A stretch of DNA of 58,942 nucleotides from a virus (taxonomy: Duplodnaviria; Caudoviricetes), in IMG/VR virus record IMGVR_UViG_3300032328_000544, positions 1 through 58,942 of that record; one strand, written 5' to 3'. Both the position numbers and the translations under genes were made by a program. The notes under the pieces were generated by a model. The model did not search any database, was not told the DNA's origin, and worked only from the letters and a program-made list of their open reading frames with translations. Shown here in pieces: positions 1-58,942 of the stretch; position 1 is the first letter of the stretch; the number at the start of each line of letters is the position of its first letter.

Positions 1-38
1 GTTTCATTTGAGACTTCCTTCGTTTGTGTCTATTAGAC

Positions 39-68
39 AACTTACCAGTCACTCAGTCTTTTTGTCAA
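39..68 (-). promoter_or_regulatory. sigma70/SigA-type promoter
   Basis: TTGACA-N18-TAAGTT. Confidence 0.6.
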
Positions 69-80
69 GCCCAGAAGCCC

Positions 81-132
81 AATGGAAAATTACCAACCTT
101 TTTCGAGAGCAAAAAAGGTTCGCTTTTTTCCA
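81..132. repeat. dispersed palindromic element, copy 1
   Basis: AATGGAAAATTACCAACCTTTTT-N-AAAAAGGTTCGCTTTTTTCC. Confidence 0.75.
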
Positions 133-143
133 CGCAATCGCGC

Positions 144-551
144 CTAAATATTGGAAAGTTCGTCGCGAGTCCAAGAATCAAATGAACCTTTGACATATCG
201 AATGTCGTAAATTCTCTCAAACGCCAAGCGAACTTGGTCGCTGATATTCGTGTAATTGCTAATCGCAATCGAATATAAACTTTCTGAATCGAGAAACATT
301 GGAATCGCGCCTTTTTTGGTGTAGTCGCCAACGATTACAATTCTGTCGCCACACCAACGACCATTCACGCCTTCGACCATTGGGAAATCCCCGTAACCGT
401 CAGCGGGCGAAGACATCGACAGCAGATACATAGCATCCGCTAACGACCCTTCGCAACCCGCTTGTTCGTACTGCTTACTACCCAAGCCGATGTCGTACGG
501 GAGTACGACTTCCTTCTTGTCTATGTTTACGAGTATGTGATATTGTCCCAC
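144..551 (-). CDS. hypothetical phage protein
   Basis: 135-aa ORF (MGQYHILVNIDKKE...GRWCGDRIVIVGDY), collinear with the leftward operon. Confidence 0.75.
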   Translation of the reverse strand: MGQYHILVNIDKKEVVLPYDIGLGSKQYEQAGCEGSLADAMYLLSMSSPADGYGDFPMVEGVNGRWCGDRIVIVGDYTKKGAIPMFLDSESLYSIAISNYTNISDQVRLAFERIYDIRYVKGSFDSWTRDELSNI

Positions 552-612
552 CGTTGTGCGTCCGTTCTATGTGTCAGGTTAGGCGAGCCGTTAGGCTCGC
601 CCTCCCCACTTC

Positions 613-2499
613 TTATCCGTTGCGCTTACCTACGCTGGCCAATGCGCTGGCCGCTGCTTGACCGATGACCGTAGCGACATCCGCTGGTGAGGAGGTCGGG
701 TCGAAGTAGACCGCCTTGCCGTCAGTACCGCGAAGGTACGCTTGGGGCTGACCGTCACTCCTAAAGGTAATCCAGAGAACAGCCGTGCCAGCCTTGTCAG
801 CATCCGCGATGTGTTGCTTAGCCTTTTTCTGCTGGTCGTCACGGTAGTGTCCGTCGGACACAACCACGAGCAACCGCGCACCGTTCTGAGCATCGGTGAA
901 GTCCAGCGCACCGTCAAGTGCGAGGAACGCCTTGTCGAACTCTTCCGTGCCGTCGGGCGCAGAGTAGACCACAACATCGTTCAGGTGTTGCCCCGGCTTG
1001 AGAGTCGGGAACACGCCAGAGCCGTAATAGACCATCGCGCACTTGCCCTGAACTCGGCGTACTGCCTCGCTCATAACCCACGCAGTCGATGCCATAGGTT
1101 CCATCGCTCGACCCATTGAGCCAGAGATATCAACCATTACGCCAACGCGCAGTTCGGGAGTTTCAGTCTGCTTGCGCTTAGTCTGTCTCCACGCCTCGAC
1201 AGGGGTGCGAACACCCTTCTCCTTGAGCGCGGCTCCTTGAATCATAGCGCGAGAGCGAAGTCGTCCTGGCGGAATCACGGCGTTGTGTTCAGTGACACCA
1301 CGCTCACGATACTTAGCCTTCTCAAGAGCAGAGCCAACTCGCACAGCGGCGATACGCTCGTCACTTGTGGGCTTACGAGTTTCGACTACAGTCGAGCCAC
1401 TCTTTTTGTAACCACCAGGTGTGCTGCCAATGCCACCTTCTTTATTGAACATTTCTTCAGCAGCCTTGGCACGACCCTTACGCTTGTCAGCGTGCTTGGC
1501 ACGCGCCTCGCGTTCTTCGCGCCACTCTTCATCGACTTGGGCATCAGCGATATCGTTTTGATTGGCAATCTTAATGTTCTCAGCCATTTCTTTGAGAGCA
1601 TCTTTGATAGCCTCGCCAAATTCCTCAGGTGACATTCCACCCTTGCCGGGCATCGGGGTTCCCCCCTCACCCTCAGGTTTGCCTTCGTCATCGCCGGGGA
1701 CAAAGCCTCCACCTTCGCCCTCGTCATCGCCGGGTTCATCTCCAGCGAGAGCATCAAGAATGTCGTTCCATTCTTTTGCAAGGTCGAGCAGGGGCAAGAA
1801 GTTGTCGTGGTCAGCGTGCGCTTGGAATCGTTCCCATACGCTACGCAACTTCTCAATCGTCTCAGCATCAAAGTAAGTCTTGATAATAAGCGAGAGAGGT
1901 TCGATATCTTCTTCCTCCAGAACGCCAGCACTTACTCGCGCCATCGTGAGGGCGCAGAGTGAAGAAACGCTACGAGGCGTAGGTTTGAAGTCTTCGTTCT
2001 TTTCGAGAATGTCAGCGACTACGATTTCCATAGCGCAAGAGCGAAGGAAGACTCGATTTTCGGGGTGGTAGTGAATACCCCACGCCTCGATACGACTCTC
2101 TTCCAAGTAGTGAACAACACTGAAGTCTTTGACTCGATTACGAGAAACAAGTTCAGCGTGAGCAGCAGACAAATCGAATCGTGAGAATCGTGCGTGGCAC
2201 GCCTCGTGAAAGATTGCGCCAGAGGCTACAGGGAAATCGAGTTGGGTCATACGAGTATCGAAATCACCAACAAGGTGTGGTGCCGCGAACTTACCAAAGG
2301 CGGCTTCGATGTTTACTTCGATTTCTGCGTTCATTGGATTGAACATTGCAGGTGCGCCGCTGGCAGTCTTTTCGCCAAGCATAACAACGAGGTCATCTCG
2401 AATTGACCACTTGTTTACAAGTTTGCCAATCCCAGCACCAACGCCAAGCCATTCAGCCGGGGTTCGCGCTATTGCGTTTGTTGTAGTTGTGAAATGCAT
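613..2499 (-). CDS. VWA-domain protein with N-terminal HExxH region (MoxR partner, CobT-like)
   Basis: MIDAS DISGS..T..SDG, FHEACH and LEESRIE motifs, acidic Gly/Pro linker; adjacent to a MoxR ATPase. Confidence 0.85.
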   Translation of the reverse strand: MHFTTTTNAIARTPAEWLGVGAGIGKLVNKWSIRDDLVVMLGEKTASGAPAMFNPMNAEIEVNIEAAFGKFAAPHLVGDFDTRMTQLDFPVASGAIFHEACHARFSRFDLSAAHAELVSRNRVKDFSVVHYLEESRIEAWGIHYHPENRVFLRSCAMEIVVADILEKNEDFKPTPRSVSSLCALTMARVSAGVLEEEDIEPLSLIIKTYFDAETIEKLRSVWERFQAHADHDNFLPLLDLAKEWNDILDALAGDEPGDDEGEGGGFVPGDDEGKPEGEGGTPMPGKGGMSPEEFGEAIKDALKEMAENIKIANQNDIADAQVDEEWREEREARAKHADKRKGRAKAAEEMFNKEGGIGSTPGGYKKSGSTVVETRKPTSDERIAAVRVGSALEKAKYRERGVTEHNAVIPPGRLRSRAMIQGAALKEKGVRTPVEAWRQTKRKQTETPELRVGVMVDISGSMGRAMEPMASTAWVMSEAVRRVQGKCAMVYYGSGVFPTLKPGQHLNDVVVYSAPDGTEEFDKAFLALDGALDFTDAQNGARLLVVVSDGHYRDDQQKKAKQHIADADKAGTAVLWITFRSDGQPQAYLRGTDGKAVYFDPTSSPADVATVIGQAAASALASVGKRNG

Positions 2500-2534
2500 T
2501 TTTAGGTTCCTTCCTGTTTGCTATTTCTAATTTT

Positions 2535-2564
2535 AGTTTACCAGCAAATGCTGGATTTTGTCAA
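2535..2564 (-). promoter_or_regulatory. sigma70/SigA-type promoter of the VWA gene
   Basis: TTGACA-N18-TAAACT. Confidence 0.65.
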
Positions 2565-2625
2565 GTTGAGTGGGGGGTGGGGAAGTTTCCCTCAACCCAC
2601 CCCCGGAGCCAAAACCTAGGAAGGA

Positions 2626-3639
2626 TTAGATTTTGGCTGGTTTCAGTTCCTCGCCAAAGACACGAGCGAAGACATCAGACACAACTGGTCTGTCCATCTC
2701 AGGTGCGCTGGCGAGAATGTTTTGAATCGCAAACTTGAGACCAAAGACATTCGCGGCTTGCTTGAATCCCAAGAGTTCCCGGAATTGCGGCGCCCACGAG
2801 ACTTCACCAGTCTCTTGCTTACGAGCAAGGTTCTGTGCCGCTGTCACTGCCGGGGCAGGAACTCCCAACTTCTTGGCGAGTGACCAGTCAGTGGTCATTT
2901 CGACTTGAAGAAGGAATCGCGAGAGCAGGGCCTCGGAGAGGCGAACGCCGGGCGCGTTGGGGTTCGTTGCCGCTACGACATAGAACCCTTCCTTAGCCTT
3001 GACAGTGCCTCGTTCGGGGTTGGCTCGAACATCGATTTCTCGACGACCATCCATGAGACCATAGACGACTGCCATAACCTTGGGGTCAACGAGACCCACC
3101 TCGTCAATCAGCAGAACTTTACCTTCCTCTGCTGCTCGAACAAGGGGACCATCGACCCACTCAAAGTTGCCAGCAATGGTTTGGATATATCCACCAATGA
3201 AGTCGCCAACCTCAGTGTCACCAGTGCCAAGCACAGTGTAAAGGTCATCGCCAAACGCGGCCTCGACCAGTGCAGTCTTGCCACAGCCGGGTGCGCCATA
3301 GAACATCGAGTAGAGATTTTCTACACGAGCCTTGCGAAGAGCCTCGACATCGGAGTGTTCGCCCCACTTGCGAGAGAAGTAGAGTTCGCCATTGGCACGA
3401 GGGTATGAAACCTCGCCAGCCAAAGCATCAGCATCCACGACAGCCTCCAAGACAGGCAGGACAGCGGCGCCACGATTACGAATGACTGCGCGACCTACTC
3501 GTTCATTGTAGAACTTTTCGTCAGCAGCGATTGCGCGATAGCCCTCGTTGAAAGGGTGGGCGTAGAGAGCAGACACAGCCTTAGCAATGTCATCGTTCAT
3601 AAACTGAGCGTTCAGTTCTTGAATCCAGTTGTTTTCCAT
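2626..3639 (-). CDS. MoxR/CbbQ/NirQ-type AAA+ ATPase
   Basis: Walker A GAPGCGKT, Walker B LLIDE, WVDGPL, ATNP, ALLSRF. Confidence 0.9.
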   Translation of the reverse strand: MENNWIQELNAQFMNDDIAKAVSALYAHPFNEGYRAIAADEKFYNERVGRAVIRNRGAAVLPVLEAVVDADALAGEVSYPRANGELYFSRKWGEHSDVEALRKARVENLYSMFYGAPGCGKTALVEAAFGDDLYTVLGTGDTEVGDFIGGYIQTIAGNFEWVDGPLVRAAEEGKVLLIDEVGLVDPKVMAVVYGLMDGRREIDVRANPERGTVKAKEGFYVVAATNPNAPGVRLSEALLSRFLLQVEMTTDWSLAKKLGVPAPAVTAAQNLARKQETGEVSWAPQFRELLGFKQAANVFGLKFAIQNILASAPEMDRPVVSDVFARVFGEELKPAKI

Positions 3640-3664
3640 GTTATTAGTCCTTCCTGACTATTTC

Positions 3665-4150
3665 TTACGCCGCTACCGGGGTAACGACTTCACCAAAACC
3701 AAAAGTCTCACGCGAACGCATGATTCTGCGATAAAGGTCGTTGGGGGTTTTGTTCGACTTGATTGATTCCAAGTCCTTGAATGAGACCTCGACAAAAATT
3801 GGGTTCTTGTAAAGGCCGTACCCACGAGAAACCAATTGACCAGAGTAGGTCTTGAAGATAGAGGATTGCTCCCGAATCAGATTGGCGAGTATCTCAGGGT
3901 TCTCGTACGATTCGAAGTTGCCATCTGCACTACGAGTCGCGCTCGACTTGTTGCCAGAGTAGAAACTCCAGTTTCGTCGAGGGTGGAAACTACTAATTCG
4001 TCGCATAAGCACATATGGCTTGTGAGGTTCCTCGCCAGCCAAACGCCCAATTAGCGCAGGGGTGAGGATGAATTGGTAGGTGTATTCGTTTTTACGGAAT
4101 TCAAGGTACAGGGCTTTGCCAGCCGCGTCCTTTTCATTTTTTTCACTCAT
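3665..4150 (-). CDS. hypothetical protein
   Basis: 161-aa ORF with a GGAAGGA RBS upstream. Confidence 0.7.
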   Translation of the reverse strand: MSEKNEKDAAGKALYLEFRKNEYTYQFILTPALIGRLAGEEPHKPYVLMRRISSFHPRRNWSFYSGNKSSATRSADGNFESYENPEILANLIREQSSIFKTYSGQLVSRGYGLYKNPIFVEVSFKDLESIKSNKTPNDLYRRIMRSRETFGFGEVVTPVAA

Positions 4151-4199
4151 TAGTTTTCCTTCCAGTTGAGTGGTCTTTTTTGCTTACTAGGTAAATATA

Positions 4200-4643
4200 T
4201 CACATACTCGTGATTTTTGTCAAGTCCATTTCGACATTCATTTTGTCGTAAATAATGTTGAGTGCCCTAATCAAATAATCAGGGGCGACCTCGAAATTAA
4301 AATTCAAAAACAACTCAGACCAATTCATCCACATATCATCGATGACCTTGTTTCCAAAAAGAGCGTCAACATCTTTCATTGCGAGAATCAAGGTGTAGCA
4401 CTCGATTGTGTCAACAAGAACAGGAGTTGGATTTTGGGGAGTGTCCTTGTAGCGCAAGAAGTGCGACAAGTCTCCAGCCTGCCCACCATACGCAGTAAAT
4501 AAGTGGAGAAGTCCAGTGCCATCTTCACGCTCGATGAACTGAATATCGCACCACGCGTGCCCTCGTATTTCTGGGAACAACAAATACACATTGCCACTGC
4601 TACTAGGGTAGAGGGGCACTCGAAGAATTTCTTTTTCTGTCAT
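4200..4643 (-). CDS. hypothetical protein (probably leaderless)
   Basis: 147-aa ORF; TTGACA-N18-TAGTTT lies 7 nt before the ATG. Confidence 0.7.
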   Translation of the reverse strand: MTEKEILRVPLYPSSSGNVYLLFPEIRGHAWCDIQFIEREDGTGLLHLFTAYGGQAGDLSHFLRYKDTPQNPTPVLVDTIECYTLILAMKDVDALFGNKVIDDMWMNWSELFLNFNFEVAPDYLIRALNIIYDKMNVEMDLTKITSM

Positions 4644-4650
4644 ACAAACG

Positions 4651-4680
4651 AAACTACACCACGCGCCGCTCGATTGTCAA
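4651..4680 (-). promoter_or_regulatory. sigma70/SigA-type promoter
   Basis: TTGACA-N18-TAGTTT. Confidence 0.6.
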
Positions 4681-4693
4681 GTGGGCGAGGTTC

Positions 4694-4744
4694 AATGGAA
4701 AATGACGAACCTTTTTTCAGAGCAAAAAGGTTGCTCTTTTTCCC
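4694..4744. repeat. dispersed palindromic element, copy 2
   Basis: AATGGAAAATGACGAACCTTTTTT-N-AAAAAGGTTGCTCTTTTTTCC. Confidence 0.75.
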
Positions 4745-4747
4745 TGG

Positions 4748-5011
4748 CTAGAGAACTGGCTCAGCGCATTTCTCGCAGACGACCCATTCTGATTCATCGT
4801 CGAGACAAACAAGGAAAGGTTTAAAGGCGTAAGGGTTTGCGTTGTCGCCAACTTCCTGCGAACACACTTCGCAGGTCTCTGCGCTAAACGCTTCAATCCC
4901 CGCCTCAGCCGCTAGGACAATATCGTGCGAGTTTTCAATTAGGTGCATTTCAATGTGGCGCATAGTTTTATCATAAAACATTTGCGAAAGGTCTATTTGA
5001 TTCCCCAACAA
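4748..5011 (-). CDS. small Zn-finger-like protein
   Basis: CEVC...CEKC; start uncertain. Confidence 0.6.
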   Translation of the reverse strand: MLGNQIDLSQMFYDKTMRHIEMHLIENSHDIVLAAEAGIEAFSAETCEVCSQEVGDNANPYAFKPFLVCLDDESEWVVCEKCAEPVL

Positions 5012-5037
5012 CGGGAGTGTCGTCTAAACGCTATCCG

Positions 5038-5292
5038 TTACTCACCCGTATGCGTACTAGACAAGCCTGAATTGCTGGCACGCCACAAACTCGGAGAGTG
5101 GTTCTCCTCGACGAGCCGTTTCTCTTCAGGCGAGCCGTACAGACGCAAGCCGTTCAAGCATGGGTCACCCGTCTCGAACTCCTCGTCCTCGCTTGCCGTC
5201 GACGGGAACCCGTCATGCGTAACGCATACGGGCGGGCCAGTCCAGCCGTTATCAAATCCGATTTGAATCCATTCATCAAAGGTCATTTCCAT
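5038..5292 (-). CDS. hypothetical protein
   Basis: 84-aa ORF; TAGACT -10 box 6 nt before the ATG. Confidence 0.7.
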   Translation of the reverse strand: MEMTFDEWIQIGFDNGWTGPPVCVTHDGFPSTASEDEEFETGDPCLNGLRLYGSPEEKRLVEENHSPSLWRASNSGLSSTHTGE

Positions 5293-5327
5293 AACGAAAG
5301 TCTAACACCGCCCGTCGGCGCTCGCCG

Positions 5328-5660
5328 TTAGAACCTAAGGTACAAGTACATGCCGTACGGGTCGGCTAGCGCGAGCGCATCCGCCATTTCGGACGGGACG
5401 GACAAGTTGAACTTCGACTGCCACGAGCCGTCGGAACGCTTAGCGGGTGCCTTCCAGCCTGCGTCTTTAATCAGCAGACCTGTCGCCCGTTCGACGAAAG
5501 CGTGACAAGAGCGAGACTTGCCAGCGTAGGAAATAACGAGCCTGTCGAACTTGCGTCCGGGCTCGACGTCGACTTCCCATTTGCCGATGACCTTGTTGGG
5601 GTACCGCTTATTGAGAACTTTCTCTAGAAGCGCTGAATATTCCAGTGCGTAGTTTGTCAT
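5328..5660 (-). CDS. conserved hypothetical phage protein
   Basis: GRKFDR..HAFV..G...K.AGWKAPAK motif; GAGGAG RBS; TTGACA promoter upstream. Confidence 0.75.
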   Translation of the reverse strand: MTNYALEYSALLEKVLNKRYPNKVIGKWEVDVEPGRKFDRLVISYAGKSRSCHAFVERATGLLIKDAGWKAPAKRSDGSWQSKFNLSVPSEMADALALADPYGMYLYLRF

Positions 5661-5691
5661 TTTTCCTCCTCAGGAAGTTTACTATATCTCT

Positions 5692-5721
5692 AATATACAC
5701 GTCGAACCCGAAGTTTGTCAA
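5692..5721 (-). promoter_or_regulatory. sigma70/SigA-type promoter
   Basis: TTGACA-N18-TATATT. Confidence 0.65.
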
Positions 5722-5914
5722 GTCCTGTGGCGGGAAATCTATAACATAACTAAATCTGAAATAGGCTCCGGGATGGCGACCTCCAGCGTTTATAACATAA
5801 GCAAAGTCACAAATAGTTTCATGTCGGTGCTGCTCGCTACAATCCGGGAAAACCTCGCCAACTAAGAAACGCCCCCCACTTACGTAGGGAGCGTTCTCAG
5901 GAAACGTGAGTTAA

Positions 5915-6070
5915 TTACTCAGCGTCGTCTGCTTCGACGTCTTCGACATCTTCGACGTCTTCGACGTCTTCGACAACGATTTCAGCGTCTTCGACAACAG
6001 CCGCTTCCTCGACGTCTTCGACCTCAACTTCGACCTCGACCTCTTCTGGGGTGACGTTTTCTTCAGTCAT
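5915..6070 (-). CDS. 51-aa hyperacidic protein with EDV repeats
   Basis: ATG at 6070 after an AAAGGA RBS; 26 of 51 residues are D/E and none is basic. Confidence 0.65.
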   Translation of the reverse strand: MTEENVTPEEVEVEVEVEDVEEAAVVEDAEIVVEDVEDVEDVEDVEADDAE

Positions 6071-6155
6071 GCTAGTTATTTCCTTTTTTTCGGATTTTCG
6101 AGATGTTCGAGCGAAACATCCCAATAAAATAATATCAGAAAGTTACGTCCCAATA

Positions 6156-6219
6156 AATGGAAAATTACGAACCTTTTTTTGGCGCTAGGGCGTCGCGACA
6201 AAAAGGTTCGTTTTTTTCC
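6156..6219. repeat. dispersed palindromic element, copy 3
   Basis: AATGGAAAATTACGAACCTTTTTTT-N19-AAAAAGGTTCGTTTTTTTCC. Confidence 0.75.
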
Positions 6220-6967
6220 CCAGCGCATCCAGCGATGGAAAATCAGGAACCCCATTCGCACGAGAATTCGAATAACCCAACGAACGTTGGAACGACGCAA
6301 ACGCTGCTTTAGTTCTCCCATCAAAATGCCCACGTGGAAGACCACGAACACCTGTCGTCGACGCAAGTGCGAGTTGCACAACCTCGACGTGCCTATGACG
6401 AATGCCCGGTTTCACCTGTGCAGGCGAGACACGCAAAAGGCTATCCGTTGATATAGGCAATACCCCCCTTAGGCGGGCCACCGGGTCGAGCGTGAAAAAC
6501 TTAGGACGACCAAAACCAATTACGTCAAGTTTGTGACGCACGCGTTTGAAAACACCGTTGGCATCTAAACCCCCCTTGGGCTGGCCAGAATCAATCATTG
6601 CTTCGACGCACTCGAACGTACCGTCAAGACTGAAGCGAGTGTTATCCGTTACTATACCAACGTGCGGCGAGCCGAAATCCGCAACCGTCGACGTCTCAAA
6701 GAACACAACGTCTCCCCGTCGCGGGCGGGTATGGAAAATACCTAACCTTATGTAATTGGAAAGAGCACCCGTCGGATAAACGTGCGGGTACAAAGGCAAT
6801 CCGACCTCCCGCGCCACCCAGTCAATGAACAACCCGTCCCACGGTTGTCCGTTGACACCGAGGCGCTCGCCGTACATGTTCTCGCGGTTTAGGCGAGCCG
6901 TGTATCCGATTTGAGACTCAGCCTTCTCAACAAAAAGTTCACGCAGTGTCGGTTGCTTTGGTTTCAC
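6185..6967 (-). CDS. CHAP-like domain plus peptidoglycan-binding domain (endolysin-like, catalytic Cys replaced)
   Basis: A.SQIGY, NGQPWDGLF, GDVVFF, HVGIV, IGFGRP; C-terminal VQLAL..G.FDGRT.AA..FQ. Confidence 0.7.
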   Translation of the reverse strand: MKPKQPTLRELFVEKAESQIGYTARLNRENMYGERLGVNGQPWDGLFIDWVAREVGLPLYPHVYPTGALSNYIRLGIFHTRPRRGDVVFFETSTVADFGSPHVGIVTDNTRFSLDGTFECVEAMIDSGQPKGGLDANGVFKRVRHKLDVIGFGRPKFFTLDPVARLRGVLPISTDSLLRVSPAQVKPGIRHRHVEVVQLALASTTGVRGLPRGHFDGRTKAAFASFQRSLGYSNSRANGVPDFPSLDALGKKTNLFVATP

Positions 6968-7121
6968 TAAAGTACTCCGTCAGTGCGTTTAGGATTTGAT
7001 GCGCTTCATTGGCACGAGCCGTCACACGAATGTGCTCGATGCGGTTAGCCGTTAGGTTGACCTCGGCGTCGATGCCGTCAGCGTGAGAGCGCACCATCTC
7101 AATTATCTCATCAGGAGTCAC
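6939..7121 (-). CDS. small hypothetical protein
   Basis: GTG start overlapping the upstream gene end; 60 aa. Confidence 0.55.
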   Translation of the reverse strand: MTPDEIIEMVRSHADGIDAEVNLTANRIEHIRVTARANEAHQILNALTEYFSETKATDTA

Positions 7122-8064
7122 TTTTGTCAACCTCTTCATTTTCAGTGTCGCTGGCGTCCGTCGCCTCGACATCTATAATGCTACTCTCCGTTTGCTCAAC
7201 CGTCTGTTGGAAACGCTGTTCGGCGTCAAGTGCGTTTATTGCTAAGCGTTGCAAACGCTCAGCAATAATGCTCGCCGCAGGTCGGACGTCGATGGAAACC
7301 TCGCCACCAATATCAAACCCAGCCCGCACACCAGAACGGTCAAGAATCTCGGTGGCTGCTTTAAGTTTTACGGGTTCACTCTCGGCGGAGTTCATAAGTT
7401 CTTCGAGAGTGTCGACGGCCGCTGGCGCAGATTGCGTCAAACGTGCGCGAGCACGCTCGACGCTATCCGTCGGCTTATTGCGGAGAGCACCAAGGTGCAC
7501 TCGGCAGAAGCCGTCGTCGCCCGAACGTCCACCACTCCACAACTGACAACGAATCCCGTCATCCTTGATTGCCTTACACCGCGTTGGAAGATGAGCAACC
7601 TTTTTACCGTGCCCAACAGGGTCGCCGTTCGTCTCCATCTGTTGCTTAGACCAACTGCGGGTCGCACCGAGAACCCACGGCGGAACAATGTAGTCTGCTG
7701 CTTCCTCTGCTAACAGGTCGTAACCCGTAAGGTAATCAGAATTCTTATCATCAACGTCCGTGAGAATTTGCTTCTTCTCCTCCAACGAAAGAAGACGCTG
7801 ACGTGACTGCATTTCGGGGGAGAGTGCTTGAATCAAACCAGTCGGAACGCCATTCACCGCATACACAGGAATCCAATTCATCTTGGCTCGACGCAAAGCA
7901 GAACGGTTTTCATATGTGTCTTCGCAAATGCCACGGTCAGCCTCATCAATGCCGTAGAGACTCAAGTCAGGACGTAAATTGATAGGTTCGTCGATTTGTA
8001 TTTCAGGTGCAACAAGTTCAGGAGCAGCAAACGGGTCAACCGCTGGAACCAAGTCTTCTGACAT
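7111..8064 (-). CDS. hypothetical protein with Cys/His motif and helical domain (possibly terminase small subunit-like)
   Basis: RCKA...RC...FCRVHLG followed by AAVDTLEELM...KAATEILDRSG; the gene is clear, the function tentative. Confidence 0.45.
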   Translation of the reverse strand: MSEDLVPAVDPFAAPELVAPEIQIDEPINLRPDLSLYGIDEADRGICEDTYENRSALRRAKMNWIPVYAVNGVPTGLIQALSPEMQSRQRLLSLEEKKQILTDVDDKNSDYLTGYDLLAEEAADYIVPPWVLGATRSWSKQQMETNGDPVGHGKKVAHLPTRCKAIKDDGIRCQLWSGGRSGDDGFCRVHLGALRNKPTDSVERARARLTQSAPAAVDTLEELMNSAESEPVKLKAATEILDRSGVRAGFDIGGEVSIDVRPAASIIAERLQRLAINALDAEQRFQQTVEQTESSIIDVEATDASDTENEEVDKSDS

Positions 8065-8348
8065 AACGTTATCCCTTAGGAGCCGAGCGGGAAGTCGGGG
8101 GAGAGACTGCTTCCCGCTCGACCCGCTATTTGCTACCCATCAAGGATGTAGCAGTAGAGGCGTCTCTTCCCGTATGAGAGTTGAATATAGAACTCTCATA
8201 GGTAACACTATACGCGTCAAGCGATATAGCGAGTTCGGACGAATTTGGCGCGAGTTCCGCCTTGGGCGGGCACTTTCGTTTAGAAAGGGGATAAAAAACC
8301 TTGATTTATCGGGGTTTTTAGTTTTTTCCCTTGAGCCGCAGCCTTGCT

Positions 8349-8978
8349 CTAAAAAACTGATTTGGGATATGGCTGAATTTCATAGCGCAACTTCGACATA
8401 AGTTCCCGCCTTCGGGCGATTGATTTAGTGTTGAACATTACGTATCGGTGCTTGCGTGGTCGTTCGTGTCGCTCAAGTCGCTCACCATAAAACTCTTTTG
8501 CGCCATTGACTCCGCCGTGCTGGTCGAAGATATGACGAGTGTGTGTGCCAGACTTTTCTCCATCAAGTCTCCACTCAACGTGGCGGTCAGACATTCCTGT
8601 GTAAATCCAATTTGTGGCTTGGTACACGGTTCCGACATGTCCAGCATCAATCTCTGCGTAGGAGACGATTATGTCTTTGTCTTTTGGTAGAAGTCTTAGG
8701 GTTCGACCAATAAAAAAAGACTCTGTATTTTTTGGTGTCTCGTCTTTAATCCAAAGTCTGGTTAGTTCGATTACGTTATTGGATTCTTCTTTTCCGCAAA
8801 CTCCGACACACAAACTTGGTGACGCTGGCTTTCCGTAAATTACACAGCCAATCATTTCTTCTTGTTCAAAAAGACCAAAACAAAACATAGCGGAAGCACG
8901 GCGATGAAGATAATGATTCTCGACAACCATTTTGGTCGCTTCTTGAGAGGTAACTTTTTCAATTTGGTACTCAATCAA
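8349..8978 (-). CDS. Mom-like GNAT DNA-modifying protein 1
   Basis: HYLH, ELTRLW, PKNTESFFI, VSYA, GHVGTVYQATNW. Confidence 0.8.
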   Translation of the reverse strand: MIEYQIEKVTSQEATKMVVENHYLHRRASAMFCFGLFEQEEMIGCVIYGKPASPSLCVGVCGKEESNNVIELTRLWIKDETPKNTESFFIGRTLRLLPKDKDIIVSYAEIDAGHVGTVYQATNWIYTGMSDRHVEWRLDGEKSGTHTRHIFDQHGGVNGAKEFYGERLERHERPRKHRYVMFNTKSIARRRELMSKLRYEIQPYPKSVF

Positions 8979-9114
8979 GGCTCGTTGGTTTCTGGTAAAT
9001 CATTTGTTTGTCCTTTCGTGTGACACCCGCATTCGCAGTTTACTGGCAAACTGTTGAACTCGAAAGACGCGACGCAAGGTTCGTGTTGTTCGCTGAGGCA
9101 CCATCCAAAAGTGG

Positions 9115-9771
9115 TCATACTTCGTAGATTGTTTCTTTGTGGTGTCGAACTTTTACCAACGGGTCAACCCAAATGTGGAATCCATTTTGTGTTGCGCTGT
9201 AGCACCACGAATAGTCTTCGCCAACATTGGTGAGGAAGTCGTGTTCTGGCCATTTGATTTTTTTGATTGCAAACCAAGGGCGTGGCAGTTTCTCGAAAAC
9301 GCCTTGCTTCATTGCGACGAAACCGAAACCAACGCCACCTACTTCTACTGGCTCGTCGAACATAATGAACTCGACTTTGTTGACTCTGGTTGGTCGTCCC
9401 TCGTTGTCGGGGAAGTTTACTGCGACAGTGCCAAAGGTATCTGTTTGATAAAGCCCACTAACGATTTCTAATTCGCTTTGGTAGATACGCACAAAGTCTT
9501 CGACGTCCCACGAGATATCGCTATCAATCCAAAATACTTTGTCGTAAGTAAATTCTCCGCCACCAATTTCGTTGGTCACCCAGTTGTTCAGGGCGGAGTT
9601 GGTAGCCGTCAGTTCTCGTGCGCTTGCTACGAAGGACGAGTAGGTGTTGAGTAACTTGTAGTCAAGTCCTTCGCTCGACAACCAACGAGTTGTCTCGACA
9701 AGACTATCGACATAGCCAGCGTGAAATTGTCTTCCGGGTGTGGCGATTACTACGTGGTAGTGGGGTTTCAT
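9115..9771 (-). CDS. GT-A (GT2-like) glycosyltransferase
   Basis: IATP, WIDSD (DxD), GFGF, GEDYSWC, DPLVKVRH. Confidence 0.75.
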   Translation of the reverse strand: MKPHYHVVIATPGRQFHAGYVDSLVETTRWLSSEGLDYKLLNTYSSFVASARELTATNSALNNWVTNEIGGGEFTYDKVFWIDSDISWDVEDFVRIYQSELEIVSGLYQTDTFGTVAVNFPDNEGRPTRVNKVEFIMFDEPVEVGGVGFGFVAMKQGVFEKLPRPWFAIKKIKWPEHDFLTNVGEDYSWCYSATQNGFHIWVDPLVKVRHHKETIYEV

Positions 9772-10460
9772 TCTCTTACCTTACAGTTTTCGTGGGAAAT
9801 AACTTCGTCTGATTTGTGAAGTGGGTGGAGCCTAATGTTATGTTCTTTTCCTTCAAAGCCTCTAACCTGTTTCCCCGACCACTGGTACATTCGATTACAT
9901 TTTGGGCAGATTGCGTATCTCGTTTGTGGATTTTCGTAATCCTTTTTTGACTCTACGAGCAGTAATGCTTGGATAGTTTTTAAAACTTCGCGTGCTTCTT
10001 CGTATGTTTCGTATCTACCGCCAGTGATTTCTACACCACTAACAATGACTCCAGAGACCAGTCTAAGTCCTGAGATATCGAATCGTGTCAGTGTGACTTC
10101 TGGTTCTTTCGTTGTGCTTTCGGAAACTTTTAAAAACCAAGGAGTTGGCATTGGGTCAAAAAGTAATGTGTCTGCCAGTTTTGGTTTACTGTTTTCAAAC
10201 CCAACTACGAGTCTTACTTGAAAGGGGAATGTTGGGTGGACGATTGAGCCAGTGGCGAACTCGCGGTGTTGGTTGTATTCTTTTTCTTGTTCAAAGCAGT
10301 GGGCTTCGAATTCTTCGGTGAGACTAAGAATATCGTGAATAGGTTTTTTAAAGTCTTCCCCGTCAATTTTAGTTTGTGTCCAAAACGCGGTTGTCATTGT
10401 TACTTTTTTCGAGTACAGCCAACTTCCGTCTTTTTCTCTAAGTCTTGTCGTGCTCGTCAT
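9768..10460 (-). CDS. hypothetical protein
   Basis: 230-aa ORF overlapping both neighbours; CPKC near the C-terminus. Confidence 0.6.
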   Translation of the reverse strand: MTSTTRLREKDGSWLYSKKVTMTTAFWTQTKIDGEDFKKPIHDILSLTEEFEAHCFEQEKEYNQHREFATGSIVHPTFPFQVRLVVGFENSKPKLADTLLFDPMPTPWFLKVSESTTKEPEVTLTRFDISGLRLVSGVIVSGVEITGGRYETYEEAREVLKTIQALLLVESKKDYENPQTRYAICPKCNRMYQWSGKQVRGFEGKEHNIRLHPLHKSDEVISHENCKVRE

Positions 10461-11001
10461 TTTTTATGTACTCCCTGAGTTTGTATTCCCAACGAATCTT
10501 GGGTGCTGTTGTTTGTTCTTTGTTTCTGGCTCGCTTTGTTGTTGTCCAACTTGCGCCGTCAGAGAGTGACGCTTCTTCCCAGTTGTCTGCTTTGTAGATT
10601 GTTCCTTGGTGGACTTCTGTGTCTTGGTATGAAACCAGCATTGCTACATCTGGGAAGTTCAATCTAATCCACTGACGCATAAATCTCAACATATGGGTTG
10701 CTGTGTTTTTGGGGCATTCGTCGCTGATTGCCATTCGACGTAACTCAAGCATTTGTTTCCCATACTTGAACCTGTTTTGTGCGACTGGTGACGACCAAAT
10801 CCCAACAGCAACATATCCTTCACCGTTGGGTCCAATTTCGGTTCCTCGAACTTTGGCACCGAAACATTTGTAGTGGGTGTTGCGTACAACATTCGACCAA
10901 TGGATGTAGGGCAGTCTGCTGTGCCATTTGTCATTCAGTTCGCAGGCTAACTTGGCTTTGATTACTTCGTATTCAAGTTCGTGGGGAGAGTTGATAGTCA
11001 T
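10438..11001 (-). CDS. Mom-like GNAT DNA-modifying protein 2
   Basis: WHS, PVA, ELRRMA, PKNTAT, VSYQD..VHQGTIYKADNW. Confidence 0.75.
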   Translation of the reverse strand: MTINSPHELEYEVIKAKLACELNDKWHSRLPYIHWSNVVRNTHYKCFGAKVRGTEIGPNGEGYVAVGIWSSPVAQNRFKYGKQMLELRRMAISDECPKNTATHMLRFMRQWIRLNFPDVAMLVSYQDTEVHQGTIYKADNWEEASLSDGASWTTTKRARNKEQTTAPKIRWEYKLREYIKNDEHDKT

Positions 11002-11003
11002 TT

Positions 11004-11480
11004 TTATATCTCTTGTCGACATTCTCGGCACAACAAAACATCAAACCCAGTTGCTTCGTTTCTAACTACACCGTTCTGCGATACGGGTACGGGAACTACT
11101 GGCTTTTGTTCTTTACAACGGTCACAGGATACTTCGATAATCCATTCGACTTTGTGACCTTTTTCCGTTGATACAGTAATTCCACGACCCAATGCGTGAA
11201 ACTTTGCTGAACCAGCAGTCTTGAATAAGAAGTCTCGACAGTCCTCAACTTCCAGCACTGCTCGCTGTTCTTTACAAGGACAGTACATTGCGGTTGGCTT
11301 ACACACGACTTGTCCACGTGGGTTGAGTGAGTGTCGTGATATCGGATGTCCACAAACACAAACTCGTTTGTCTCGACCTAATCGGTGTTTCGATAATTGG
11401 TCATTTGCTTCCTTTGCTTCCTCGTAAGAGAAGTCTAAAAAATCAAAGGGGTTTGGTGACGGTTTCTCTGTATCTTCCAT
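11004..11480 (-). CDS. Cys-rich hypothetical protein
   Basis: CVCGH, C..CPC, CDRC, CREC; TATGCT -10 box before the ATG. Confidence 0.7.
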   Translation of the reverse strand: MEDTEKPSPNPFDFLDFSYEEAKEANDQLSKHRLGRDKRVCVCGHPISRHSLNPRGQVVCKPTAMYCPCKEQRAVLEVEDCRDFLFKTAGSAKFHALGRGITVSTEKGHKVEWIIEVSCDRCKEQKPVVPVPVSQNGVVRNEATGFDVLLCRECRQEI

Positions 11481-11492
11481 AAACCAAAGCAT

Positions 11493-11903
11493 ACCATCAA
11501 ATCCCTAAAATCCCTTCGACTACATCCAACTACATCCAACTACATTCCTGATATTTATGATTTTATGATTGCCAACCCTATTTCGGGGTACCCCCCCATG
11601 CACATGCATGCGCGTACTGAAAACATAGTTGACAATCATAAACAGTTATCTAGTTAACATCATAAATATCAGAAGTACTATCAGAAATCTTTTTTAGAAA
11701 AACACGTTCCTTGATAGTAATAAACTTTTTCGATACTTACACGAAACTTCTTTTTCTAAAAAAGTTTCTTGTTAGTAGATACCAACTAGATTTTCATTTG
11801 TCAAATATCATAAATATCATAAATATCAGGAATATCAGAAAGTAGTTGACAATCATAAATATCATAAAATGGGGCACTCAAAATAATCACCAACCACCTA
11901 AAA
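11493..11903. repeat. AT-rich non-coding locus with direct and inverted repeats (origin candidate)
   Basis: ACTACATCCA x~3; ATCATAAATATCA on both strands; TAGTTGACAATCATAAA x2; located at the divergent strand switch. Confidence 0.6.
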
Positions 11904-11918
11904 ATGTATAATTTAGGT

Positions 11919-12158
11919 ATGGATATCGACTCGTATGACCACCAAGTTGACATAAATCAACGTCGTCTCAAACTGTGTTTTCACGCAGTCGAAGAAGTAA
12001 AAAGACAACTTCTTGAGCCAATCTATCCTGACCAAAAAGCAGACCTGCTCATTGCCACAGAAAATTTGTGCCTCGCTTCGTACGAACTTTTAGAGCAGAC
12101 GCGGGGACTTGTTTGGGGAGATTCACTTACATCAACTAATGAGGACGAAGAGGGATAA
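11919..12158 (+). CDS. hypothetical protein (leaderless)
   Basis: TATAAT 6 nt before the ATG at 11919. Confidence 0.65.
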   Translation: MDIDSYDHQVDINQRRLKLCFHAVEEVKRQLLEPIYPDQKADLLIATENLCLASYELLEQTRGLVWGDSLTSTNEDEEG

Positions 12159-12164
12159 TTTATC

Positions 12165-14501
12165 GTGCTACACCGCAATAGCGGTGAGGGAGAGCACCAT
12201 ATAAAAAGAGCAGTAAAAAAGTGGACGCTAATGTTGGTTGCGTCCACTCTTTTGGGTTTGGTATTTGTATTGTTTGGGGCAGTTACTGCTTTCGCATTTT
12301 TACTGCCGCCCACACAGCAAGGACAACTATCGTTGTCAGAGAGCCGAGTAACATACCGATACCCAAACTTGCTGGGTCGAGGTAGAACGATACTTGCATC
12401 GTCAATCCTTTCTTTGGCTTCTACTACTAAGTCTAGCATTGAGGACTTGAAAAGTCTATTAGCACAGCACCCCGACGCACCGAACTATTCAGCGTTGCTT
12501 GAGCGTATCCAAACTTTGGAAGCGCAACTGGATAAACTCGCTCAACTATATAGTGACGTTCAGGACAAGAAGACCGCTCTCGAAGAAGCACAGCAAAACT
12601 ACACAAGTTCTGTCGAAGCGGAGACTAAGGCTAACGCTACGTTACAAGCAGCATCTGAGAATAAAAAAGCACAGCAGGATTCTCTTACGCTAAAGCAACT
12701 CATCAGACAAGAAGCGAGCACGCAGGTTGCTGAAGCAGATGAGCAGTATGTTCTTATGTCACAGATTTATACGACTAGCCAAGAGCAACTCGCTCAACAA
12801 TTAGCCGTTTATCAAGCATCCGTTACGGATTTGAGTGCGGCACACTCACATTTGGCCTCATCACAAGCAACGTACAACACGCTTCTTCAAAGTTATAATA
12901 ACCCTAATACTTATATCGCAGACCCTAATTGGGTTGCCCCTACCGAACAGGTTGAGCGTACTCGTCAGGTTGAGAACACGACCACAAGAATAGAGACGCA
13001 AACTATTCAGAACCTTTTGTTCAACCCTAATTTTTCACAAGGTACAGAGGGTTGGTCTGGAGTTTATTCGGGGTGGCAGGGTTCTAGTCCAGCACTAATA
13101 AATGGTGAAGTTATCTTCTCGTATAGCAACCAAACAGTTAGTCAGGGTCTTTATTCTGGACCTTTCAATAACGCAGTTCTTACTCTTTCTGCTGATTGGT
13201 CGAACAACGAGACTAATCGTGGGTTCACTGACGTTTACTCTATGACCGTTCAGGCTAGGGATATCAACCAGAATCTGGTTGGCACAGCAACGTATAACTC
13301 AACGGGTTCGCACGGCTGGCAAAACAGGTCAGTCACGTTGACACCGACGGGTCCTGTTTCGTATATAACGGTTTCGTTTACGGGTATTGATTCTGGTTTT
13401 TGGTATGGCATTTACGGTCCTAGTTTCAAGAACCCCGTTCTCCACATCACGCATGACCAAGAGATTACCGAGACTACGTACACCACCGAAACTTATTATA
13501 CGACGGAGCCAGTTCTTGTACAGGGAACACTCAACGTCGACATCAACGAGGGCGGGCAAGCAACGTTTACTGCCCCAGAGGGCGCAACGTTTATTTCTAG
13601 TAACTTGCGTTACGAAGCGTATGAAGATTCAACGTGTGGCGCAAAAATTACCCCGAACGTCGACGGGCTTTCTTCGGTTACGATTCGAGCGTTGAATTCT
13701 GTATGGGGCGACCTTTGCGGTGGCTACTCAAAACATATAGTTGGAACGCTTACGTATTCGGGCTACCCAGTAGCACCTCTTATTCCTGACCCAGCAATCT
13801 ACGCTCAACTTCAGATAGCAGAGTCACAACTTACTGAAGCACAACAGAACCTCGACACGGAGAACCAAAACTTCCTTTCCGTTGTAGCAGAGAAAGAACG
13901 TCGAGAGCAAGCACTCAATGTAGCCTCAACTAATCTCACTTCTGCTGAAGCAACTCTTTCTACTAAACAAGAAGCACTCGCGTCTGCTGAACTTGACGAG
14001 CAGGAGCAGACAAGTCAGTTCAACCAAGCGGAACTCAACCACGCTATTGCTCTATCAGAACACCAGTCAGCGCAAGAGTTCACAGCGTCTATGCAACAGC
14101 GAGTTACGTCACAGAACCAGCAGTACGAGACAGCACAGCAAGAAGCCGACACCCTCTCCACGCAGGTTGACGAAGACTACCAATCTCTTTCCACTGAAGT
14201 TTCCAGCATTCAACCAGCACCAGTTCCAGAGGAAGAGCCACTTATTGATTTGGCAGCGGTTCCTGTTTTGGGTGAAGCGCTTTCAGCACTGTCGGATGTC
14301 GGAGAAGCGTTGGCAAACATTGGTTCGGATATGTCCCCAGAGGTTCGGGATAAGGCAGAGAAAGTTGTTTTGTCAGCGATTGTTGTTACGCAGATAGCAA
14401 CACAGGCGGCGCAAATTGCAACGCAAGCAGCCGCAGCCTCTGCGAGCGCCGCAGCGTCAAGTTCTGGTTCTGGTTCTAGTTCAGCAGGAAGGAGGAAGTA
14501 A
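12165..14501 (+). CDS. large membrane-anchored coiled-coil protein with a central beta-sandwich (carbohydrate-binding-like) region
   Basis: N-terminal hydrophobic helix, Q/A/E-rich coils flanking an NLLFNPNF..G..GW domain, hydrophobic Ala-rich C-terminus; start uncertain. Confidence 0.65.
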   Translation: MLHRNSGEGEHHIKRAVKKWTLMLVASTLLGLVFVLFGAVTAFAFLLPPTQQGQLSLSESRVTYRYPNLLGRGRTILASSILSLASTTKSSIEDLKSLLAQHPDAPNYSALLERIQTLEAQLDKLAQLYSDVQDKKTALEEAQQNYTSSVEAETKANATLQAASENKKAQQDSLTLKQLIRQEASTQVAEADEQYVLMSQIYTTSQEQLAQQLAVYQASVTDLSAAHSHLASSQATYNTLLQSYNNPNTYIADPNWVAPTEQVERTRQVENTTTRIETQTIQNLLFNPNFSQGTEGWSGVYSGWQGSSPALINGEVIFSYSNQTVSQGLYSGPFNNAVLTLSADWSNNETNRGFTDVYSMTVQARDINQNLVGTATYNSTGSHGWQNRSVTLTPTGPVSYITVSFTGIDSGFWYGIYGPSFKNPVLHITHDQEITETTYTTETYYTTEPVLVQGTLNVDINEGGQATFTAPEGATFISSNLRYEAYEDSTCGAKITPNVDGLSSVTIRALNSVWGDLCGGYSKHIVGTLTYSGYPVAPLIPDPAIYAQLQIAESQLTEAQQNLDTENQNFLSVVAEKERREQALNVASTNLTSAEATLSTKQEALASAELDEQEQTSQFNQAELNHAIALSEHQSAQEFTASMQQRVTSQNQQYETAQQEADTLSTQVDEDYQSLSTEVSSIQPAPVPEEEPLIDLAAVPVLGEALSALSDVGEALANIGSDMSPEVRDKAEKVVLSAIVVTQIATQAAQIATQAAAASASAAASSSGSGSSSAGRRK

Positions 14502-14678
14502 GTGAAAGATTTTTTGAATGATTTGTTATCACAGTCTTGGACACTGCTAGGTATGTTCGTAGCGTATGTCGTCCTTGAAGGTTCAGCCAAAGAAGTGATT
14601 GGTTGGTGCATTTTGGGCACTCTCGCTATTTATATCGCAACCTACCCGCTTCGTAAACCCCCAAAGAACGAGGAATAG
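14502..14678 (+). CDS. small two-TM membrane protein
   Basis: GTG after GGAGG; MKDFLNDLLSQSWTLLGMFVAYVVLEGSAKEVIGWCILGTLAIYIATYPLRKPPKNEE; below the ORF-track cutoff. Confidence 0.7.
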   Translation: MKDFLNDLLSQSWTLLGMFVAYVVLEGSAKEVIGWCILGTLAIYIATYPLRKPPKNEE

Positions 14679-14854
14679 TGTCAAAAGAAGAAAAGGAGCA
14701 AGTACGTCTACTTGCTAATAAAGCAGCCAAGGAGCATTTTCGCAGAGCGGGAATTCCCCACTGGACTGCTTCATATCAAATGCTGTATCCCATATATGTT
14801 CAAAAATACATCAAGGTTTATATTACTAAAATCAATGAACAACATAACGGCTAA
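14678..14854 (+). CDS. small hypothetical protein
   Basis: GTG overlapping the previous stop; 58 aa (MSKEEKEQVRLL...). Confidence 0.5.
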   Translation: MSKEEKEQVRLLANKAAKEHFRRAGIPHWTASYQMLYPIYVQKYIKVYITKINEQHNG

Positions 14855-14886
14855 AATTGTATAAAGCCACAAACTTAGGAGAAATA

Positions 14887-15510
14887 ATGGCATCACCCTC
14901 AAAAGCACAGTTTCCGATTGACGGGAAACTAGGTAAGGCGTGGAAGGTCACGTCGACGATGGGTTGGCGTATCCACCCCGTCACAAAAACAAAAAAGCAT
15001 CACAACGGAACCGATATTTGGTCTGCACAGGAGCCTTGCTGGATTGAAGCGCCTTACGCGGGCAAGGTTATCGCAGTCGGAAACAACCCCGCAGGTTTTG
15101 GTAACTCGGTTACACTTCGACACAAGATTGATGGGAAGTCTTATGTGACGATTTACGCACACATGGCAGATGGAACCGTCAAGGTCAAAAAGGGTCAGAA
15201 GGTCGAGGCTGGCACTCCGCTTGGAAAAATGGGTTCGACTGGTATATCAACTGGTAAGCACCTCCACTGGGAACTCCAGAAGGGCGCGAACTTGGTTTGG
15301 AGTGCGAATGGTAAGAACTTCATTGAACCAGTTAAGTTTTTCAAGGCTCTCATTGCCAAGGAGAAGGCTATTGCTTCGGCTCCAGAGGTTACCCCAGACG
15401 ACGCTCCTATAGCACCAGCCCCAACGCATGACGAGGCTGGCGCAGAGGCACTCGCAGCGACAGAGATTGTTGCCACCCCCGTAGCACCTGCTACTCCCCG
15501 CAAGAGGTAA
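14887..15510 (+). CDS. M23 family peptidoglycan endopeptidase
   Basis: HNGTD (HxxxD), YAHM, GSTGISTGKHLHWE; AGGAG RBS. Confidence 0.9.
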   Translation: MASPSKAQFPIDGKLGKAWKVTSTMGWRIHPVTKTKKHHNGTDIWSAQEPCWIEAPYAGKVIAVGNNPAGFGNSVTLRHKIDGKSYVTIYAHMADGTVKVKKGQKVEAGTPLGKMGSTGISTGKHLHWELQKGANLVWSANGKNFIEPVKFFKALIAKEKAIASAPEVTPDDAPIAPAPTHDEAGAEALAATEIVATPVAPATPRKR

Positions 15511-15525
15511 TTTGCTCAAAAAGAT

Positions 15526-15560
15526 AACCCCCCCAGCAAACGCTAGGGGGGTTTCTTTTA
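15526..15560. terminator. bidirectional intrinsic terminator
   Basis: C-run/G-run hairpin with T tract between convergent genes. Confidence 0.7.
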
Positions 15561-15620
15561 TTTGGAAGGAGATAAACAGGACAACAACGAAACCTGAGTA
15601 CCGAGTATCACTCTATCATA

Positions 15621-15932
15621 CTATTTGAGGTAGTCTGCGAAGTCTAGTTCTAGTGCGGGTTTGGGTTTTGCGCCTGTTACGCGTTTTACTATTTCTCCGT
15701 CAACATAGACCATTAACGTCGGGACTGACGTGATGTTGTGTTTTTCCATAAATTCTGGGTTTGCGTCGGCGTCGAGTTTGTAGATTTCTATTCGTTCGGA
15801 GAGGTCTTCCATGATTGGTTTGAGTGCGCGACACGGACCGCACCATTCTGCCCAGACGTACACAATGCTTGCGTTTTTGTTTTCAAGGACGTCTGCCTGA
15901 ATTGTTAGGTCTGTTGTTTCTTTGGTTGTCAT
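15621..15932 (-). CDS. trxA: thioredoxin
   Basis: WAEWCGPC, SVPTL, GAKPK. Confidence 0.92.
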   Translation of the reverse strand: MTTKETTDLTIQADVLENKNASIVYVWAEWCGPCRALKPIMEDLSERIEIYKLDADANPEFMEKHNITSVPTLMVYVDGEIVKRVTGAKPKPALELDFADYLK

Positions 15933-15971
15933 TTGTGTGGCTGCCTTTCTTTGTTAGGTTTCTATTTTACC

Positions 15972-16014
15972 AAAAGAAAAACCCCCAAGAATGGCCTTGG
16001 GGGTTTCACTTTTT
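15972..16014 (-). terminator. intrinsic terminator
   Basis: AAACCCCCAAG/CTTGGGGGTTT hairpin with U tract on the minus strand. Confidence 0.6.
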
Positions 16015-16020
16015 GTGGGG

Positions 16021-16314
16021 CTACTTTTTTGCTCCGCGTCGTCCACGGGGAACGGTTGCTGCTACTGGATTGTTGAAGTAGACGGGCGTCTTGGCGGAAC
16101 CAAGGAGCCAACCTACTGCGGGGAACTGGTTTTCAAGCAGGCGAACGACGAAGTAGTAGATAGCCTGCGTTAAACCTGTGAGTGCAATGATGGTTGCGTT
16201 TTTGGTTTCGTAGTCGAGTGCGAGTCCTTGTGTGGCGAACCACGTAATTACTGCGCCGACTCCGATTGGAACCCACGTGCGGATAAGACCAATGAATGTA
16301 TCGTTTATTTTCAT
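16021..16314 (-). CDS. holin-like membrane protein
   Basis: IRTWVP..VG two-TM pattern, YY..VR.LE..P..GWLLG, basic C-terminus. Confidence 0.65.
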   Translation of the reverse strand: MKINDTFIGLIRTWVPIGVGAVITWFATQGLALDYETKNATIIALTGLTQAIYYFVVRLLENQFPAVGWLLGSAKTPVYFNNPVAATVPRGRRGAKK

Positions 16315-16638
16315 AGGTTTATTGTACTACGAGACAACCCAACTATTCTTGCGAAACGCTGGGTGCGTTACAAATTGATAAAGAGTTGCACAACCCAAAA
16401 AATAAAAGCGCATAGTGGTGAAAGAACTAGAGCCACTAAAAGAAACACAATCAAGTAGCAAGAAAGGGGAGCACGGGAAACCTTTTTTCCGCATTCTGTA
16501 CTGCACGTTGGGCTAATACATTCCGTCATTTTTTTCGCGAACTTTTGATTAGTAACGTAATAATGAAAAAGAAACAGAAAACATAGTCACGAATGCGGGC
16601 ATTCACTTGATTTTTATTTTTGTTTCCACTACGCATAA

Positions 16639-18063
16639 TTAGAAAAGCGTGTCTGTGTTCTTTTCAATTTCGTGTTTGACTCGACCAATAATAATTGGAA
16701 TGTATTCTTCCGTCATTTCAATCCCAACGAATCCGACTCCCGCTTGAACGGCGGCTTTGCCCGTTGACCCTGACCCAGTGAACGGGTCAAGCACAACTCC
16801 ACCAACGGGCGTTACCATTTCAACGAGGTATTTCATGAGGGACGTCGGCTTGACGGTGGGGTGGAAGTTTTTCTGCGGGGCAGTCGAAAACTTATCTTCT
16901 ACTGAACCCTCAACCTTTCCAGCACCAGTTTCTGATTTGCCGTTGAAGACTTTGCCACGCTCTTCGGCTGTGTCTTCGAGTCCCTCGTTGCGGTCTTTTT
17001 TGTTTGCTTTTGCCACAAAGAAGAAGCGAGAGGAGCCACCGCCCTCTTCTAAATCTGCGACGGGACAACCCTCGACGCATTCGTAAATTCCTATTTTTGC
17101 CGTCTGACCGCTACTTTTGTAGTCTGGGCGTTCGACTTCTCCGAAGCCAGTCCAGTCTTCTGTTTTGTTTATGACATAAGAATCTTCTGTTTCTCCGACC
17201 AAAAAACACTCGTCTGCGTGTTGGAACAACACATTTGACGGGAAGCGTCCCGTTACGGTTTTTTCATAAGTTTTTCCGCTCGGCTTCCAGTTGTCGTCCA
17301 TAAAGTTTGAGCCAAAGCCGTTTTCTACAATCTTGTCAGTGCGCTCTTCGTTTCCAATACGCGAAGCGTCAATGTTGATTCCACCAGTTCCGTGCTTAAG
17401 GACGTTGAGTGCTACATTCTTTTCACTCAACGGCTTACGGGCGACAAGGATTGGCTCTGACGCTGGCTTCAGCGCAGTTCCCCAACCTTTCCATTTCACG
17501 GCGTCTTCGGAAGATTCGCCTACGCGAGTGAGTTTGTTTTTGGTTACGTTGTAACCACCCTCACCCTCAGCGTTCATAAACCCAACACCTGAGGCTGGCT
17601 CTTCCTTGAACTCGACTCCAGCCATTTTGTCAATAGCCTTAGCGACGTCGAGAGATTTAGGGAACCCTTGTGCGTAAATCCACGTAATAGAGTCGCGGAT
17701 TTCAAATCCCGCGAAGCGAACAGAGAGACCCATAAGGTCTATGGTGCGCGAACCAGCGAAGACGAGCATATGTCCACCCGGTTTCAGTACTCGATAGCAC
17801 TCGTCCCACACAGCAGGTGGCGGAACGAATGCGTCCCACTGCTTTCCCATAAATCCTTTTCCAGCAGGAATGTGGTCTCTGTCTCCGCCAGCCCACATTT
17901 GGAGGGCGTCGACGATGTAGGACGGGTCAGTGTTTCCCAATCCGTAGGGCGGGTCAGTAACAACGGAGTCTACGGACTCGTCTTCCATTTCCCGAAGGAC
18001 GTCTAGGCAGTTGCCCCAATAGATAGTAACGTTCGCGTCGTTGTCTCTAAATTGTTCGCTCAT
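16639..18063 (-). CDS. N6-A/N4-C DNA methyltransferase (beta class)
   Basis: VTDPPY, GFMGKQWD, HPTVKP, LDPFTGSGST. Confidence 0.92.
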   Translation of the reverse strand: MSEQFRDNDANVTIYWGNCLDVLREMEDESVDSVVTDPPYGLGNTDPSYIVDALQMWAGGDRDHIPAGKGFMGKQWDAFVPPPAVWDECYRVLKPGGHMLVFAGSRTIDLMGLSVRFAGFEIRDSITWIYAQGFPKSLDVAKAIDKMAGVEFKEEPASGVGFMNAEGEGGYNVTKNKLTRVGESSEDAVKWKGWGTALKPASEPILVARKPLSEKNVALNVLKHGTGGINIDASRIGNEERTDKIVENGFGSNFMDDNWKPSGKTYEKTVTGRFPSNVLFQHADECFLVGETEDSYVINKTEDWTGFGEVERPDYKSSGQTAKIGIYECVEGCPVADLEEGGGSSRFFFVAKANKKDRNEGLEDTAEERGKVFNGKSETGAGKVEGSVEDKFSTAPQKNFHPTVKPTSLMKYLVEMVTPVGGVVLDPFTGSGSTGKAAVQAGVGFVGIEMTEEYIPIIIGRVKHEIEKNTDTLF

Positions 18064-18087
18064 TATTGCCTAAGTTTAACATACAAG

Positions 18088-18160
18088 CCCCCCCGGAGGG
18101 ATTCGAACCCCCGACCTTACGGGTAGAAACCGTCTGCGCTATCCGCTGCGCCACGGGGGG
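18088..18160 (-). tRNA. tRNA-Arg(TCT)
   Basis: Acceptor CCCCCCG/CGGGGGG, D stem GCGC/GCGC, anticodon loop TTTCTAC, T loop TTCGAAT; CCA not encoded. Confidence 0.9.
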
Positions 18161-18291
18161 TTATATTATAAAATTGCCATAATAAAGATTATTATAATTA
18201 ATCCCCACACAATGCAACCACACCCAGCGTCTGCGTCACTCGTGTAGCAACGCGAGCAGGTGTTTTCGCAACAGTATCTTTTACCCATTAC

Positions 18292-18435
18292 TCATTCACC
18301 ACGAAGATTCGAGACAGATATTTGTTCAGCCAGATAAAGAGTGGCGTGTACTTGAGCCAAGGCGATTGCTTCAATGTTTCCCTGAGGTTCACAGTTTTCT
18401 AAAATCTTGAGCGCTTCTTGTTTGTGGTCACGCAT
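18292..18435 (-). CDS. small hypothetical protein
   Basis: MRDHKQEALKIL...ALAQVHATLYLAEQ, 47 aa, coupled to the upstream stop. Confidence 0.55.
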   Translation of the reverse strand: MRDHKQEALKILENCEPQGNIEAIALAQVHATLYLAEQISVSNLRGE

Positions 18436-18828
18436 TTAGACTCCTAATTTAGTAAGTATGGAGAGGGCGTCTTTCAGACCATAGCATTTTCGGTGTATGG
18501 AACCGCCCCGCCCGCAGTCCAAACATATTTCAGACCTAAGCGCGTGAATGATTTTTTTGCGTTCGTCCATTCTTATGTTGCTTATTATTTCTTGTTCGCG
18601 TCTCTTTTTTTCTTTCAACGCCAACTCTTTTTCAAGTTTTTCGCGTCCACGAGTTCTTTTGTAGTGTGTTTCACACATCATTCGACACTTGACACCACGT
18701 TTACAGCCTTCAATTCTGCACTCAACCAGAGCCATCTTTTGACGCCAACTAGCGTTGTAGTGAGGAATGCACATTCCTGCGCGAAGTTCTTTATTTTCAC
18801 CACAGACGGAACAGGTTCCTGAAACCAT
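18436..18828 (-). CDS. Cys-rich hypothetical protein
   Basis: CSVC..MCIPHY and CRIEGC..MCETHY repeats; ERKKII motif. Confidence 0.65.
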   Translation of the reverse strand: MVSGTCSVCGENKELRAGMCIPHYNASWRQKMALVECRIEGCKRGVKCRMMCETHYKRTRGREKLEKELALKEKKRREQEIISNIRMDERKKIIHALRSEICLDCGRGGSIHRKCYGLKDALSILTKLGV

Positions 18829-19013
18829 TAAGTTGCATCCTCATTTTTTTCTTTGATAAGCGCAATAAGGTCAATCATCCCGTAACAAACCGAGTGGTCA
18901 CATTCGCCGTTACTACGGTTGTCAAAGCACACCTTGTTCGCGGCCAGTGCGCTAATGCGTTCACGCTCTTGCTGTGCGCCCGTCCGTCTATCTTTTTGGC
19001 GTAGTGGTGACAT
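18828..19013 (-). CDS. small hypothetical protein (ER.RI family)
   Basis: Likely start MSPLRQ; QERERIS; CFD..CDH..C. Confidence 0.6.
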   Translation of the reverse strand: MSPLRQKDRRTGAQQERERISALAANKVCFDNRSNGECDHSVCYGMIDLIALIKEKNEDAT

Positions 19014-19017
19014 TTTA

Positions 19018-19287
19018 TTATTCACGCGAGTCCATTTCTTTTTGACCTTCAGTTTTGCATCGAGGGCAGGTGAAGTAGGCAGTGTAAGAGCGCTGACCAA
19101 CGCACGAGGCGTTTACGTCTCCGCTAAATCCGCACATGTGGTTTCCGTCTTCTGGTGCACAGTAGTCGTTGCACTCGACACCTTCTGGGTGAGATGTCAC
19201 TTCAACTTCACAGTATTCGATGTTTGTTTCTTCGTCCCACTCTGAGTCGTCCACCCAGTCAGGTTCGAGTCTTGGTTCTCCGTACAT
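19018..19287 (-). CDS. small Cys-rich acidic protein
   Basis: AAGGA RBS; CPRC. Confidence 0.6.
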   Translation of the reverse strand: MYGEPRLEPDWVDDSEWDEETNIEYCEVEVTSHPEGVECNDYCAPEDGNHMCGFSGDVNASCVGQRSYTAYFTCPRCKTEGQKEMDSRE

Positions 19288-19334
19288 TATCTTTTGTCCT
19301 TTTCATATTTACTGCGGGGGTATGGGGCTAAACC

Positions 19335-19571
19335 CTAGACACTAGGGCAGTAGTCTACTTCGCGTGTGGCAGTCCAGTCACCCAGAATGCCTTCGGCTGG
19401 AACGGTGTGACCCCAAAATTTGTCGAAACGAGATTGAGTAACCGTTTTACCACAAGTGTCACACTTGGCAAACCACAAAGAATTGTCTTTGCGATATCCG
19501 TCTGCTGGGTTGAGGGCGGTGAAGTTTGAGCCAATGCCCTGCTCACGAATTTCTGTGAGTGTTTTTTCCAT
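19335..19571 (-). CDS. small hypothetical protein
   Basis: AAGGA RBS; TTGACT-N17-TAAAGT promoter upstream; CDTC. Confidence 0.65.
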   Translation of the reverse strand: MEKTLTEIREQGIGSNFTALNPADGYRKDNSLWFAKCDTCGKTVTQSRFDKFWGHTVPAEGILGDWTATREVDYCPSV

Positions 19572-19627
19572 TGTATTTTGTCCTTTGTCTTGAATTGGTT
19601 TTACTTTACTACTTTTCTAACGAGAAG

Positions 19628-19882
19628 TCAACTTAAATTTTCTCTTTCGATAAGCGCAATAGCATTTTCTATGACCCAAACAGTTTTAGTGCCTGCCCTG
19701 GTTCCCGTAGATGAGGCGGTGTCGCTCATTTTGTTTAATATTGCGATAATGCGTTCACGCTCTTTACGAATTCCCTTGTCAACGCCATCTTCTTTGGCGC
19801 TCCTAGCGATAGCACCAACCGCCCCCTCCAAAAGTTCACGGCTGTGCGGGGGTATCAGACGCTCATAGTTTCCCTTACTCAC
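19628..19882 (-). CDS. small hypothetical protein (ER.RI family)
   Basis: KERERIIAIL; overlapping start/stop. Confidence 0.6.
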   Translation of the reverse strand: MSKGNYERLIPPHSRELLEGAVGAIARSAKEDGVDKGIRKERERIIAILNKMSDTASSTGTRAGTKTVWVIENAIALIERENLS

Positions 19883-20091
19883 GAGACGTACCCTTCAGTA
19901 AGATACTCAATTAGTTTGCTTAGACCCAATGCGGGGTCGTGGGCGTATTCCTTATGGACGTCGAGGACAGCCTCCAAAATGCGCTTGCCTTCTTGGGTGC
20001 GAACGTAGTCTGAGTACGCATTTATTTCATCGACGTCTGCTTCGGAGAATGCGTTGTTGAGTACGAGCATGTTGTGTTCAAACTTAATCAT
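19879..20091 (-). CDS. small hypothetical protein (paralog of 20088-20315)
   Basis: MIKFEHNM...YVRTQEGKRIL. Confidence 0.65.
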   Translation of the reverse strand: MIKFEHNMLVLNNAFSEADVDEINAYSDYVRTQEGKRILEAVLDVHKEYAHDPALGLSKLIEYLTEGYVS

Positions 20092-20315
20092 TTTTCTTCT
20101 CCCTTGAACTCAATGTCGGAGATAGCAAGTCGGATTCCGTCTGCCCGTAACTGACAGCCGTCGTCTTTGGCGCAGGATTCTAAATCTTTGATTCGTTCGT
20201 TGAGGGTAGTGATGATGCGTCTACGCTCTTGATTGCGAACATACTCTGCGGAGAAACTAATTTCTTCGGAGGCGGTGTTGTCGTCAACTGTCATGTTGTG
20301 TGGAAACTTAATCAT
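20088..20315 (-). CDS. small hypothetical protein (paralog of 19879-20091)
   Basis: MIKFPHNM...YVRNQERRRII. Confidence 0.65.
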   Translation of the reverse strand: MIKFPHNMTVDDNTASEEISFSAEYVRNQERRRIITTLNERIKDLESCAKDDGCQLRADGIRLAISDIEFKGEEK

Positions 20316-20506
20316 TCTTCACTCTCAATCTTTTTTATAAGAGTTTCTGTGCCAATATACGGCTGAAGAAACTCTAACGCTGTCGGGCTACCTTTGACTA
20401 TGGCGAGTATACGATTCCGCTCTTCTTCCGCGCCTTTACACTCAGGGCAGTAGTCTTCCTTTTCGTACCACCAGTCGTGCTTGGGGCAGTTGTTGTCCAT
20501 AGTCAT
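20312..20506 (-). CDS. small Zn-finger-like protein (ER.RI family)
   Basis: CPKH..CPEC, EERNRIL; TAAACT 6 nt before the ATG. Confidence 0.6.
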   Translation of the reverse strand: MTMDNNCPKHDWWYEKEDYCPECKGAEEERNRILAIVKGSPTALEFLQPYIGTETLIKKIESEE

Positions 20507-20893
20507 TTCAAAAGTTTACTGAAAATCTAAAAATTCTTCAATCTCACGCATGAGAATATTCTCTTGAAGTTTGTAAAATCGATTCTCTAAGTCTGTGACG
20601 TCTTTTCTAAGTTGCTCGACATCATTTTCTAATTGGTCCAGTTTGTCGTTAATCCAGTCGAAGTCACTCATTGCCCGACCATCGACCATAAAGATATGTC
20701 AGGAAAATGTACGTGACGGGCAGGGCACCAAAAATCAGCCAAGCAATATAGGAATCGTTTGCTCCAAACAAAAAGAATGCTAGAAGTCCTATAATGCTTA
20801 GTGCCACTAAATTTATGGTGACAAAAAGGAAAATTTTCACTTTTTTTCTTTCTTGCTAGGAATTAAATTAAACACAGCACTGTCCATTTCTAG

Positions 20894-21472
20894 TTACATA
20901 CCCTCTTGCTCAAGTCCAATCGCTAAATCAATGCGGTCAAAGAGTTCGTCTTCGCTACCGTCGTTGGTGAAGATTCTGTCGAAGTCGTAGTTTTCGAGGT
21001 TAGATTCTGACGGGTGTCCATTTGCTGGGTGTCCGTTTGGTCTCTGAATGAGCCAGACTTCTCCACCTTTACGTCGGATTTCTTGCGCTTCGTTCCAGTA
21101 ACGGACGTCGCTGATAACAAGTTTCCGTTCTCCAATGTTTTGGAGAAAAAGGCGGTTTACCCAGAAGTTGTCTCCCCAGAGTTGTCTTCCGACTTCGGTG
21201 CCAAATCTTTGAAGCAAGGGTCTTACGTCTGGACTGACTGTTTTGAGTTCTTCCCAGCCAAATGCGAATACGGCAATTTGTAGGGGCATTCGTGCGTTTT
21301 CGCGTGTTTGCGGATGCTTGACAGTAATGTCTGGGTTGAGTGCGATTAGCGCTTCTCTTATTCCGTCTGCGAAAGCGGCCTTTTTGTAGGAATAACGCAT
21401 TGCAATATATTGGGCAACGGTGTCTTTTCCAGCGCGGGCGTACCCAGCAATACCAATAAGTTCGAGTGTCAC
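20894..21472 (-). CDS. deoxynucleoside monophosphate kinase
   Basis: GYARAGKDT, LQRFGTEVGR, ISDVRY.NEA, HPSE. Confidence 0.9.
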   Translation of the reverse strand: MTLELIGIAGYARAGKDTVAQYIAMRYSYKKAAFADGIREALIALNPDITVKHPQTRENARMPLQIAVFAFGWEELKTVSPDVRPLLQRFGTEVGRQLWGDNFWVNRLFLQNIGERKLVISDVRYWNEAQEIRRKGGEVWLIQRPNGHPANGHPSESNLENYDFDRIFTNDGSEDELFDRIDLAIGLEQEGM

Positions 21473-22062
21473 TACTTTTCTCCTTTGAGGCTCAGTAAAT
21501 AGATTACCTTAGGAACCTGCTCAACATAGTACGCCTCTCCAGACTCCAAAGCGTCTTTGACTCTCTGAGCGAATGGCTTGAGTTTTCCATTATACTTTGT
21601 TCGGATTGTCTTATCGTGGTACTTTTTTCCGTTCCACATAATGACTTTTCCCTTAGAGGTCATTCCGATTTTTTGGAAGTTTGTTGCTTGGTAGATAACT
21701 CCTTGGTGCCCGTAGTTGGGGTCAGCGTAGGAAACCACCTTCTTGACGTCAGTGTTCTTCTTTAGCCAGCGAAGCGTGTATCCAATGAAATAGGACTCAG
21801 CGTTGCGGGGTGTATCGTCAATCAGAACAAGACGGCGCAACTCAATAATGTCTAACTCTTCGTCTGCGTATTTCTTGTAAGCGTTCGCCATAGCAAGTTG
21901 CCCGTAGAGCATTGCGCCGATAAGTTCACCGTCGCGCTCAAGTTTGAAGCAGTACGTCGAGCGAACTCCGTTGATAGAAGCGGAGTAGTGGTGTTGCTCG
22001 ATAAAAGCCCGTATGTCATTCCTGTCACACAGGCTGACAATGTAACTGCCGTCTTTCAGCAT
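21472..22062 (-). CDS. Mom-like GNAT DNA-modifying protein 3
   Basis: HHYS, ELRRL, PRNAESYFI, VSYADP..GHQGVIYQATNF. Confidence 0.82.
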   Translation of the reverse strand: MLKDGSYIVSLCDRNDIRAFIEQHHYSASINGVRSTYCFKLERDGELIGAMLYGQLAMANAYKKYADEELDIIELRRLVLIDDTPRNAESYFIGYTLRWLKKNTDVKKVVSYADPNYGHQGVIYQATNFQKIGMTSKGKVIMWNGKKYHDKTIRTKYNGKLKPFAQRVKDALESGEAYYVEQVPKVIYLLSLKGEK

Positions 22063-22065
22063 TTG

Positions 22066-22473
22066 TCATAAACCAATCTTTCTTAGAACATCTACTACTG
22101 GCACCAGCCTACCGATACTGGCGTTTGTGTGAAGCGTTGCGATTGGCTGGTGAACCACACGATAGTCAGTCTCTCTAAGTAGTTCCTTCAAGGCTTCAGT
22201 TTGTATCATTACAAACCCATTTTTATTTGGTCCAGCAAAGCACCAGTACTCAGCCTGTGTGATATTGATGCCAGACTCTCTTTTATCTAACGCACCGGGT
22301 TGCTTATACTGCCAAGTCTCAATGTAGAAGTTGCCAGTCTCCCAAGCACGATAGTCAGTCTTCACCTCGAACTTCTTTCCAGCCAAATCAGCCAAGAAAG
22401 TATTGAGTAAGTCTTCACCAATCTTTCCACGCTCTAAGTCTGTATCAAAGTGAGGTTGGTAATCATTTGTCAT
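22066..22473 (-). CDS. PD-(D/E)XK nuclease-like protein
   Basis: GKIGE...FEVKTD...TGNFYIE. Confidence 0.55.
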   Translation of the reverse strand: MTNDYQPHFDTDLERGKIGEDLLNTFLADLAGKKFEVKTDYRAWETGNFYIETWQYKQPGALDKRESGINITQAEYWCFAGPNKNGFVMIQTEALKELLRETDYRVVHQPIATLHTNASIGRLVPVVDVLRKIGL

Positions 22474-22484
22474 TTATCGCCCTG

Positions 22485-23078
22485 TCACAGCCACTTGACG
22501 ATAGTCTCGCCAGTGAAGCCTTTCTCCCACACAAACCAAGCGTGGCACATAGTGGTTGCCCAAGGCTTTCCGTTTTCGTCTACTTCACTTCCGTTGTTGA
22601 ATGTCGCCATACGTTTGGTGAAGACATAGATTACTTTTGGCGGGTTGTCTTTGTAGAACTGACGTCGCTTCTCTCCTTCGAGAAACTGTATCTTCATAAA
22701 CATGGCCAACTTCCCACCGTCTCGAAGAACGGACAAACTCTTCTCAGCGAACTCTTTACCAAGCGAGTACGGGGGGTTGGTCACAATGTAGTCCCAAAGC
22801 GTATCGCTCTCATAGTTGAGGAAGTCAGCGACAATCACCCCAAGGTGACCACGGTCTACAATGTCAATGCTATGCATACGAGCGTCTGGAACCAACTCTT
22901 TGATTTTGTTAGAAATGTGCCCCTGACCGACGCAAGGCTCCAAGTAATCACCAACGTCGAAAGGTTCAGCCTCAAACAGCATTTCTACTGCCTTCGGGTT
23001 GGTGGCGTAAAAGTCGTTATCCACGCGTTCTCTCGTAACGCTTTTCCCAGCCAAAGCATACCCAGGTAATGATTTCAT
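22485..23078 (-). CDS. amino-DNA methyltransferase
   Basis: DFYAT, LEPCVGQG (SAM-binding), VTNPPY, AWFVW. Confidence 0.85.
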   Translation of the reverse strand: MKSLPGYALAGKSVTRERVDNDFYATNPKAVEMLFEAEPFDVGDYLEPCVGQGHISNKIKELVPDARMHSIDIVDRGHLGVIVADFLNYESDTLWDYIVTNPPYSLGKEFAEKSLSVLRDGGKLAMFMKIQFLEGEKRRQFYKDNPPKVIYVFTKRMATFNNGSEVDENGKPWATTMCHAWFVWEKGFTGETIVKWL

Positions 23079-23263
23079 ACCAATATTCTAACGTACGGGG
23101 CGGCTATTCCTAAAAGTTATATAATAATGTACTACTTTTGTACACGACCTGCCGTATAACCCTAAACCTAAGTTTATACAAAAGTACCCAGCAAATAGGT
23201 GAAAAAGTCTCGTGCCATACTAGTTATAGGGAGATACAAACTTTTATCAAAGGATTAAGTAAA

Positions 23264-23812
23264 ATGACCTCAAACTCTTCTGCCGAGTACAAAATCGCAA
23301 CAGACATGATTGTCTCACCAGACGAAGACATTATTGTCAAAGTTTCGGGGGCTATGTACAAGGACTCGATTAGCGAGCCGAACCGTTACGCCACAATGAC
23401 TGACGTTGGTGCCTCGGCTCCAATTGCTTACACACCTGTTTGGTCTGGAACTGGTTTAACACAGTCTTCTAACCTTGCTACAGGAACCTACTTTGACTAT
23501 GGTCAAATGGTTGTTGTGCAAATTACTGTTCCAATGACAAACGTTACCCATTTTGGCACTGGTGCTTACTCAGTCACTCTTCCAAAACAGTCAGCACTTC
23601 ATGCAAACGGCTGGGGTGGGACTATTCACGACACAAGTTTAAGTAGGTATTACAGTATCAAGGGGCACCTAGAACCAGACAGTAACATTTGTAGCCTTTG
23701 GTTCATAAATCAGTCCAGCCAAGACCAAACATTTGCTGCAACCACTCCGTTTATTCTTGATACTACCGACCTGTTTCACATCAACTTTATTTATCAGGCT
23801 AAGGCGTCATAA
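23264..23812 (+). CDS. virion/tail-fibre-like beta-rich protein
   Basis: YTPVW..G.Y...G..V..FGTGAYSVTLP; AAGGA RBS. Confidence 0.5.
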   Translation: MTSNSSAEYKIATDMIVSPDEDIIVKVSGAMYKDSISEPNRYATMTDVGASAPIAYTPVWSGTGLTQSSNLATGTYFDYGQMVVVQITVPMTNVTHFGTGAYSVTLPKQSALHANGWGGTIHDTSLSRYYSIKGHLEPDSNICSLWFINQSSQDQTFAATTPFILDTTDLFHINFIYQAKAS

Positions 23813-23872
23813 CCGCTGCCCAGTCGCATAGTAACTTAAATAGCCTCAGACAACCTGTTCTACAATAGATTT

Positions 23873-25396
23873 ATGGCTGGTTTTATCGTACCCGAAGAGC
23901 ATGACCTCGCTACGGCTCTTATTGAGATTGCTGAAAAGCACGGGAAGTTCAACGAGGACTCGACTGGTATTTGGGCTGGATATAAGTCCCCAGAAGATAA
24001 CCAGTACAAGGCTATTGGCGTTAAGTGCGGAAACTGCGTCTTATATAGAGGTGGCACCGAGTGCGCGATTATCGCACTGCCCGTAGAGCCAGAAGGTAAG
24101 TGTCGCTTCGCTGTTATTCCTGACGGAGTAGTTGACACTGGTTACGCTGAGCCCGGAATGGATGAAGACGTTAGCGTAGAGAACTATTTTGTAGAACAAG
24201 AAGAAGATATCCCACCTCACATTAGGGATGTCGTAAAAGAAGTGCGACCTAACGATATTCGTGTCATCGACATTGACAGTCTTGTTCCTACGCAAAAGAC
24301 CGTGAATATGCGTCGTGTTGGTGACGTACAAGAAAAGCCGAAACCCATCAAGGTTTGGGAACGAGACGGAAAACTTTACTTGGTCGACGGACACCACAGA
24401 ACCGTGTCAAATCTCGCTAGGGGCAAAGAAGATATTGTCGCCAAGGTCTACTCTATGGATGTTCCTTTTTCTACGGAAAATGCACTAACTTCTGCTGGTA
24501 AAGGTCCTTGCTGGGACGGCTACAAGCAAGTTGGTATGAAAGAAAAAAACGGCAAGATGGTGCCCAACTGCGTTCCAGACAACGAAGCGTCTGTAACTGC
24601 TACCGCAGGCACAAAGCGTGCGCCCAAGAAAGACCGAATCAAAGGTTCAAAGAAGAACAAAAAAGGTTCGGCGTCTACGGGGGCTGGCGTAACTTTCAGC
24701 GCTTCTGTCACTAAGTCTTTGGAGAAAAAAGTAGAAGACCACAACGCCAAAGCCAAGAACGGACGCAAGGTAACCCTGCGTATGCTTAAGGCTGTTTACC
24801 GTCGTGGCGCTGGAGCGTTCTCGTCCAGCCACCGTCCAGACCAAAACCGTAACTCGTGGTCAATGGCTCGCGTCAATGCGTTCCTCAAGTTGGTCAAGTC
24901 GGGTAAGCCCAACAATTCCAAGTACGTTCAGGACAATGACTTGCTCCCCAAAATGCACCCACGTCATTCGGAAGCGTCAACAATGTCACCGCTTATGGCT
25001 TCGCTTGTCGCCGCCCTCAATGAAGAAGAGTGCCCGCCCGCAACGCAAGACATCGAACTCAACCTCAAGAACCGTCAGAACGCAATTGACAATGTTGGCT
25101 ACGGTCCCCTGAATCCAAAAGAACCCAACGATGAGTTCTGGCAGGAAAAGGCTGACAAATGGAAGACGTCGCCTGAGGAGGCAAAGAAGAGCGTTTGTGG
25201 GAACTGCGTATTCTTTGTTCGTACTCCAGAAATGCTTGAGTGTATCTCTACGGGTATTGAGCAGGGTGGCTCTTCCGTTGACGACGCTGATGCTTCAATT
25301 GACCAAGCAGAACTTGGTTACTGCGAAGCCCTCGACTTCAAATGCGCTGCGTCGCGTACTTGTAATGCGTGGGCTGTCGGTGGTCCTATTACTTAG
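23873..25396 (+). CDS. multi-module protein (Cys clusters, ParB/Srx-like domain, short conserved modules)
   Basis: CGNC..C..C, LVPTQ..LVDGHHR, GPCWDGY..PNCVP, AVYRRGAGA..HRP, CPPATQD..CGNC..C..C..C. Confidence 0.7.
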   Translation: MAGFIVPEEHDLATALIEIAEKHGKFNEDSTGIWAGYKSPEDNQYKAIGVKCGNCVLYRGGTECAIIALPVEPEGKCRFAVIPDGVVDTGYAEPGMDEDVSVENYFVEQEEDIPPHIRDVVKEVRPNDIRVIDIDSLVPTQKTVNMRRVGDVQEKPKPIKVWERDGKLYLVDGHHRTVSNLARGKEDIVAKVYSMDVPFSTENALTSAGKGPCWDGYKQVGMKEKNGKMVPNCVPDNEASVTATAGTKRAPKKDRIKGSKKNKKGSASTGAGVTFSASVTKSLEKKVEDHNAKAKNGRKVTLRMLKAVYRRGAGAFSSSHRPDQNRNSWSMARVNAFLKLVKSGKPNNSKYVQDNDLLPKMHPRHSEASTMSPLMASLVAALNEEECPPATQDIELNLKNRQNAIDNVGYGPLNPKEPNDEFWQEKADKWKTSPEEAKKSVCGNCVFFVRTPEMLECISTGIEQGGSSVDDADASIDQAELGYCEALDFKCAASRTCNAWAVGGPIT

Positions 25397-25655
25397 TCTT
25401 ACTTTTTTCTGTAGACGTTTTGTATGAGTTCTTGAACTAGACCGACAAAAATAAACAGACCGACAGCAACGATTATGGCAATGACGCCATATCCAAATAG
25501 TAATGCCGCAAAATAAATCATTACCCAAGGCATACCGTCCACGATTTCTCCAATCGATTAGTTAGATGGACTTCTTCTACGCTCTTTATAGCACAGGGGG
25601 CAGTAACTCCCCCTGAACCATATGCGGTGCTTCCTACACGGATACCCGTATTTTC

Positions 25656-25979
25656 TCACGCCGCTTCTTCTTTCTTGTCTCTCTGCTTTTGTTTGTACTC
25701 GACAGCCAAGTTTTCGACGGTCTTATTCTTATAGTGTACCGTCTTTACTCTATCGGGTCTAAAACTTCTCCACGTCTCTCCGCCTTTGGTGCCACCCCAA
25801 ACGTCGACCCACTCGGCTTCACCAGTTTTTACGTGTTTGATAAATCGGAAGCGTCCCCGCTCACCAGAAATCTTTAGTTCTGTTCCAGGAGAAACGTTTC
25901 GTCCGTTGATTTGGATTTCAGTAGTGACTACCCAAGCGTCATCTAAACGTGGGGTGTTTATTTTATTCTTTCTCACCAT
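25656..25979 (-). CDS. hypothetical protein
   Basis: GTELKISGERGRFRF..EWVDVWGG; leaderless start at 25979. Confidence 0.7.
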   Translation of the reverse strand: MVRKNKINTPRLDDAWVVTTEIQINGRNVSPGTELKISGERGRFRFIKHVKTGEAEWVDVWGGTKGGETWRSFRPDRVKTVHYKNKTVENLAVEYKQKQRDKKEEAA

Positions 25980-26013
25980 GAAAAGTAAGATAGCATATAT
26001 TTTTGAATAGTAT

Positions 26014-26064
26014 AAAGAACCGCCCCCCACATTTCATTTGAATACGTGAGGGGCGGAGTCTTTT
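26014..26064 (-). terminator. hairpin/terminator after the nrdB micro-ORFs
   Basis: CCGCCCC/GGGGCGG stem flanked by A/T runs. Confidence 0.55.
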
Positions 26065-26070
26065 ATTCTA

Positions 26071-26148
26071 CTACTGGCATGAGTCGCACTGAAGCAGGTC
26101 CATTGGGTCCATTGGCACCGAGTAGCCGTCTACCTTATCGTTATCCAT
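26071..26148 (-). CDS. 25-aa peptide resembling an NrdA C-terminal CxxC redox tail
   Basis: MDNDKVDGYSVPMDPMDLLQCDSCQ, double TAG stop, A-rich leader with GAAAG, inside the nrdB unit. Confidence 0.7.
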   Translation of the reverse strand: MDNDKVDGYSVPMDPMDLLQCDSCQ

Positions 26149-26181
26149 GTTTTGTTTCGCTTTCTTTGTTTGTTTCTAGAC

Positions 26182-26229
26182 TTATTTTTTTCTGCAACAT
26201 TCGCCGTTACAGTCGTCGCAACCGCGCAT
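26182..26229 (-). CDS. 15-aa four-Cys micro-ORF
   Basis: MRGCDDCNGECCRKK; TAATG overlap with the nrdB stop. Confidence 0.4.
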   Translation of the reverse strand: MRGCDDCNGECCRKK

Positions 26230-27206
26230 TAGTTTTTCCCGTTCACTTCATAAGACGTGTTGGTTGACTCAAAGAAGTTGACCAACTGCAAGGTGTCATT
26301 AGCCGTAGCCATCCACTTTGCGGGGTTGCTGACGTTGTAGTGGGGGGCGAAGCCAAGTTCCTCAAGACGACGGTCAGCCATGTACTTCGTGTACGTGCTG
26401 ATGTACTCGTGGTTGAGTCCAAGGATTCCGTTGGGAAGCATAGCCTTGTTGTATTCAACTTCCATGTCCACAGCGTCAAGAATCATTTGCTTGACTTCAG
26501 CGACAAACTCGTCGGTGACAATCTCAGGGTTCTCTTCAAGAATGGTCAGGATGAGGTTGATTCCGAACTTGAGGTGGAGCGACTCGTCGCGAACAATCCA
26601 GTCCACGAGCGAACCGAAGTTACGCAGAAGATTGCGCTGACGGAACGACAGGGCGACCATAAAGCCCGTGTAGAACCAGATACCTTCCATGATTACCGAA
26701 TAAGCAATCAGGTTACGCAGGAAGTCCTGCTTTCCTTCAACCGTAGTAATGTCGAGACGCTCGTCAGACATACGCTTGATGTACTTAACTTCAAATGCTT
26801 CCTTGTTGGCGATTGCTGGGTGCTCGACGTGCTGAGCATAAATGGTGTCGCGGTCAACGGGGAACGTCTCAAGGACGTACTCGAACGACATGCAGTGGTT
26901 CGCTTCTTCCCACATCTGCTTCGCAAGGTAGAGATGCGTCTCCGCTGCGTTCAGGTACGGGTAGACGCCAAACGCCAGTGCCTTGTTGACAATCAGTTCC
27001 GAGGGGTTGAAGAACGACATGAGAAACGTAATTGCGTGCTGCTCTTCGTCCGTCATTTTTTTGAAGTCGGCAATGTCTTCACCCAACTGAATCTCGTTGG
27101 GGAACCAAGTATTGGCTACTGCTTGGTTATAAAGGTCCATCGCCCACTGATATCGGATTGGTTTGAGAAGCAATCCGTCTTGAATTCCCGTTCCTAGAAT
27201 TGGCAT
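26229..27206 (-). CDS. nrdB: ribonucleotide reductase beta subunit, class Ic-like (R2c)
   Basis: E70, E101-x-x-H104, F108 at the radical-Tyr position, MEGIWFY, RDESLH, C-terminal NFFE..Y. Confidence 0.92.
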   Translation of the reverse strand: MPILGTGIQDGLLLKPIRYQWAMDLYNQAVANTWFPNEIQLGEDIADFKKMTDEEQHAITFLMSFFNPSELIVNKALAFGVYPYLNAAETHLYLAKQMWEEANHCMSFEYVLETFPVDRDTIYAQHVEHPAIANKEAFEVKYIKRMSDERLDITTVEGKQDFLRNLIAYSVIMEGIWFYTGFMVALSFRQRNLLRNFGSLVDWIVRDESLHLKFGINLILTILEENPEIVTDEFVAEVKQMILDAVDMEVEYNKAMLPNGILGLNHEYISTYTKYMADRRLEELGFAPHYNVSNPAKWMATANDTLQLVNFFESTNTSYEVNGKN

Positions 27207-27307
27207 AGTTTTAGTAGTCTTTCTCTCTTGATAGTGGCTTGAAAATTGGTTGGATTTCTAGTGTACCCGAAGTTGTAAACCCCAAGTTTGGCGTTACAAT
27301 GGTGGTT

Positions 27308-27928
27308 ATGGATGAAGAAAAAACAACCTCTCTCCCTTGGGAACCTTTGAGCAAGGCAGAGCCAGTAAACCCGCCCCCAGCACCCGAAAAAGGTCTGGCT
27401 AACATCGTTCAGGAAGGTTTTTTTGACGTTTCAAAGAGCGTCACTCCTTCGGAAGAACGCACCGTAGACGAAAAAACTGAATCGAAAATTTCTGGCAACA
27501 GAATTGACCCAGACTCTCGCGGGGTACTTCTTCTCGCAGTGTCTTTGGTAATGATTCTGATGATTTCATCGTTCGTCGTTTCGTTCTTCGGGATTTGGGG
27601 AATTGCCGCTGAAACCACAAATATCCCCCAGCCCATTACGTGGATTCCCGCACTGTTCCTTGACGCGGCAATCCTTGCTTACACAATTAGTTACTTTGTG
27701 TTCCAGTCTCGTGGTGAACCAGTGTGGCGAACAAGATTAGCGTTGTGGACTTTTGCACTTTTGTCTGTCGCTGCTAACATCGCACACACTATCCAAATCT
27801 TTACGCCTGAAACCTCTCTTATAAATATCATAGTTGGAATTGGAATTACGGCATCGGCACCTGTCGCTGTTGTCCTTGCTTCGGAAGAAGTCGCTCGTCT
27901 TGCCTTCAAAAAGCCACGCACTAAATAA
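27308..27928 (+). CDS. DUF2637-like four-TM membrane protein
   Basis: SF..I..A, W.PA.F.D, SVAANIAH, APVAV; leaderless TACAAT-N7-ATG. Confidence 0.65.
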   Translation: MDEEKTTSLPWEPLSKAEPVNPPPAPEKGLANIVQEGFFDVSKSVTPSEERTVDEKTESKISGNRIDPDSRGVLLLAVSLVMILMISSFVVSFFGIWGIAAETTNIPQPITWIPALFLDAAILAYTISYFVFQSRGEPVWRTRLALWTFALLSVAANIAHTIQIFTPETSLINIIVGIGITASAPVAVVLASEEVARLAFKKPRTK

Positions 27929-27935
27929 GTAGAAA

Positions 27936-27970
27936 CAAAAAAGCCCCTCGCTCACGCGGGGGGCTTTTTC
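27936..27970. terminator. bidirectional terminator
   Basis: AAAAAGCCCCTCG..CGGGGGGCTTTTT. Confidence 0.75.
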
Positions 27971-28039
27971 GTGTGTAGTTTGGGTGTCTTGGAGACCCAC
28001 TCCCTCAGAGGCTGGGGCGTCCACGCCTACACTACGCCG

Positions 28040-28112
28040 AGCGAATGCTTGGGATTTGAACCCAGACCTCTGACTTGGAAAGCCAGTGTTCTACCTAATG
28101 AACTTCATCCGC
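28040..28112 (-). tRNA. tRNA-Gly(TCC)
   Basis: Acceptor GCGGATG/CATTCGC, U73, D stem GTTC/GAAC, loop TTTCCAA; the T arm carries one extra nucleotide. Confidence 0.8.
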
Positions 28113-28114
28113 AT

Positions 28115-28167
28115 GAGGGCTTACGAGATTCGAACTCGTTCCGATATTAGTCGGCTCCTTTAGCCCT
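28115..28167 (-). ncRNA. D-armless mini tRNA-like element
   Basis: AGGGCT/AGCCCT acceptor-like stem, CCGA-CTAATA-TCGG hairpin, perfect T arm ACGAG-TTCGAAT-CTCGT. Confidence 0.6.
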
Positions 28168-28421
28168 ACCACTGCTCTATTTACTTTTACTAAGTATCGC
28201 TGTACCTAGTAAATCAACCATAATCATTAAACACTGACTTGTCAAATTGACTCGCGAGGTCAAAACTTTCCGCTACCACAGTTGGTCAGGGGACGATGCT
28301 AACGGCATACACCATTGGCAAGCAGATACTGTATTTATTACTATAATATGTAACCCATTTTCATGGGTTGGCGTAGCCCCTCCACACTGCTAATCAAATA
28401 GGAATGCTTCGGGGCATAGCC
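28168..28421 (-). ncRNA. putative structured RNA of unknown class
   Basis: No ORF; GAAA-tetraloop hairpin, 11-bp stem with G-U, nested stems; lies between tmRNA and the tRNA-like element. Confidence 0.45.
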
Positions 28422-28422
28422 G

Positions 28423-28775
28423 TGGACGTGGCGAGATTCGAACTCGCGTCCAACCACATTTCCACTGTTCTTCTACACGCTTAGGTAGTTTGTTTTGTAT
28501 GTTCGGTGATTGACCTACCAGACACCGATTCAGACTCAATTTAAATATGTCGGCTTGAGCCATTAGCCGTACTGCTTTGGTGTCCTATTTATCTGAAACC
28601 CGACTGCCCACTTAGGACTAGTGCTTTGTCGGGGGCTACTGACTACTTATTACTAAGCAGCGAGAGCGAATGCGGAACGAGTCTTAGCATTTATTTTTGT
28701 TGACGGGTTCAAGAGATACCGTCATCTCTGCGTGCTTCACCAGATTTAATGTGACTGTCGATACCAGTCACGCCC
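28423..28775 (-). ncRNA. ssrA: tmRNA (tag AKTRSAFALAA)
   Basis: Acceptor GGGCGTG/CACGTCC-A with G3-U70, 5' TCGAC, GGAC-GCGAG-TTCGAAT-CTCGC T arm, tag ORF 28688-28653 ending LAA; 353 nt. Confidence 0.95.
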
Positions 28776-28786
28776 TAGTTGTTTCT

Positions 28787-28921
28787 CTATGTAGTTTTAT
28801 TTACGAGGCGACGCTTCTCAACGTCGAACTCTTTGGGGCGACTCTTGTTTGCCTTACCGTTCTGACGGTCAGAGTTACTTCCCTTAGCGGGTTTCTGCCC
28901 GCCACCTTTTCCTTTTGCCAT
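28787..28921 (-). CDS. 44-aa basic protein
   Basis: MAKGKGGGQKPAKGSNSDRQNGKANKSRPKEFDVEKRRLVNKTT; TAACAT-N6-ATG. Confidence 0.65.
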   Translation of the reverse strand: MAKGKGGGQKPAKGSNSDRQNGKANKSRPKEFDVEKRRLVNKTT

Positions 28922-29026
28922 AAAAATATGTTACCACAACAGAAATAGACTTGCATATCTAATAGAAGTGTGGGTATAATCAGGTATAACGTTCTTCGGA
29001 GCACAAATGACGCAAGGAATAAAAAA

Positions 29027-29491
29027 ATGAAAGACACACAACTCGTAGAAAAATACGCACCAATTTTGCGTGAACTCCTTCCCCTCGCTCGCAGGGCATA
29101 CGGTTCGCGCAATACCGCCTCACCGCAGCACGACGCTTCTCGCGAATACACTCGCTTGCTTGTCGAGTACTACAACTTTGGCGGAAGCCTCATTGATATT
29201 TCAAAAGCCGTTGGGGTTACCTATGCTGGAGTACGTCGGCGCGTTACGACTGTTGACATTCTTCCGACTAAGAAGCGTGTCCGTAGCAAGGCAACTCCTG
29301 AGCAAGTAGAAGAAGCGGCTAAGCGAATTCTTGTAATCAAGAACAACGGTTCTGTCGAGGAGTACCACGAGGCACTTCGCCACGAGTATGAGGACAACGG
29401 AATTTCGCTGAACAAAATTGCCAAGGCAATCGGTCTTAGTTCTTCAAACCCTTTGTACTACGGAGTTGCTCGAACCAAAATGGCAAAGTAG
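29027..29491 (+). CDS. tandem HTH DNA-binding protein
   Basis: SLIDISKAVGVTYAGVRRR and SLNKIAKAIGLS; TTGCAT-N18-TATAAT promoter; AAGGA RBS. Confidence 0.7.
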   Translation: MKDTQLVEKYAPILRELLPLARRAYGSRNTASPQHDASREYTRLLVEYYNFGGSLIDISKAVGVTYAGVRRRVTTVDILPTKKRVRSKATPEQVEEAAKRILVIKNNGSVEEYHEALRHEYEDNGISLNKIAKAIGLSSSNPLYYGVARTKMAK

Positions 29492-29496
29492 TAAGC

Positions 29497-29540
29497 AAAA
29501 AAGAAACCCCTCGGCGCAAGCCAAGGGGTTCTTTTTTTAT
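29497..29540. terminator. bidirectional terminator
   Basis: AACCCCT..AGGGGTT stem with A and T tracts. Confidence 0.7.
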
Positions 29541-29543
29541 TTA

Positions 29544-29813
29544 TTAGTAGTCAGAATTGCTTGCCTTGTTTTTTGCAACTTCAGCCTCGGCAGAGGAAGC
29601 AAACGCAGTGTTGATTTCATCTGTATCAAGTACTCCGTCTACCACGTATGCACGTGAGAGCGACTCGGCAACTTCCATGACACCGACAAATGCGGCGACA
29701 AGGGCTGACTGCCAGAGTTCAACACCCGCAATCGAACCAGCAGCAAGAACACCACTGACCTTGAGGATAATGAGTGCGATAGTGCGTTTGAGAATAGTTT
29801 TCGTGATTTCCAA
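29544..29813 (-). CDS. small membrane protein (holin-like)
   Basis: Two hydrophobic helices, then DGVLDTDEINTAF. Confidence 0.6.
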   Translation of the reverse strand: MEITKTILKRTIALIILKVSGVLAAGSIAGVELWQSALVAAFVGVMEVAESLSRAYVVDGVLDTDEINTAFASSAEAEVAKNKASNSDY

Positions 29814-29873
29814 TTTTTTCTCCCTTGGGATATGAGGACGTAACGGCCCTCTCCCAAGCGCACTACTATTTTA

Positions 29874-30194
29874 TCAAATATTTCGATACGTGATGCGATT
29901 TCTATAGAGTGACCGTCTCATAGATTTTCTTTGGATTTCGGTAGTGCCTCCCCAAATCCCGCTCTCTCTAGGATTTGCTAAAGCGTAGGCCAAGCAACGT
30001 TCTTTGTAGGGGCAGACAGCACACAGTTCTTTTGCTTGGCTTTCCATTTTGTACGCGGCTGCTTTAACTTTCCCGTTTTCGTCGGGCGGATTCTCTTGCG
30101 GAAAAAAAGCGTCAGGGTAAGACTCTGAGCAGGGGGGCGCTCCGAACTCGGTAAAATCTGGGTAGTCTTCGGGAAAAACATCTCTAATTTCCAT
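29874..30194 (-). CDS. whiB: WhiB family transcription factor
   Basis: C..PDAFFP..AKELCAVCP...C..GIWGG. Confidence 0.92.
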   Translation of the reverse strand: MEIRDVFPEDYPDFTEFGAPPCSESYPDAFFPQENPPDENGKVKAAAYKMESQAKELCAVCPYKERCLAYALANPRESGIWGGTTEIQRKSMRRSLYRNRITYRNI

Positions 30195-30267
30195 TGATAT
30201 TTATGTCTTTCTCTGCTTTGAGTTCGGTCTTGGGGACAGTCTATGTGAAAGCAGCGGCAATACAAAA

Positions 30268-30501
30268 TTACGAGTAAGAGATAAAAAGTGCGTTCGCTAT
30301 TTCTTTACAGTCCACACAAATTTCAAGCCCGTCTGGGTTTTTTGACGGAATAAAAACTTTCCCGCAGATTGCTTCAATCGGCATACCCATTACGTAGGCT
30401 TCAGTTACTTTGGCGGCGTCGGCAATGTGGGCAACGGGTGGCTCGGCATTTCCTGTATCGACGTCTACGGTTGGTCGTTCAAGAGTGTCTAGCCCAGTCA
30501 T
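30268..30501 (-). CDS. DUF3039-like protein
   Basis: H......V.EA.V.G.P..AICGKVFIP...P....C..CKEI. Confidence 0.8.
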   Translation of the reverse strand: MTGLDTLERPTVDVDTGNAEPPVAHIADAAKVTEAYVMGMPIEAICGKVFIPSKNPDGLEICVDCKEIANALFISYS

Positions 30502-30529
30502 AAGTAAATTCTACCTATATAATCTAGTT

Positions 30530-30733
30530 ATGAAGTCAGAAGCGGTAAGTCCCGACTATGAAATAACTGAACAGGTCCTCTGCGATGCTTGCTCCGCGCA
30601 AGCGTATGTCTATGCCCAATTTGAGTCTGGCGAACTTCTCTTTTGTCTTCATCATTGGAATGAGCACAAAACTAAAATTGAAGAAACTGTCTTGAAAGTG
30701 GTCAATAATTCAGAACGTTTATTGGCTAGGTAG
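30530..30733 (+). CDS. small actinobacterial-type Zn-binding protein
   Basis: CDACSAQAY...GELLFCLHH. Confidence 0.7.
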   Translation: MKSEAVSPDYEITEQVLCDACSAQAYVYAQFESGELLFCLHHWNEHKTKIEETVLKVVNNSERLLAR

Positions 30734-30844
30734 ATAGAATTTAAAAATCAGCGTTTCGACGCTTTATTTAGTGCGCTTTCTATCGGTTATCGGCATTTAT
30801 TGTAAAATAGATACATACTCTCCTTACTTTGAACCGAGGCGCAC

Positions 30845-31203
30845 ATGTCCTGCTCTGTTGCTGGCGTATACAACATCACCTGTAATCAAGGTGCTACTTT
30901 TCAGCGCACAATTACGTGGACTGATTCGGCACGAGACCCAATCAACCTAACCAGTTATACGGCACGTATGCATGTTCGTACTCTGGCGAACGCAAACACT
31001 ACGGTTTTAGAACTAACGACAGAAAACTCTCGAATTGCTTTGGGTGGCACGGCTGGAACTGTAGCCCTAACCGTCGCTGCTAATACAACTGCTAATCTAA
31101 CGCCCGCACTGTACGTTTACGACTTAGAAGTCGTCTCTGCTGGAGGAGTTGTCACTCGACTCATTGAAGGTAACTTCAATGTCAAAGCCGAGGTGACGCG
31201 ATA

Positions 31204-31204
<1 letters not shown>
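30845..31204 (+). CDS. virion structural/baseplate-like Ig-fold protein
   Basis: YNI...QGATF..W....PINLT.YTARM..YDLE...RLIEG. Confidence 0.65.
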
Positions 31205-34398
<3,194 letters not shown>

Positions 34399-34410
34399 GA
34401 GTAGCAGACT

Positions 34411-35340
34411 GTGTATGGAAATTTTTTAGTCCCTGAGGGCATGACGCTACGGCACACGATTTCGAGTACAACCCACGCACCGGGAATTACACACATTCTT
34501 AGTCTCACTGGCGCTCCCGCGTTTGTCTTTGCCATTGTCATTGGCGGGGGTGGCGCGGGCGGAGGGGGCAACGCGGGAGATAGGTCTTGCGGTGGCGGAG
34601 GCGGAGGGGCCATATCGTACGGCCTTGTTCCTGCGGCAACCAGAGTTGAGATTGGTGCTGGGGGAGTCGGCGTAATTGACGCTGATGGTGGAGACGGGGG
34701 GCATTCTTCTTACTCGTCGCTGTACGCCGCAGGAGGAATTGGCGGAGGTCGAGCCGCTCCCGCATCCGTTTCGAAGTACGGGGCAGGAGCCGGGGGCGCT
34801 GGAAAAAATTCCTCTGCTGGTACCACCGCTGGGGGTGCGGGAAGCGTTCTCTGGCTCAACATCGGGGGAGCGGGCGGAGAGGGGGTCGCAAACGACAGCG
34901 CCGCGATTATCGGAGGCGCTGGGGGCTCTGGCTCTGCTGGTGGCGGGGGTGGTGGCCACAGCAACACCTCGACTACTGGGGCAAACGAGTGTACTGGGGG
35001 TGGCGGAGGAGACGGCTGGACAGGTGGTGGCGGTGGCTCCGCAACCTCTCAGGACGCGAATCAGACGGGGACAAACACGGGGGGAGCAGGAGGTGACTCT
35101 TACGCTGGATACGCGGGGGGTAGTGGCGGGGGTCGAACATCAACCACTACTAGTCGAACCGCTACTGGCGGAGGCGGGGCAGGTTTCTTGGGAAACGGCA
35201 CTAATGGTGATGGTGCGGCCGCGAGCAACGGAGCCAACGGCGGAGCAGGTGGCAACGGTGGTGGCGGTGGCGGCGGGGCTGGCGGAGTATCTTCAACTGG
35301 CGGAGCAGGCGGAGATGGATGTGTTTTAATCTATTACTAA
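34411..35340 (+). CDS. glycine-rich virion protein (paralog of the collagen C-terminal domain)
   Basis: [18 protein letters not shown]; ends GCVLIYY. Confidence 0.8.
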   Translation: MYGNFLVPEGMTLRHTISSTTHAPGITHILSLTGAPAFVFAIVIGGGGAGGGGNAGDRSCGGGGGGAISYGLVPAATRVEIGAGGVGVIDADGGDGGHSSYSSLYAAGGIGGGRAAPASVSKYGAGAGGAGKNSSAGTTAGGAGSVLWLNIGGAGGEGVANDSAAIIGGAGGSGSAGGGGGGHSNTSTTGANECTGGGGGDGWTGGGGGSATSQDANQTGTNTGGAGGDSYAGYAGGSGGGRTSTTTSRTATGGGGAGFLGNGTNGDGAAASNGANGGAGGNGGGGGGGAGGVSSTGGAGGDGCVLIYY

Positions 35341-35354
35341 AGAAAGAAATATAA

Positions 35355-35558
35355 ATGAACGTATATGCAGTAGTCAACCCATTACGAGGTCGCGTGGCAA
35401 ACATTATTATTGCCGACAGCCTAGAACAAGCACGCGCTGTAATGAGCAACGTGGTCGAGGTCACGGAACTGACTGGCCAAGCAAGAATTGGTGATTGGTG
35501 GGACGGAACATCCTTTATGGAGAACCCGCCTGAAGACCCCGAAGAATTAGTGCTTTAA
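35355..35558 (+). CDS. small tail-fibre-associated protein
   Basis: YAVV..V.NII..A.IGD.WDG..F..PP. Confidence 0.6.
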   Translation: MNVYAVVNPLRGRVANIIIADSLEQARAVMSNVVEVTELTGQARIGDWWDGTSFMENPPEDPEELVL

Positions 35559-35676
35559 TTCGCACGCCTTTGCTAAAGACGGAACAACAAACATTTTTTC
35601 GCAAACCGAACAGCGGTAGGGATTCTGTGAAGTTATCATCACTTAATTTTCCCACAATCAGTGTTACCCTATTTAT

Positions 35677-36759
35677 ATGTGGAATGACTTAGAACGCTCA
35701 GACGTACCACTGACGTCCACCATTGAAATGGATGAAATAACGGCAGAACTTATTCGCCCGTTTGATTACGATTCCAGTGGCACAGAATCTTTCTACCCAT
35801 ACGTTCTGCCTAAAGATTTGCCGTCCTATTGGGGTATCGGTGTAATCGTAGGGGCGTCTGGAACTGGTAAATCAAAGTTACTTGCCCAGTTCGACGGAGA
35901 ACTTGAGCCACGACCAGAGTGGGACAACTCTTGTTCCATTGCGTCACACTTCGACGACCCTATTGACGCGAGCGAGAAACTTTCTGCCGCTGGACTTATG
36001 TCTGTTCCAGAATGGGTAAAGCCGTACAACGTTCTCTCCAACGGTCAACAGTTTCGGGCAGACCTTGCTCGCTCGCTATACAACTGCGCCCGTATTGACG
36101 AGTTTACGTCTGTGATTGATAGGAACGTCGCCAAGGCTGCGTCGTCTTCCATGGCACGATATGTTCGTAAAAACGGTATCGAGGGAATTGTTCTTGCTAC
36201 GTGCCACCGAGACATTCTTGAATACTTGGAGCCAGATTGGGTCATTGACACTGACCGTGGCCAATGGACGTCTGGGAGGTGGCTTCATCGACCAGACTTG
36301 GTACTCGACATCTATCCGTGCTCAAACGAGATTTGGAGCCACTTCGCTCAACATCACTATCTCTCCGAGTCGCTCAACAAATCAGCACGGTGCTACGTGG
36401 CACTCTGGGAAAACCAAGTCGTAGGTTTTGTTGCCACTCTTGCGTATCCGTCGGGAACTGTAAAAGAAGCGTACCGAGAGCACCGACTCGTTATCCACCC
36501 CGACTACCAAGGTCTTGGTATGGGACCTAGATTGTCGGAAGCAGTAGCCAAACATTACGTTGATAACGGTAAGCGTTACTTCTCAAAAACCAGCCACCCA
36601 CGTTTAGGCGAATACCGTGACCAGTCAGTATTCTGGAAACCGACGTCGAAGAATCATATGAAGCGTAACGACGGTCTTAATATTGACGGACGCAACAGGT
36701 GGTCGATTGACCCTAACCGTTGGTCATACTCTCACGAATACGTCGGCGTGTCAAAATAG
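35677..36759 (+). CDS. ABC-type ATPase fused to a Mom-like GNAT acetyltransferase
   Basis: GASGTGKS, LSNGQ, IDEFTS; HHYL, RLVIHPDYQGLGMG. Confidence 0.85.
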   Translation: MWNDLERSDVPLTSTIEMDEITAELIRPFDYDSSGTESFYPYVLPKDLPSYWGIGVIVGASGTGKSKLLAQFDGELEPRPEWDNSCSIASHFDDPIDASEKLSAAGLMSVPEWVKPYNVLSNGQQFRADLARSLYNCARIDEFTSVIDRNVAKAASSSMARYVRKNGIEGIVLATCHRDILEYLEPDWVIDTDRGQWTSGRWLHRPDLVLDIYPCSNEIWSHFAQHHYLSESLNKSARCYVALWENQVVGFVATLAYPSGTVKEAYREHRLVIHPDYQGLGMGPRLSEAVAKHYVDNGKRYFSKTSHPRLGEYRDQSVFWKPTSKNHMKRNDGLNIDGRNRWSIDPNRWSYSHEYVGVSK

Positions 36760-36849
36760 GCATATATGTATCAAAATATGTGGTACAGTATGAATATAAG
36801 TTGTTAGCCGAATTCCCGTTCTCTAACTCCTTTCTTTGTTAGTTGGTTG

Positions 36850-36885
36850 GGAACCCCCCGTAGAAATGCGGGGGGTTTTCTTTTA
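36850..36885 (+). terminator. intrinsic terminator
   Basis: AACCCCCCG..CGGGGGGTT followed by a T tract. Confidence 0.65.
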
Positions 36886-36992
36886 TAGCCATCCGCCAAG
36901 TCTTATAGACTTAATCCTAAAGTTATACGCCATTTTGACGCGTAGCCAGTGTACAAAAACAGTACATTATTATATAACTTTGGAGGAGAGAC

Positions 36993-37940
36993 TTGGCTAA
37001 GCCACCAATCAATCCTCCTACTATGGGTGACTTAGGGGGTGAGACAAGGCAGATAAGAAGACTAATTAGTAAAGATAATACTAATTGGTCAGCCTTCAAC
37101 CCCTCTATTGCTTACTCCGATAAAGACGGATACTTATGCTTAATTCGTTCTGCTAATTACTATTACAACGACTTAGGGCACGCAACTCTTACCACCGAAA
37201 ACACAGTTCGTAACAAAATGTACATCGCTAGGTTAGATAAAAATTTAGACATAGCCACTTTGACACAAATAAAGTATCTAGACGGTCCTACTCAAAAACG
37301 TGGGTCAGAAGACGGAAGACTTTTTCAAAGAAACGGTTACTGGCTTTTCCATGCAGTTATGCGTGAAGAGCACACTATTAATCCTAGATTGGCTCTGTAT
37401 CAATTAGACATTTACAGCGGTACGGCAATATTTGTTAGAAAATACGAATCAGATGAGTACCAGTCGGTAGAGAAAAACTGGATGGCTCCGTCTAAGTATC
37501 ACAATGATAACTTTGAGTTTATTTACAATATGAACTCCGTAGTAAAAAGAGAAGGCTCGCTACTAAAGGTACGTGGGGACTTTAGTAATTTAAAAGAACT
37601 TCGTGGTGGTTCGAGTCTTCTAGAACTTGAAGACGGTAACTATTTGGCTATCGGGCACTACGCTTACAGCACCCCCATTCAAGGTTTTTCTCCTGAAAGA
37701 TTTAGCCACGTTCGTTCCTCCCTTAGGCAGTACACCCACGCTTTTATAAAGTTTAATCAAATAGGTCAAGTAACCCACGTAAGCAAAGAGTTTATTTTTG
37801 ATGAACTACAAATAGAGTTTGCCTGCGGTATCGAAAACTATGAAGATAAATTTGTTATCTCATACGGGGCAAGAGACCTAACTTCTAACCTAGCATTTAT
37901 TGACCAATCAAAAGTTTTTGACCTATTGAAGCCAATTTAA
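36993..37940 (+). CDS. beta-propeller glycoside hydrolase-like protein
   Basis: FNPSI, EDGRLF, EKNW, LRGGS, IEFACG, ISYG. Confidence 0.65.
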   Translation: MAKPPINPPTMGDLGGETRQIRRLISKDNTNWSAFNPSIAYSDKDGYLCLIRSANYYYNDLGHATLTTENTVRNKMYIARLDKNLDIATLTQIKYLDGPTQKRGSEDGRLFQRNGYWLFHAVMREEHTINPRLALYQLDIYSGTAIFVRKYESDEYQSVEKNWMAPSKYHNDNFEFIYNMNSVVKREGSLLKVRGDFSNLKELRGGSSLLELEDGNYLAIGHYAYSTPIQGFSPERFSHVRSSLRQYTHAFIKFNQIGQVTHVSKEFIFDELQIEFACGIENYEDKFVISYGARDLTSNLAFIDQSKVFDLLKPI

Positions 37941-37948
37941 GGATAAAA

Positions 37949-38641
37949 ATGCCCGAAGGAAAAGCACTATTATATGCACGAGTATCGACTCAACTTCAAG
38001 TAAATGATGGGGTATCGCTTGACGTACAAGAACGCCAACTAAATTCTGCGGCAGAGGTTGCTGGCTACACAGATTTAGAACTAGTGCGTGAGGAGGGTCG
38101 TTCGGGTAAGAACATTTCTGGTCGCCCAGCCCTGACGGAGACTCTTCGGCGTCTAGATAAAGGCGAAGCCCACGCGCTGTTTGTTACCCGCATTGACCGA
38201 CTTGCCCGCTCAACCAAAGACTTCCTAAACATTATTGACCGAGCAAATGCCAATGGGTGGAGGCTCGTAATGCTGGACTTGAACCTAGACACAGCAACAT
38301 ATCAAGGGAGGTTTGTCGTCACAATTATGAGTGCCCTCGCTGAAATGGAGCGAGGGATTATTGCTGAACGCCAGAAAGACGTACATAAAGATAGGCGCTC
38401 TCGCGGAATTAAGTGGGGAGTAGACATTGGTCCAATGAACAAAACCCCCGACGATATTCGTCAGCGAGTTGTCGCTGAAAGAAATTCGGGGGCTTCGTAC
38501 CGTAAGATTGCTGACGGACTAAACCGAGATGCTATTTCTTCGCAGAACGGCGGGGCTTGGTACCCGACGACGGTAAAGAATCTTCTGGCTGCAATTCAGA
38601 AGGAACTGGAACATTTACCTGATTCTGAATCTCAAGCGTAG
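37949..38641 (+). CDS. serine recombinase (resolvase/invertase size)
   Basis: YARVST, SG...RP.L, RIDRLAR, AEMER, C-terminal HTH SYRKIADGLN. Confidence 0.9.
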   Translation: MPEGKALLYARVSTQLQVNDGVSLDVQERQLNSAAEVAGYTDLELVREEGRSGKNISGRPALTETLRRLDKGEAHALFVTRIDRLARSTKDFLNIIDRANANGWRLVMLDLNLDTATYQGRFVVTIMSALAEMERGIIAERQKDVHKDRRSRGIKWGVDIGPMNKTPDDIRQRVVAERNSGASYRKIADGLNRDAISSQNGGAWYPTTVKNLLAAIQKELEHLPDSESQA

Positions 38642-39353
38642 CGAGAAGATTGCCCGAAAAATTGTAATCACCTGAGTGAGAAATTCTTACCCAAGGTGCG
38701 GCGTAAACCTGATTGCCAAGGCTTCTCCACATATCGCAAAAAGCATAATCTTCTGAAAGAAGAACGCTCTCTGGTTCTGGAGTAATGAATGTGGTGAAGT
38801 ACTCCGTAATTTCTTCTCCCATAGCAATGTCTTGGCTGGGGGAATTGTTTTTGTATGTCTTGCAGATTGTTTTTACTGCATCGAATACTCGTCGGTGGGC
38901 AAACATCATTCCCGTACCAATATCTCTAACAGGGAATGCTTCGTCACCTTTGAATGTCACGTTCTCTGGCAAGAAGTTCACAGCAAAGTTTCCAGAATAT
39001 GCCTCAAGATTTTCTTTACCAGCAAGAGCGGCCTTACGAACATTTTCCCAGTGAATTGACTTCATGGGGTACGGCGCACCAATTAAATCTTTGCCTGAGT
39101 GCACCATTTTTACAATGTCGTCTGAATTGAAACCGTGGTCTCCGTCAATAAAAAGCAAAGCATCGGCGTCCGATTTGATAAACATATGAGCCAACGTATT
39201 GCGTGCTCTAGTGATTAGACTCTCGTTGGTGATGGAGATGTGGTAGATGGAGTGTCCAGCAGCAGCAAGTTTTTGATTCAAATCAGAAAGACTGGCGACA
39301 TAAACGCTTTTTGAAATACCACCGTACATCGGGGTAGCAATACAAATTTTCAT
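38532..39353 (-). CDS. GT-A (GT2-like) glycosyltransferase
   Basis: IATPMYGG, ESLITRARN, FIDGD, GTGMM, LSEDYAFC. Confidence 0.75.
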   Translation of the reverse strand: MKICIATPMYGGISKSVYVASLSDLNQKLAAAGHSIYHISITNESLITRARNTLAHMFIKSDADALLFIDGDHGFNSDDIVKMVHSGKDLIGAPYPMKSIHWENVRKAALAGKENLEAYSGNFAVNFLPENVTFKGDEAFPVRDIGTGMMFAHRRVFDAVKTICKTYKNNSPSQDIAMGEEITEYFTTFITPEPESVLLSEDYAFCDMWRSLGNQVYAAPWVRISHSGDYNFSGNLLATLEIQNQVNVPVPSELQPEDSLPSSGTKPRRSAKK

Positions 39354-39460
39354 TTTTCTCTCCGTATTTTAAGTGGATGGCTGAGCAGATAGTCCACCCA
39401 GCCACCCAGACCGCCGCTCTCCCACGGCTGACACTAGTAATTTACCACTTAAATTATAAA

Positions 39461-42085
39461 TTAGAAGCGTGGCGCACGGGCAACATGGGAACTCCAGTCG
39501 ACCTGAGTTTCAGTTGCATTAGGGACAGTTTTAAGGATAAATGACCTATTTAGTATCTCCCAAGTTTTACCCTGACCAATAAGATTTTCGCCACGTTCCG
39601 CCAGTTTTTTAGCAAAGTTGGGCTGGCTCAACGGCATCATTCCCATATCCTCTACCCAAGTCCTGTACACACTGTACAAGTCTTTGACGTAAACGCTGAC
39701 CCCCTCGCGTTCCACGGTTTCTTCCGCAAGGAACATTCCGATACGGTCTTCATTCTTTCGATAGACCGAGGCTGCCTCTGAAACCGCAGTGCACCAACCA
39801 AGAGCATCGCGAGAGGACGAGCCAAGATATTTGATAGCACCCTCTACCGCCCAAGAAAGGACGGCAGGAAGTGCGCCTTCGGGGTCAAACAAGTAAGCCT
39901 TTAATTCTGGGTCAGCCTTTTCGGGAACGTGCGACCACGGGATGGGGCGGATACGTCGCCACATGGCCTCGTCGTTGATTTGCGGAAGGTGGTTTGTTGT
40001 GACCCACAACTTTGCTTGAGCCTTAAATGTAAACGGCTTCTCGCCAGGGGAACGAGCCGATATTTCGGAAGAACCAGTAAGTTTCTTGATTGAGTTTTCC
40101 TTGATGCGACCAGATTCAGGCAACTCGTCGACCCACACCATACGACGACCACGAAGTTCTGCCCAAGTGTATGTGTCAGCGCTATTCATGCCATTGTTGT
40201 CGGCAAGAATGTTTGAGTCCATAGGCCACGCATACTGGTTTGTATCTAGTGCTTTTACAATCGTTTCCACAAAGGTGTTTTTACCTGAACCCGGTGGACC
40301 GTAGACAAGAAACATAACGTCTTGGTTATTCAATCCAGTGAGCGTATATCCAACTGCTCGCTGAAGCCACTCTTGAAGTTCTTTATCTCCTCCAGTGGCA
40401 AAGTCAATGAACTGCTCCCAACGAGGGTTCCGCAGTCCCGCAGTGTAAGAGACAGCCGCACGCTTGGTGATATGAAGTTCAGGACGCCCACTAAGAAGTT
40501 CCCCCGTCTTGAGGTCAATTACTCCGTTGTAGACACCTAAAAGGTGGTCATCGCTGTCCCATTTATTGACGTCCGTAAAGGCTCGAAGGTCTGACTTAGA
40601 ACTCTCTACCGCACCACGAATACGTCCGTTTGATTTTGCTTGTTGCGCCCACTTGATTACCTCGGACTGCTTATCAGCCTCTTCATAGTGACGAACCTCG
40701 GTTGCAATAATCGGAGCAAGCCTTTTAGAGAGTTCAAGAATTCCCAAGTCTTCGGCGTCGGGTCTCCAGTACTGACCGTCCCAAATAAACCAGCCAATAC
40801 CCGGCGTGTATCGGATTGAGCCACCAAAAGTGTCCACCAATCGACGACCATTGCCAACGTCTGTTAAAGTACGTTTACCCGGAGTTCCACCTTCTGACTC
40901 AGAAATTGCGTCGGGGTCTTGGGGTACATCAATATTTCCAGAACTAAAAGCAGCGTGGGGAGAAAACCCACTTCTGGCTGCTTGGTTTATGTCGCCACCA
41001 ATAGTTCCAGCGAGCATAGAGAAATCGTTGTTACTGTCATCTGGGTCAGAAGTATTTATTACTGTGTTGAAAGAGGTGGGGGTGGAAGGATTCTTTGTAG
41101 CGTTTGCCCATTCTTGGAGACCGGGAAACATTGTGAATCCGCCAACTGGATTTTCACCAACAAAATCCATTGCACGTCGGGTATGCATGAGTAGAGAGTT
41201 CGGACCCTCAAGTTCCATCGGAGGTCGGACTTTTTCATAGTTGAAACGCATCATCATCGTTTCAATCATCAAGCGCTTCTCTGGGGTCTCTACGCCAAAC
41301 TTGTTGGATATCGCACAGGCAAGTTTGTAGATGCTGACGGCACGTTCACCTTCGTTGATTCCCTCTTCAAGCATTTTGGCAATATCAACACGCTCGCCAC
41401 CAGCCTCAAGGTCAGAGAGCCAGTCCCAGTTACCCTCTCCGTGAGAGGTTCCACTTCGACGACCACCTTTTCGGAGTACGGAAAGAAGTCCGTCTGGTGC
41501 CTCGGCAACCTCAACTTCCCAAGGTGCTCGCCCCTCTACCCACTCGTAGTTTGTGCCAGAGAAGTGCCGACTGGGGGTGAGGAGAATGTATCCGTTGTGC
41601 TTGATGTCAATGCCCGGAAGATTAGAGGCATTGAGGTTTCCGACAAGTTTTTCGTTAGGCGAGCATTTGAAGAATAAGTGCCTACCGCGCACTGGACCAG
41701 AACTTGTGTTGTAAGAGCCAGTGTATTGCTCGCACGTTGCGGGGAGTTCGAACCCAAGAAGTTCAGTGAACTTGTCAAAGGACTCAAGACCGCCAGAGCG
41801 GGGGTCAATATCAATGACAAACATTTCACTCTTTTGGCATACAACTGCAATGTTGTTTTCAGGATTGTTCTGCCACCAGTTGTGGATTACAAGTTCGTCT
41901 GTTGTGGCGCGGTTATTCCAGTCGCCAATTGATGCGTGCTTACCTACGTCTTTGGGTTGATTGTGGGGTCCGTTACAGGTACACCGTCCACCGTCATTAA
42001 TCCCGTAACACGGAAGGATGTACCACCCTTGCTCGGCGTACCACTTGGAGGCCTTCTGCAGTCGCTCCTCGTGGGGGGTTGTCAT
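39461..42085 (-). CDS. primase-polymerase fused to a D5/SF3 helicase
   Basis: Prim-Pol GKH, VIDIDPR, GRHLFF; D5_N; Walker A GPPGSGKNT; TNHLP, WRRI. Confidence 0.92.
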   Translation of the reverse strand: MTTPHEERLQKASKWYAEQGWYILPCYGINDGGRCTCNGPHNQPKDVGKHASIGDWNNRATTDELVIHNWWQNNPENNIAVVCQKSEMFVIDIDPRSGGLESFDKFTELLGFELPATCEQYTGSYNTSSGPVRGRHLFFKCSPNEKLVGNLNASNLPGIDIKHNGYILLTPSRHFSGTNYEWVEGRAPWEVEVAEAPDGLLSVLRKGGRRSGTSHGEGNWDWLSDLEAGGERVDIAKMLEEGINEGERAVSIYKLACAISNKFGVETPEKRLMIETMMMRFNYEKVRPPMELEGPNSLLMHTRRAMDFVGENPVGGFTMFPGLQEWANATKNPSTPTSFNTVINTSDPDDSNNDFSMLAGTIGGDINQAARSGFSPHAAFSSGNIDVPQDPDAISESEGGTPGKRTLTDVGNGRRLVDTFGGSIRYTPGIGWFIWDGQYWRPDAEDLGILELSKRLAPIIATEVRHYEEADKQSEVIKWAQQAKSNGRIRGAVESSKSDLRAFTDVNKWDSDDHLLGVYNGVIDLKTGELLSGRPELHITKRAAVSYTAGLRNPRWEQFIDFATGGDKELQEWLQRAVGYTLTGLNNQDVMFLVYGPPGSGKNTFVETIVKALDTNQYAWPMDSNILADNNGMNSADTYTWAELRGRRMVWVDELPESGRIKENSIKKLTGSSEISARSPGEKPFTFKAQAKLWVTTNHLPQINDEAMWRRIRPIPWSHVPEKADPELKAYLFDPEGALPAVLSWAVEGAIKYLGSSSRDALGWCTAVSEAASVYRKNEDRIGMFLAEETVEREGVSVYVKDLYSVYRTWVEDMGMMPLSQPNFAKKLAERGENLIGQGKTWEILNRSFILKTVPNATETQVDWSSHVARAPRF

Positions 42086-42243
42086 TTAATCTCCCGTAAA
42101 ATTTCTTTATTGGTTGGTGTCCCAATCGTAGCACCGAACTCGTTAAAAACTCTGGAATGGCTCTAATTGATTGCTACTTTATCGAGTAAAATAATACAAA
42201 CAGTAAAAGTCGGATACGACCTGAATAGAAATAAGACTACCTT

Positions 42244-42609
42244 ATGCCTCAAGAATTAGTTTTGACACTCGCCGCAGTTATCACCGCAATTGGTGTAATT
42301 ATTGGTGCCTTGGTTGCTATCTATCGAATTGCTCACCGAATAGGTGCCGCCATTGGTCTCGACAAAGACGGGCGAACCATCTCCGAGCGACTCGATAGAG
42401 TCGAGAATCAACTTTGGGAAAACGGGGGTTCTTCTCTGGCAGACAGAGTTAATACCATTGAAATGCACACGACAGCAACCGCAGCGAAGACCGAGATAAT
42501 CGAAACAATTCTTACCTCTCAGTGGTGGGCAACCCCCACTTCTTCAAATGAGAAACCACAAGTGCCCGTAGTTTCACCAAGAAAGACACGCCAAAAAAAG
42601 ATTTCTTAG
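42244..42609 (+). CDS. membrane protein
   Basis: N-terminal TM; RLDRVE..NGGSSLAD. Confidence 0.7.
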   Translation: MPQELVLTLAAVITAIGVIIGALVAIYRIAHRIGAAIGLDKDGRTISERLDRVENQLWENGGSSLADRVNTIEMHTTATAAKTEIIETILTSQWWATPTSSNEKPQVPVVSPRKTRQKKIS

Positions 42610-42662
42610 TTTTTTGCTTATTTTTTAGGTACAATATATAAAACGACAGAGGAGTTTTAGAA

Positions 42663-42926
42663 ATGTCCCTATCTGAAAAAATAAACTCAGCAAAGGTCGC
42701 AAAAAATAGGCTTTGTAAACTTGGCTCACTGCTTTCTGGAAAGTTAATGTCAGAAGCAGACAAAAAAGAACTCTTGTCAATTCTTTCTGTCGAAATTAAT
42801 GACCCCGGCAGAGTGACAAATTCACTGATAACCAAAGTTCTCAACGACGAGGGCTATGAAATGGGAATTAGCACCGTTGAGCGACATAGGCTGGGACTAT
42901 GTTGTTGCTTTAGGGGTAAAAAATAA
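42663..42926 (+). CDS. small hypothetical protein
   Basis: C..G..HR...CCC; coupled to the phosphoesterase gene. Confidence 0.65.
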   Translation: MSLSEKINSAKVAKNRLCKLGSLLSGKLMSEADKKELLSILSVEINDPGRVTNSLITKVLNDEGYEMGISTVERHRLGLCCCFRGKK

Positions 42927-44119
42927 TGAGTCTATCTGAACGTTTTGAGAGACTTGTTAGTCCGGGTAAGTCTGGTTCCGATACACGCCAGACTCAAACC
43001 CCAGAGTCATGGCGTCCCCGAATGGAAATAGGTCCAGACGGGGGCTTTGTTATTTCGCCAGCAACTCAGGCTGGGAACACTCCGGGCGCTGAAGAAATTC
43101 TGCGAGAGCGTGGGCTAGACCCTGACGAGTGGACGGTAACCTCAGTTCGTAAGGGTTCGTGGCAACGGTATGACGGAGACTGGCTTGAATCAGTTCGCGT
43201 CAACGTTATCCCAGCACGAGGAATTATTGAGCGAGATTTTGACCTTGAGCAACTTGTTGACCACATTCAGAAGTGGCGTCCCGAAAAGGGCATCAAGGTT
43301 GCTACTGGCACTGGAGCGTATGCCCACGTTGGCGCTGACAAGCAACTCGGTAAAAAGACTGGTTCTGGCGGAACCGCCCAGACGGTAAAGCGTATCCACG
43401 AAGGAACTGAAAAAAGCCTTGCCAAATTTAAAGGACTCCAGAAGATGGGTTTGTCATTTGGGACAATTGTTCTCCCCGAACTTGGAGACCACGTTGAGGG
43501 AAACGTTTCTCAGAACGGACGTCTTCAAGGATTGGCATCGTCTGACCTTGGACAAACAGAGCAAGTTCGCGTCGCTCGCAGGACTCTTCTCAGCCAAGTA
43601 AAAGCCTTTGCTCCCTATGCAGAGCGACTGCTAATTCCCGTGGTCAACGGAAACCACGACGAAGTTACTCGTCAGGTGGCTGCTGACCCAGCAGACGGCT
43701 GGAACGTCGAGATTGCGTCAGCAGTACAAGACGCCTGTGCCGAAAACCCCGCACTCCAGCACGTCGAGTTTCGATTCCCCGCTTCTGGACACCAGACTTT
43801 GGCAGTCGACATTGACGGTTGCTTGCTTGGACTTTTTCACGGACACCAGTTTTCCCGCGACGTCGAGAAGTATCTCAACGGTCAGTCAATGGGGCAGACT
43901 GCAATTGGGGGAGCAGACCTTTGGATTAGTGGTCACTACCACCACTTTAAGTCTCAAGACGTAGGCTCCCGTTTGTGGATTCAGGCTCCCACGGTAGACC
44001 CAGGTTCCGATTGGTACCGTGACCGAACGGGTGCTTCGTCGCGCCCCGGCGTTCTGACACTAGTTCTCGGTGGTGACTACGACCCACGCGAGTTCCTTAG
44101 TGTAATTTTTGTGGGGTAA
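42926..44119 (+). CDS. calcineurin-like metallophosphoesterase
   Basis: DKQLGK, GDHVEG, GNHD, HGH, GHYH. Confidence 0.85.
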   Translation: MSLSERFERLVSPGKSGSDTRQTQTPESWRPRMEIGPDGGFVISPATQAGNTPGAEEILRERGLDPDEWTVTSVRKGSWQRYDGDWLESVRVNVIPARGIIERDFDLEQLVDHIQKWRPEKGIKVATGTGAYAHVGADKQLGKKTGSGGTAQTVKRIHEGTEKSLAKFKGLQKMGLSFGTIVLPELGDHVEGNVSQNGRLQGLASSDLGQTEQVRVARRTLLSQVKAFAPYAERLLIPVVNGNHDEVTRQVAADPADGWNVEIASAVQDACAENPALQHVEFRFPASGHQTLAVDIDGCLLGLFHGHQFSRDVEKYLNGQSMGQTAIGGADLWISGHYHHFKSQDVGSRLWIQAPTVDPGSDWYRDRTGASSRPGVLTLVLGGDYDPREFLSVIFVG

Positions 44120-44121
44120 CT

Positions 44122-44538
44122 TTGCCTACTATTTACACTGGTGGAACTTTTGACCTATTCCATAGCGGGCATGTAAATCTTCTTCGACGTTGCTCAGAAT
44201 TGGGACACGTTGTGGTGTCCCTGAATACTGATGAGTTTATAGAAGGGTATAAGGGCAAACCCCCAGTGCTCTCATACCAAGAACGTGAGGCTGTTCTAAA
44301 GTCTTGTAAGTATGTAGACCAAGTTGTTCCGAACTTGGGCGGGTGCGATTCTAAAATTGCGATTGAACTCATCCAACCCGACTATATTGCCATTGGTTCC
44401 GATTGGGCAAAGAAGAACTACTACGAACAGATGGGTTTTGACCAAGACTGGCTCGACGCTCGCGGTATCGGTCTTGTGTATATCCCCTACACAAAAGGAG
44501 TATCTTCCACAAATATTAAAGGGAGAATATCAAAATGA
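44122..44538 (+). CDS. cytidylyltransferase (TagD-like)
   Basis: GGTFDLFHSGH, GSDW, YTKGVSST. Confidence 0.88.
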   Translation: MPTIYTGGTFDLFHSGHVNLLRRCSELGHVVVSLNTDEFIEGYKGKPPVLSYQEREAVLKSCKYVDQVVPNLGGCDSKIAIELIQPDYIAIGSDWAKKNYYEQMGFDQDWLDARGIGLVYIPYTKGVSSTNIKGRISK

Positions 44539-45056
44539 GTAAAGCAATTGTAATTAGCACTTCCAGTGGTCGCTCTGATTGGGTCGAAATGTGTCTACAA
44601 TCAATCACCACATCTATCCCAACAATTGTTGTGTCAACTGGTGGCTACGAGTTAGGAAAACTTAAATGGATTTATGAAAACACTTCTATAGAACGATTTG
44701 TGTTCATACAAGACAGCATTGTGGTTAGAGATAATTCTTTGCTTGAGAGTTTGTTTGACCTAAAAGGTTCAGTTTGTCTTATGGATGAGCCGTCGTGTTT
44801 TGGTTCTTATCTAGGCTTATACGAAAGAGAGGCACTAGAAAAAACTTTCATTCCAGACGTATTAGACAAAGAAGAATCTATTACGCAAGAAATAGCATGG
44901 ACAAGAAACTATGTCCACTCTTGCGGCGGGCATAATTACATAAGACACCCAGAATTTATTAAACACAACATCGTGGAGACAGTTTGGCGTAATGGGCGCG
45001 TAAATAAACTTTATGTCAACCCGTTGTATGAAAAGTGGAAAGGTACGTGGCGTTGA
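44535..45056 (+). CDS. glycosyltransferase-like protein
   Basis: YELG..F.FIQDS; sits in the sugar-transfer operon. Confidence 0.5.
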   Translation: MSKAIVISTSSGRSDWVEMCLQSITTSIPTIVVSTGGYELGKLKWIYENTSIERFVFIQDSIVVRDNSLLESLFDLKGSVCLMDEPSCFGSYLGLYEREALEKTFIPDVLDKEESITQEIAWTRNYVHSCGGHNYIRHPEFIKHNIVETVWRNGRVNKLYVNPLYEKWKGTWR

Positions 45057-46795
45057 AAGTAGCCATCTACACAATCTGCTTGAACGAAGAGAAGCATGTA
45101 CAACGCTGGTATGAATCGGCAAAGGATGCCGATTACATTTTAATTGCCGATACTGGCTCGACAGATAGGACAGTTGAAATTGCAAAGAGTCTCGGAATCA
45201 ATGTTGTCAATGTGTCTGTCTCTCCTTGGCGGTTTGACGATGCTCGTAATAGTGCTCTACACGCTCTCCCTGTTGACGTGGACTACTGCATTGCTTTGGA
45301 CATGGATGAAGTCCTACTTCCTACTTGGAAAGACGCTCTCCTCAAAGCCCACGAAAATAAAGTAACTCGTCCTCGATACAAATACACGTGGTCGTGGAAA
45401 TCCGAAGGCGTCCCAGACTTACAGTACGGTGGCGACAAAATACACAGTAGAAAAGGGTACAGGTGGAGACACCCCGTACACGAAGTAATTACTCCTTACG
45501 GCATAGAAGAAACCCAAGATTGGGTTGACTTAGAAATTCACCACCACCCAGACAATACAAAGTCTCGCGGTCAATACTTTCCCCTTCTTAAAATGGCAAT
45601 TCAAGAAGACCCCGACGATGATAGAAACGCTTTCTACTACGCACGTGAACTTTTCTTTCACGGAATGAACCAAGAGGCTGCTCAAGAATTTAGAAGACAT
45701 TTGTCCCTTCCGCGAGCGGGGTGGGCACCAGAAAGAGCCGCTTCACACAGATATATGTCTAAGTGTGAGCCAGAAAGGGTTGAAGAACACTTGAATAACG
45801 CAATTTCAGAATCAGAAAGACGCGAGCCACTCGTAGAGTTGGCTATGCACTACTACGAAAAGTCCGACTGGAATAACTGCTACGAAAAAGCCATTCGCGC
45901 TCTACAAATAAAAGAAAAACCGCTCGACTATCTTTGCGAAGATTTTGCGTGGGGGTATCTGCCCCACGATTTAGCGAGTATCTCTGCTTGGCACTTAGGA
46001 AAAAAAGACGAAGCCATAGAGCATGAGAAAAAAGCACTTGAGTTTGAGCCTAACGATAAAAGAATGCTTGAAAACTTTGCTTTTTTACTGAGGGACAGAT
46101 ACCCAGAACCAGTAACTGCAATAATTCCAACTAAAAGTAATATTGCTGGAACTCTTAAACTTTTGGAAAAACTGGAAACAGACCCTCAGGTAACTGAAAT
46201 TATTGTAATTGCAGACGGCGATAATTCGCACGATAGATACAAAGATATTCTTGAAGGCAAGGCTAATGTCGTACTAGAAAAAGTACAACTTGGAGTTGGA
46301 ATCCACGTTATGTGGAACATAGGCATTGACTATGCCATAAAGTCTGGCAACACCGCCGTATTTATCAACGACGACACCGTCCCAGTAGGAAGTGCTTCGG
46401 GCACTCTTGCCTCATTTTTAGAATATGACAAGTCTTTTGGGTTGGTCTGCCCAAAATACGACACTAGAAACTTTAAAGAACTTACCGTCGACACTACCTT
46501 AACCGCTATGGGGAGGACCGACGGAACAGGGGGTCTCGCTGGATTCTTTATGGCGCTCCACAAAGACTTGGTCCCCCAATGGCGTTTTGATGAAAAAATG
46601 AAATGGTGGTTTGGAGACGACGACGTTATTCAATGGACGTTGAGCATTGGTAAGAGAGTGTCAATCACTAACATTGCTAATTGCTATGGGAATGACTCAA
46701 AGACCACTAGAGAAGACCCGCCAAAAGACTTTGCTAAATTAGTAGCAGAAGATAAAAAAATTTTTAAAGAGAAATGGCCTGGAAAAGGACTCTAG
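45053..46795 (+). CDS. GT2-TPR-GT2 glycosyltransferase
   Basis: DTGSTD, FDDARN, LDMDE, VHE; TPR helices; second GT-A domain (INDD, WFGDDD). Confidence 0.85.
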   Translation: MKVAIYTICLNEEKHVQRWYESAKDADYILIADTGSTDRTVEIAKSLGINVVNVSVSPWRFDDARNSALHALPVDVDYCIALDMDEVLLPTWKDALLKAHENKVTRPRYKYTWSWKSEGVPDLQYGGDKIHSRKGYRWRHPVHEVITPYGIEETQDWVDLEIHHHPDNTKSRGQYFPLLKMAIQEDPDDDRNAFYYARELFFHGMNQEAAQEFRRHLSLPRAGWAPERAASHRYMSKCEPERVEEHLNNAISESERREPLVELAMHYYEKSDWNNCYEKAIRALQIKEKPLDYLCEDFAWGYLPHDLASISAWHLGKKDEAIEHEKKALEFEPNDKRMLENFAFLLRDRYPEPVTAIIPTKSNIAGTLKLLEKLETDPQVTEIIVIADGDNSHDRYKDILEGKANVVLEKVQLGVGIHVMWNIGIDYAIKSGNTAVFINDDTVPVGSASGTLASFLEYDKSFGLVCPKYDTRNFKELTVDTTLTAMGRTDGTGGLAGFFMALHKDLVPQWRFDEKMKWWFGDDDVIQWTLSIGKRVSITNIANCYGNDSKTTREDPPKDFAKLVAEDKKIFKEKWPGKGL

Positions 46796-47302
46796 TTATT
46801 TACTTTTTGTCTTACGCTCTTTTTTGTCAGCCCGCTCTGCGTGATAGGCATTTACAGCATTAGCGCTAGTTCGACTACGCCACTTGAATCCGCAATCGAT
46901 ACACTCGACCATTCGTGCGGTTTTCCATCTACCACCGTTAGGTAGGTCAATAATGTATGTTTTTAGTTTGCTAGTACGAGCAGAGCAATACCCACACTGG
47001 GGATAGCGACCTCTGCGATACTCGACACCATCAACATTGACGGATAGAGTCCGACGAATTTCATTCTCATCTTTACCACCCCAAATACCCCAAATCTCTC
47101 TACTCTCTAATGCAAACTTTATGCAGTCGCGTCTAACTGGACATTGGTAACATAGGTTCTTGGCTTTGTTCTTATCCTCTGGGTTTTCGGAGAAGCACCA
47201 ATTTGCCATGTCTTTTGAATACTCTGGTTTAGCGCATAGACCAAACTCTTGGTAACTCATATCTTTGTATTTTTCAATGTCCGAGTCAGACATAGACATC
47301 AA
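46796..47302 (-). CDS. whiB: WhiB family protein with C-terminal Zn ribbon
   Basis: C..AKNLCYQCPVRRDC..GIWGG plus CGYC..CIDC. Confidence 0.88.
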   Translation of the reverse strand: MMSMSDSDIEKYKDMSYQEFGLCAKPEYSKDMANWCFSENPEDKNKAKNLCYQCPVRRDCIKFALESREIWGIWGGKDENEIRRTLSVNVDGVEYRRGRYPQCGYCSARTSKLKTYIIDLPNGGRWKTARMVECIDCGFKWRSRTSANAVNAYHAERADKKERKTKSK

Positions 47303-47630
47303 CTAACGTAATAAAAAATACATTTTCAACTAACTCACCGTGTAGTGTCATTCCATCTTTATCGCAGATTGTTAGGTCGGGGTCGCCATCTACGTGTCCA
47401 GCAAAGGCGTGCTGACTAGTGGTTTTACCGTCTAGAAGAGAGAACGCTTGTCCTAAAGAGTCGACTATTCCGTCTCGCTGAATAGCAGACGCTAGGGCAC
47501 GTCTAATCACTTCATCGTGGACGTCAACTTGCTCATCCGTGACATAAATTAGAGCCGACGTCACTTGGGAGTGGTGGGAATTACCTAACCACTGCGACCA
47601 AAGCGTTTCGCCTATTCTGGAATCTTTCAT
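47286..47630 (-). CDS. hypothetical protein
   Basis: 114-aa ORF overlapping whiB. Confidence 0.65.
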   Translation of the reverse strand: MKDSRIGETLWSQWLGNSHHSQVTSALIYVTDEQVDVHDEVIRRALASAIQRDGIVDSLGQAFSLLDGKTTSQHAFAGHVDGDPDLTICDKDGMTLHGELVENVFFITLVDVYV

Positions 47631-47675
47631 ACTATAAAATATTATACCTGAATTACTCAGGTTTTTATGATAGAA

Positions 47676-48182
47676 CTAAGCCGCGTGTTCTAATTCAGAA
47701 GGCCATACATATTCGTACATTTCTGGTCGAACACCAGTGTCTTCCGCCCAATTGAACTGAGAATACCAACCGTAGTTTTTACTCAAAAGAGCGGTTCGGT
47801 GACTAGAAGAGACTTTTTCATAAAGTTCTACATCTTCAACCCAATGAGGGAATTTCATTATTCCGTTTACTCGGTTGAGGTTTTTTGCGTGGACTAAGGT
47901 GTTTGCGGATTTTACATCAAGAGTGGATTCGAAGCCGCGCCTTTTCCACTCAATTACCATTTGCTGAATGTACTGGTAGAGAGCCATTTCATAGCCCCGC
48001 CACATTTTGACAGCAGGGTGATTGACCCACCCCTTTGGTGTGCGGTGGTTGCCCTGCGGGTCAAGTTCGAGCAAATTCATCATAATCTGCCAAGCCTCAA
48101 GAGCCTGCTTATGAAGTCTCTTGTCATCAAGAACTTGTGCACTTGCTTTGAATGAAGTATTGATTGGAACGAATGTTTGCAT
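47676..48182 (-). CDS. pyrimidine-dimer DNA glycosylase-like (MSMEG_6728 family)
   Basis: MQTF.P..LD.KRL.KQ..EA.Q, GW.NHPAV.MWRGYE, SHR..LL.K, YVWP. Confidence 0.85.
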   Translation of the reverse strand: MQTFVPINTSFKASAQVLDDKRLHKQALEAWQIMMNLLELDPQGNHRTPKGWVNHPAVKMWRGYEMALYQYIQQMVIEWKRRGFESTLDVKSANTLVHAKNLNRVNGIMKFPHWVEDVELYEKVSSSHRTALLSKNYGWYSQFNWAEDTGVRPEMYEYVWPSELEHAA

Positions 48183-48218
48183 AGTTTGTCTTTCTGTCGT
48201 TTAAATTATGCTAACACA

Positions 48219-48413
48219 CTACTTCAAGTTAATCCAAACATCTGCGACAAAAATTTGACCTTCTTGTTCGGCATCTATTTCAATACCAGTGATTTGAGTC
48301 CGTGCTTCCGCGACAGTTGTAACGCCAATATATTTAGCCACAACTTCCATAGACTTTTCGTAAATCTCATCTCTGCTTATCCCACGGACGTTAAGCCTAA
48401 TTTTATTTCTCAA
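48219..48413 (-). CDS. small hypothetical protein
   Basis: 64-aa ORF in the operon. Confidence 0.55.
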   Translation of the reverse strand: MRNKIRLNVRGISRDEIYEKSMEVVAKYIGVTTVAEARTQITGIEIDAEQEGQIFVADVWINLK

Positions 48414-48832
48414 GGCTTTCTTACCAACTTCTGGAGTTTGTCTGGGCGAAAATGTGCGCCTTCAAGTTTGGGGGTTAGCCCATCTGTACTATTTAAAATT
48501 ACGTCACCAGAACGTAGTGCAGTGACAATCCCTTCCCGCCCATTGTGCGCCACTCCCAAGTCAGCCTCAAAAGCATTTACTTTTACACGAACCGTCTCTC
48601 CGACTTTCATAAATCCAGCCTGAGCATCTATCCAAATATTCTCGCCGTCATTGATGAGTGCGTACCCAAGACCGACCTGCGAAAGAATTTTGAGCGCTTC
48701 TTCGGCATCTCGACCTTTAAGGTTAATTTCTTCCCAAGTTTTTAGCATTTCAAGTACGGCCATTCCGACGCCAACTTTAATCTTTGCCTTAGCAAACTGT
48801 TGCTTTACCCATTCGGTATCTATTTTTGCCAT
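48410..48832 (-). CDS. hypothetical protein
   Basis: 140-aa ORF in the operon. Confidence 0.65.
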   Translation of the reverse strand: MAKIDTEWVKQQFAKAKIKVGVGMAVLEMLKTWEEINLKGRDAEEALKILSQVGLGYALINDGENIWIDAQAGFMKVGETVRVKVNAFEADLGVAHNGREGIVTALRSGDVILNSTDGLTPKLEGAHFRPDKLQKLVRKP

Positions 48833-49857
48833 TATTTTTTCCTTACTCCGATTACTCTTTCCAAAAGATAGAGTGCAAGTTCTTGATTAGGGACTGCCTT
48901 TGAGTACGACTCTTTTTGAGCCATAGCCAAAAAATTTCTTTGATTATCGTTCATAGCATCTATATTAGACGCTAAAACTCCCCACGACTCTGACACAGTG
49001 TAACTTTCCTGCCACTGTGTCGCAATAGGAACCCCCGCGTTCATTGCCTGAATGTATTGGTAGTTCCAGTACGTACCGTCCCGTTGGTCTGGGCAGATAA
49101 GAGCCGCAGAAGAGCGAGCAATTTGACTAAAGACTTGAGCGTCGTCAATCTTTTTCTCCCACTTCATAGGCACTACGGGGAGAGCCAAATGCTCCTGAAT
49201 ATTTACAGCCCATTTGCTACTGGGCTGGTCGCAGACCCACTTTTCTATTTTTTCAGTTTCAAGGTTGAGCGCTTCATCGGACAAAAGATATGAGTCAAGA
49301 TTTACTTTGAACAATCTATTCTTAGCGCTAGTGCTTAATTTAATAAGGCTTCTAGTTTTCCAAGGAAGAGAGGGATAAATTGTGTTGTTAGCCCAGTCTT
49401 CATTTCCGAGCCGTTGGGCGGCGCTAAACACCTTGTCAAAAATTTCTCTATTCCCAGTAACCGAGTCGTACTCTTTTCTACTAGAAAAGAATGGTTTGGT
49501 GAACGACTCTTCACTAAGGGAGAAAGACTTAAACGAAGCAGTTATCTGGCTCACCGTGGGGACGTCAACAAACAGAGTTAGTTTTTCGTCACCCCAAAAC
49601 TCTTTAATCAAGTGAAGAGCGCCGTAAATTCTATTTGAACTGAGACTAGTGGCAGGGGATATTCCAACGATTACAGCGTCGTAATCAGAAAATTGTTGCT
49701 TAGACATATAAACACTCGGATTACCCCAAACAACATTGTGCCCAGCGAGTGTCAAAACCTTGTACATAACTCCCGCAAAATTTAGCGACCTACTATTCAA
49801 ATCACTTGAGCAGTGGGCAGAAGTCATTCCAGTCAAAAAAATTTTAGCCATTTTCAT
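48832..49857 (-). CDS. putative GT-B-like glycosyltransferase (function tentative)
   Basis: IFLTG..GH.V.W..YD.VIVG; QAMNAGVPIAT resembles a GT-B C-terminal motif. Confidence 0.4.
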   Translation of the reverse strand: MKMAKIFLTGMTSAHCSSDLNSRSLNFAGVMYKVLTLAGHNVVWGNPSVYMSKQQFSDYDAVIVGISPATSLSSNRIYGALHLIKEFWGDEKLTLFVDVPTVSQITASFKSFSLSEESFTKPFFSSRKEYDSVTGNREIFDKVFSAAQRLGNEDWANNTIYPSLPWKTRSLIKLSTSAKNRLFKVNLDSYLLSDEALNLETEKIEKWVCDQPSSKWAVNIQEHLALPVVPMKWEKKIDDAQVFSQIARSSAALICPDQRDGTYWNYQYIQAMNAGVPIATQWQESYTVSESWGVLASNIDAMNDNQRNFLAMAQKESYSKAVPNQELALYLLERVIGVRKK

Positions 49858-49915
49858 TCCTCATAATTGTGGGGACACCGCCTGACTAGCAAGCGGTGCC
49901 CCCCATTCGAGCCTC

Positions 49916-50479
49916 TTAGAAGGGAGACGTGGCAGGTGCTGCGGGTGCCGAAGCCATGGGGGGCGCAGGCGGTGCAGGCGGTGCAGGCGGTGCAGGAGGT
50001 GCAGAGAATACGGGCTGCGCGGGTGCTTCACCCTGAGTAGCCTGAACTGCTGGCGTAGCGTTGCTCTGAAGAACATAGTACTTCTTCACTTCGTTACGCT
50101 TTTCACCCTGCCACACGCGAGAACCTACTTGAGCACGGAAAAACTTGCCGTTAATGGCAGATTCGACCTGAGCGTTTGAGGGTGTGTTCTGGGCAAACCA
50201 CTCACGAGAGACACCAAGAGCGGTCATTTTGGAAAAGAAAATTCCAAGAGCGTTCTTGTTTTCGGGAGAGATAACCAAGTTATCCCAGATGCGACGCTTA
50301 GCGTAAGCGCCACCTTGTACCTCGCAGGTAATCTTGAACATCGTCTTACCAGTCGAAGTGGTGGTAGACGAAGCCTCAATTACCTTGAGGTCGTAATCGC
50401 CGTCGGGCAACGGCTCGTAAGAACCACTAGCAGAGTCGCCAGCATCCTTAACTAAATCGCCCCAGTTGAGTGCAACCAT
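49916..50479 (-). CDS. DUF669-like ssDNA-binding protein
   Basis: PLPDGDY.L.V..G..M; Pro-rich tail ending SPF. Confidence 0.75.
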   Translation of the reverse strand: MVALNWGDLVKDAGDSASGSYEPLPDGDYDLKVIEASSTTTSTGKTMFKITCEVQGGAYAKRRIWDNLVISPENKNALGIFFSKMTALGVSREWFAQNTPSNAQVESAINGKFFRAQVGSRVWQGEKRNEVKKYYVLQSNATPAVQATQGEAPAQPVFSAPPAPPAPPAPPAPPMASAPAAPATSPF

Positions 50480-50512
50480 GTGATTTTTTCCTTACTTGTC
50501 GTTAGTCGGTTA

Positions 50513-51271
50513 TTACGCCGACGTTGTTTTTTCGGTACGGGGTCCGAAAATCTTATCAAGCATCATTTCGATGCTCATTTCACCCTGCTCAACAATCTGA
50601 CCAAGACGTCCTTGAACTCGCTCTCCAGCCTCAAACTGGTCGGTACGCTCGACGTACATTCGACGTGCTCGGTATGGGGGTTGAGTTGGGTCTGCGCTGG
50701 CAATTGTTTCGTTTGCAATGTAGCCCAAGACGTCATAGAAATACGGTGCTTGAACTTTCAACTGACCTTGAAGGTAGGGGTGCATTCTCTCGTCTTGACC
50801 GCGAATAGCCATTGCCGTCATAACTACAGCCTCAAGGGGCTGTGTCGGGTGGGAGGTAAGGTCACGCAGGTCACGGAGCAGGTGCCCCATGTGGCGAAGA
50901 AGTTCGCCCCACTGTTGCATTTTCATTTGCTCGGTTCCAGCAATGTTGTCCATGCACTTCACCTGAAGTTCAGAAATGGAATCAATAATGAGCGACTTGA
51001 ACTGGTGGCGACCAGCCTGGAGCCACTGGAATGCCTTGAGAACCGTGTCGTAGTCGCGTACCTGAACAACTACAGTATCCCAAGTTCCGTCGGCCACGGG
51101 GGGTTCTTCCCGCATCGGGTCCCAATACTTGACGTTGATGGGCAAGAATCGGTGCCCACCCTCTACATCGAGCATGAGACGGGGGTATGGCGCTGTGACG
51201 GCAAAAGTTGACTTACCAACCTTGGACTCGCCATAGACCATAAGAGTGAGAGAACGATGTACTTGTGACAT
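50513..51271 (-). CDS. Sak4-like AAA_24 ATPase (ssDNA annealing)
   Basis: YGESKVGKST, LDVEGG, IIDSISE. Confidence 0.82.
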   Translation of the reverse strand: MSQVHRSLTLMVYGESKVGKSTFAVTAPYPRLMLDVEGGHRFLPINVKYWDPMREEPPVADGTWDTVVVQVRDYDTVLKAFQWLQAGRHQFKSLIIDSISELQVKCMDNIAGTEQMKMQQWGELLRHMGHLLRDLRDLTSHPTQPLEAVVMTAMAIRGQDERMHPYLQGQLKVQAPYFYDVLGYIANETIASADPTQPPYRARRMYVERTDQFEAGERVQGRLGQIVEQGEMSIEMMLDKIFGPRTEKTTSA

Positions 51272-52254
51272 TATTCTGTTCCTTTCTTTTCGTCTTCTGA
51301 TTTGTAGTAACCATATGGGTCGGAGACCACATACATCTCACTAATTGCTGCCTCGGCGGCGCTACCGTCGTCGATAAGCGGGCAAATAGTGTAGAACTGA
51401 CACTTCCACTTGCAATCTTTCGTGGGTCGTGGGTAGGCAAGAAAGTTTGAGTCACCACCAGCATTAAGATTAGATTTGACGCCGAGAAGGTCTTGAATGA
51501 CTCCGTGGATTTGTTGCCAGAATGCTCGCATAGTGAAGTTATTGTGGCGAACTTCAATTTGCTCGTAGAAGGGGGGGCGTGCGGCAGCCGTACGCTTTAC
51601 CTTCTTGAGCATAGTAAAGATACCGCCCTCGGAACGCTCCTCAGGGGATTTGTTCTGAGCAGACTCAAGAAGCATATATGTCTTGATTTGCTCGTTCATT
51701 TGAGCCTGACTTCCAAAGTCAGAGAACGAGCCACCCACAGTCTTGAAGTCACGGAACATACGCACACCGTCTGACCGACGTCGAACACGCATATCAAGTT
51801 TTCCCTGAAGAACTACTTTGCCATCGAATAATGGCATTTCAATAATCTCTTCAGTAGAAATCATTTCAAGGTCGGCGTCAATTCCTTCTTCTGCCACCCA
51901 CTCAAGGTAGCCCTCAAGCATAATTCGCCCAAGTTCGGCTTCAGCCTCAAGATTGTGTGTATCTCTAAACTCTGCCTGCATTTTACCCAAGTCTTTTTCC
52001 ACCAACTCGGAGTGTGCCTCAAGCAAGTTTTTTCCAGTTGAGTAGTGCATATCCAGCGCCTCATGGACACGAGAGCCAAGAGCAAGAGCACCAGTGAAGT
52101 CTTTCTGCTTCGGCTGTAGGCGTCGGTAGTAGGCCAGCCACCACTTGCGACGGCAGTCCTTAAATACCTGAATCTCTGAGTTAGAGAGGCGGTATGGTTG
52201 CTCGGCATCACCTGTAATTTCTACAGTGCCGTTTGTAACTCCGTTGTTTGTCAT
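51271..52254 (-). CDS. Cas4/RecB-like PD-(D/E)XK exonuclease with Fe-S Cys
   Basis: C-RRKW, G...H, GKLD..RDFKT, CKWKCQFYTIC. Confidence 0.85.
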   Translation of the reverse strand: MTNNGVTNGTVEITGDAEQPYRLSNSEIQVFKDCRRKWWLAYYRRLQPKQKDFTGALALGSRVHEALDMHYSTGKNLLEAHSELVEKDLGKMQAEFRDTHNLEAEAELGRIMLEGYLEWVAEEGIDADLEMISTEEIIEMPLFDGKVVLQGKLDMRVRRRSDGVRMFRDFKTVGGSFSDFGSQAQMNEQIKTYMLLESAQNKSPEERSEGGIFTMLKKVKRTAAARPPFYEQIEVRHNNFTMRAFWQQIHGVIQDLLGVKSNLNAGGDSNFLAYPRPTKDCKWKCQFYTICPLIDDGSAAEAAISEMYVVSDPYGYYKSEDEKKGTE

Positions 52255-52256
52255 GG

Positions 52257-54068
52257 TTAGAGAGTACCAGCCTTATCTTGTTTCAGTAAATCCAACAGTT
52301 TTTCTTTGTCGTGGACAATTTGTTCAAAGTTCTCAGCCTTTTCGTCGAGAACCTGAATAACTCGTTCTTCAATAGTTCCTTCAGTTACGTAGTCCATAAC
52401 AATAACAGAGTCGTGGATTTCAGAACCGATACGGTGAATACGGTCAATAGCCTGTTTGTAGTCTACGAGTGACCACGGACGTTGGAGCATTACCAAACGT
52501 CGACCAGCAGTGAGGGTAATTCCAACACCCCCAGCCTGCGCTGTAAAAAGAATCCATTTCGTTCTCCCTGACTGGAAATCATCTACTGCTTGCTGACGTT
52601 CATCCTCCGACTGAGCGCCAGTAATCAACCCGTGATTGATGCCCTCTTTTGTGAGACGAGCGCTAAGCAATTCAATCAATTGTCGAGATACGGCACAAAC
52701 CGCAACCGCATCGTCTCCGAAGTCGCCGTTCTTGATGTCGTCCATAAGAGCATCGACTTTACAAGAAGGCTCTGCCAAAACGGTCTTTATTTCGCCAGTG
52801 GATTCGTTTACCACGTTCTCGGCAAAAGCGTTGGCAAACTGAATCAAACGAGTGGTTTGTGTAAGCACGCTAGGTGCTACAACAGCGCCACTTCCTTCAA
52901 GTTCCGCAATCATATGCTCTCGCATATCTTTGTATGCTTTGCCCTGCTTTGGCGACATCTCAACGTCACGACGCTCAAACATCATTTCGGGAAGCCAAGG
53001 CAGCACGCGCTGCTTGAGCATACGACGCATGCGGGGTCTAATGACTGCTTGAAACTCTTCTTCCATGTGTGGCTTGATTCCCAAGACCATAAGACCGCCA
53101 AATGCATTGAGCATAGTGTCGACCATACGGTCAATCCAGCGCGTCTTGCTTGGGAACTCGTCAGGCGAGAGCCAGTGAAGAATAGCCCACAAATCGAGAA
53201 CGTTGTTTGCAATGGGTGTACCAGTCAGGGCAAAGCGAATATCCGCTTCCCCAGACGCCGCCCAAAGAGCACGAGTCTGCTTAGATTTTGGGTCTTTAGA
53301 ACGGTGGATTTCATCGGCAACTATTGCCTTAAAATCAATTCTGTTGAGTTCACGTTCGTGTACTTCGCAACGTCCCTCGGTTACTCGTTCGTCGTGACCT
53401 TTACATGCTTTACAACGAGCCAGTGCGATAGAACCAAAAGGTGCGAGGCGCGAGTGGGTTCGAAGAGATTCCCAGTTGATTACGTAAACATCAACGTTTT
53501 CTTCTTCGAACTGCTTGCGCCGCTGATTAGTTGTGCCACGGACTACCTGAACGTTTACATCAGGCCACCACTTTTTGAACTCGCGTTGCCAGTTCTTCTT
53601 CAAGGTGTTTGGGCAGACAATAAGGGCTGGAAAAACAGCCTCACCGCCGTCCTTGAGTTTTTTCAAAGAACGGATTGCTTGGGCAGTCTTACCAAGTCCG
53701 GGTTCGTCGGCAAGCAGTGCGCGACGTGCAGTTGCCAAAAACTCAACACCAGCCCGCTGGTGGGGGAAAAGGTCTTGGTCACCAACTCCGTCTGGCAGAA
53801 CCTCAACGTCCCTAAGTTCATTGGCTGGGTCGATGCGAATTGTGCGTTCATTTACTGCCCACGCGGTGAGACGCTCACCTAAGACCAAATCATCACGAAA
53901 TGTGGAGCGAAGTGCTAAACAAGCAGACCACGATACGGGCAAGCGCCAAGTCTGGTTTGTTGAGTCATAACTCGAACCCGGCAGACTCTTACAAAGTTCT
54001 TTTAAACGCCAATCAGAATTAATGACAATACTTTTTCCAGAGTCATCAAGTTCGACACCGACAGTCAT
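52257..54068 (-). CDS. SNF2-family helicase
   Basis: DEPGLGKT, DEIH, LTGTP, GGVGITL, QAIDRIHRIG. Confidence 0.92.
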   Translation of the reverse strand: MTVGVELDDSGKSIVINSDWRLKELCKSLPGSSYDSTNQTWRLPVSWSACLALRSTFRDDLVLGERLTAWAVNERTIRIDPANELRDVEVLPDGVGDQDLFPHQRAGVEFLATARRALLADEPGLGKTAQAIRSLKKLKDGGEAVFPALIVCPNTLKKNWQREFKKWWPDVNVQVVRGTTNQRRKQFEEENVDVYVINWESLRTHSRLAPFGSIALARCKACKGHDERVTEGRCEVHERELNRIDFKAIVADEIHRSKDPKSKQTRALWAASGEADIRFALTGTPIANNVLDLWAILHWLSPDEFPSKTRWIDRMVDTMLNAFGGLMVLGIKPHMEEEFQAVIRPRMRRMLKQRVLPWLPEMMFERRDVEMSPKQGKAYKDMREHMIAELEGSGAVVAPSVLTQTTRLIQFANAFAENVVNESTGEIKTVLAEPSCKVDALMDDIKNGDFGDDAVAVCAVSRQLIELLSARLTKEGINHGLITGAQSEDERQQAVDDFQSGRTKWILFTAQAGGVGITLTAGRRLVMLQRPWSLVDYKQAIDRIHRIGSEIHDSVIVMDYVTEGTIEERVIQVLDEKAENFEQIVHDKEKLLDLLKQDKAGTL

Positions 54069-54143
54069 TGGATAAATCCTTTCGTCATTACGTACATACT
54101 AGCACAAAATAATTTTATTTATTTGCGAAACGCGATAGTAGGG

Positions 54144-54605
54144 CTACTCAAGAAGTTTTCTAGGCATCCACCCAGTCATTACCAAATACAGCAAACCGTG
54201 CCTAATTGCGTCAAGTGCGTGTCCCGCACCACCACGATGCCAATACTCAAGTTTTTTTAGTTTCTCGTTAGTAAACATACTCATGGCATTGGCAGGCAAC
54301 TGAAACTTGAGAGATTCGGGGTCACGCCCCCTGTCCACAAGAATCAACTTCAATGCCCCAATACACTCAAGACTGTACGGTGCTTGAGACTTTTTAGCGG
54401 TCTGCATATTAATTGTAAACTTTTCGCAGACCACCTCAAGGGTTGGGTACTGCATAAAAGTCATTCGTGTTTTGTCGGCAAACTCAACAAAATCTTTCTC
54501 ACCACTCCACAAAAGTTCGGGGTCTTCACCATTTTTTATTGAAAACAAAGCCATACCCGTAGTCTTGCCAGGGTCAATTGCTAGGACGTACCGAGTCACT
54601 ACCAT
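54144..54605 (-). CDS. RuvC-like Holliday junction resolvase
   Basis: LAIDPGKTTG, VCE, HALDA.RH. Confidence 0.8.
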   Translation of the reverse strand: MVVTRYVLAIDPGKTTGMALFSIKNGEDPELLWSGEKDFVEFADKTRMTFMQYPTLEVVCEKFTINMQTAKKSQAPYSLECIGALKLILVDRGRDPESLKFQLPANAMSMFTNEKLKKLEYWHRGGAGHALDAIRHGLLYLVMTGWMPRKLLE

Positions 54606-56430
54606 CTCCTAATTCGTACTTTTCTCCCCAGTTAGAGAAAGGACCATCAACACCAGCGGTCAGCGGAACTTCCCACTCTTCTCGCGTAGTCATACACTGT
54701 TGAACAAGGTGCTTGACTTCCTCAACGCTGTCCTTAGGACAGTTCAACACAATTTCGTCGTGTACAGGAACAATAAGAAGTTCCGTCAAATCTGCTTGGT
54801 CGAGTTTAATAAGGTTCTGCTTAAAGATTTCAGCGGCACTTGCCTGAATCAGATAGTTAGTCAGCGAATACACGCGGTCATCGTCGCACGGAAGTCGACG
54901 TCCAGTTTTTGTGTAGACGTAGCCAACTCCCTCAGAACGAAGTCGTTGCGTGCCAACGTCCTCGATTTCGGAAGACATTTTCTTGACACCGGGGTAGTTG
55001 GAATCAAATGCCTCAACTACATCTTTCATTTGCGCGTCAGAAACACCAGCGGTGAGGGCCATAGTCGCTATGCCAGCACCATACAGTTTTCCGTAGACAA
55101 CGCCCTTAACCAATTTGCGTCGGGGGTCTGACTTTTGGAGTGTGTCGTCTGCGTAAATCTGACGCATAATCGACGTAAACACGTCGCCACCAGTTGCGTC
55201 TGCTTCATTAAACAGATTGATAAGTTGCTCGTCACGGCTAAAGTTTGCGGTAAGACGGAACTCCACTTGGTCGAGGTCGGACGACAAAATAACGTGGTCG
55301 TCGTCCTTAGGCAAGAACGCACGACGCACAGTGGCGTCCCCCGCAGGAAGAGTTTGCAGAGCAGGGTCAGTAATTGACATACGCCCAGTACGAGCGCCAA
55401 GTGTTTTTACAGACGGGTGAACAAACCCGTCAATGTTGCCTTCAAGAAAGTTTTTAAAGTATGTGTTAGCCAACTTGTCGGCTTTACGTTGCTTGAGAAC
55501 GACGTCAGCCAACTGCTTAATCTCTGGCGTGCCGTCGCGCAACAGCATTTTAAGTTGGTCGGCAGAAGCAGATTTTTGTCCAGAAGGGGTGGTCTCGGTA
55601 ATGTTAGCGCCAAGACTTTCAAAAATTCCTACCAATTGAATATTGCTAGTGACAGACTTACCGTAGTTTTTCATACCCCAGTCGCGCACCAACTCACCAT
55701 ATTTATTGAGTTCATCGAACTTCTGCTTTGAGTAGTCAAGGTCCACACGAGCACCGTTGATTTCCATTCGGGTAACAATTTTTCGTGCCGCCATTTCAAT
55801 TTCATATGGAATGCTGTACATTTTTCCCGTACCGCATTTTTCCCAAAACTGCTCAAACAAACGCATAGTGAGAACTGTGTCAAGCGCACCATACGCCCAG
55901 TAAGGCTCAAAGTTGACGGGGACACTTCCCCACGTCCAGCCATTCTCCCTAAGCGAAACATCAAGGTGGGTCTGAAGGGCAGCGGCCTTTGAGTCAACGT
56001 ACTGAGAAGTCAGACGCTTCAGCGCACCAGAGCCAAGCGGGTCAATTACTTGCGCCATAATCATTGTGTCGTGAGCGCGGTGCCACGGGATACCCCAACG
56101 TGATTGAATGTCAAACCAACGCGCTTCAAACGCAACGTTGTGGCAAACGATGGGACCGTTAAATTTATTCATTGCTTCGTAAAAAACGCCAGACCATTCA
56201 TCCCACGGAATTGCCCAACCAGTCTGACCGTCACCCACCTGTACCAAACGGATACGTCCGTGCCACGGAGAAAGCGCGTCTTTTGTAGGGCGCCCCGGAA
56301 GTTCTCCCGTCTCAATGTCCACGGCAATAGCGTCCATAGGTCGACGTTCGCCAAGCCACGAAAGAAAAGCACGTGCCTCGTCGACGTTATTGACAAGGTG
56401 CAATTGCACGTTTCTGAGTCCGTCATTCAT
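54574..56430 (-). CDS. polA: family A DNA polymerase with 3'-5' exonuclease
   Basis: DIET exo I, HN..F, D.DQVE.R motif A, RKLVKGVVYGKLYG motif B, VHDE motif C. Confidence 0.95.
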   Translation of the reverse strand: MNDGLRNVQLHLVNNVDEARAFLSWLGERRPMDAIAVDIETGELPGRPTKDALSPWHGRIRLVQVGDGQTGWAIPWDEWSGVFYEAMNKFNGPIVCHNVAFEARWFDIQSRWGIPWHRAHDTMIMAQVIDPLGSGALKRLTSQYVDSKAAALQTHLDVSLRENGWTWGSVPVNFEPYWAYGALDTVLTMRLFEQFWEKCGTGKMYSIPYEIEMAARKIVTRMEINGARVDLDYSKQKFDELNKYGELVRDWGMKNYGKSVTSNIQLVGIFESLGANITETTPSGQKSASADQLKMLLRDGTPEIKQLADVVLKQRKADKLANTYFKNFLEGNIDGFVHPSVKTLGARTGRMSITDPALQTLPAGDATVRRAFLPKDDDHVILSSDLDQVEFRLTANFSRDEQLINLFNEADATGGDVFTSIMRQIYADDTLQKSDPRRKLVKGVVYGKLYGAGIATMALTAGVSDAQMKDVVEAFDSNYPGVKKMSSEIEDVGTQRLRSEGVGYVYTKTGRRLPCDDDRVYSLTNYLIQASAAEIFKQNLIKLDQADLTELLIVPVHDEIVLNCPKDSVEEVKHLVQQCMTTREEWEVPLTAGVDGPFSNWGEKYELGDGSDSVRPSN

Positions 56431-56462
56431 ATTTTTGCTCTCCGTCGTTTTGTGGGGACTAT

Positions 56463-56789
56463 CTACTGCGGGTCTGGGTTATCAAAAAACTTGTCCCATT
56501 CGCCAAATTCTTCATCGTCTTCCTCTATGTCAGAATCAAGTACCACTATCTGACCGACTGCTGTCTCACTAGTACCACTGCTACCTAAAGGATAGTCAAT
56601 AAAATCTACTGCTGCGCTACTAGACAACACCATGCCCGTAAGGGTTAGGGCTTCGCTAGCCTTAAATCCAGATTTTTTTAGTTCTAAATAGAGTTCGTGA
56701 ATTTGTATAGTGATACTAGATAAATTTGTTATCTCAATAGCAGGAACTAGTTCTGGCTCAGGGGTCTCATTCGGTTCCTCTTCAGCCAT
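56463..56789 (-). CDS. acidic hypothetical protein
   Basis: HELY.EL..SGF..SEAL; acidic C-terminus. Confidence 0.65.
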   Translation of the reverse strand: MAEEEPNETPEPELVPAIEITNLSSITIQIHELYLELKKSGFKASEALTLTGMVLSSSAAVDFIDYPLGSSGTSETAVGQIVVLDSDIEEDDEEFGEWDKFFDNPDPQ

Positions 56790-56806
56790 ATTTTTCTCTC
56801 CGCTTT

Positions 56807-57280
56807 CTATGGGATTACTTCTATTTTATATACAGATTCAATCTGTGAGTCTTTGCGGGAGGCTTCTTCGAGGAGCCGCTGAGCAACATTGGTGAGATAT
56901 CTGGCACTGCCATTGTCATCGTATTGGTACAGAGCGTCGAGCACTGCGTCTGCTTCGTCGCTAACTTGCGCCCAATATCTGTCCTTTTCGGGAAACACAA
57001 GGTCGACGTCTTCGGTTGGGTAGCATTTGTCGCAAGGAATTGCTAAATTTTCAAGTTCAAGAAAACTGATTTCCTGAAGCCCATATTTCTTTACTGACGG
57101 GCAAGCAGCGCCGTGGTAGACGAGAGAGACGCCGACACGGGAAAGAATGTATGAACCACTCTCGGTTCGGTACAATTCGAACTCAATCCAACGGGATGAG
57201 CCACGTCGGTAGGAAGATGACTTCCCTAGCAGAACACCGTCAAACTGGAGTGTTCGTGACCCGTCCTTTACTTCATACAT
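56807..57280 (-). CDS. conserved hypothetical phage protein
   Basis: RW.EFELYRT..G.YIL..VG.S. Confidence 0.7.
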   Translation of the reverse strand: MYEVKDGSRTLQFDGVLLGKSSSYRRGSSRWIEFELYRTESGSYILSRVGVSLVYHGAACPSVKKYGLQEISFLELENLAIPCDKCYPTEDVDLVFPEKDRYWAQVSDEADAVLDALYQYDDNGSARYLTNVAQRLLEEASRKDSQIESVYKIEVIP

Positions 57281-57354
57281 TTTTTCTCTTTCGTTCCATC
57301 GTTACCATTATGGTATCAGAATTGCGGTTTGTTTATTGGTGACACTCACTATTA

Positions 57355-58941
57355 TTAGGCCGTGACGTTGTATGTGTATGTCAATCTAAACTGCGGTGGG
57401 TCCGATTGGTTGTCACCGTCAAAGTAGCCGTAGTTTGCCAACGTGCCGTCATACGTGTCTGGGTTGTCATCAGTCAGACCAAGCAGAATTCCCCACGTTC
57501 CAGTCCCAGCAATGGCGCTATACCAAGAACTTGGCAACGTAACCCATTTTCCTTGACCTTTACTGAATGAGGACGAGGTTGGGTTGTACCCATCAGCAGC
57601 GGCAGGAATGCTTGAGCCAACACTTCCGTCTGCGGTGAATCCAATTTTTGCTGATAATCCCGAAGCATTGTACGAGTGCCTGTTTCTCAAATAAACTTCA
57701 ATCTTTGTGATTGCAAAAGCACTATACGGTGCTGTATTGGTATATATGCTGGCATTGTTTAGACCAACGAGAGTGCTAACCGCCTCAAAGGTGACGTGGG
57801 ATTTCTTAGTCCCAGATGCTGTACCTGGGTTACCTTGATAAATAGAGTTTTCGTTTGCATACGGGTCGCTTGTACCGCCGTCACCTTTACCATAGTTGTC
57901 GTAGTAAGCACTGTCGAGCGATGTTCGTGCCACGGTCACTGTAAAGGGGGTCGTGCCAGAGCCACCACCCCCACCAGCGAATGTCCCTTCGCTGAGGAAT
58001 CTTGCTTCACCACTTCCGTGGCTACCAATCTGCGAGGTAACTGCTGGACCCATATCGTAAATAGAAATCCCACTTTTTGCTGACCCAAATTCTCGGAAAG
58101 CGAGAGTGCTTCTCGTGGCAGTCGAGTTGTACGTGTGCCTAATTTGCCAAAAAATTTCCACTCCAGATTGAACCAAATAATTGGTCATTCCGTTAGATAG
58201 AGAAGCGCTGGTTGACGTGTAATCAAAGACCATTGGGTTGACTGAATAGGCACCACTGTTATCGTCAAAGTTGACAGTTTGCTTTACATAAGCGTAGTTA
58301 TTGGCGTCCATCGTGTTGAGTGCGTAGTTTGCCGTTGCGTTAGGATTGCTGCTGGCAATAAACTCAATCCGCGAGTCAACGTTAGAAGTGGATACTACAC
58401 GCAAATTTCCAAATGAAATTACAAAAAGATAGTTTCTATTTGCGTCCAACGTAAAAGAGCCAGCAGCAAAAGTAGTCCTGTCGTTAGTAGCATTCAAAAG
58501 ACCGTTATCGGTGAAAATACCAAAGTTGGCGGAATAAATTAGACCGCGAGCAAATCTGTTGAGAATATCACCAGTGTAGGACCGAACATTACTTGTCGCT
58601 GTGTAGGGAGAGTTGGTAGCAGCGTTTGCCAAGTCGTGGTAGCGAGCCAAATCAGCAGTGCCGTAAAGATTATTAGTCGTGTTAGTCAGCGTGCTATAAA
58701 TTTTTACTTCAGCATTGAACGTCGTGTTTGCCTCAAAAAAACTTGGCTCAGTTGAATAGAGAGCACCAGTGGAGACGTCCGTAAAACTGGCAACTCCAGT
58801 GACATCAATAGATGCGTTAGCCAGAGTAATTTCATCTAAATCAACTGACCCAAGTCTTGTCTGAACAGTGTCATTTTCAGCATAAAAAACAAGCCCATTA
58901 GGTGACATTTCATAATTTTTAGATGGTATTTGCGCTGTCAA
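57355..58941 (-). CDS. minor tail/receptor-binding protein (5'-truncated by the window edge)
   Basis: S/T/G/N-rich beta-type ORF running to the edge; K.EVYL..H..KWVTLP..P...TY C-terminal module. Confidence 0.65.
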   Translation of the reverse strand: MTAQIPSKNYEMSPNGLVFYAENDTVQTRLGSVDLDEITLANASIDVTGVASFTDVSTGALYSTEPSFFEANTTFNAEVKIYSTLTNTTNNLYGTADLARYHDLANAATNSPYTATSNVRSYTGDILNRFARGLIYSANFGIFTDNGLLNATNDRTTFAAGSFTLDANRNYLFVISFGNLRVVSTSNVDSRIEFIASSNPNATANYALNTMDANNYAYVKQTVNFDDNSGAYSVNPMVFDYTSTSASLSNGMTNYLVQSGVEIFWQIRHTYNSTATRSTLAFREFGSAKSGISIYDMGPAVTSQIGSHGSGEARFLSEGTFAGGGGGSGTTPFTVTVARTSLDSAYYDNYGKGDGGTSDPYANENSIYQGNPGTASGTKKSHVTFEAVSTLVGLNNASIYTNTAPYSAFAITKIEVYLRNRHSYNASGLSAKIGFTADGSVGSSIPAAADGYNPTSSSFSKGQGKWVTLPSSWYSAIAGTGTWGILLGLTDDNPDTYDGTLANYGYFDGDNQSDPPQFRLTYTYNVTA

Positions 58942-58942
58942 A

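Follow-up and report, generated by a model that had tools for sequence, protein, structure and literature searches.

A separately encoded micropeptide homologous to the C-terminal CxxC tail of class I ribonucleotide reductase in Microbacteriaceae and their phages

An open reading frame of 25 codons behind the nrdB gene of a Caudoviricetes genome record probably specifies, as a separate and diffusible peptide, the redox tail that otherwise forms the C-terminus of a class I (Ic-type) ribonucleotide reductase (RNR) alpha subunit. The DNA analyzed, hereafter the window, is the whole 58,942-base record, estimated to be 44% complete. A first-pass annotation of the window had proposed that the alpha tail is supplied here in trans to an NrdA that has none of its own, and comparative genomics bears this out, each sequence-based check suggested there having turned out in its favor: the same module occurs fused to NrdA in other Actinomycetes, the NrdA partners of the free peptide are tail-less, and the two genes are linked and co-occur. 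They also have operator elements in common, and the peptide is under purifying selection. The features of the window to which we refer are the following.

26071..26148, minus strand: micropeptide gene, 25 amino acids plus TAG, with an ATG start, MDNDKVDGYSVPMDPMDLLQCDSCQ; homologous to the CxxC tail at the C-terminus of class I RNR alpha, but free-standing
26068..26070, minus strand: second in-frame TAG, forming a double stop, as read from the sequence; a double stop is present in some relatives only
26014..26063, minus strand: hairpin followed by UUCUUUAU, -30.6 kcal/mol, z -7.5; likely an intrinsic terminator and the end of the nrdB-peptide transcript
26149..26228, minus strand: spacer of 80 nt between nrdB and the peptide gene, A-rich, with neither a clear Shine-Dalgarno sequence nor NrdR-type boxes
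26182..26229, minus strand: Cys-rich mini-ORF of 15 codons, mostly inside the nrdB/peptide spacer; its ATG overlaps the nrdB stop
26229..27206, minus strand: nrdB, RNR small subunit of the class Ic (R2c) type; PF00268, E 5.9e-74
15621..15932, minus strand: phage thioredoxin; PF00085, E 1.3e-21; phrog_22

The first-pass description of the ORF itself is accurate: it is short and acidic (7 acidic residues in 25), ends in a terminal CxxCQ (QCDSCQ) followed by the double stop, and lies between nrdB and a hairpin. The start codon is 80 nt past the nrdB stop and in another frame than nrdB. None of 200 shuffled sequences folds as well as the hairpin, which was missed by a consensus terminator scan that considers loops of 3-8 nt only and counts at most 20 pairs. 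The leader is A-rich (aaagaaagcgaaacaaaac) with no clear Shine-Dalgarno sequence, a weak point for translation. By DNA similarity, the region 25600-27300 had no match in the phage collection.

We asked whether so short an ORF could be a chance open frame, or the decayed and untranslated 3' end of an nrdA gene. Its length, the absence of a clear Shine-Dalgarno sequence from the window copy and the absence of a model for it in Pfam, PHROGs and NCBIfam (the one sub-threshold match was DUF5816, E 0.062, 14 bits against a cut-off of 26.9) would be consistent with such an origin. The relatives of the peptide make this extraordinarily unlikely. Viral contigs were scanned by pattern plus tblastn, with 247 of 254 matching stretches confirmed. 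Scanning a single genome for each prokaryotic species in this way gave 334 stretches, of which 329 were confirmed; the best 80 loci were kept in each case. An ORF ending in C-x-x-C-Q-stop is found in all 84 phage loci and all 80 host loci examined, and the frame, the start and the exact stop position are kept in every one of these 164 related loci. In 70 distinct DNA versions, third codon positions have a minor-allele fraction of 0.42, compared with 0.13 at first and 0.07 at second positions, so that substitutions are mostly synonymous. The invariant Ser is encoded by all six codons, from both the AGY and the TCN families, the invariant Pro and Leu residues use their full codon sets, and all three stop codons occur. 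The third-position variation and the mixed Ser codon families indicate that the peptide is translated and that purifying selection on it is strong. When its profile was searched against 1.84 billion representative proteins, 395 clusters matched at E <= 0.001; the best 150 of these have lengths of 25-151 residues, nearly all with a match that reaches the last residue. This conservation marks 26071-26148 as a genuine and strongly conserved micropeptide gene.

The peptide is not confined to this phage; it is a member of a host-derived family. The bacterial matches (329 genome stretches) are nearly all from Microbacteriaceae. In a translated search of cultured phages, relatives were found in four distinct phages (6 records), namely Pontimonas phage phiPsal1, Clavibacter phages CMP1 and CN1A, and Pseudanabaena phage Pan2.

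The identity of the peptide follows from its fused counterparts. We searched its profile against 301 genomes sampled from the same class (Actinomycetes). In eight other genomes the module is found in frame at the C-terminus of NrdA, ending ...ACPVDPQERLQCESCQ-stop, in open frames of 909-988 codons. These fused proteins have the same TTYYLH...RRGFGA region, then a low-complexity linker, and then ...ACP[VI]DPQERLQCESCQ-stop or ACPVDPADRAACESCQ. Free-standing copies occur in two genomes only of the class sample, G002 and G261, the latter also a member of the family sample described below. When free peptides are aligned with fused tails, the residues P, D, P, C, S, C and the final Q do not vary, which makes the free peptide a detached homologue of the NrdA C-terminal tail. 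The fused tails have a third Cys, in the ACP motif, where most free peptides have Val; this replacement suggests that their chemistry may differ from that of the fused tails. The sequences of the tails of other RNR subclasses are not recognizably similar to the peptide, and its profile, searched against all solved-structure sequences, gave one irrelevant match (E 2.2, N-terminal part only) and no RNR chain.

If the tail has been detached, the partner enzyme should end without it. The NrdA proteins of all five peptide-bearing hosts examined, each the product of the single PF02867 gene in its genome, have no Cys after the YY motif. They end ...TTYYLHMKPRHTAEQSTVKVNK..., followed by a Gly/Ala/Pro-rich stretch with [RK][RK]GFG motifs. 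The NrdA of Aurantimicrobium contains four cysteines in total, at positions 227, 305, 441 and 456, three of which we take to sit in class I active-site cysteine motifs. The same holds for the 120 closest NrdA homologues in a collection of 5.8 billion proteins, from sources that include Aurantimicrobium, Alpinimonas, Naasia, Microcella, Frigoribacterium and Clavibacter: none has a Cys in the 60-87-residue tail after the YY motif. The NrdA encoded on the 95 kb viral contig L083, which has an intein-like insertion at the catalytic-cysteine motif, ends ...RKGFGFKSAN and also has no tail Cys. The cognate NrdA thus lacks a terminal CxxC, as had been anticipated, in five of five hosts, in 120 of 120 homologues and in a phage. 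With neither a tail nor spare cysteines, such an enzyme would lack an essential function were the peptide not supplied.

The peptide gene is located where the tail of NrdA would otherwise be encoded. The gene order is nrdA, peptide gene, nrdB in all five host genomes examined, and in four of them the peptide ATG shares the last base of the nrdA stop codon. The peptide of the operon ends ...Y-x-VPVDPMD[ED/L]LQC[DE]SCQ and is a paralogue of the stand-alone host copy. A few of the 80 host loci kept in the scan lie directly behind the RNR large-subunit gene; the stand-alone copies are mostly found before hadA/hadB-like dehydratase genes and murB, or between M23 peptidase and NUDIX genes.

In a sample of 151 genomes from the family, the peptide is matched in 72, in most of them 2-3 times and at the most 5 times. 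This type of NrdA (72-100% identity) is present in exactly the same 72, as a comparison of the two tables showed; these genomes represent one clade and not independent events. Another 77 genomes have NrdA matches of only ~30-35% identity, in open frames of ~715-880 codons, which we take to be another RNR subclass, and the remaining 2 have none. In at least 58 of the 72 genomes, among the matches listed, a peptide gene lies within ~450 nt downstream of nrdA on the same strand. In nine cases the peptide match falls in an open frame of at least 800 codons; by its coordinates its frame differs from that of nrdA, indicating that these genes are also split.

Linkage, co-occurrence and the common operator described below establish that the peptide belongs to the RNR system; they do not define its chemistry. 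It could act without carrying electrons: it might regulate or inhibit the enzyme from the tail-docking site, sense dosage, or help the R2c-type NrdB with its metal (Mn/Fe) or its assembly, and phages would then use it to tune or block the host RNR. The position of the window copy after nrdB rather than nrdA, the ability of Cys pairs to bind metals, and the presence of 2-5 copies per host, which would suit a regulator, are all compatible with such a role. We nevertheless regard it as unlikely, since the module is homologous to the CxxC end of the fused NrdA and placed exactly as that end is, and the partner NrdA has lost precisely the CxxC element while having no other spare cysteines. We favor the redox tail as the function of the peptide. 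A prediction of the complex between host NrdA and a 32-residue host peptide scored 0.43, compared with 0.03 for the best of three controls, a weak pass that came without a contact list. Contact agreement between runs was at least 65% and the partner pLDDT at least 54. Of 80 solved complexes, 58 reached the mark for this score, as did 2 of 110 mismatched pairs; among those that reached it at scores of 0.60 or below were only 7 of the solved complexes but both passing mismatches. Because the prediction used our own alignments, these counts are a rough guide. The prediction is thus weakly suggestive of a pairing between NrdA and the peptide.

The stand-alone host copies have a promoter of their own. 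Upstream of them we find a conserved element CACTACATGTAGTG, then GAATGACA-N4-TGTCATTC, and then TTATATAGTG; the outer elements also occur upstream of the nrdA genes. The pattern CACNANATNTNGNG-N18-28-TATATRGT is present exactly twice per genome in four of the five hosts, with genomes of 1.8-3.9 Mb: one site precedes nrdA and the other precedes the stand-alone peptide gene. A reversed-pattern control gave no match in the five genomes. The sites before nrdA match the pattern one base shorter than those before the stand-alone peptide gene. In the fifth genome, which has no match to the two-box pattern, the only located copy of the peptide gene is directly behind nrdA.

The duplicated nrdA operator looks like an NrdR site. 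As described in parts of PMC13584703, such a site consists of two 16-bp boxes with conserved C4, A6, A8, T9, T11 and G13, usually separated by a linker of 15-16 bp. Scored against this arrangement, 72 of the 80 host loci reach at least 10 of 12, and the maximum among shuffled sequences is 9. The eight low-scoring loci include five in which the peptide gene comes directly after nrdA (L092, L120, L137, L139 and L146). The linker at the 72 loci is 17 bp in 64 cases, 16 bp in 6 and 15 bp in 2; compared with the usual 15-16 bp, this means that NrdR binding at the stand-alone host promoter is not assured. NrdR is encoded in all five host genomes. The viral copies differ in this respect from those of the hosts: over 85 viral loci no two-box score reaches 10 of 12 (maximum 9), and the best score upstream of the window peptide is 7 of 12, at background level. 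Having no NrdR-type operator, the phage copies would supply tail peptide despite repression in the host.

Association with RNR genes, which the first-pass annotation had anticipated for homologues of the peptide, was found in the host operons (five of five) and in L083, and not for most phage copies. Two of 81 viral loci are adjacent to RNR genes, the window and L083. The order in L083 is peptide, nrdA, nrdB; its NrdB fragment is 90% identical to the NrdB of the window, and the two contigs have two other gene clusters in common. In 58 of 80 viral loci the peptide gene is just behind the large terminase gene, with portal and protease-capsid genes after it in 57 of the 58, and the gap from the terminase stop is 6-7 nt in 41 cases. 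Nine of the 80 lie behind holin-type genes. PF02867 and PF00268 are both absent from five of five complete (100%) peptide-bearing phages of 16-17 kb, and PF02867 is absent from two further peptide-bearing genomes that are 93% and 95% complete. It is absent from the whole window record as well, confirming the earlier remark that no nrdA is present.

The terminase-portal and holin contexts had suggested that the peptide is unrelated to RNR, an idea overturned by the host genomes. A narrower version concerns the phage copies, which might be decoys or general thiol- or metal-binding micropeptides that serve, for example, to time lysis or assemble the virion and that resemble the host tail by origin only. 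The frequent terminase-portal position, often 6-7 nt past the terminase stop, the nine copies behind holin-type genes and the small complete phages that have no RNR genes would all fit. However, purifying selection on the phage peptides is strong, and every residue that is invariant in the hosts is kept in them, the two Cys and the terminal Gln among these; two larger phages also have the gene beside RNR genes. A position at the end of an operon or in a gap between genes is, moreover, typical of small acquired genes and gives no indication of function. We therefore consider this explanation very unlikely. With two of 81 viral loci beside RNR genes, homology is what carries the assignment of a redox-tail role to the phage copies.

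The NrdB of the window is a class Ic (R2c) protein. It has Phe in the place of the radical tyrosine (EEANHCMSF, aligning with EEAVHTHTF of solved relatives); its best solved relatives are 1syy, 4d8f and 2ani, which we take to be the Chlamydia trachomatis protein. It shares 80% identity with the NrdB encoded on the Aurantimicrobium minutum chromosome. The phage thioredoxin, correctly placed at 15621-15932 by the first-pass annotation, is the likely reductant of the oxidized peptide.

Based on these observations, we propose the following model. In one clade of Microbacteriaceae, nrdA would have been split within the flexible linker, leaving an NrdA that ends without cysteines. The tail module (...D-G-Y-x-V-P-x-D-P-M-D-L-L-Q-C-D-S-C-Q-COOH) would then be made from a tiny gene of its own, usually starting on the last base of the nrdA stop. 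Extra host copies would have arisen, one of them behind a duplicate of the nrdA operator that resembles an NrdR site, and the gene would have been captured by phages of these Microbacteriaceae hosts. After each turnover, the CxxC dithiol of the peptide would dock on NrdA and reduce the active-site disulfide by thiol-disulfide exchange; a thioredoxin or glutaredoxin-like protein would then re-reduce the oxidized peptide. During infection, copies with no NrdR-type operator would deliver tail peptide regardless of host repression, and coupling to highly expressed late genes, often found for the phage copies, would provide more of this co-substrate. In the window phage, the peptide would join the phage NrdB and thioredoxin in supporting the host alpha subunit; in phages of 16-17 kb that have no RNR genes, it would act on the host enzyme alone. 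From the sequences we infer translation in vivo, binding to alpha, disulfide exchange and a benefit to the phage.

Relaying electrons is the textbook function of the CxxC tail. The tail of the class I alpha subunit re-reduces the active-site disulfide and is itself reduced by thioredoxin or glutaredoxin, as described in parts of PMC4078304 and PMC9669993; its consensus in class I is CXXC, and according to the same sections of PMC9669993 it is almost always on the alpha chain. The peptide resembles this tail. It is homologous to the last ~22 residues of orthologous Actinomycetes NrdA, is acidic, has its Cys pair two residues from the C-terminus, and presumably does the same job. It differs in being the product of a separate gene, a free peptide of ~25 residues with 2-5 gene copies per host genome, one host copy having its own NrdR-type operator, and in being carried by phages that have no RNR gene at all.

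In architecture, the precedent that comes nearest is the split class II RNR NrdJa/NrdJb, in which a tail-less catalytic chain is also paired with a partner that carries the C-terminal redox region. In the part of PMC9669993 that deals with it, the catalytic chain has no C-terminal cysteines, the second chain contains the redox region, and NrdJb has predicted folded domains (IscU-like, zinc finger). That system is class II and B12-dependent, whereas here the alpha subunit is class I with a YY motif, the beta subunit is of the R2c type, and the peptide is too short for a folded domain. No phage-borne stand-alone copies or separately regulated extra copies are described for NrdJa/NrdJb in those parts of PMC9669993. 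The peptide and NrdJb are analogous and not one family.

NrdH, glutaredoxin and thioredoxin are likewise redox helpers that are genetically tied to RNR, and dedicated helpers include a glutaredoxin fused to NrdB in Facklamia ignava (parts of PMC6187632). In one protein from the library search, P0104, the tail module is fused to a glutaredoxin domain (PF00462, 25 bits with the cut-off at 22.9). However, these helpers are thioredoxin-fold proteins of 75-110 residues that reduce the tail, whereas the peptide is the tail itself; no thioredoxin-fold or glutaredoxin model in Pfam, PHROGs or NCBIfam matches the 25 residues. Yeast Sml1 is also small and acts on the RNR large subunit, where it competes with the C-terminal tail. 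It is a eukaryotic inhibitor of ~100 residues with no CxxC shuttle function. Phage RNRs and thioredoxins are host-derived genes that raise the dNTP supply. The peptide gene resembles such auxiliary metabolic genes in its host origin and its presumed link to nucleotide supply; at 75 coding bases it would be far smaller than any RNR gene, and in complete phages of 16-17 kb it occurs alone.

In the literature searched, we found no class I RNR with its tail as a separate micropeptide; supplementary tables, which might list tail-less sequences, were outside the scope of this search. Nor did it contain a separately regulated extra copy of such a tail or carriage of one by a phage. We regard as evenly balanced the wider proposal that RNR of this Microbacteriaceae clade is re-reduced by a diffusible micropeptide whose dosage is set separately through an extra NrdR-controlled copy, and that phages exploit this with a repressor-free gene of 75 bases that suffices to increase dNTP synthesis in the host. 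Carried by complete 16-17 kb phages that have no other nucleotide-metabolism gene, it would be the smallest known auxiliary metabolic gene.

As a natural example of a class I RNR whose tail would be a separate, separately regulated and horizontally mobile peptide, this family could offer a clean system for the least understood step of RNR turnover, namely how a disordered tail reaches both the active site and its reductant. It would explain NrdA sequences that look defective for want of tail cysteines, add an unannotated and probably essential micro-gene to hundreds of genomes, and give the RNR (likely NrdR) regulon a new member. If the proposed role is correct, phages manipulate nucleotide supply with a peptide of 25 residues, encoded by a kind of gene that escapes both standard annotation and surveys of auxiliary metabolic genes; it may be the smallest phage auxiliary metabolic gene.

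Other identities considered for the peptide were dropped. A Pup-like modifier would end in GGQ and not CQ, and one carrier is a cyanophage. No conserved maturase is found nearby, as would be expected for a RiPP precursor. The Cys residues are at -2 and -5, not at -4 as in CaaX-type lipidation. A half zinc ribbon or metal-binding peptide was retained only as part of the metal-helper role discussed above.

Two groups of matches stand apart from the rest. In the class sample, G153 and G082 gave weak matches (E 2-3e-3) in open frames of 212 and 327 amino acids, in which the tail motif was not seen. Among the best 150 library proteins, eight have the motif away from the very end or without the final Q (P0004, P0053, P0054, P0066, P0115, P0123, P0135 and P0145); these may be gene-calling artefacts.

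The C-terminal region of NrdA contains one or two copies of the motif [RK][RK]GFG[FGA] in every sequence compared: the NrdA proteins of loci L165-L169 and L180-L189 and the NrdA of the 95-kb viral contig L083, split or fused alike. The motifs are located past the YY motif, in a region that is otherwise of low complexity, and their G-F-G columns are almost invariant. They could be where the tail, the reductant or NrdB docks. The phage nrdA of L083 (4164-7523) also has an insertion that resembles an intein; it is about 290 residues long and falls precisely at the motif of the catalytic cysteine (SSNLC / ... / CTEITLP).

The tail module is also found in two further settings. Pseudanabaena phage Pan2, a cyanophage, encodes a variant of the peptide, MDDFDTIDGFACPNDPADLVSCESCQ, at 3995-4075 of locus L003. 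It has a third cysteine, as is typical of fused tails; the record's own annotation at this site is a different, overlapping frame (Pan2_27, locus 3999-4082). The presence of the variant in a cyanophage implies that the module also serves outside Actinobacteria. A single library match to the peptide profile, P0104, joins the tail module to a glutaredoxin-fold domain. Its sequence GHPD occupies what we take to be the position of the redox CxxC in NrdH-type glutaredoxins, and cysteine is absent from P0104 ahead of the tail module.

Host genomes in the family sample carry two to five peptide copies each. The third and further copies, such as MDDIETVGGYTIPLDPMDQLQCDSCQ in a class-sample genome (G002:C1:489263-489340), are distant from nrdA and also from the locus that carries the operator. 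Of the eight host loci that lack NrdR-type boxes, three (L113, L125 and L134) likewise lie in other contexts and may be prophage-borne.

In the host loci (L085-L164), the stand-alone peptide gene is preceded, at a distance of approximately 60-100 nt, by a perfect inverted repeat, GAATGACA-N4-TGTCATTC. It is positioned between the two NrdR-type boxes, overlapping a -35-like TGACA, and is kept across the peptide promoters; in the nrdA promoters it was not found. The repeat may be the site for a second regulator.

The window also holds the following small genes and RNAs, all on the minus strand:

26182-26229 (-), predicted cysteine-rich mini-ORF of 15 codons, MRGCDDCNGECCRKK
25656-26030 (-), DUF7246 protein gene (E 2.3e-26 for DUF7246; phrog_1338), the next gene after the peptide's terminator
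25399-25542 (-), hydrophobic ORF of 47 residues, behind the DUF7246 gene
28039-28112 (-), tRNA-Gly(tcc)
18087-18160 (-), tRNA-Arg(tct)
28422-28775 (-), tmRNA gene predicted by ARAGORN, tag peptide AKTRSAFALAA

The ATG of the mini-ORF shares the final base of the nrdB stop codon (TAATG), a coupling geometry identical to that of the host nrdA-peptide junction.

Follow-up and report, generated by a model that had tools for sequence, protein, structure and literature searches.

Several described RNAs share parts of the tRNA shape. The MALAT1 mascRNA is tRNA-like, does not decode and is conserved. The D-armless tRNAs of animal mitochondria possess a 5-bp anticodon stem with a 7-nt loop and decode. 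Elbow-less tRNAs exist, and RNase P is described as reading the acceptor/T-arm stack and measuring from the elbow (PMC4919913). The t-elements of plant mitochondria, which have a non-decoding tRNA-like fold, are described as marking transcript ends (Forner et al. 2007, PMC1920247). In phages, tRNA genes occur in tandem together with degenerate copies, and genetic elements that integrate are described as a common source of partial tRNA genes (PMC9897764). The same origin is given for fragments of tmRNA genes by Hudson, Lau and Williams (2014, PMC4131195), whose account of mycobacteriophage DS6A presents a TLD-only tmRNA with no coding part, outlined as acceptor stem, unpaired D-analogue loop, closing helix and T arm; a similar molecule is reported there to inhibit tmRNA, chargeable or not.

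Here we analyzed a 53-nt element from the IMG/VR record of an uncultured phage (the window, i.e. the whole record of 58,942 bases, estimated to be 44% complete). The element is tRNA-derived or tRNA-shaped, and each of the above systems resembles it in part. In position, spacing, T arm and acceptor pairing, it is like the tandem phage tRNAs and their degenerate copies, and it likewise lies in a tRNA/tmRNA island that varies between relatives. Unlike the partial copies as described (PMC9897764), it retains the two acceptor strands but not the middle part, and neither a parent nor a one-step deletion route was found for it among 73 distinct tRNAs. With the t-elements it shares a non-decoding tRNA-like fold, and it may likewise be a substrate for RNase P or RNase Z, whose cuts would produce transcript ends as in t-elements and mascRNA. 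However, those RNAs have mapped cleavage sites, whereas the element shows no conservation and has no Rfam match; moreover, its host would be a bacterium and its neighbour is a real tRNA. The outline of the DS6A RNA, as described, is also that of the element, which adjoins a tmRNA gene, but compared with tmRNA the element has no G3.U70, a discriminator C in place of A and no model match. Finally, the succession of acceptor, short replacement loop, hairpin and T arm in the D-armless mitochondrial tRNAs is found in the element as well, but its hairpin has 4 bp with a 6-nt loop and its variable region a single nucleotide.

Fold and classification of the element

The features of the locus are collected in Table 1. 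When the minus strand was read again, the letters and the segmentation of the element given in a preliminary description proved exact, as did its placement directly before tRNA-Gly(UCC): the gap is 2 nt (AT), on the same strand. The lack of a D stem and the 6-nt loop noted there were borne out as well. Seven unpaired nucleotides stand in place of the D arm, the inner loop is CTAATA, and the minimum free energy fold of 28170-28113 (-17.4 kcal/mol) is the proposed fold, which is kept in 103-nt and 309-nt contexts. For 28170-28113, the fold energy has a z of -1.9, and 9 of 200 shuffled sequences were equally stable. As for the stems, the T arm is indeed perfect and canonical (5 bp, closing pair G53-C61, T-T-C-R-A loop), while the acceptor-like stem consists of six Watson-Crick pairs and an A.A mismatch at 7:66, not of seven pairs. 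Every one of the element's 15 pairs is of the Watson-Crick type, with an intact T loop. Its core has A at the U8 position, no 7-nt anticodon loop and a 1-nt variable region. A U occupies position -1 of the 5' end (A28167). The linker sequence AAGGAG was considered as a ribosome-binding site and rejected, there being no start codon at a usable spacing downstream.

Table 1 Positions of the element, its segments and neighbouring features in the window
Feature	Position	Strand	Details and basis
RNR small-subunit gene	26229-27206	minus	homologue search
Inverted repeat I1	27927..27980	both	G+C-rich, flanked by A run and T run; repeat scan, sequence
tRNA-Gly(UCC)	28039..28112	minus	ARAGORN; Rfam RF00005, 59.4 bits
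D-armless tRNA-like element	28115..28167	minus	53 nt; sequence and fold
Element, AGGGCTA	28167-28161	minus	sequence
Element, AAGGAG	28160-28155	minus	sequence
Element, CCGA	28154-28151	minus	sequence
Element, CTAATA loop	28150-28145	minus	sequence
Element, TCGG	28144-28141	minus	sequence
Element, single A	28140	minus	sequence
Element, ACGAG	28139-28135	minus	sequence
Element, TTCGAAT T loop	28134-28128	minus	sequence
Element, CTCGT	28127-28123	minus	sequence
Element, AAGCCCT	28122-28116	minus	sequence
Element, unpaired C (discriminator)	28115	minus	sequence
Element, acceptor strands	5' 28167-28162, 3' 28121-28116	minus	A28161 faces A28122
Element, linker	28161-28155	minus	7 nt, AAAGGAG; unpaired, in place of D arm
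Element, inner hairpin	28154-28141	minus	4 bp, 6-nt loop
Element, T arm	28139-28123	minus	5 bp, loop TTCGAAT
tmRNA-element spacer	28168..28421	minus	254 nt; ORF list, Rfam, fold
Promoter-like site TTGACA-17-TATGGT	28217..28245	minus	consensus scan, 10/12 matches
One-piece tmRNA	28422..28775	minus	ARAGORN; Rfam RF00023, 125.6 bits, E 9.9e-49

Neither ARAGORN nor the covariance models, both named as checks in the preliminary description, recognized the element. It was not called by ARAGORN in standard mode, with default or lowered thresholds, nor did the -mt, -mtx and -mtd modes give a call at 28167-28115 on the minus strand; the mitochondrial modes returned an overlapping call, folded differently and extending into tRNA-Gly, and, at low threshold, another on the plus strand. 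In Rfam, no tRNA, tmRNA or other tRNA-like model matched the element at E up to 10, whether 1001 nt or 76 nt were searched.

Compared with a canonical tRNA (RF00005), the element thus lacks the D arm, the 5-bp anticodon stem with 7-nt loop, and detection as such. Nor does it receive the call with a readable anticodon that would place it among D-armless mitochondrial-type tRNAs. As for the TLD class, position 3 pairs as G3-C70 in either stem register instead of G3.U70, a match to RF00023 including the D-analogue loop sequence is absent at E up to 10, and the linker AAAGGAG is unlike the tmRNA's own CTGGTATCGAC. The earlier suggestion of a tmRNA-TLD mimic accordingly fails in the features tested, namely the third pair, the discriminator C and the tmRNA model. 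The t-element/mascRNA class is matched in its tRNA-like fold with an acceptor/T-arm stack (six pairs and a mismatch, then five), but conservation of the fold was not found in the 33 related records and three collections searched. Features of an att-site tRNA fragment were lacking too, as no Phage_integrase domain was present in the window and the 22-nt 3' string had no exact match in the genome collection.

The RNA cassette and related phages

On the minus strand, the element belongs to an RNA cassette with the order tmRNA, spacer, element, tRNA-Gly and terminator. The tmRNA gene, which the preliminary description had not mentioned, lies 254 nt upstream of the element on the same strand. It is complete, with the tag AKTRSAFALAA, an acceptor G3.U70 and no encoded CCA. 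The T arms of the tmRNA and the element have an identical 15-nt core (direct repeat D1) and their acceptor stems differ; this core is also present in unrelated tRNAs, namely a tRNA-Gln (locus L041) and a tRNA-Leu (L025).

The spacer contains no ORF of at least 60 aa and no Rfam match. It folds with a z of -2.65 (1 of 200 shuffles equally good), but its plus strand folds well too (z -2.17), and its structure is therefore not strand-specific evidence of an RNA. It begins with two hairpins, the second of which is followed by a weak U-rich run and could, judging from the predicted fold, be the tmRNA terminator. The promoter-like site is located about 50 nt upstream of the element; since the region has no more of these sites than expected (2 found in total, 2.1 expected), it is only a lead. 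At the other end, the inverted repeat I1 is terminator-like both ways, closing the RNA cassette on the minus strand and a 229-aa gene on the plus strand. Rfam leader models aligned solely to this terminator hairpin. About 22 bases following tRNA-Gly are conserved between the window (28017-28040, minus strand) and one related record (G014/L015, at 12484-12505 of L015, minus strand); the folds of this trailer differ between the window and G014, and their significance is not clear.

Three short matches within the cassette were rejected as being at chance level, the expectation for perfect 10-mer complement pairs being about 0.5 per 1 kb by our own estimate: a 10-nt perfect complement between the element (28134-28143, covering the hairpin 3' strand and the T stem) and the tmRNA tag frame (28673-28682), 10 nt shared identically by tRNA-Gly and the tag frame, and 12 nt over which the 3' end of the tmRNA is complementary to the trailer of tRNA-Gly.

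Among 20 of the 70 larger ORFs in the window, PHROG matches included DNA polymerase, helicase, primase, exonucleases, DNA methyltransferase, endolysin and a WhiB-like regulator. This gene content apparently fits a lytic-type actinobacterial phage. No tyrosine integrase and no SmpB gene were detected in the window. A small Resolvase-type serine recombinase gene (37967-38407, plus strand, 117 bits) is situated about 10 kb from the element and a few kb from a gene for a 1064-aa protein with collagen-like Gly-X-Y repeats (31204-34398, plus strand). The latter is probably a tail fibre, and the vicinity of the two genes could indicate an invertase-type switch. The RNR small subunit encoded near the cassette is 95-96% identical (aa) to that of phages otherwise nearly without nucleotide similarity to the window, which suggests exchange of this gene between phages. 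No match to the RNR large subunit was found in the window.

For comparison, 33 viral loci were gathered through this neighbouring RNR small-subunit gene (63-96% aa identity). They share little else with the window at the nucleotide level, and six relatives inspected as whole records have, apart from RNR and some genes of about 70% identity, little in common with it. Because the likeness is mainly confined to RNR, this is a weak comparison set, and absence from it says little. ARAGORN detected no tmRNA in the loci, and none of the 33 whole records exceeded the RF00023 cut-off. Positions 28113-28900 of the window had no nucleotide match in the 33 loci. When the 871-nt cassette was compared with the whole relative records (E <1e-3), matches came only from G014 and from G024/G025. 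In G014, they comprised a tRNA-Gly (77% identical) and a 30-nt piece of the terminator region. The 35-nt, 86% match in G024/G025 was rejected as homology: it covers the T arm and 3' terminus of a tRNA-Leu(CAA) and runs on for about 10 bases, and we read it as a common T-arm variant. In G014/L015, a G+C-rich hairpin stands where a tRNA-like element would be, upstream of the homologous tRNA-Gly; the element is thus not needed for that tRNA. In another relative (G026, one of the six whole records), homologues of both genes flanking the cassette (52% and 39% aa identity) are only 45 nt apart, with no RNA cassette between them and no tRNA anywhere in the record. The RNA cassette is accessory and located at a rearranged junction, and the locus as such is found in none of the relatives. 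The neighbouring 173-aa gene, used as a protein query, led to no relative, and alignment of the 229-aa gene yielded only G026 again.

Tandem same-strand tRNA pairs separated by 0-6 nt appeared among the relatives (21 pairs in 11 of the 33 loci, some of them near-duplicates), and the number of tRNA genes varied from 0 to 20 per record in the 20 records examined whole. Gain, loss and decay of tRNAs are evidently frequent in this phage group. Two unusual tRNAs were also encountered. A tRNA in L029 (5836-5909, plus strand), the third in a tight tandem of three, has an 8-nt anticodon loop and is reported by ARAGORN as tRNA-??? with the four-base anticodon gacg. In L025/L026 (3707-3781, plus strand), a 75-nt tRNA-Leu(CAA) is devoid of the long variable arm typical of bacterial leucine tRNAs.

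Chance expectation and search for homologues

The occurrence of similar folds by chance was assessed with a descriptor consisting of a 5-bp T stem closed by G-C, a TTCRANY loop and a 3' strand that immediately follows the T stem and forms at least 6 pairs with a 5' strand, with a linker of 8-34 nt and G-U pairs allowed. It matched in 19 of 1000 first-order-Markov copies of the window (both strands), a count which leaves out the placement 2 nt before a real same-strand tRNA gene. There are four GTTCRAWTC motifs in the window, all on the minus strand (in tRNA-Arg, tRNA-Gly, tmRNA and the element), compared to 2.79 occurrences expected per window. A fifth T-arm-like hairpin (19259-19275, plus strand) lacks a paired acceptor and is in line with the 0.22 such hairpins per window expected by chance. 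The element is the only all-Watson-Crick reduced acceptor and T-arm match in the window and in 20 records (1.45 Mb). Its acceptor and T arm are real tRNA signatures, beyond chance.

The situation is different for the inner hairpin. In 10 of the 19 matching simulated windows, an inner hairpin of at least 4 bp was present as well. A 4-bp hairpin arose in 46% of shuffled versions of the 21-mer core if G-U pairs were counted and in 13% if all pairs had to be Watson-Crick; in 5.7%, a hairpin of the latter kind ended no more than 2 nt from the T stem. As this hairpin is close to the random 21-mer rate, the "anticodon arm" of the element may be no tRNA signature. The earlier argument from perfect pairing against simple decay is weakened by the acceptor mismatch and by the near-chance hairpin, and also because a recent deletion would leave stems intact.

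With a covariance model built from the element (R1), its own record and the 33 related ones yielded no match (E up to 10) other than the element itself. The next-best hits to R1, in 671,480 bases of collected loci, were full-length tRNAs with at most 22 bits. Three sequence collections were scanned by exact pattern matching only. The viral collection gave no match to the T arm plus acceptor of the element, to its 5' half, to the tmRNA 3'-end pattern or to a two-anchor degenerate pattern with 20-50 nt between acceptor and T arm, and the tRNA-Gly 5' pattern matched only G014. With the two-anchor pattern, five matches were found in the metagenome collection, all full-length tRNAs (Gln, Trp three times, Pro), and two in the genome collection, judged by their length to be full-length tRNAs; all of these are 71-74 nt long, and the pattern itself accounts for most of their likeness to the element. 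We do not put forward the best of them, the tRNA-Gln of L041, as a parent; its contig is otherwise unrelated and carries a different tmRNA. The 22-nt string of T arm and acceptor 3' strand had no exact match in one genome each of 185,579 species.

A sequence-blind descriptor, applied to 20 records (1,447,534 bases), produced four matches outside called genes, one of which is the element; the other three are G-U-rich (G009 and G016/G017, these two having one shared sequence), and reversed decoys gave one match. The element is a singleton in the searched data, and reduced tRNA-like elements are no habit of this phage group. In the literature, as covered by titles and the beginnings of abstracts, we found no report of a phage tRNA lacking the D-arm or of an armless phage tRNA.

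Origin and possible roles of the element

We conclude that the element is a real D-armless, tRNA-derived fold and a singleton, most likely a leftover tRNA gene rather than a proven new RNA. The three roles suggested for it in the preliminary description gained no support from the data searched. More specifically, we assign a probability of about one half to its being a shrunken tRNA relic, the upstream partner of a tandem pair with tRNA-Gly. The 2-nt gap equals the spacing of tandem tRNAs in related loci, so that the element fills the slot of an upstream tandem tRNA. The relic is favoured because the element is unique, occupies this slot within a fluid tRNA island and has no counterpart next to the tRNA-Gly of G014; the flanking genes of G026 without a cassette and a core devoid of tRNA hallmarks support it further.

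According to this scenario, a tandem of some tRNA and tRNA-Gly would have existed inside the accessory RNA cassette of an apparently actinobacterial phage. The shrunken copy would have retained an acceptor/T-arm stack of canonical length, the part read by host tRNA-maturation enzymes. It would be co-transcribed with tRNA-Gly, and RNase P would cut before A28167 (with U at -1) and before G28112 of tRNA-Gly, setting free an RNA of about 53-55 nt. The first of these cuts would follow from the measuring of the acceptor/T-arm stack by RNase P; cleavage of the element is probable and is common to the relic and to a processing signal. With no D arm and a 4-bp "anticodon" hairpin with a 6-nt loop, the released RNA would be unable to decode, and its release would be a by-product, presumably without function.

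Several points count against the relic. Phage genomes tend to shed useless DNA. That relatives lack the element carries little weight, given how little they have in common with the window outside RNR, the 44% completeness of the record and collection scans that depend on exact pattern matches. No clean path of a single deletion led to the element from any of 73 distinct tRNAs (global alignment with one cheap long gap), and its 21-nt core is not obtained by losing the D arm alone or the anticodon arm alone. In the absence of a one-step route, a relic would need several steps. The strongest point is the combination of a flawless top half with a core lacking tRNA hallmarks, as an all-Watson-Crick top half is the pattern that would also be expected under selection on the acceptor/T-arm half. 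The abutment of a Watson-Crick hairpin on the T stem, rare among shuffled cores (see above), is a further one.

As a tentative alternative, the element might be a selected cis-acting processing signal resembling t-elements or mascRNA. Its minihelix would recruit RNase P, together with RNase Z or exonucleases, so as to set the 3' end of the upstream leader/spacer RNA and to leave a short clean 5' leader on pre-tRNA-Gly. The canonical-length acceptor/T-arm stack and the U at -1 are consistent with such a signal in view of how RNase P is described to measure (PMC4919913), and so is the role of t-elements at transcript ends as described for plant mitochondria (PMC1920247). That all 15 pairs are Watson-Crick even though the core is without tRNA hallmarks points in the same direction, as does the better-than-shuffled folding of the upstream spacer, although the plus strand of the spacer also folds. 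What speaks against a signal is that the element is a singleton with no conservation, that the homologous tRNA-Gly of G014 does without it, and that tRNA-Gly has its own RNase P site. Furthermore, being 254 nt from the tmRNA 3' end, the element cannot define that end.

Put more broadly, it appears rather unlikely that the element is a selected D-armless mini-tRNA-like RNA released by RNase P and acting with the phage's own tmRNA/tRNA cassette, be it as a punctuation signal or as a stable sponge for a host tRNA-binding factor. A trans-acting decoy in particular seems improbable. This would be a stable mini-tRNA-like RNA that titrates a host factor, for instance EF-Tu, SmpB (bound through TLD mimicry), a tRNA-modifying enzyme, or a nuclease or toxin directed at tRNAs. 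It would be in keeping with the TLD-like outline of the element (acceptor, GG-containing unpaired loop, closing hairpin, T arm), with its presence in the same cassette as a tmRNA whose 15-nt T-arm core it shares, and with the inhibition of tmRNA reported for a molecule similar to the DS6A RNA (PMC4131195). Against this, the third pair is G3-C70 and the discriminator C, no tmRNA model is matched even in the 76-nt search, and the shared core also occurs in unrelated tRNAs. A tmRNA that looks functional would be odd in one phage together with its inhibitor, the 6-nt loop fits no known nuclease target among those that could be tested, the window encodes no SmpB, and the element is a singleton.

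We consider it very improbable, and disfavour the idea, that the element is an att-type fragment, that is, an attP-type copy of the 3' portion of a host tRNA gene left by site-specific recombination. In the published accounts, integration is indeed a common origin of partial tRNA genes (PMC9897764) and also gives rise to tmRNA gene fragments (PMC4131195), but the window has no tyrosine integrase, its only recombinase being the small Resolvase-type gene some 10 kb off, the 22-nt 3' string had no exact match in the species genomes scanned, and an att fragment would lack its own complementary 5' acceptor strand. A fold arisen by chance, without tRNA ancestry, is disfavoured as hardly credible, for in spite of the modest energy z and of the 2.79 GTTCRAWTC sites expected anyway, the acceptor and T-arm combination appeared in only 19 of 1000 simulated windows with G-U allowed, all four GTTCRAWTC sites fall within tRNA-Arg, tRNA-Gly, the tmRNA and the element, and the latter is 2 nt from a tRNA gene.

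If the element is a relic, it offers a snapshot of gene gain and loss in phage tRNA islands, and a caution that neat tRNA-like folds beside tRNA genes need comparative support before functional claims are made. If it is selected, a D-armless, non-decoding, tRNA-shaped RNA would join the phage repertoire beside a rare phage tmRNA. It would then provide a simple system for the action of RNase P, the CCA-adding enzyme and SmpB on the top half of tRNA, and a counterpart, in a bacterial virus, of the t-elements and armless tRNAs of organelles, in a shape that tRNA finders miss.

Follow-up and report, generated by a model that had tools for sequence, protein, structure and literature searches.

A folded, apparently undescribed RNA segment in the stable-RNA gene cluster of an uncultured freshwater phage

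Related RNAs and the locus under study

RNAC and RNAD of phage T4 are small RNAs of about 120-140 nt that tRNA-processing enzymes release from tRNA precursors, and to our knowledge neither has a known role after decades. Two papers describe them as two small RNAs yielded by the T4 tRNA region, with their role given as unknown (PMC3014915, PMC9697503). Here, we describe a segment of another phage genome for which these two RNAs appear, by analogy, to be the closest working likeness, together with the tRNA-like elements that punctuate non-coding transcripts. The segment covers about 250 nt at 28168-28421, is free of genes, and lies on the minus strand between a tmRNA gene and a tRNA-like helix (TLS). 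Like RNAC and RNAD, it is phage-encoded, non-coding, and located in a tRNA gene region, a likeness drawn from descriptions. It differs from them in having a modular 250-nt body plus a separate tRNA-like helix that lacks a D-arm, and in belonging to an actinophage-like genome; the T4 RNAs are also shorter.

Several other systems bear on this locus. GOLLD and ROOL are large structured RNAs often found beside phage tRNAs, and Rfam models exist for both; they share with the segment the status of uncharacterised structured phage RNAs next to tRNA genes but are 2-3 times longer. In MALAT1-mascRNA, a long transcript is punctuated by a tRNA-like element. The tRNA-like domain of tmRNA, including the two-piece form, resembles TLS in combining an acceptor stem and T-arm with no anticodon arm, and TLS lies near a tmRNA; TLS differs from it in a G3-C70 pair in place of G3-U70, in having no D-loop analogue, no tag frame, and no match to a tmRNA model, and in that no pseudoknots were found. 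The bacterial Y RNA YrlA has a tRNA-like module with the order T-arm, acceptor-like stem-loop, D-arm; towards its 5' end it carries the motif GNCGAAN0-1G, and its gene neighbours one for Ro60 (rsr). In Mycobacterium smegmatis, RNase P cuts YrlA and CCA is added (PMC4201824). Both MALAT1-mascRNA and YrlA are like the segment with TLS in placing a tRNA-shaped element within a non-coding transcript, and enzymatic cutting and CCA addition are known for those systems. The order at our locus differs from that of YrlA: a D-like part, a small hairpin, the T-arm, and a free 3' acceptor strand.

The window, meaning the whole stretch of DNA analysed, is an IMG/VR virus record of 58.9 kb with an estimated completeness of 44%. 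It carries a set of replication and nucleotide-metabolism genes (primase-helicase, family A DNA polymerase, ribonucleotide reductase [RNR] small subunit, dNMP kinase, Mom, and methyltransferases) as well as genes for WhiB, DUF3039, and DUF2637. The last three are families typical of Actinobacteria and their phages, and the host is probably a freshwater actinobacterium. We name no host from the tmRNA tag, because a scan of genome_contigs for the tag returned 0 matches.

On the minus strand, the RNA cluster runs from a 44-codon ORF through the tmRNA, the segment, TLS, tRNA-Gly(UCC), and a 63-nt tail to an intrinsic terminator (Table 1). The tmRNA gene is full length and encodes the tag AKTRSAFALAA; its acceptor stem, GGGCGUG/CACGUCC, contains the G3-U70 pair, and CCA is not encoded. 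The terminator also forms part of a weak alignment to the Thr_leader model. From the sequence, the stretch apparently represents a folded, non-coding, uncatalogued RNA segment of a phage stable-RNA operon that has not been described before.

Table 1. Features of the RNA gene cluster and of the segment, in window coordinates
Feature	Position	Strand	Remarks
Basic ORF, 44 codons	28921-28787	-	
tmRNA	28420..28775	-	Variable add-on; RF00023, 125.6 bits, model positions 1-374; ARAGORN 28422-28775
H1, irregular 5' hairpin, 3+5+5+3 pairs	28370..28421	-	Begins at the first base after the tmRNA; 3' strand is motif copy A
H2, 7-bp hairpin, GAAA loop	28352..28369	-	Identical in L079; invariant, hence without covariation evidence
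AU-rich linker	28326..28351	-	Sequence and length both vary; L079 has many changes and lacks 6 nt
Central multi-helix domain	28234..28325	-	RNAalifold
Closing helix of central domain	28325-28315/28245-28234	-	RNAalifold, covarying
Hairpins of central domain	28310-28295 (doubtful), 28293-28269, 28262-28248	-	
H6, 11-bp hairpin, 6-nt loop	28186..28213	-	z -4.25, 0/200 shuffles as good
Conserved linker AAGUAAAUAGAGCAGUGG and start of motif copy B	28168..28185	-	Identical in L079; tRNA D-arm-like
TLS, tRNA-like minihelix without D-arm	28116..28167	-	Fold -17.4 kcal/mol, z -1.90, 9/200 shuffles (marginal)
tRNA-Gly(UCC)	28039..28112	-	ARAGORN; RF00005, 59.4 bits; 100% identical in L079
Structured tail between tRNA-Gly and terminator	27976..28038	-	Window-specific; not in L079; skipped in X6 contig
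Intrinsic terminator closing the RNA cluster	27936..27975	-	G+C stem, then U run; inverted repeat; kept in L079

Folding of the segment and of its tRNA-like end

Modelled folds suggest that the segment looks like a set of separate modules joined by a variable linker rather than a single compact fold. An earlier sequence-only reading had taken the stretch to be one structured RNA of about 250 nt. The part of that claim that stands is its place within a run of stable-RNA genes ending in one terminator; the modules and the variable linker speak against the unity it implied. On the minus strand, more structure than chance is seen for the full 309 nt (-91.2 kcal/mol; z -2.83; none of 100 shuffles as good), for H1 and H2 together (28421-28350; -33.3 kcal/mol, z -4.81, 0/200 shuffles), and for the 11-bp hairpin H6, but not for the central 96 nt, which alone show no extra stability (z +0.19, 110/200 shuffles as good); the tRNA-like end is marginal. 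On the plus strand, the 309 nt give z -2.15, and 2 of 100 shuffles are as good. Minimum free energies for the window and for L079, a related contig described below, are -91.2 and -89.1 on the minus strand versus -80.3 and -67.8 on the plus strand.

Most of the individual helices proposed from the letters alone are present. The AACCCAT-GAAA-ATGGGTT hairpin is found at 28369-28352 on the minus strand, the 11-bp stem TTTACTAGGTA/TACTTAGTAAA with its one G-U pair at 28213-28186 (it is also in the inverted-repeat listing), and the TTGAC/GTCAA stem at 28263-28247. The nested stem CTGCTTGCCA/TGGTAGCGG, however, had been given the wrong partner: CTGCTTGCCA pairs with TTGACAAGTCAG at 28245-28234, where two compensatory pairs occur in L079, and TGGTAGCGG is the 3' strand of the hairpin at 28293-28269. 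A motif said to recur at both ends does occur in two copies in the window (AGCAGTGTGGAGGGGCTA at 28391-28374, copy A; AGCAGTGGTAGGGCTA at 28176-28161, copy B) but is not conserved as a repeat. L079 alters the AGCAGTG part of copy A, and among the differences listed for the assembled run variant X2 is the loss of 28172-28177, which lie in copy B and the region of linker AAGUAAAUAGAGCAGUGG. The conserved part of the motif, GG(N)GGGCUA, is a strand of H1 in copy A and the 5' acceptor strand of TLS in copy B. The proposed lack of an ORF holds as well, in that nothing is conserved in length between the window and L079. ORFs touching the stretch are only 38-57 aa long. Within the segment and TLS, the window has three ORFs of at least 20 aa, with lengths of 21, 28, and 48 aa, and L079 has two, with lengths of 22 and 20 aa; none keeps its length.

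At its 3' side, TLS has an acceptor-like stem, AGGGCU/AGCCCU, of 6 pairs plus an A-A, and a T-arm, ACGAG-UUCGAAU-CUCGU, with a canonical T-loop that is followed directly by AAGCCCU. TLS thus carries the UUCRANY T-loop on a 7-bp acceptor stem that characterizes RF00005, with the stem being 6 pairs plus A-A. Its stacked acceptor stem and T-arm have the length found in a tRNA, and this stack is the geometry read by RNase P and CCA-adding enzymes. Downstream come C28115, AU, and then G1 of tRNA-Gly. The 3' half of TLS is 100% identical in L079; the middle hairpin (4 bp, 6-nt loop) loses one pair there. No tRNA cloverleaf with a D-arm and a 5-bp/7-nt anticodon arm was recognized in TLS, either by ARAGORN, even with relaxed settings, or by Rfam. 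When the linker at 28168..28185 and TLS were aligned locally with the phage tRNA-Arg, the alignment ran from the D-arm through the T-loop with a score of 29, which 6 of 500 shuffles reached; TLS is probably tRNA-derived. The T-arm of TLS has 15 nt in common with that of the neighbouring tmRNA.

Conservation of the segment in related phages

A single metagenome scan yielded one related contig, L079 (16.3 kb). Its synteny with the window extends for ~14 kb, and the aligned segments are 71-92% identical, most of them 82-89%. We also aligned contigs of four runs (X2, X6, X19, and X20) to the window. The comparative basis is therefore two full sequences, the window and L079, plus the listed differences of X2 and X6, of which X6 is hardly usable. 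L079 and the two assembled run variants carry the stretch at about 84-86% identity; the X2 contig (1571 nt) spans 28117-28938 and the X6 contig (8272 nt) spans 28039-28491 and 28581-28938. L079 aligns over 28039-28421 at 86%, and the alignment ends exactly at 28421/28422, the 3' end of the tmRNA. The tmRNA is missing at the matching place in L079 but is there in the X2 and X6 contigs, and the 63-69-nt tail behind tRNA-Gly is missing from L079 and X6. Since the match to L079 goes no further than the end of the tmRNA and the tail is missing in L079 and X6, the constant unit, as judged from these sequences, is the segment, TLS, tRNA-Gly, and the terminator, and the tmRNA and the tail are variable additions. 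The tRNA-like ends said to flank the segment accordingly exist on the 3' side in every copy but not always on the 5' side, where L079 has no tmRNA.

Upstream of the segment, L079 continues with 64 nt of unrelated sequence to the end of the contig. Read by eye, an extended -10-like TGTTATCAT in this sequence ends 7 nt before GGCUAUG; a consensus promoter scan, which requires a -35 hexamer, did not call it.

In the segment proper, 15.9% of aligned positions carry substitutions between the window and L079, whereas four genes nearby have 22.7%, 39.5%, 43.3%, and 31.2% at their third codon positions. The sequence comparison indicates that the segment is under purifying selection, with moderate constraint. 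RNAalifold predicts 75 pairs from the two sequences, 5 of them with compensatory changes, in a consensus fold that was fitted to the same two sequences on which it is judged. In a curated structure of 73 pairs, 5 are changed on both sides, 7 are changed on one side and still paired, and 1 is broken. When partners were slid by 1-3 columns, 0-2 both-side changes were found, and 28-46% of cells were paired, versus 99%. For a null test, we placed 49 substitutions at random positions in 150 sets. L079 breaks 9 pairs of a fold computed from the window only, in which 28325-28320 have 28179-28174 as an alternative partner to that in the closing helix, against a permuted mean of 16.4, and only 1 of the 150 sets breaks as few. 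With RNAalifold, 8 of the 150 permuted sets also reach 5 compensatory pairs, and 4 reach the consensus energy.

The pair-keeping changes are spread over several modules. H1 has one compensatory pair in L079 (28403/28388) and a C-G to U-G change at 28401/28390, and the compensatory pairs of the central domain in L079 are 28322/28238, 28319/28241, and 28262/28248. Among the differences listed for X2, compensatory pairs occur at 28262/28248, 28261/28249, 28259/28251, and 28283/28278, and broken pairs occur at 28310/28295, 28308/28296, 28325/28234, and 28324/28235, the last two being the outermost pairs of the closing helix. The double change at 28262/28248 is common to L079, X2, and X6. H6 has one compensatory change and four one-sided, G-U-compatible changes among 10 pairs in L079, but it is mostly not kept among the differences listed for X2, in which its lower half is broken. 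Depth over the AU-rich linker is lower in X2, and the differences listed for X6 include four deletions (1, 1, 1, and 3 nt) at 28331-28349. We regard the 5' double hairpin, the inner closing helix (28322-28315/28245-28238), and the hairpins at 28293-28269 and 28262-28248 as firm, and helix 28310-28295, as well as the 11-bp hairpin beyond the pair of window and L079, as doubtful.

All one-sided changes are switches between C-G and U-G or between A-U and G-U, and they are G-U compatible on the minus strand only. Because of these minus-only switches, the pair-keeping changes, and a divergence below that of third codon positions, we read the segment as minus-strand RNA structure; on this comparative evidence, it is an RNA structure on the transcribed strand. 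Assignment to the tmRNA strand by the sequence-only reading is upheld by the same minus-only changes and by the lower minus-strand energies, and its conservation check, too, came out in favour, the stretch being kept in diverged relatives with pair-preserving changes. Sigma-70-like hexamers inside the segment are also kept on both strands, and part of the constraint could therefore act at the DNA level.

Beyond these relatives, the distribution appears narrow. Parts of a 1-kb query are held by 20 runs from 10 studies, mostly labelled freshwater or lake. Contigs from RNA libraries of runs X19 and X20 match only the tmRNA body (28466-28750) and then continue with unlike sequence, none of them falling on the segment; being assembled contigs, they are uninformative about its transcription. 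The segment had no blastn match in 50,697 phage records, and a protein-anchored search with the two genes that flank it gave 0 relatives. The neighbouring RNR gene led to 33 related loci at which synteny stops at the gene; in these 33 records, no tmRNA exceeded the cut-off (0/33), and none held the segment by blastn. Pattern scans of viral_contigs for TLS, H1-H2, block 1, and block 3 and of genome_contigs for H1-H2 returned 0 matches. Covariance models of two modules, R1 and R2, each recovered the window and L079 as positive controls and found nothing in 45 other viral records bar one match at E 0.22. By these searches, a single lineage of uncultured freshwater phages is all that carries the segment to date.

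Known families, possible role, and rival explanations

The prediction that the segment falls outside known Rfam families was confirmed when the check was run: 28108-28421 alone gave 0 matches at E<=10, and the stretch gave none at gathering thresholds. The permuted tmRNA model RF04321 reaches 14.3 bits (E 0.66, cut-off 47) only when the 3' domain (T-arm) of the real tmRNA is included with the start of the segment. Likewise, GOLLD or ROOL identity was rejected for want of an Rfam match at E<=10, and a group I intron (RF00028) in a tRNA-like gene was rejected on the same search and on ARAGORN intron mode, which was empty for the segment and TLS. An origin of the segment from tRNA-Gly did not hold, as 370 of 500 shuffles score as high when TLS is left out, nor did likeness to tRNA-Arg (254/500). 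A YrlA-type Y RNA was rejected because the motif and module order are not found, no Rfam Y RNA model matches, and no TROVE/Ro60 domain was found among 27 ORFs scanned against Pfam, on a contig only about 44% complete; the string nearest to the GNCGAAN0-1G motif in the stretch is CCCGAAG. For a 628-aa vWA protein, the PDB holds no relative at E<=1.

By analogy with the systems above, we tentatively favour the view, to which we give slightly less than an even chance, that the segment is a discrete, processed small RNA with a role of its own, cut from a phage stable-RNA operon by tRNA-maturation enzymes. The sequence-only reading had likewise proposed release from a polycistronic precursor. In such a scheme, the segment, TLS, tRNA-Gly, and the terminator would be transcribed as a single precursor. 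RNase P would cleave at 28113/28112 to form the 5' end of tRNA-Gly and perhaps also on the 5' side of TLS, at 28168/28167, and the 3' end of the tmRNA, where present, would be trimmed at 28422/28421. The tmRNA is not considered integral to the unit because L079 has the segment, TLS, and tRNA-Gly without a tmRNA in front. The product might be a separate RNA of ~250-300 nt protected by its 5' hairpin and its tRNA-like 3' end, which could receive a CCA tail, and a split at the AU-rich linker might yield RNAs of 70 nt and 180-230 nt. In its role, it may belong with T4 RNAC and RNAD as a small stable phage RNA that is produced alongside tRNAs. A far bolder extension, that the segment and TLS form a new class of tRNA-tailed phage effector RNA, strikes us as quite improbable. 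TLS would then attract RNase P and the CCA-adding enzyme, perhaps along with EF-Tu or a synthetase. The covarying body would have a host factor as its binding partner, such as a ribonuclease, a component of ribosome rescue, or a defence protein directed against tRNAs. With the tmRNA in front, the two would work as a functional pair and rewire how the host controls the quality of translation.

Uncatalogued folded RNAs turn up again and again in phage tRNA and tmRNA clusters, and this locus adds one. If the tRNA-like end acts as proposed for a processed RNA, so minimal an element could reveal the way in which phages enlist the tRNA-maturation enzymes of their hosts to make and stabilise RNAs that are not tRNAs. 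The locus is convenient for such work: it is compact, its limits are clear, it ends in one terminator, and in one variant it probably has a promoter of its own. Natural variants with and without the tmRNA are available. We consider its importance modest because the element is confined so far to one uncultured lineage.

It is possible, though on the whole unlikely, that the segment and TLS instead act in cis only, as a structured leader or spacer that helps the tRNA-Gly (and tmRNA) precursor to fold, to be processed, or to remain stable. It would then be degraded, like the spacers of rRNA and tRNA operons, and would lack any function in its own right. Such a spacer would suit the constant position of the segment directly 5' of a tRNA-Gly that is itself fully conserved, the variable linker and central part, and the unexceptional stability of the central domain. 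In the window, the junction of the tmRNA end and the segment start (28417-28428) is also 92% complementary over 12 nt to the tail behind tRNA-Gly (28018-28029, from the inverted-repeat listing), but this end-to-end complementarity is window-specific, the tail being missing in L079 and X6. Moreover, other tRNAs of related phages are 0-10 nt apart in many arrays, so a folded leader of ~310 nt seems unneeded for maturation, and several separate helices keep their pairs by compensatory change. Distinctly less probable is that the segment and TLS are decaying remains of tRNA or tmRNA genes in a fast-turning array, now functionless. Close relatives do differ in RNA gene content, short tmRNA-like strings occur within the segment, and TLS with motif copy B resembles tRNA-Arg and shares its T-arm with the tmRNA. 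Outside TLS, however, the likeness to tRNA-Gly and tRNA-Arg is not significant, that to tmRNA is weak and not collinear (score 34, 2/300 shuffles), and L079 has not retained the linker's tmRNA-like stop cluster; divergence below third-codon-position levels and preserved pairs are also not what relics would predict.

The remaining explanations fare worse. The interval 28374-28177 lies between imperfect direct repeats of 16-18 nt, or as much as about 28 nt when their flanks are counted, which would be expected if the ~200 nt between the motif copies were a protein-less, mobile RNA-like element inserted into a tRNA-like gene with the copies as its target-site duplication. We found neither an empty site nor a second copy (four blocks had 0 matches in viral_contigs, H1-H2 had 0 in genome_contigs, and neither the window nor L079 has a further copy). 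The repeat is also not preserved, since copy A is changed in L079 and the differences listed for X2 include a loss within copy B, and copy A is a paired strand of a conserved 5' hairpin, so that a selfish insert is very improbable. Slighter still is the chance that the region consists of DNA-level promoters, either internal on the minus strand for TLS and tRNA-Gly or antisense on the plus strand, rather than RNA structure. On the minus strand, TTGACA-17-TATGGT lies at 28245-28217 in the window and TTGATA-17-TATGGT at its L079 counterpart; on the plus strand, TTGGCA-18-TACTAT in the window corresponds to TTGATA-18-TATAAT (11/12) in L079. Matches in the window are at shuffle level (2 versus a mean of 2.1), with 3 in the L079 stretch versus a mean of 0.9 (sd 1.0). 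Where L079 departs from the window in the -35-like hexamer, the pairing base 78 nt upstream has changed to compensate (28319/28241), which fits RNA pairing and not a promoter, and promoters would leave the covarying hairpins unexplained. Last, a second, degenerate tmRNA, i.e., a tag-less or permuted paralogue of the neighbouring one, is largely refuted and retains next to no probability. It was suggested by the RF04321 alignment of the tmRNA 3' domain with the segment start, by the T-arm common to TLS and the tmRNA, and by permuted tmRNAs in 9 of the 12 viral contigs that share the 22-mer of the tmRNA T-arm. Yet the segment with TLS alone matches neither RF00023 nor RF04321, and G3 of the TLS acceptor faces C70 in place of the alanine identity pair G3-U70. 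A tag frame with a resume codon was found in the segment or TLS by none of the ARAGORN default, -ps, and -ps85 settings, and relaxation gives nothing credible, as -ps70 makes only implausible calls that overlap other genes. Finally, L079 carries the segment with no tmRNA 3' domain in front of it.

Variation of the tmRNA beside X

The window tmRNA (28420-28775) is a variable module. No tmRNA precedes X, the folded noncoding RNA segment, in L079, a 16.3-kb metagenome contig that carries X, TLS (the D-armless tRNA-like helix) and tRNA-Gly. In the X-covering contig assembled from run X6, 72 different letters stand in place of tmRNA segment 28492-28580. One RNA-library contig, from run X19, shares this replacement but differs in the sequence flanking the T-arm; thus, a close relative of the window's tmRNA body is present elsewhere, either in another phage or in the host.

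Circularly permuted tmRNA genes were observed in 9 (L067, L069-L073 and L075-L077) of the 12 viral contigs having the T-arm 22-mer of the window tmRNA. Several of these genes are situated within large tRNA arrays, and their tags include ANDEQFALAA. Two phage contigs, L012 and L023, whose ribonucleotide reductase (RNR) is 95% identical to that of the window, contain a tmRNA-like tRNA-like domain of ~80 nt that lacks the other tmRNA parts. Its acceptor is GGGCCAG/CUGGUCC, with G3-U70 present, its T-arm is CCCAG-UUCGAUU-CUGGG, and a long hairpin occupies the expected position of the tmRNA body; the element is flanked by a hairpin upstream and a terminator. ARAGORN made no call on this domain, and the sole Rfam match was beta_tmRNA at 11.7 bits.

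Features within and downstream of X

The central domain of X contains a mini-frame (AUG CCG UUA GCA UCG UCC CCU ..., 11 codons) with a 10-codon counterpart in L079. It falls in the domain's most conserved block, the changes within it in the contig from run X2 are non-synonymous, and a clear ribosome-binding site was not seen in front of it; we take the mini-frame to be a chance occurrence. Sigma-70-like hexamer pairs lie inside X on both strands, and the plus-strand pair of L079 matches 11 of 12 consensus positions.

The tail 3' of tRNA-Gly (27976-28038) is window-specific, being missing from L079 and the X6 contig. Its bases 28018-28029 show 92% complementarity to the junction between the tmRNA 3' end and the start of X (28417-28428), and this pairing could form a long-range stem enclosing X, TLS and tRNA-Gly.

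Locations of features in the window and in compared contigs
Feature	Location	Strand	Remark
628-aa protein with adjoining ATPase	window 613-3639	-	weak C-terminal vWA match; adjoins AAA_5 (MoxR/CobS-like) ATPase
DUF2637 gene	window 27239-27928	+	
WhiB gene	window 29874-30194	-	
DUF3039 gene	window 30268-30501	-	
Mini-frame	window 28308-28273	-	
Mini-frame counterpart	L079 13661-13629	-	
Hexamer pair	window 28217-28245; L079 13571-13599	-	same place in both phages
Hexamer pair	window 28315-28344; L079 13674-13703	+	same place in both phages
tmRNA-like domain	L012 3416-3495	+	same element at L023 3181-3260

Neighboring genes, host and habitat

The 628-aa vWA protein was examined solely for excluding a Ro60-like partner of a Y RNA, and PHROG and PDB searches returned no relative. 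The presence of WhiB, DUF3039 and DUF2637 genes points to an actinobacterial host for the window phage. Most of the public runs having this locus, four of which were compared with the window, are metagenomes of freshwater or lakes.
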